Shown piece after piece: positions 1 through 14,356 of a stretch of DNA of 14,356 bases. The notes beneath the pieces are model-generated. The model worked only from the letters and a program-made list of their open reading frames with translations, ran no database searches and was not told the origin of the DNA. Origin of the DNA: Candidatus Iainarchaeum sp. (GTDB lineage Archaea > Iainarchaeota > Iainarchaeia > Iainarchaeales > Iainarchaeaceae); contig JBDRLP010000037.1 of the NCBI GenBank assembly GCA_043812975.1, forward strand, positions 1 to 14,356. Reading direction: 5' to 3'. Position numbers and translations under genes: made by a program. The first letter of the stretch is position 1, and each line of letters begins with the position of its first letter.

Positions 1-263
1 AACATGTTTTTGTCGTGGATAAGGATATTGACATTTACAATGATGAAGAAGTAGAATGGGCAATGGCGACAAGGTTTCAAGCAAACAAGCGCATGGTAAT
101 AAAAGAAAAAGAAAAAGGCTCAAGTTTGGATCCAAGTGCAAAATCAGAAACTCATTTCACAACAAAAGCTGGTTTTGATTTAACAGCAAAACTTCACACA
201 AAAGGAAAAGACTTTGGAAAAGCAGAATTTCCAAAAGCAAATTTGAAAGATTATTTGGAGTGA
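1..263 (+). CDS. UbiD-family decarboxylase, C-terminal fragment; probable trans-anhydromevalonate 5-phosphate decarboxylase
   Basis: Frame is open from the window edge (HVFVVDKDIDIYN...VEWAMATRFQ...GSSLDPS...TTKAGFDLT), typical of the UbiD C-terminus. The specific function is inferred from adjacency to AcnX subunits and IPK. Confidence 0.88.
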   Translation, partial: HVFVVDKDIDIYNDEEVEWAMATRFQANKRMVIKEKEKGSSLDPSAKSETHFTTKAGFDLTAKLHTKGKDFGKAEFPKANLKDYLE

Positions 264-269
264 ATTTCG

Positions 270-1448
270 ATGCAACTAACAAACCAAGAACAGGAAATGC
301 TTGAAGGAAAGCACGGGAAAGCTGTAAAGAAAAGCATGGAAATTTTGACTGCTTTGGGAGATATTTACGGAGCAGAGAAATTATTGGATGTCACAAGCGT
401 GCAAATAGCAGGAGTGAGTTATGACAATCTCGGTGACGCAGGATTGGAGTTCCTTGCGGAAATGGCTGAAGACGGAAAAACAAGAGTACTTACAACTTTG
501 AATCCTGCTGGAATGGATATGGAAAACTGGCTGGCACTTGGAATTGAAAAGGAATTTGCGGAAAAACAGGGAAAAGTTATTGATGCATTCAAAGCAATGG
601 ATGTAATAACCACTTGTACATGCACTCCATATTTTATTGGAAATTCTCCGCGGTTTGGGGAACACATTGCATGGAGTGAATCAAGTGCTGTTGCATTTGG
701 AAACTCTATTTTAGGAGCAAAAACTAATAGAGAAGGCGGTCCCAGCGCGCTGGCTTCTGCTTTAACTGGAAAAACACCTGCTTACGGAATGCATTTGGAA
801 GAGAACAGACAGGCACAAGTAATTATCGATGTTAATGCAGAAATGAAAGATATTGTTGATTTTGGAGCGTTAGGAAAAATAATCGGGGACAAAATCAAAA
901 ACAAAATACCATTAATAAAAGGGATTAAGAAAAATGCATCAATCGAAGAATTGAAAAGTTTCTCGGCATCAATTGCAACTTACGGAGGGACTGCATTATA
1001 TCATATTGAAGGAATCACCCCGAACAAAACTTCTATTCCAAGTGAAAAAATTTCTGTAAGTCAGAAAGAAATCGATTATGCAAAAACGGAAATGAATGAT
1101 GACTCGGAAGTTGATTTAGTTTCAATTGGCTGTCCGCATTGTTCAATAAAAGAAATAAAACAACTTGCAAAATTGCTTGAAGGAAAAAAAGTGAAAAAAG
1201 AATTCTGGATTTGTGTGGCAAGACCGATTAAGAAAATTGCTGAACAAATGGGTTATGCAAAAACAATCGAGGAGTCAGGAGCAAAATTCGCGTGTGATAC
1301 TTGTATGGTTGTTGCTCCGATAAAAGGAAGATTCAAAGCACTTGCTACAAATTCAGCAAAATCAATTTACTATGCAAGAGCAAAAAACAAGTTCAAAACA
1401 ATTTACAAAAACCAGGACGAGTGTGTGGAAATAGCATTGAGAGAGTGA
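270..1448 (+). CDS. Aconitase X catalytic subunit (DUF521); phosphomevalonate dehydratase large subunit
   Basis: Motifs QIAGVSY, TTLNP, TCTCTPY, WSESSAV, NREGG, IGCPH and DTCMVV (Fe-S cysteine ligands). Directly upstream of the DUF126 subunit. Confidence 0.92.
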   Translation: MQLTNQEQEMLEGKHGKAVKKSMEILTALGDIYGAEKLLDVTSVQIAGVSYDNLGDAGLEFLAEMAEDGKTRVLTTLNPAGMDMENWLALGIEKEFAEKQGKVIDAFKAMDVITTCTCTPYFIGNSPRFGEHIAWSESSAVAFGNSILGAKTNREGGPSALASALTGKTPAYGMHLEENRQAQVIIDVNAEMKDIVDFGALGKIIGDKIKNKIPLIKGIKKNASIEELKSFSASIATYGGTALYHIEGITPNKTSIPSEKISVSQKEIDYAKTEMNDDSEVDLVSIGCPHCSIKEIKQLAKLLEGKKVKKEFWICVARPIKKIAEQMGYAKTIEESGAKFACDTCMVVAPIKGRFKALATNSAKSIYYARAKNKFKTIYKNQDECVEIALRE

Positions 1449-1453
1449 ATTTT

Positions 1454-1843
1454 ATGGAACTAAAAGGAAGAAAAATATTCAAAGGAAAAGTAAAAGGAGA
1501 AGCGTTAGTTACTAATGAAGGAATTTCCTTTTATGGCGGAGTTGACCCTGAAACAGGTAAAGTAGCAGAAGTAGGTCATCCTCTGGAAGGGCAGAGCATT
1601 GCAGGAAAAGTGCTTGTGTTCCCGCAGGGGAAAGGTTCTACTGTAGGAAGCTATGTTCTTTATAGATTGAAGAAAGCAGGAAAAGCCCCGTTAGCAATTG
1701 TGAATAAGGAATGTGAAACAATAGTGGCAGTAGGGGTAATTATTTCAGAAATACCTTGTGTTGATAAAATTGATATTGAAAAGATTCAGACAGGGAACCC
1801 AGTGGAAATTGACGCAGAAAATGGGGTTGTAAAGGTTCTGTAA
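1454..1843 (+). CDS. Aconitase X swivel subunit (DUF126); phosphomevalonate dehydratase small subunit
   Basis: MELKGRKI...GEALV...ISFYGGVDPETG...HPLEGQSIAGKVLVFPQGKGSTVGS. The ATG at 1454, 5 nt after the upstream stop, is preferred over the ORF-track start at 1301. Confidence 0.92.
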   Translation: MELKGRKIFKGKVKGEALVTNEGISFYGGVDPETGKVAEVGHPLEGQSIAGKVLVFPQGKGSTVGSYVLYRLKKAGKAPLAIVNKECETIVAVGVIISEIPCVDKIDIEKIQTGNPVEIDAENGVVKVL

Positions 1844-1869
1844 AACTATAAAAACAAAAAAGGAGTAAT

Positions 1870-2679
1870 ATGCAAATGCAATTATACATACTCAAGCTTG
1901 GAGGATCAGTAATAACTGATAAGAAATCAAACAAACTTATTGTAAAGAAAAGAAAGCTTGAAAAAATTGCTTCTGTTATTTCAAAAGTAATTAAGAAGAA
2001 AAAATTCAAATTAATAATTGTTCACGGAGCAGGGCCATTTGGGCATAAGATTGTTACTGATTACAAAATCAAAAACGGAGTAAAGACGCAAAAGCAAGTG
2101 AAAGGTTTTGTTAAAACCCGGAATTCAATGGAAACATTGGACAAAATCGTGGTTGAAACTCTTTTATCAAAAAATGTGAATGCGTTTGAGGTGCAGGCAT
2201 CTTCTTGTATTATTCAGAACAGAAAAAAAATCACAAAGTTTGACATAACAATAATTGAAAAACTCCTTGCAATGAACACTGTGCCTGTGATGTACGGAGA
2301 CATGGTTATTGATAATTCTCTTGGAGCTTCTGTTGTTAGCGGAGATGCAATAATATCTTATTTGGCAAAGAAACTCAACGCAAAAAAAATCTTTTTCGGA
2401 ACAGATGTAAAAGGAATTTATGATTCAAACCCGAAGAAAAACAAAAAAGCAAAACTAATTGAAAAAATAAACAATTCAAACATAAAAGAAATTCTCAAAA
2501 AAACTTCTCACTCTTCCTCAGTTGATGTTACAAGAGGGATGAAAGGAAAACTATTGGAAATAAAACAAAACATTAAAGGAAAACAAATTTATGTTTTCAA
2601 TTTGAACAAAGAAAAAAATCTAGAGTTACTACTTAATAGTAAAAAAATCGAGTGTACGAAAATTTATTTCAAAAAATAA
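1870..2679 (+). CDS. ipk: Isopentenyl phosphate kinase (amino-acid kinase family)
   Basis: LKLGGSVITDK, IVHGAGPFGH (IPK-type His), PVMYGD, SGD and DVTRGMKGKL motifs. AGGAG SD at 1861-1865. Mevalonate operon context. Confidence 0.9.
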   Translation: MQMQLYILKLGGSVITDKKSNKLIVKKRKLEKIASVISKVIKKKKFKLIIVHGAGPFGHKIVTDYKIKNGVKTQKQVKGFVKTRNSMETLDKIVVETLLSKNVNAFEVQASSCIIQNRKKITKFDITIIEKLLAMNTVPVMYGDMVIDNSLGASVVSGDAIISYLAKKLNAKKIFFGTDVKGIYDSNPKKNKKAKLIEKINNSNIKEILKKTSHSSSVDVTRGMKGKLLEIKQNIKGKQIYVFNLNKEKNLELLLNSKKIECTKIYFKK

Positions 2680-2680
2680 T

Positions 2681-3235
2681 TCATTCAAAAAAATTTTTCC
2701 CTTCAGAATCAGCTTGAACTATTTTTACAACTTCCTTGAACCACACAGGATACTTACCATAATCAAGTTCTTCCAAAACCTGTTTTGCTGGAACATTAAC
2801 AATTTCCCCTGTATGCTCTTTATTAGGATTAATTTCACCACTGTAAGAAATGAATGCTGCTAAACAAAATTCATTCTCACAAGAACCATCGCCATAATCT
2901 TTCTCATAAGAAAAACCTCCAAGCACTTTCATTTCAACATCTTCAGGAATCCCATATTCAACTCTTAAACAGCGTTTTCCTGCTTGTTCTTTTGTTTCTC
3001 CATTAAGCACATGTGTGGTTGGGCTATCTAATACGCCACCACCAACCTTCTTCAAAGGTCTTTCATGCAGAATAAGTTCATTATTAGCATTAAAAACCAG
3101 TACTTGAATTGCCAAGTGTTTGGTTCCCGGAGTGCCGTGTGCAGTTTTTCTGTCTAAAATTTTGCCATTAGGATTCCCATCAGAATCCACGAGAATCATT
3201 TTCTGATTTGGCTGGTCTTCTAAAGTTGCACTCAT
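2681..3235 (-). CDS. idi: Type-1 (Nudix-fold) isopentenyl-diphosphate isomerase-like protein
   Basis: ILVD...AH...HLAIQVLVFN...R...K...H...GE...FSY...ENEFC...PVWF matches the IDI-1 layout. Convergent on ipk. Start taken at ATG 3235 (MSATLED). The canonical SVCGH motif reads SPTTH here. Confidence 0.72.
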   Translation of the reverse strand: MSATLEDQPNQKMILVDSDGNPNGKILDRKTAHGTPGTKHLAIQVLVFNANNELILHERPLKKVGGGVLDSPTTHVLNGETKEQAGKRCLRVEYGIPEDVEMKVLGGFSYEKDYGDGSCENEFCLAAFISYSGEINPNKEHTGEIVNVPAKQVLEELDYGKYPVWFKEVVKIVQADSEGKNFFE

Positions 3236-3295
3236 AATAAAAAGAAAAAGCAAAAATAAAATAAACAAAACTAATGAAGTTTTCTACATAATTTT

Positions 3296-3766
3296 CTATT
3301 TGTATTTTTCATTCAACTTTTCCAAAGCAGTTGAAATTGATGTAACTGATTCTTCTACAGGCTTTCCGATATTATGCTGGAATCCTTTTACAATATCGTT
3401 TTTGTCTGCGGTTGGGTCATTTACAAAAGAAAGCTTTCCTTTGTTTCTTTCAACAAGGCCAACATCAATCAATCTTTTCAAGTGGTATCTTAAAAGTTTT
3501 TCATCAATTTTTTTCCCCTGTTCTTTTAAACGATCAAGCAATTCATAAGTTGTTGGAGAATATTTTTTTGAAACCTGAAAATAGAAAAAACCATCAAGAA
3601 TATCCAGGATAGTTGATCTGGATTCCTTTTCTGAGATTAAACCAAAAGAAAGAGCAAACCATCTAAGTAAGGAACGCTTGGTCATGGAGACTTCTGGCGG
3701 GAAATCCATTTTTCTGATTGTAAAAGATTTTCTTACATATTCTGCTTCCGGAAACCCATTACCCAT
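3296..3766 (-). CDS. Winged-helix (ArsR-like) putative transcription regulator
   Basis: PTTYELLDRL...IDEKLLRYHLKRLIDVGLVERNKG has the wHTH recognition helix and wing pattern. Confidence 0.65.
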   Translation of the reverse strand: MGNGFPEAEYVRKSFTIRKMDFPPEVSMTKRSLLRWFALSFGLISEKESRSTILDILDGFFYFQVSKKYSPTTYELLDRLKEQGKKIDEKLLRYHLKRLIDVGLVERNKGKLSFVNDPTADKNDIVKGFQHNIGKPVEESVTSISTALEKLNEKYK

Positions 3767-3914
3767 AATAACACCAATAATCTTTTAGAAAAACTAAAGC
3801 ATATTGTCATTATTAAGCTTTATTGGTTTGAAAACCAAAGCAAAAAATCAAATCTACATAATTAGCTGGTTTTAATAATTTTGAAGAAGTAATTGTTTTG
3901 GGGTGAATAATTAA

Positions 3915-4271
3915 ATGTTAAAAATCGATGCATCTTTTACGCCGTTCAGGCTTAACTTAAGAAGGAAGGAACCAGTTACTTTGAAATTGAATATCAGGAA
4001 CATGAATGATGAGGATGTTTTAATGTCTTACGAAGTTCTTGTTTCAAGAAGTCTCTCAATGGATAAGGGGGGCTTTAAAACAAGCGAAGCCAAAAGGTTT
4101 GGTAAAATGGAACCTGGTCAGATCGAGGAGAAATACTTTGATATTTATCCAAAAAGTATGACAAGAGACGGGACATATCCTATTGTAATCAAGGCAATGG
4201 AGCATTACAATACCTACAACTTTGTTGAAAAAGAATATAAGAAAAAGCTTGAGATTAAAGTTGAAGAATAG
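3915..4271 (+). CDS. Hypothetical protein, probable Ig-like beta-sandwich
   Basis: GGGGTG SD at 3900-3905. Beta-rich pattern VTLKLNIRN...MEPGQ...FDIYP...GTYPIVIKA resembles CARDB/NEW3-like domains. Confidence 0.6.
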   Translation: MLKIDASFTPFRLNLRRKEPVTLKLNIRNMNDEDVLMSYEVLVSRSLSMDKGGFKTSEAKRFGKMEPGQIEEKYFDIYPKSMTRDGTYPIVIKAMEHYNTYNFVEKEYKKKLEIKVEE

Positions 4272-4316
4272 GATTAGGTTTAAATAAAACAGAATCTTTT
4301 TTCTTGAAGGGTTTGT

Positions 4317-4745
4317 ATGGGTAGAATGCACAAAGTAGGCAAGGCAGATATTACGGATAAAACTTCCAGAGAGCTTCTAAGAGGTGCTGGTGAATTAGGT
4401 TTCAATCGTGCGAGTGAGAAGGATACTTTGCGAAAACCTAATTCAAGAAGACCCCTAAAAACCAAACCAAGGCAGCAGTTGAGTTCGGCTCATGCTGATG
4501 TTTATGGAGTTCATGCTATAGGTGCTGGGAGAAAAAAAGTTGTTGTTACTGGAACAATAGGCAAGCCAATTAAACTTACTGTCAGAAGCGTTTTTGGTTC
4601 AAGACCTCCACAAAATGCAAAGGAATATGTTGAGTATCTGAATTTAGGGTTAAATAGCAATAGCAGAGGTCCGCCTCTTACTTTTAGGCAATTTAAAGAA
4701 AAAAGATTACAGTCGGTTAGAAGAAAAAGAAAAAGAGCAGCTTGA
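4317..4745 (+). CDS. Hypothetical Arg/Lys-rich protein
   Basis: 142-aa ORF filling the gap on the same strand as its neighbours. Very basic, with no recognisable domain. Confidence 0.55.
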   Translation: MGRMHKVGKADITDKTSRELLRGAGELGFNRASEKDTLRKPNSRRPLKTKPRQQLSSAHADVYGVHAIGAGRKKVVVTGTIGKPIKLTVRSVFGSRPPQNAKEYVEYLNLGLNSNSRGPPLTFRQFKEKRLQSVRRKRKRAA

Positions 4746-4810
4746 AAACTTGGTTGAAAATAAATTTATTCCCCAAAACAAATATTAATGATCAAGAACT
4801 TGAATTTATA

Positions 4811-5335
4811 ATGAAAGTAGCTCGAATTAGCCGAAGAACTTTTTTAAGAGCCAGTGCTATCGGTGCTGGTGCAGCTTCAATGGGCTCCGTTCCTAGAAGA
4901 AAAAGAACTCTTGCGGATAGGGTTCTTGAGAGGGAAAAAGAACTGAGAAGGAAAAAAATGGAGCCCGAACTGGTTGAGAATATCAAAACAAGAATGATTT
5001 TGATTTTAATTGATAGTAAGGTTTCAGAACAGTTGCAAAAAGAACTACGTGTATTGGTTGATGCAAAGAATTTTGACAAGGCAAAAACAAAACATAAAAA
5101 AGATTTATTTGCCGCAATCAGGAAAGGTCTGTTGGAAAATTCTCTTCAGGAAGTTTCCAAGCTTGAGTGTGGAGTTATTTTAATGGAATATATGGCTGAA
5201 GGGGAAAAAGCTATTGAAAGCAGAGGTGAAGTTGTATCGGAACGGTTGAAAAACATAAGTCAATTTTTGGAATCACTTAGAAACCCAGCATATGATCTTC
5301 TTTACACTAAAATTGATAGAACGCAAAGTAACTAA
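4811..5335 (+). CDS. Hypothetical helical protein with N-terminal twin-arginine-like motif
   Basis: ATG 4811 gives MKVARISRRTFLRASAIGAGAAS. The ORF-track TTG start at 4742 is probably an extension. Confidence 0.6.
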   Translation: MKVARISRRTFLRASAIGAGAASMGSVPRRKRTLADRVLEREKELRRKKMEPELVENIKTRMILILIDSKVSEQLQKELRVLVDAKNFDKAKTKHKKDLFAAIRKGLLENSLQEVSKLECGVILMEYMAEGEKAIESRGEVVSERLKNISQFLESLRNPAYDLLYTKIDRTQSN

Positions 5336-5351
5336 ACCAATCTCTAAAGTA

Positions 5352-5376
5352 GTTATGTATTGAAATGCTACATAAC
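5352..5376. promoter_or_regulatory. Intergenic palindrome GTTATGTA-N9-TACATAAC
   Basis: Perfect 8-bp inverted repeat (5352-5359 / 5369-5376) upstream of the cyclophilin-like gene. Function unknown. Confidence 0.45.
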
Positions 5377-5412
5377 ATAATTATATTTAACCACTTCAGT
5401 CCATATCTAACC

Positions 5413-5832
5413 ATGCCTCAAAAGCAGCCCCTGAAATATCACAGGTTGAAGTTTTCTTTGCCTAAATTCAGTTTTTATGCTAAATTACTGCCTTCTAAGA
5501 ACTCGGAATTAGTGCACGAATTGTTGGACAACTTACCAATTACAGGTTACGCAGAACGCTGGGGCGAGGAGATTTATTTCACAATCGATGCTTTGTTGGC
5601 TATATCAAACCCCATTGAAACCAAATCTGTTGGTGTTGGGGATATTGCTTTTTGGGTTCCTGGTTCTGCTATTGCTATTTTTTTCGGGTCTACGCCTATG
5701 AGTAAGGGGAGTAAACCTGTGCCTGCTTCGGCTGTTGGAATCTTTGCTCGTATTGATGGTTTGAAAGCTATCTTAGAAGATCTGAGGCACGTTAAGCACA
5801 TGGATAAGATTGTGGTTTCTGGTGCAAAATAA
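5413..5832 (+). CDS. Cyclophilin-like fold protein (TM1367/DUF369 family)
   Basis: LLDNLPITG-AERWGEEIYF...VGVGDIAFWVPGSAIAIFFGSTPMS...PVPASAVGIFARI is characteristic of the family. ATG 5413 preferred as start. Confidence 0.85.
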   Translation: MPQKQPLKYHRLKFSLPKFSFYAKLLPSKNSELVHELLDNLPITGYAERWGEEIYFTIDALLAISNPIETKSVGVGDIAFWVPGSAIAIFFGSTPMSKGSKPVPASAVGIFARIDGLKAILEDLRHVKHMDKIVVSGAK

Positions 5833-5847
5833 TCTAAAATTAGATTA
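5830..5847. terminator. AT-rich palindrome between convergent genes
   Basis: TAATCTAA-AA-TTAGATTA, a perfect 8-bp inverted repeat overlapping the cyclophilin-like stop. A terminator role is inferred from position only. Confidence 0.3.
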
Positions 5848-5861
5848 ACTTATACATAACT

Positions 5862-6005
5862 TCATTTTTCTATTTTACCTTTTACTTTGGCGCTAACTTC
5901 ATTCCCTTCTCTGTCCCATCCACGGACTTCTACGAGGCGGGTTCTTGAGAGTTTTCTCAAGTGCTGACCTATTCTATGCCTTATATTGCGTATACGCATT
6001 ACCAT
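5862..6005 (-). CDS. Small basic hypothetical protein (47 aa)
   Basis: MVMRIRNIRHRIGQHLRKLSRTRLVEVRGWDREGNEVSAKVKGKIEK. Start is uncertain because the frame extends to 6140. Confidence 0.4.
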   Translation of the reverse strand: MVMRIRNIRHRIGQHLRKLSRTRLVEVRGWDREGNEVSAKVKGKIEK

Positions 6006-6092
6006 ACGGACTTTACGCTCTGATTCTATAAAAATCTGTGTTATATTTTGTTGGCAAAAAAGTTCAATTAGTTCAAATTCCCCTTCGTAATT

Positions 6093-6120
6093 TTGCCGTA
6101 TAAGAGAGCTTGTGCCGAGT
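6093..6120 (+). other. dif/pdif-like 28-bp site
   Basis: TTGCCGTATAA-GAGAGC-TTGTGCCGAGT has 11-6-11 geometry with a CGTATAA-ended left arm. The left arm matches the TTGTCCTAAAA repeat core at 8/11. Confidence 0.4.
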
Positions 6121-6161
6121 TTCAGTATAACTATGTGCATGCCGTATTCCGATAAGAATAG

Positions 6162-6503
6162 GATTACCGGTACTACAGGGGTGTTTTAAGCCATATTAGG
6201 GCTTTTGAGCCGTCTGAGGGCCAATTATTTTCTCTCTGTGGTTCCGCTATATTTCTCTTTTCTGGAGAATCTAATGAGTCAGAAGAGGTTATCCCGAATT
6301 TAAATGTTGTTTTTGAGTTAGGGGCGGCAAGTGTGTTGTATGGTGACAAGGTTATCTTATTCAAAGAACAAGGATTGAATCTCCCAAGTGACTTTAGTGA
6401 TTTAGGTTATATTTCTTTTGAAAAGGGAAACTTAGAGGCTAAGACGTTAGATTTATTTAAGGAATTAATTTCAATGGGATTTGTCAAGGTAATGCCTGTT
6501 TAA
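6162..6503 (+). pseudogene. 5'-truncated TIR-like nucleotide-binding domain (CAP12/Pycsar TIR, PF10137-like)
   Basis: Manual translation of a frame not in the ORF track: ...CGSAIFLFSGESNESEEVIPNLNVVFELGAASVLYGDKVILFKEQGLNLPSDFSDLGYISFEKGNLEAKTLDLFKELISMGFVKVMPV*. The NVxFELG and LPSD motifs are present. There is an in-frame TAG at 6159 and no ATG upstream of the domain. Confidence 0.75.
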
Positions 6504-6562
6504 TCAATTTTGTGTGTGTCCGTATAGTATTAACAATTATCCAAAAACCCTTCTTGCAAAGA

Positions 6563-6603
6563 AAGCGTGGCCGTTCCTTTAAATTTTGTCCTAATATTCG
6601 TGC
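6563..6603 (+). repeat. Boundary repeat copy 1 (long form)
   Basis: AAGCGTGGCCGTTCCTTTAAATTTTGTCCTAATATTCGTGC, 36/41 identical to 8400-8439. Confidence 0.85.
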
Positions 6604-6677
6604 TTTTGTAATAACTATATTTTTATACTTGCTTAAACATTAATTGAGTATAAATTTGATTAATTTGTGTGATTATT

Positions 6678-6839
6678 ATGGCTAAACCTATTAGAGCAAC
6701 TCCAACTCTTGTTGGGCAGGAAGCGGTTGAATTTGTTAATACCATGGTACGTAGAGAACGCAGTTCTCGTCTTACTAATTCTGATAAAGAATTAATTAAT
6801 GTAATTCATAAAAATAAGAAATTATTTAGTAGTATTTAG
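6678..6839 (+). CDS. Small protein (53 aa), putative antitoxin partner of the GNAT
   Basis: MAKPIRATPTLVGQEAVEFVNTMVRRERSSRLTNSDKELINVIHKNKKLFSSI*. The MAKPI-x-xTPxL-G-EA-xF N-terminus resembles small proteins I recall next to archaeal GNAT genes. Its stop overlaps the GNAT stop by 4 bp. Confidence 0.65.
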   Translation: MAKPIRATPTLVGQEAVEFVNTMVRRERSSRLTNSDKELINVIHKNKKLFSSI

Positions 6840-7408
6840 GCTGTTTCTTCTTCCTTGATAATAGTTATCAAATCTCGACACATGTGAATTGTATTTGTTT
6901 TTTCTTTCGTTTTAAGCACATCAAAACCTATTTTTTTGTAAAATCTCAATGGTTTTATGCGGTCAGGAATTTTTTCATCATTTTTAGAATCGAGTGTGAT
7001 AAATCTACATGCTGATTTTTCATTGATTAACAGTGCTTTTCTAATGGCAAAAGCAACCATCTTTGTTCCAAGTCCTTTTCTAGTGTATTCTTTTCTGACT
7101 CCCATTCTGCAAATTTTTAAAGCAGGTAAAGCGCGATATTTTATTCTCAATTCAGCCATCTGTTCTTTTCTTGTTTTATCCAAGCTAATCGCATCCGCAC
7201 AAATGGTTATGTAACTAAGTAGTTTTTTCTCCTTTCTTGACATCCAGAGAAAAGTGCGATTAATAGATTGTTTCATTTGGTATAAAGCATCTTCTTTCAG
7301 AAAATCTTCCAGCTCTTTTATGTCACACTCAAAGTTGTCAATAAATTTGCTAGTGGAATCTCCCAATTCAATAATTTCAATATCTTTTGAGGGGTATTCT
7401 TGTTCCAT
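6836..7408 (-). CDS. GNAT acetyltransferase, AtaT/TacT toxin-like
   Basis: FECDIKELEDFLKEDA...YITI...PALKICRMGVRKEYTRKGLG (acetyl-CoA motif A)...ACRFITLDS...FYKKIGF. Confidence 0.85.
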   Translation of the reverse strand: MEQEYPSKDIEIIELGDSTSKFIDNFECDIKELEDFLKEDALYQMKQSINRTFLWMSRKEKKLLSYITICADAISLDKTRKEQMAELRIKYRALPALKICRMGVRKEYTRKGLGTKMVAFAIRKALLINEKSACRFITLDSKNDEKIPDRIKPLRFYKKIGFDVLKTKEKTNTIHMCRDLITIIKEEETA

Positions 7409-7499
7409 TCTAAAACTAAGTTCAAATTTGTTTTAAATCCTTTTCAATTAGTTTTGAATCTAGGATTAAGTTAATTAAGTGCGGATTCATTATTTTTTT

Positions 7500-8369
7500 A
7501 TGGCAAAAAAGAAAGGCAGGGTTGTTGTGCCTGTGAGGTTTCCCACGATTAGTGATACGCCAACCAGAACTAAGTTGTTTCTTACTCCTAAGCAGATTGA
7601 ACAAATGAGGGCTAATTCCCGTTTCATTGAAGCAAAACACGTGGATTATCAGCCTTTGAGGCTTCCAACAGGAGAAGTGATTAAATCAGTTAGTTTGCAG
7701 GGAAAAAAAGGCGCGTTAGCTCACATGATGGCTGCAAAATCATCACATTTCCTAATTGGAATGAGCCAAAGAAAGCTTGATGAATTCCACAGGATAAACG
7801 ATGCCCTGAAGAAAAAAGGGGTTCCAGTGGTTAGAATTCTTGAGGATTACAAAGGAAAAAAGCCTGGTGAAAGGCTTGTGCTGATTGAAGGAGAAAAATC
7901 CACTCTATATAACCTCAACAGGGATTCTCCTAATGGTTTGCCTATTGCAGATGCAAAAAAGTATTTCGAAGCACTAGGAACACTTCATTCTCTTGGAGTT
8001 TCCCATAATCATCCCCACTTAGGTAATTTTTTCAGGAGAAACGGAAAAGCAGGGGTTTTTGATTTCAGTAACGTGAAATTTGGCAATGTTGACTGGAAAT
8101 CCCCAGAACGAATAATTGATTTTTTCCAAGTTGATTATAGTGTAGCGCTTGACAATTTCTTAATGACTGCTGTTAGAAACAAGAGGCTTCAAGAAAGAAT
8201 AAAACAGGAACAAATAGGAGATGTTTTACAAGAACTAGTAAAACCTTTACCTGCAAGCCAACGCGTGAAACAGGTTTTGGTGGAAGAACTAGAAAATTCT
8301 TTTTTCGATGTCCTAATCCCTCATTATAGAGAACATGGTTTCTTTAAAACACATAAAATGGACATCTGA
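7500..8369 (+). CDS. Protein-kinase-like fold protein (RIO/Kdo/APH-like) with atypical catalytic loop
   Basis: LKKKGVPVVRIL...LGTLHSLGVSHNHPHLGNFF...GVFDFS resembles HxDxxxxN plus DFG. Start at ATG 7500 (MAKKK). Confidence 0.65.
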   Translation: MAKKKGRVVVPVRFPTISDTPTRTKLFLTPKQIEQMRANSRFIEAKHVDYQPLRLPTGEVIKSVSLQGKKGALAHMMAAKSSHFLIGMSQRKLDEFHRINDALKKKGVPVVRILEDYKGKKPGERLVLIEGEKSTLYNLNRDSPNGLPIADAKKYFEALGTLHSLGVSHNHPHLGNFFRRNGKAGVFDFSNVKFGNVDWKSPERIIDFFQVDYSVALDNFLMTAVRNKRLQERIKQEQIGDVLQELVKPLPASQRVKQVLVEELENSFFDVLIPHYREHGFFKTHKMDI

Positions 8370-8399
8370 AATTTTATTGTTTAATCCTCTCACTACCGG

Positions 8400-8439
8400 A
8401 AGCGTGGCTGTTCCGTTAATTTTGTCCTAGAATTCGTGC
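8400..8439 (+). repeat. Boundary repeat copy 2 (long form)
   Basis: AAGCGTGGCTGTTCCGTTAATTTTGTCCTAGAATTCGTGC. It contains the TAG stop (8427-8429, minus strand) of the Zn-ribbon ORF. Confidence 0.85.
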
Positions 8440-8549
8440 ATTTTCTCATTTGTAAACCCGCACCTATAACACTTGAAAGTAATTTTTCCTTTGAACGAAT
8501 TACTTTTGATTCTCGTGCTGTTGCAGGAGGGGCATTTTTTTGGCGGCAT
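8427..8549 (-). CDS. Zinc-ribbon microprotein (40 aa)
   Basis: MPPKKCPSCNSTRIKSNSFKGKITFKCYRCGFTNEKMHEF* has two CxxC motifs. AGGA lies 9 nt upstream of the ATG. Confidence 0.75.
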   Translation of the reverse strand: MPPKKCPSCNSTRIKSNSFKGKITFKCYRCGFTNEKMHEF

Positions 8550-8555
8550 AAAAGG

Positions 8556-8566
8556 TTGTCCTAAAA
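8556..8566 (+). repeat. Boundary repeat copy 3 (core only)
   Basis: TTGTCCTAAAA, identical to the cores at 8805 and 9917. The downstream TTCGTGC is absent. Confidence 0.6.
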
Positions 8567-8639
8567 AACAGGTAATTTTCCTGATCTCATAAAGAAAAAT
8601 AAGTTTCCCTTACTATTTAAGGCTTTTTGAAAAATGGAT

Positions 8640-8771
8640 TCATTTCTTTTTTTTCTTCCCAAAAACCCTTTGAAGTTCTTTCCTTAAATGTGCATCTTCT
8701 CTTCTTGCCCAAGTAGGATCAATCCCCGGAAGAAAACCCTGCTTTTTAACTGATTTCTTTTTTGGAGGCAT
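8640..8771 (-). CDS. Small Lys-rich hypothetical protein (43 aa)
   Basis: MPPKKKSVKKQGFLPGIDPTWARREDAHLRKELQRVFGKKKKK*, lying between repeat copies 3 and 4. Confidence 0.55.
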   Translation of the reverse strand: MPPKKKSVKKQGFLPGIDPTWARREDAHLRKELQRVFGKKKKK

Positions 8772-8794
8772 AAAAAAACAATTCATTCAAACAA

Positions 8795-8822
8795 TAAAAA
8801 CTTGTTGTCCTAAAATCCGCGT
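8795..8822 (+). repeat. Boundary repeat copy 4
   Basis: TAAAAACTTGTTGTCCTAAAATCCGCGT aligns without gaps to TAAAAACCTTTTGTCCTAAAATTCGTGC at 9907-9934. Confidence 0.8.
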
Positions 8823-8915
8823 ATTTGCATTCAATTTTTTTTGAAAAATTAACAATAGTTAATAATAACTAAAAAAGCAGTAATTAGTATAGTAAATAAA
8901 TCTGAGGTGGAAAAA

Positions 8916-9011
8916 ATGAATTGGAGAAAATTTGTAGCAGAAGTACCTAAGCATGTATTTGTGCCAAGGATAAGAAATAGTTCTATTAGGAGAAAATTAA
9001 TTTGGTTTTAG
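8916..9011 (+). CDS. Micro-ORF (31 aa), possibly a frameshifted or decayed gene
   Basis: GAGGTG SD just upstream of MNWRKFVAEVPKHVFVPRIRNSSIRRKLIWF*. Another frame continues as EKINLVLDEEYEFNELKNIFR*. Confidence 0.35.
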   Translation: MNWRKFVAEVPKHVFVPRIRNSSIRRKLIWF

Positions 9012-9062
9012 ATGAAGAATATGAGTTTAATGAACTCAAGAATATTTTTAGATAACTAAATC

Positions 9063-9092
9063 AAAAAAAAGTAAGTAAAGGGCAGAAGCCCT
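9063..9092 (-). terminator. Hairpin plus U-tract terminator
   Basis: Minus strand AGGGC-TTCT-GCCCT followed by TTACTTACTTTTTTTT, 10 nt after the stop of 9103-9261. Confidence 0.6.
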
Positions 9093-9102
9093 GTACTGGA
9101 TA

Positions 9103-9261
9103 TTATCCTTTGTTTGATAATTTATTTGACTTTACAAATGCCCAGATTTTTTTGGTCATTTCGCTTGGAGCTATTGGCTTGTTTCCGAAAATCTGCTCTG
9201 CAGTTTCTGTTCTGCCGGCAAAATTAATGGTATAGCCTCCAAATGCTGGTTTTCCTGCCAT
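9103..9261 (-). CDS. Small SWIB/MDM2-like protein (52 aa)
   Basis: MAGKPAFGGYTINFAGRTETAEQIFGNKPIAPSEMTKKIWAFVKSNKLSNKG*. Strong GAGGTGA SD and a downstream terminator. The segment IFG..PI..SE.TKKIW.FVK.NKL resembles the SWIB core helix. Confidence 0.7.
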   Translation of the reverse strand: MAGKPAFGGYTINFAGRTETAEQIFGNKPIAPSEMTKKIWAFVKSNKLSNKG

Positions 9262-9281
9262 AAGTTTCTCACCTCTTTAAT

Positions 9282-9324
9282 TATTAGTTCAAATTATTAG
9301 GCTTAGCTCTAATTTAAACTAATA
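9282..9324. promoter_or_regulatory. 15-bp imperfect inverted repeat (putative operator or hairpin)
   Basis: TATTAGTTCAAATTA-N13-TAATTTAAACTAATA, 14/15 complementary, just upstream of the SWIB-like gene. Confidence 0.45.
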
Positions 9325-9347
9325 CGTAAATATCCCTCTATTAGCTC

Positions 9348-9893
9348 TTAATTTTCGGTTAATTTATAGTATTTCCAGTAAAAATAGTTCATTATTGTAT
9401 ATGCAATAACCTGGAACCAAGTAAGCCAGAATACTCTGAACCCGAACGGCAGTAAAAAACCAAGCACTGTTGTCACGATTGCATAAACAGCAAAGTATTT
9501 AGTAATGCTTTTTTTCAGAATTACAATGCCTTTTTTTGCACTTATAAAAATTCTCGGCATGAAAGCTATTGCAACCCAGAAGGAAAACATTCCAATTTGA
9601 TTTGCATCAGGATTCCCCCAAGGAGAGTTCCCTATAACAAACCACTCAAAAGCTAACCCAAAAAAACCAAATAAAAAATAAAACAAAACATCAGCTTTCC
9701 TTCCACTCAAATGTTTGTCAACAAAACTATTCACAAGATAAACAAGTGCAAGATAAATCGGATAAAAAAATGAAGTAAAAATAAAATTCGAAACATTATT
9801 TGTTGCAAGAATATTGAACTGGAATTCAACAACCATTGCGAAAACAAAGCCGACTAAAACGAATTTCAGTAATTTATTCATAACTAAATTCAT
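9348..9893 (-). CDS. Hypothetical multi-pass membrane protein
   Basis: About 5-6 hydrophobic segments and a EWFVIGNSPWGNPDANQIGMF loop. The start may be 9881 instead. Confidence 0.75.
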   Translation of the reverse strand: MNLVMNKLLKFVLVGFVFAMVVEFQFNILATNNVSNFIFTSFFYPIYLALVYLVNSFVDKHLSGRKADVLFYFLFGFFGLAFEWFVIGNSPWGNPDANQIGMFSFWVAIAFMPRIFISAKKGIVILKKSITKYFAVYAIVTTVLGFLLPFGFRVFWLTWFQVIAYTIMNYFYWKYYKLTEN

Positions 9894-9902
9894 TGTTCTC
9901 GG

Positions 9903-9946
9903 AAGCTAAAAACCTTTTGTCCTAAAATTCGTGCAAAAGGTAGCTT
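9903..9946 (+). repeat. Boundary repeat copy 5, embedded in a hairpin
   Basis: TTGTCCTAAAATTCGTGC (9917-9934) flanked by ACCTTTTG/CAAAAGGT and AAGCT/AGCTT inverted arms. Confidence 0.85.
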
Positions 9947-9988
9947 TATTTTATATTAATGATATTTATGTTTAGAGGTTTTTGTTTA

Positions 9989-11890
9989 ATGCAGAGAAAA
10001 TATTTAGTATTGGTTTTATTTTTACTGTTTTTCTCAGGCCTTGTTTTTGCGAAAAGCTTCTCTTTTTCAGAAGTAAACCTCAAGTATGATTTTAACCCTG
10101 ATTCAAGCATTGAAGTTGAGGAAGAACTAACCTTCGATTTTTCAGGTTCGTTTAGTTTTGCTTATCGGGAATTTCTATTAGAGGGCTCTGAACGTATAGA
10201 AAACTTTCAGGTTTTTGAAAAAACAATTAATGGTTTAAAAAAACTCGAGCCAAAAATAACAAACAATCCTTTCAAAGCAACTTGGTATTACAAGGCATTA
10301 AACGAGAAAAAAACCTTTGTTCTAAAATACACTTTGAAAAATGCAGTAAAAGAATACAATGATGCTTATGAATTTTACTGGAAAATCTGGGGCCCTGAAT
10401 GGGATGCAAAAGTATCAAAACTAAATGCAACAATAAATTTTTCAAAGCCCCTTGCAGAAGGTTCAAAAGTCTGGTTACATCCATTACTTGATGCACGTTA
10501 CGATTTGAAAGGAGACACTCTAAAAATAACTGCAAACAACATTCCCGAATACACTTTCTTTGAAGCAAGAGTTTTATTCAATAAAGAAGTAATGTCCGGA
10601 ACTTTTGCTGAAAAAAAATCAGGTTCAGGAATTGAACAAGTTAATGCTGATGAACAAACAAACAGCATTCTTTACGGTGCTTTAGCTGCTCTTTGGCTAT
10701 GGCCGTTATTGGTTTTAATTCTGCTTACTTTTCTTTTCATTCACTTTTATTACAAGCATGGTGTTGAACCTGAAGTGCCAGAAGTTGGTTATGAAAGATT
10801 TATTCCTTTTGAAGACAAACCGTATTTAGTTGATTATTTAATGCACTTCAAAATCACCCAAAAAGGCATGATTGCCACTCTAATGGATCTCTCCAGAAGA
10901 GGCCACATAAAAATTGAGAAAGATAAAGAATCACTTTCAATATTTGGCGGTGACAATTATCGTCTCACGAAAGCCCAAGGCAAAGACGAGCTTTCAAATC
11001 CAGAGAAAGAACTTATTGATCTTGTTTTTAGGAAAAGTTCCCGCAAGGGTTGGTTTAATTCAGAAGAAAAAATTGTTGAAACAATAACCATGAAAGAAAT
11101 AATCAAAAGCCAAAAACACCAAACAACTTCAATCTTCTATAGATGGAAGTTATACGTCCAAGATCAAATAGTAACCAATAAAACCAAGAATCAATATCTT
11201 GACCTCACTGGTGAGAAAAATTTCTTCTATTCTTTGATAATCCTTGCTATTATCACAATTATTCTTAGTTTTACTTTCGGCGGTCCGCAGGGCTTTGCAA
11301 TAATTCATGCAACGATTTTTCCTGTATTAGCATTGAATTTAATCACAAAATCTTTGCATCAAGGCGGAGTAGCACTAAAAATCCAGTTTGCCTTTCTTAG
11401 TTTGTTGTTTTTAATTATGTCAATTGGTTTGTTGGTTCTTCTTCTTTTCAACCCATTTATCATAGGGTCTCTTGTAATAATTTTGTTTTACGGAATAACA
11501 CTGGTCTTTCCACGAACCCTGCCAAAAATGACTTATCTTGGAGCACAGCATTACTCGAGATGGAATGGTCTAAAAAAATACTTAACAGATTTTGGAAATA
11601 TCAAAGAAAAAATTCCTGAAGACATTATTCTTTGGGAACAATACCTTGTTTTTGCAACTGTTTTTGGAAACGCAGACAAAATAATTAAACACTTTGAAAA
11701 AGCATTAAAACTTTACAAAACTCAAAATCAGGCTGTTTATTCAACAACAAGCTTTGCAGTCTTTTCCAGTCCAGGATTCCACGCTTCATTCTCTTCAGGA
11801 TTTAACACCGCAAGTTCAGCCAATGCTTCAGGAGATTCTTCCGGCGGTGGCGGAGGAGGAGGCGGTGGCGGTGGTGGCGGAGCCGGCTAG
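9989..11890 (+). CDS. DUF2207 family membrane protein
   Basis: Signal peptide, then an extracellular domain (IEVEEELTFDF, EFYWKIWG.EWD), ATLMDLSRRGHIKI, TM helices, WEQYLVFATVFG and a Gly-rich GGGGGGAG tail. GAGGT SD precedes ATG 9989. Confidence 0.9.
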   Translation: MQRKYLVLVLFLLFFSGLVFAKSFSFSEVNLKYDFNPDSSIEVEEELTFDFSGSFSFAYREFLLEGSERIENFQVFEKTINGLKKLEPKITNNPFKATWYYKALNEKKTFVLKYTLKNAVKEYNDAYEFYWKIWGPEWDAKVSKLNATINFSKPLAEGSKVWLHPLLDARYDLKGDTLKITANNIPEYTFFEARVLFNKEVMSGTFAEKKSGSGIEQVNADEQTNSILYGALAALWLWPLLVLILLTFLFIHFYYKHGVEPEVPEVGYERFIPFEDKPYLVDYLMHFKITQKGMIATLMDLSRRGHIKIEKDKESLSIFGGDNYRLTKAQGKDELSNPEKELIDLVFRKSSRKGWFNSEEKIVETITMKEIIKSQKHQTTSIFYRWKLYVQDQIVTNKTKNQYLDLTGEKNFFYSLIILAIITIILSFTFGGPQGFAIIHATIFPVLALNLITKSLHQGGVALKIQFAFLSLLFLIMSIGLLVLLLFNPFIIGSLVIILFYGITLVFPRTLPKMTYLGAQHYSRWNGLKKYLTDFGNIKEKIPEDIILWEQYLVFATVFGNADKIIKHFEKALKLYKTQNQAVYSTTSFAVFSSPGFHASFSSGFNTASSANASGDSSGGGGGGGGGGGGGAG

Positions 11891-12495
11891 GAATCAAAAT
11901 TACTTTTTAATTCTGCTCCTAGGAATTTTGCCAAGGCCTTATCTGGTCTTTTTCTTCTCAAAGTAGTGAAGACATTGGATTTGCCGAAGAAACTTCCTAA
12001 ATCAATCTCGTTAGAACCATTAGTAATTGATAAACCCATTCCTTCTGCAAGATTTTCACTTTTAACAAAAACGTCTTTTCCAAGACTAATTTTTTTTCTA
12101 GGTAGTTCATTCATTTGTTTATCATAAACTCCTAGTTCTAATGAATTTTTTATCTTTTTTATGTATCCAAGGGCATAACCAGCGTCAGTCATAATCCCTA
12201 ATTTTCGTAATATTGAAACAATAATAATCATTGCTATAAATGTTGGTACAGCAAGTCCAAGAACAAGTCCAAAAAGTGATAAAATAAACAAAATTATTAT
12301 AATAATCTCAGGCAAATATGAGGATAGTGTTTCTCTTGCTTGAAAAAGAAGCCAACCCAACACACTTGCGGTTGCAATTCCAAATAACCCCGAAATTATT
12401 GTTACTAAATCTTCTATTAGACTTTGATTTTTTGAAATAGCAGTCATAACCACTAGTATTCCTGCTGATTTGCTTCCAAAATCTATTTCTAACAT
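11887..12495 (-). CDS. Hypothetical membrane protein
   Basis: Two to three N-terminal hydrophobic helices and a soluble C-terminus. Start uncertain. Stop overlaps the DUF2207 stop by 4 bp. Confidence 0.6.
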   Translation of the reverse strand: MLEIDFGSKSAGILVVMTAISKNQSLIEDLVTIISGLFGIATASVLGWLLFQARETLSSYLPEIIIIILFILSLFGLVLGLAVPTFIAMIIIVSILRKLGIMTDAGYALGYIKKIKNSLELGVYDKQMNELPRKKISLGKDVFVKSENLAEGMGLSITNGSNEIDLGSFFGKSNVFTTLRRKRPDKALAKFLGAELKSNFDS

Positions 12496-12591
12496 TATAA
12501 TGTAATAGGCCGCATTCTATTAATTTTTTCCCATTTGATTCAAAAATCCCAGAGTGCTTAAGAGGCAAGTTTTATAGTCACCTCAATAATA

Positions 12592-12604
12592 GTTATGTAG
12601 CATT
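12592..12604. repeat. 13-bp intergenic sequence, inverted copy of 5364-5376
   Basis: GTTATGTAGCATT is the exact reverse complement of AATGCTACATAAC. Confidence 0.45.
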
Positions 12605-12643
12605 AAGTTTGGTTAGATAAGTTTTTTGCTCTTATTTTGCTTT

Positions 12644-13324
12644 ATGGTTGATGTTTCTGTTGTAATGCCTTGCCTCAATGAGGGGAAAACAGTGGGCATC
12701 TGCATTCAAAAAGCTAAAAAAGTTTTCAAAGAACTCGGTTTGAAAGGCGAGGTTATTGTTTCTGACAATAATTCTACTGATAATTCTATTTCTGTTGCGA
12801 AAAACCATGGCGCTATTGTTGTAAAGCAGCCAATTGCAGGTTATGGTGCTACTTATCTGAAAGGATTAGGAATTGCTAAAGGAAAGTTCATTGTAATTGC
12901 TGATTCCGACAACACTTACGATTTTTCAGAAATGCCAAAGTTCATTAAACAACTTGATGAAGGTTATGACTTTGTCATTGGCAACAGGTTTCTTGGAAAA
13001 ATGGAAAAAGGTTCAATGATTTTTTTGCATAAGTATATCGGCAACCCTTTACTTAATTTTGTTTTCAATATTTTTTTTTACACTGATTTGGGAGACACAC
13101 ATTGCGGTTTCCGAGCTTTCACCAAAAATGCTTTCAAAAAAATCAACCCGAAAACCCATGGCATGGAGTTCGCGCTTGAAATGATTGTGAACGCAGCCAA
13201 ACTCAACCTTAAAATCGCCGAGGTTCCTGTGAATTATTACAAAAGAGATTCCCCTTCTAATCTTCGGTCTTTCAGCGACGGAGCGAGGCATGTTTCATTA
13301 ATGTTGCATGAGTGGCTTAAGTAG
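12644..13324 (+). CDS. Family 2 glycosyltransferase (DPM1-like)
   Basis: VSVVMPCLNE, VSDNNSTD, GYGA, ADSDNTYD (DxD), GNRF and DTHCGFRAF motifs. ATG 12644. Confidence 0.92.
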   Translation: MVDVSVVMPCLNEGKTVGICIQKAKKVFKELGLKGEVIVSDNNSTDNSISVAKNHGAIVVKQPIAGYGATYLKGLGIAKGKFIVIADSDNTYDFSEMPKFIKQLDEGYDFVIGNRFLGKMEKGSMIFLHKYIGNPLLNFVFNIFFYTDLGDTHCGFRAFTKNAFKKINPKTHGMEFALEMIVNAAKLNLKIAEVPVNYYKRDSPSNLRSFSDGARHVSLMLHEWLK

Positions 13325-14356
13325 TGCTTGCGCACTCAAAACAAGAAACAGAATCTGGCTCGCAATGGTGGCATAAGCCGCTCCGATTAAACCAAATTCA
13401 GTTATAAGCACAAAATTGAGTGCAATGTTCAGAATGGTTATTGCGAGGGCGTTCAGCATGTTTGTTTTCTGCCTGTCAACCGCGTTCATTGTTGTTGCCA
13501 ATAGCATGTTCACAAACAACAAAACAGGCAGGACTCCCAGTACCAGAAAAACCTCTTTGGTTGGCCCAAAGCCACTTCCGTAGAGAACATCGGTTATTTG
13601 GCCAGCGAATAAAATTGTGGCAATTGTTAGCGGTATGCTTGCCATGAGGAGGATTTTAAATGAAGCAATAAAGGTTTTTTTGAGTTTTGCCGCTGATTCT
13701 GCATATTGCCTTGATAATTTCGGGTATAGTGCCGCCACCACAGAACCCGCTATTAGAATTGTGGCTGCAAGCGGTTTGAAAGCAGCACTGTAAAACCCAA
13801 CTGCCTTTTCTCCCAGCAGAAATGAAATCATAAAAATGTCTGTTGAGAAGTACACCGCTACTATCATGACCATGAACCAGAACGGTGTTGAACTCAAAAA
13901 AATTTCTTTGATAAAATCAGGGTTAATTATTTGTTTCCCGGGAGCCATTTTCTTAATCGACATGATTGTCAGACTTGCAACTAAATCCACAATTCCGCCT
14001 ATTACAAGTGCTATTCCAATTCCGAACAAACCCAGACCAAGCCATAATCCAGTTATACCAACACCTGCAATTACTATTGAACCAAGAACAGTTGGAATTG
14101 CCTCCAATTCCATTTTTTCATATGTCCTGAACACAGATTTTGCTGTAAAGGAATTGGTTTTCAACATCGCGTATATTGCTGCCGCCAAAACAAGAACCAT
14201 CGCTTCTCCGCTGAGGCTGATTAAATAAGCTCCAACCACAATAACCAAAAGCACTATTATTGAAACAACCACCCTTAATGCAGTTGCATTGTAATAATAT
14301 TTTCCTGTCAGGCTCCTGTCGCGTGCCATTTCTCTTGTAATGAAATGATCCAAACC
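13298..14356 (-). CDS. Wzx/RfbX-like polysaccharide flippase (MATE/MOP superfamily), 5'-partial
   Basis: Many TM helices with YFSTDIFMISFLLG...VGFYSAAFK, LYPKLSR and NIALNFVLITEFGLIGAAYAT. The frame runs to the window edge. Confidence 0.9.
   Translation of the reverse strand, partial: GLDHFITREMARDRSLTGKYYYNATALRVVVSIIVLLVIVVGAYLISLSGEAMVLVLAAAIYAMLKTNSFTAKSVFRTYEKMELEAIPTVLGSIVIAGVGITGLWLGLGLFGIGIALVIGGIVDLVASLTIMSIKKMAPGKQIINPDFIKEIFLSSTPFWFMVMIVAVYFSTDIFMISFLLGEKAVGFYSAAFKPLAATILIAGSVVAALYPKLSRQYAESAAKLKKTFIASFKILLMASIPLTIATILFAGQITDVLYGSGFGPTKEVFLVLGVLPVLLFVNMLLATTMNAVDRQKTNMLNALAITILNIALNFVLITEFGLIGAAYATIASQILFLVLSAQALLKPLMQH

Follow-up and report, generated by a model that had tools for sequence, protein, structure and literature searches.

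An 18-bp word recurring at core promoters in a variable gene island of Candidatus Iainarchaeum sp.

The 14,356-nucleotide stretch of Candidatus Iainarchaeum sp. analysed here (the window) carries unrelated, mostly small genes separated by nearly identical short sequences, raising the question of what these sequences do at the gene junctions. The original prediction saw in them the sites of a gene-capture hotspot served by a XerA-like tyrosine recombinase.

The conserved 18-mer and its island

The five same-strand cores on which this prediction was built are found exactly, with sequence TTGTCCTARWA, at 6586, 8422, 8556, 8805 and 9917, and are followed by the 7-mers that had been read there: TTCGTGC after 6586, 8422 and 9917, TCCGCGT after 8805 and aacaggt after 8556. 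Core matches with ≤1 mismatch number 8 in the window for 1.93 expected, a count reached in 0 of 200 shuffles. A scan of the genome yielded 9 exact cores in 1,237,545 bp (68 contigs) against 20 for the reversed control word, so that the 11-mer is strongly clustered without genome-wide enrichment; 5 of the 9 lie inside a 3.3-kb segment of this window. The information profile gives the conserved unit sharp 18-nt edges. It is an asymmetric 18-mer, GCACGAATTTTAGGACAA on the minus strand, i.e. reading with the genes, whose reality as an observation is confirmed. The features of the window are as follows, in the reading direction of the minus-strand array.

9917..9934, minus: motif copy 5, the array's first junction, consensus 18-mer GCACGAATTTTAGGACAA
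9348..9881, minus: 177-aa membrane protein gene, predicted to be driven by the copy-5 module
9103..9261, minus: 52-aa SWIB-like gene without motif (Pfam SWIB match below cut-off)
8805..8822, minus: motif copy 4, ACGCGGATTTTAGGACAA, 3 mismatches
8640..8771, minus: 43-aa basic peptide gene (MPPKK...), predicted to be driven by the copy-4 module
8556..8566, minus: motif copy 3, 3' core only, TTTTAGGACAA
8427..8549, minus: 40-aa Zn-ribbon gene with motif copies 2 and 3 at its bounds
8397..8439, minus: motif copy 2 (8422-8439) with a terminal-type extension (8397-8421; GGAAG-N9-TTCC)
6604..8396, no strand: module between the two terminal-type repeats, with a small ORF, GNAT and a 296-aa ORF
7479-8369, plus: 296-aa ORF of this module, no family assigned
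6836-7408, minus: GNAT gene of this module
6678-6839, plus: 53-aa ORF of this module
6560..6603, minus: motif copy 1 (6586-6603) with a terminal-type extension as in copy 2
6252..6503, plus: truncated TIR-like gene, C-terminal third of a CAP12/Pycsar-type TIR domain
5941..6209, no strand: conserved non-coding stretch at the island's inner edge
5514..5531, plus: inverted 16/18 look-alike, GCACGAATTGTTGGACAA on the plus strand, within a cyclophilin-like gene, sense and facing the array

Two further degenerate copies had been proposed. The 13/16 count for 6088-6103 is arithmetically right, but neither this segment nor 6517-6527 was recovered as a motif copy by searches allowing ≤4 mismatches and 6088-6103 falls within a non-coding stretch conserved among relatives; therefore they are not counted here. 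The housekeeping flanks, thought to be free of full cores, do hold look-alikes: one-mismatch cores at 8984 (-), 10317 (+) and 11036 (-), and the inverted 16/18 match at 5514-5531.

Family searches bear out the GNAT label and that of a TIR remnant, which matches positions 67-118 of the 119 of profile PF10137 (E 8.1e-6, 26.3 bits for a cut-off of 24.7) and is preceded by in-frame stops. The Zn-ribbon and SWIB-like labels have Pfam matches, but weak ones below cut-off, while the antitoxin and kinase-like labels received no support from these searches, which also found no family for the 43-aa basic peptide. The stretch 5941..6209 is 67-82% identical to its counterparts in genomes G001, G003 and G004; it has stops in all frames, no covariation and no Rfam match.

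Comparison with relatives, suggested along with the prediction, shows that gene content and order at the locus are not invariant, as expected of a cassette-like region. Clustered motif copies, 3-9 per genome, are present in four of the other five genomes of the genus, at the same chromosomal locus and between unrelated, differently ordered cargo genes. The arrays of G001, G003 and G004 come after the same NUDIX / winged-HTH / 118-aa flank, and genomes differ in how the Zn-ribbon, SWIB-like and membrane genes are ordered relative to each other, Zn-ribbon homologs occurring in the arrays of G001, G004 and G005. At ≤1 mismatch the 18-mer is present in 8 of 41 related genomes, including those 4 of the genus, with 0 matches to reversed controls; at ≤2 mismatches it occurs in 10 of the 23 genomes of the family, versus 1 control match. 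A genome of 35% G+C whose core is not enriched overall might suggest functionless chance matches or low-complexity A+T-rich sequence. This reading is already refuted by the shuffles, by the clustered co-oriented 18-mers of the four relatives with their empty controls, and by a survey of 596 Gb of other species' genomes, in which the contigs with multiple matches were only those titled archaeon or Iainarchaeum.

The genus has a sixth genome, G002, where homologs of the SWIB-like, membrane and pirin genes form a single co-oriented run; their promoters are ordinary ones and lack the motif. The 18-mer thus appears, from this motif-free run, to be an overlay on the genes. Orthologs of the membrane gene have a degenerate motif in G001 and none in G002. 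The SWIB-like gene is single-copy and family-wide (19/23 genomes), and is a conserved resident of the array, not cargo.

Coupling to the promoter of the next gene

The motif is tied in position to the core promoter of the gene that follows. Of 29 non-coding copies, 16 have a TATA-like box beginning 3-8 nt past the motif and a leaderless ATG at 32-41 nt, counting ORF-opening ATGs, two copies of the window entering this figure through a second ATG. At least 13 unrelated genes lie downstream of these 16 copies. TATA-like words peak genome-wide at -31 to -28 relative to the ATG, and ordinary promoters of the genome have an A-rich BRE with nothing conserved farther upstream. Five copies are of the terminal type without a same-strand gene at promoter distance and four more are off-spacing. 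On the other side, upstream genes end close by, their stop codons overlapping the motif or lying 0-16 nt away. Copy 5 has a TATA-like TTTTTAG at 9912-9906 and a second ATG (9881) 35 nt past the motif that agrees with the start of the G001 ortholog; it alone is flanked by an 8-bp inverted repeat, ACCTTTTG / CAAAAGGT (z about -3.3 to -3.5). Copy 4 is followed by the TATA TTTTTATT at 8800-8793 and by ATG 8771, 33 nt past the motif. Zn-type copies have another layout, the motif being placed between AAAATT and ATG: copy 3 lies between a TATA-like AAAATTA (-30 to -24) and the start codon of the Zn-ribbon gene, ATG 8549, and in G004 both Zn-ribbon genes have AAAATT, immediately after it the full 18-mer, and 0-10 nt later the ATG. 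Copy 2 contains the Zn-ribbon stop codon TAG and has no same-strand gene after it.

We favor, at about even odds (roughly 0.5), the hypothesis that the motif is a portable operator-plus-promoter junction module. A sequence-specific DNA-binding protein would recognize the 18-mer, which would form a single unit with a leaderless promoter of the standard archaeal kind: upstream stop codon, 18-mer 0-16 nt on, TATA about 4 nt on, and about 25 nt farther an ATG that would double as transcription start. With its 3' end the motif reaches to where the BRE is placed, which transcription factor B contacts, and in Zn-ribbon genes it instead separates TATA box and start, so that in both layouts the bound protein would touch the core promoter. 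Most simply this protein would act on the whole island as a shared repressor or gatekeeper. Archaeal operator and activator sites abutting BRE/TATA, e.g. those of Ptr2, TFB-RF1 and Lrp-type regulators, tend to be palindromic or degenerate and are spread across a regulon. The 18-mer shares their position, directly upstream of or overlapping the BRE or between TATA and start, but it has no symmetry, hardly varies along its 18 nt and is found in one island plus a few coding sites. A regulon almost entirely limited to one island would be unusual and counts against the operator reading, as do the terminal-type and off-spacing copies. A search for RNA runs returned none, and DNA runs yielded only short contigs of low depth.

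A multi-helix-turn-helix protein family encoded in the arrays is a candidate reader of the site. It is present in 7 of 23 family genomes, 6 of which (G000, G001, G003, G004, G005 and G010) have the motif at ≤1 mismatch; the seventh, G012, has only one 2-mismatch match, and G002 has neither the family nor the array motif. The canonical module is present at 5 of 6 aligned members, the G004 member coming directly after a Zn-ribbon gene instead, and stand-alone members without motif exist in G000, G003, G010 and G012. The link to the motif is weakened because most members are array cargo and the genomes are related. Searches with the protein gave no significant fold or sequence match, and its AlphaFold model is poor (mean pLDDT 61.7).

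Recombination and polar signals as possible alternatives

Xer/dif-borne modules (pdif modules, IMEX elements) have 11-6-11 sites with an inverted second arm, in alternating orientation. The present array resembles them in its short sites around discrete gene modules without a recombinase gene, but has no such 11-6-11 arrangement and its copies are all co-oriented. No inverted second arm was detected ≤40 nt from the core (27 copies; mean best match 6.67/11 vs 6.78 in shuffles). The junctions do not fold (27 copies; mean z -0.04 as RNA, -0.29 as DNA), in agreement with the earlier view that they are not classical attC. That no recombinase is encoded in the window also holds: PF00589 genes are absent from this contig and from the fetched array stretches of relatives, the four of this genome being on contigs C20, C26 (two) and C27. 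Without hairpin, inverted arm or nearby recombinase, the motif is therefore neither attC-like nor Xer/dif-like. The proposed Xer mechanism is not supported, on these grounds and on the locking of the motif to the next core promoter; the family-wide SWIB-like gene in the array and the motif-free G002 run also oppose Xer gene capture.

A dedicated site-specific system whose recombinase is not known could nevertheless use the 18-mer as crossover or recognition site, in an integron-like array where promoter-plus-gene cassettes are inserted and excised and the terminal-type copy is the primary attachment site. Copies 1 and 2 with their extension, which is found nowhere else in the genome, form a direct repeat of roughly 45 bp enclosing 6604-8396. 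In the G005-lineage metagenome contig L164, two terminal-type copies likewise enclose a small ORF and GNAT as direct repeats of roughly 45 bp. The repeat's loop has a sequence particular to each genome, yet common to both copies within it. Recombination at the repeats is suggested by this flanking, but gene conversion between two nearby repeats accounts equally well for the shared loop. The unrelated, reordered cargo and the closeness of stop codons would also fit capture, as would the cargo types (GNAT, glyoxalase, cupin, toxin-antitoxin, methyltransferase), which resemble those of integron cassettes, and the array contigs of G001, G003 and G005, which end within the array. Capture would further be in keeping with the intergenic inverted copy at the matching inner edge of the island in G001 and G004 (L032 4612, L030 14604), where this window and G003 (L031 7897) have a look-alike within the cyclophilin-like gene. 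The absence of dyad symmetry, second arm, hairpin and neighboring tyrosine recombinase, the fixed spacing to TATA and ATG, the family-wide core gene within the array and the motif-free run of G002 make such capture rather unlikely. Only 13 of 74 homology-block ends lie ≤25 nt from the motif, vs 3-9% of positions, an excess driven by the Zn-ribbon cassette, and 18-mers are no more alike within than between genomes (identities 15.57 vs 15.40, permutation p 0.16).

Copies inside coding genes raise another alternative. The HisRS gene carries the 18-mer in frame in 6/6 genomes of the genus, as its most conserved 18-nt stretch; its Arg codon is CGA in all six although CGA is only 5% of Arg codons. 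This nucleotide-level constraint is not explained by a promoter module. At three independent intragenic sites (HisRS, C44 Lrp-like and cyclophilin-like genes) the motif is always sense to the host gene, with no TATA behind it. Together with the array copies close behind stop codons and the inner-edge copy facing the array in four genomes, this could point to a polar signal read along transcription or replication: a protein-bound roadblock or terminator, an RNA 3'-end element or, at the extreme, a Ter-like fork barrier in opposed groups. We hold this reading to be quite improbable. The motif has only four consecutive T and no consistent stem-loop, a terminator within HisRS would truncate an essential enzyme, and the Zn-type motif, which precedes the predicted start, would be missing from that RNA. 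Three intragenic sites in the same orientation carry little statistical weight, the GC skew of the window tracks gene strand, and the assembly is too fragmented to place origin or terminus.

Relation to known systems and meaning for the island

Integron cassette arrays and CALINs are reported also in Archaea (Ghaly et al. 2022, PMC9668308). As described there, they share with this locus co-oriented unrelated small genes in a chromosomal locus and a conserved site at every junction near the stop codon; here there is neither attC-type hairpin nor IntI, and each gene has its own promoter with the site 5' of it at fixed spacing. Reused or 'mobile' prokaryotic promoters, in the account of PMC3575422, are highly similar promoter sequences before non-homologous genes, as found here too, whereas the present copies are concentrated in one island, are conserved in several species of a genus and bear an additional 18-bp word in front of the core promoter.

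The nearest known analogue is the promoter-early stem-loop (PeSL) cassette of T4-type phages, a promoter/terminator cassette described as mediating modular shuffling in hyperplastic regions, with recombination between modules and mini-circles shown (Arbiol et al. 2010, PMC2839356; Comeau et al. 2014, PMC4122927). In the terms of these papers, both cases have short conserved promoter-bearing junction modules between unrelated small genes, mostly of unknown function, in a hyperplastic region with conserved core-gene flanks whose content and order vary among relatives. The present one differs in being chromosomal and archaeal, with an 18-bp asymmetric word and a TATA box in place of a stem-loop terminator, in having copies also within coding genes, and in that inter-module recombination is only inferred. 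Since the same unit of roughly 30-55 bp recurs between unrelated genes, the operator-plus-promoter module would supply short homologous stretches through which promoter-plus-gene units could be gained, lost or reordered, in the manner of PeSL cassettes.

In these tiny (DPANN) archaea, the locus is a fast-changing island of accessory genes. Its motif looks like a control site common to these genes, rather than a site of a classical recombinase, and may also help to shuffle them.

The junction word in the genome and in relatives

The five same-strand copies of the 11-bp core at gene junctions lie exactly where the original prediction placed them. With up to one mismatch the window contains 8 cores against 1.93 expected, a number reached in none of 200 shuffles. 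Exact cores total 9 in the whole genome (1.24 Mb, 35% G+C), fewer than those of a reversed control word (20), and five of the nine fall within a 3.3-kb part of the window. The information profile defines a true unit of 18 nt, with information content falling sharply on either side. Since the array genes are on the minus strand, the motif reads GCACGAATTTTAGGACAA in gene direction. At up to three mismatches this 18-mer has 8 copies in the genome and its reversed control 2; they comprise four array copies in the window, one inverted look-alike, and one copy on each of contigs C3, C16 and C44. Besides the array, the window, which is the entire 14,356-bp contig C37, encodes the archaeal mevalonate-pathway genes for aconitase X and isopentenyl phosphate kinase.

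Features of the window
5514-5531, inverted look-alike of the 18-mer
5941-6209, conserved non-coding stretch
6560-6603 and 8397-8439, terminal-type copies (cores at 6586 and 8422)
8427-8549, minus strand, 40-aa Zn-ribbon protein
8556, core-only copy
8805, motif copy
about 8916-9011, plus strand, 31-codon ORF
9103-9261, minus strand, SWIB-like gene (52 aa)
9917, motif copy at the outer array edge

The 18-mer with up to one mismatch is found in 8 of 41 related genomes, including four of the five other members of the genus, and its reversed control in none; with up to two mismatches it is present in 10 of 23 family genomes, the control giving one match. The copies in the genus, counted at up to four mismatches, are clustered and co-oriented: 9 on a single 7.7-kb contig in genome G005, 8 inside about 9 kb in G004, 5 on a single contig in G001 and 3 ahead of a contig end in G003. 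Across 596 Gb of species-representative genomes, 101 stretches matched the motif pattern. Several matches per contig occur only under archaeon or 'Candidatus Iainarchaeum' titles, and the remaining matches are single apart from those in one Clostridia genome. The Clostridia matches, on seven contigs (L053, L063, L071, L074, L084, L099, L107) and mostly near contig ends, and three tandem copies 21 nt apart in a metagenome contig of 28% G+C (L166) are probably unrelated repeats containing the word by chance. Multi-copy metagenome contigs match the arrays of G001, G004 and G005 at 99.7-100% identity and thus provide no independent variants, except L164, which extends the G005 array. The finding is real and larger than the window: across the genus, the 18-mer is a junction word specific to the island. 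The copies share one orientation and are restricted to the island, lacking the paired terminal inverted repeats and dispersed copies of IS or MITE ends, an identity considered with the original prediction that is hence discarded.

A variable locus with unrelated cargo

The arrays of G001, G003 and G004 are preceded by the same conserved flank as in the window, with genes for a NUDIX protein, a winged-HTH protein and a 118-aa protein. The winged-HTH gene was considered as a local regulator and rejected; it is found in 18 of 23 family genomes and so is not specific to arrays. The interval bounded by the 118-aa gene and a 121-aa gene varies in content across the family: it holds about one gene in G009, some five in G012, some eight in G008 and an 8.4-kb array in G004. 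At this locus the other genera (three loci) showed no equivalent junction repeat. For the right flank, searches recovered a DUF2207 homolog in G002 alone, where it sits at a contig end; in the genome under study they turned up no homolog of the 121-aa gene bounding the G004 array. The composition of the island is not atypical.

Genes between motifs are mutually unrelated. The window carries a GNAT, a Zn-ribbon mini-protein, a basic peptide and a membrane protein, and relatives carry a pirin, a JmjC-type cupin, a glyoxalase, methyltransferases, a LAGLIDADG endonuclease, a RelE-like pair and many ORFs without family. Zn-ribbon genes (four genomes), SWIB-like genes (four), membrane protein genes (two) and a multi-HTH family recur in changed order. 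The SWIB-like gene is single-copy in 19 of 23 family genomes, without the motif, and is not cargo; its product covers only about half a SWIB domain. The 'kinase-like' label originally given to a 296-aa ORF finds no backing in Pfam or PDB. Searches revealed no viral hallmark genes among 30 proteins compared with PHROGs, no tRNA genes in the window or four arrays, and nothing in Rfam beyond two sub-threshold snoRNA-like matches.

The Zn-ribbon protein shares 45% identity over 31 residues with the N-terminal Zn ribbon of a 302-aa protein encoded on contig C11, which by eye resembles transcription factor B. If that assignment is correct, the ribbon by which this factor docks on RNA polymerase would here exist as a free-standing copy, located in an island with special promoters. 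In the G004 array (L030, 5658-5815 and 10637-10801) a unit formed by TATA word, motif and Zn-ribbon gene is duplicated with 86% identity, a direct example of the copying of a promoter-plus-gene unit.

Two further elements accompany the island. The non-coding stretch is 67-82% conserved in G001, G003 and G004 and hardly varies over a core of about 50 nt; it has no Rfam match and no covariation, and a LAGLIDADG endonuclease gene directly adjoins its counterpart in G001 and G004. The 31-codon ORF (MNWRKF...), on the strand opposite to the array, has a GAGGTG ahead of its start, unusual for a mostly leaderless genome, and by eye resembles a small ORF (MNWKIF...) situated outside the array in G004 (L030, 3475-3609).

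Promoter coupling and recombination-site readings

The layout of 29 non-coding copies with up to three mismatches was classified, leaving out three coding look-alikes and two L164 copies that duplicate those of G005.

Layout classes of the 29 non-coding motif copies
Canonical, 16 copies: TATA-like word 3-8 nt past the motif, ORF-opening ATG at +32 to +41
Terminal-type, 5 copies: additional conserved sequence, and at promoter distance no gene on the same strand
Zn-ribbon type, 2 copies: AAAATT box, motif and ATG in this order
Inverted edge copies, 2 copies: at the inner island edge, facing the array
Off-spacing, 4 copies: ATG absent or further off

Copies 8805 and 9917 have canonical spacing when counted to the second ATG, which for 9917 is the start of the G001 ortholog; core-only copy 8556 also has the Zn-ribbon layout. 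Upstream genes usually have their stop codon 0-16 nt ahead of the motif or overlapping it. In 1,037 long ORFs of the genome TATA-like words are most frequent at -31 to -28 from the ATG, indicating that leaderless transcription is the norm, and ordinary promoters display an A-rich BRE and nothing further upstream. The canonical spacing thus makes the motif span about -52 to -35, reaching into the BRE position, and keeps it at a fixed position relative to the core promoter, as is the case for a transcription-factor operator. The best-supported reading, to which we give a probability of roughly one half, is that the 18-mer belongs to a portable module of operator plus promoter. Its closest known analogue is the PeSL cassette of T4-type phages (PMC2839356, PMC4122927): in 16 of 29 copies the junction module likewise contains a conserved, predicted promoter. 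PeSLs differ by the stem-loop terminator in their module, no consistent hairpin being present here.

The original prediction saw in these sites a Xer/dif-like hotspot of gene capture by a tyrosine recombinase. The cassette-like part of that view stands, as a variable array of unrelated cargo occupies a conserved locus; the Xer/dif-type mechanism fails on its defining traits, there being no second arm, no fold and no recombinase on the contig. A Xer/dif site has two inverted arms of about 11 bp around a 6-8-bp spacer, and for 27 copies the best inverted second arm within 40 nt on either side matches on average at 6.67 of 11 positions, against 6.78 in shuffles. Integron attC sites are imperfect inverted repeats that fold as single-stranded hairpins. 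Arrays of integrons and CALINs require sites folding in this way, and the 58-nt junction segments of the same number of copies (27) are unfolded, with mean z values versus shuffles of -0.04 (RNA parameters) and -0.29 (DNA). Copy 9917 is the sole one to fold strongly. A perfect 8-bp inverted repeat (ACCTTTTG ... CAAAAGGT; window 9900-9950) brackets this copy alone and is followed by a T run, a terminator-like arrangement at the outer array edge.

The co-oriented, unrelated ORFs separated by a conserved site are a trait shared with integrons and CALINs. Integron cassettes are mostly promoterless and served by a common promoter, whereas 16 of the 29 copies here precede their own TATA-like box and leaderless ATG. 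An adjoining tyrosine-recombinase integrase, optional for CALINs, is also absent: PF00589 has no match on the contig of the window, nor on the fetched array stretches of G001, G003, G004 and G005, several of which are on contigs cut inside the array. Elsewhere in the genome PF00589 matches contigs C20, C26 (twice) and C27, the last with a 282-aa XerA-like gene. The other three are large genes (411-434 aa; C26 5703-6209 and 14403-14900, C20 22255-22797), and the two on C26, 8 kb apart, possibly mark integrated elements.

Observations that bear on exchange at the sites are of several kinds. In PeSL cassettes, indels and replacements between relatives end in the modules, and mini-circles form. 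The 18-mers are not more alike within than between genomes (p 0.16), so that concerted evolution is not significant. Of 74 homology-block ends between arrays, 13 are no more than 25 nt from a motif, and positions this close represent 3-9% of the arrays; this excess is mild and driven by the Zn-ribbon cassette. Four DNA runs gave 20 short, low-depth Logan contig pieces, none of which crossed a junction, and yielded no joints. In G002, the sixth genome of the genus (47% G+C on the contig concerned), SWIB-like, membrane and pirin homologs form one co-oriented run with ordinary TATA promoters and without the motif, which shows the motif to be an overlay on genes, not required for their arrangement.

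The two terminal-type copies in the window form a direct repeat of about 45 bp flanking the GNAT module, a layout found again on L164, the metagenome contig of the G005 lineage. The terminal-type extension as a dispersed repeat was rejected, as it occurs only twice in the genome. It includes a GGAAG-N9-TTCC part whose 9-nt loop varies between genomes and is (nearly) identical between the two copies of each genome. Such a genome-specific loop points to exchange between copies or to repeated insertion; ordinary gene conversion would account for it equally well. The repeat around the GNAT module and the family-wide variability of the locus speak for recombination at repeats, and the repeated copies of the operator-plus-promoter module probably serve in addition as short homology for shuffling.

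Copies inside genes, a candidate reader and biological meaning

The motif is also found inside genes. In all six genomes of the genus the histidyl-tRNA synthetase (HisRS) gene encodes the peptide xRILGQ in frame with the motif's own codons (G000:C16:250-267, on fetched stretch L200; counterparts of G001-G005 in L209-L215). The Arg codon in the motif is CGA in all six, although CGA accounts for 5% of Arg codons, and the peptide position is variable in 17 HisRS sequences of the other five family genera, none matching the motif. The most conserved 18-nt windows of the six-gene codon alignment fall in the motif region; their pairwise identity averages 0.88-0.915, compared with 0.69 for the gene as a whole. 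The window with the exact motif is 7th of 754, preceded by windows overlapping it and by another conserved region near column 638, and its synonymous-codon identity (0.82) is second among 221 in-frame windows. No HisRS pseudogene remnants were found in the arrays. On C44 (4197-4214; L199) the exact 18-mer, extended by three matching bases to 21 nt, lies in sense orientation in an intact, tandem Lrp/AsnC-like gene, whose G002 ortholog has quite different codons at that place.

The intragenic copies all follow the sense direction of their host gene and none is followed by a TATA box. The promoter module does not explain them. They sustain the alternative of the 18-mer being a polar signal, which we regard as quite unlikely, and also the bolder one of an address for DNA handling. 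Under the latter the 18-mer would belong to a previously unknown gene-capture system of DPANN archaea, a proposal that we consider unlikely. Multi-HTH proteins, not an integrase, would read the asymmetric site in place of a hairpin; promoter-plus-gene units would be inserted, excised and reshuffled at a single chromosomal hotspot; and the HisRS copy, under selection at the nucleotide level, would be the fixed chromosomal reference site of the system.

These multi-HTH proteins are a divergent, array-encoded family of 283-546 aa (345 aa for one G003 member) with repeated helix-turn-helix units and weak Pfam matches to HTH_7, HTH_23 and an ISL3-type HTH. They are present in 7 of 23 family genomes, six of which carry the motif with up to one mismatch; the seventh, G012, has it as one match with two mismatches. 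G002 has neither the family nor the array motif. The canonical module precedes five of six aligned members, the G004 member coming directly after a Zn-ribbon gene, and stand-alone members without motif exist in the genome under study (C13, about 168 aa), G003, G010 and G012. Co-occurrence among related genomes, which is not proof, makes this family the sole candidate reader of the 18-mer. Its structure model is poor (pLDDT 61.7), with no Foldseek match in PDB at E <= 0.001, and a profile search of PDB gave a best match of E 0.35.

The genomes of DPANN archaea are tiny, and little is known of how these organisms acquire accessory genes and regulate them. A comparable motif was not described in the limited set of literature found on archaeal integrons, Iainarchaeota/Diapherotrites and hypervariable intergenic motifs of DPANN. 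The 18-bp word flags accessory genes across the genus, predicts their promoters and offers a single sequence-defined site with which to seek a binding protein. The HisRS copy is a rare case of DNA-level constraint over an essential coding sequence. If shuffling too is driven by the modules, archaeal cells would have a counterpart of the PeSL mechanism of phages, and cassette-like arrays would be reachable without the integron machinery.
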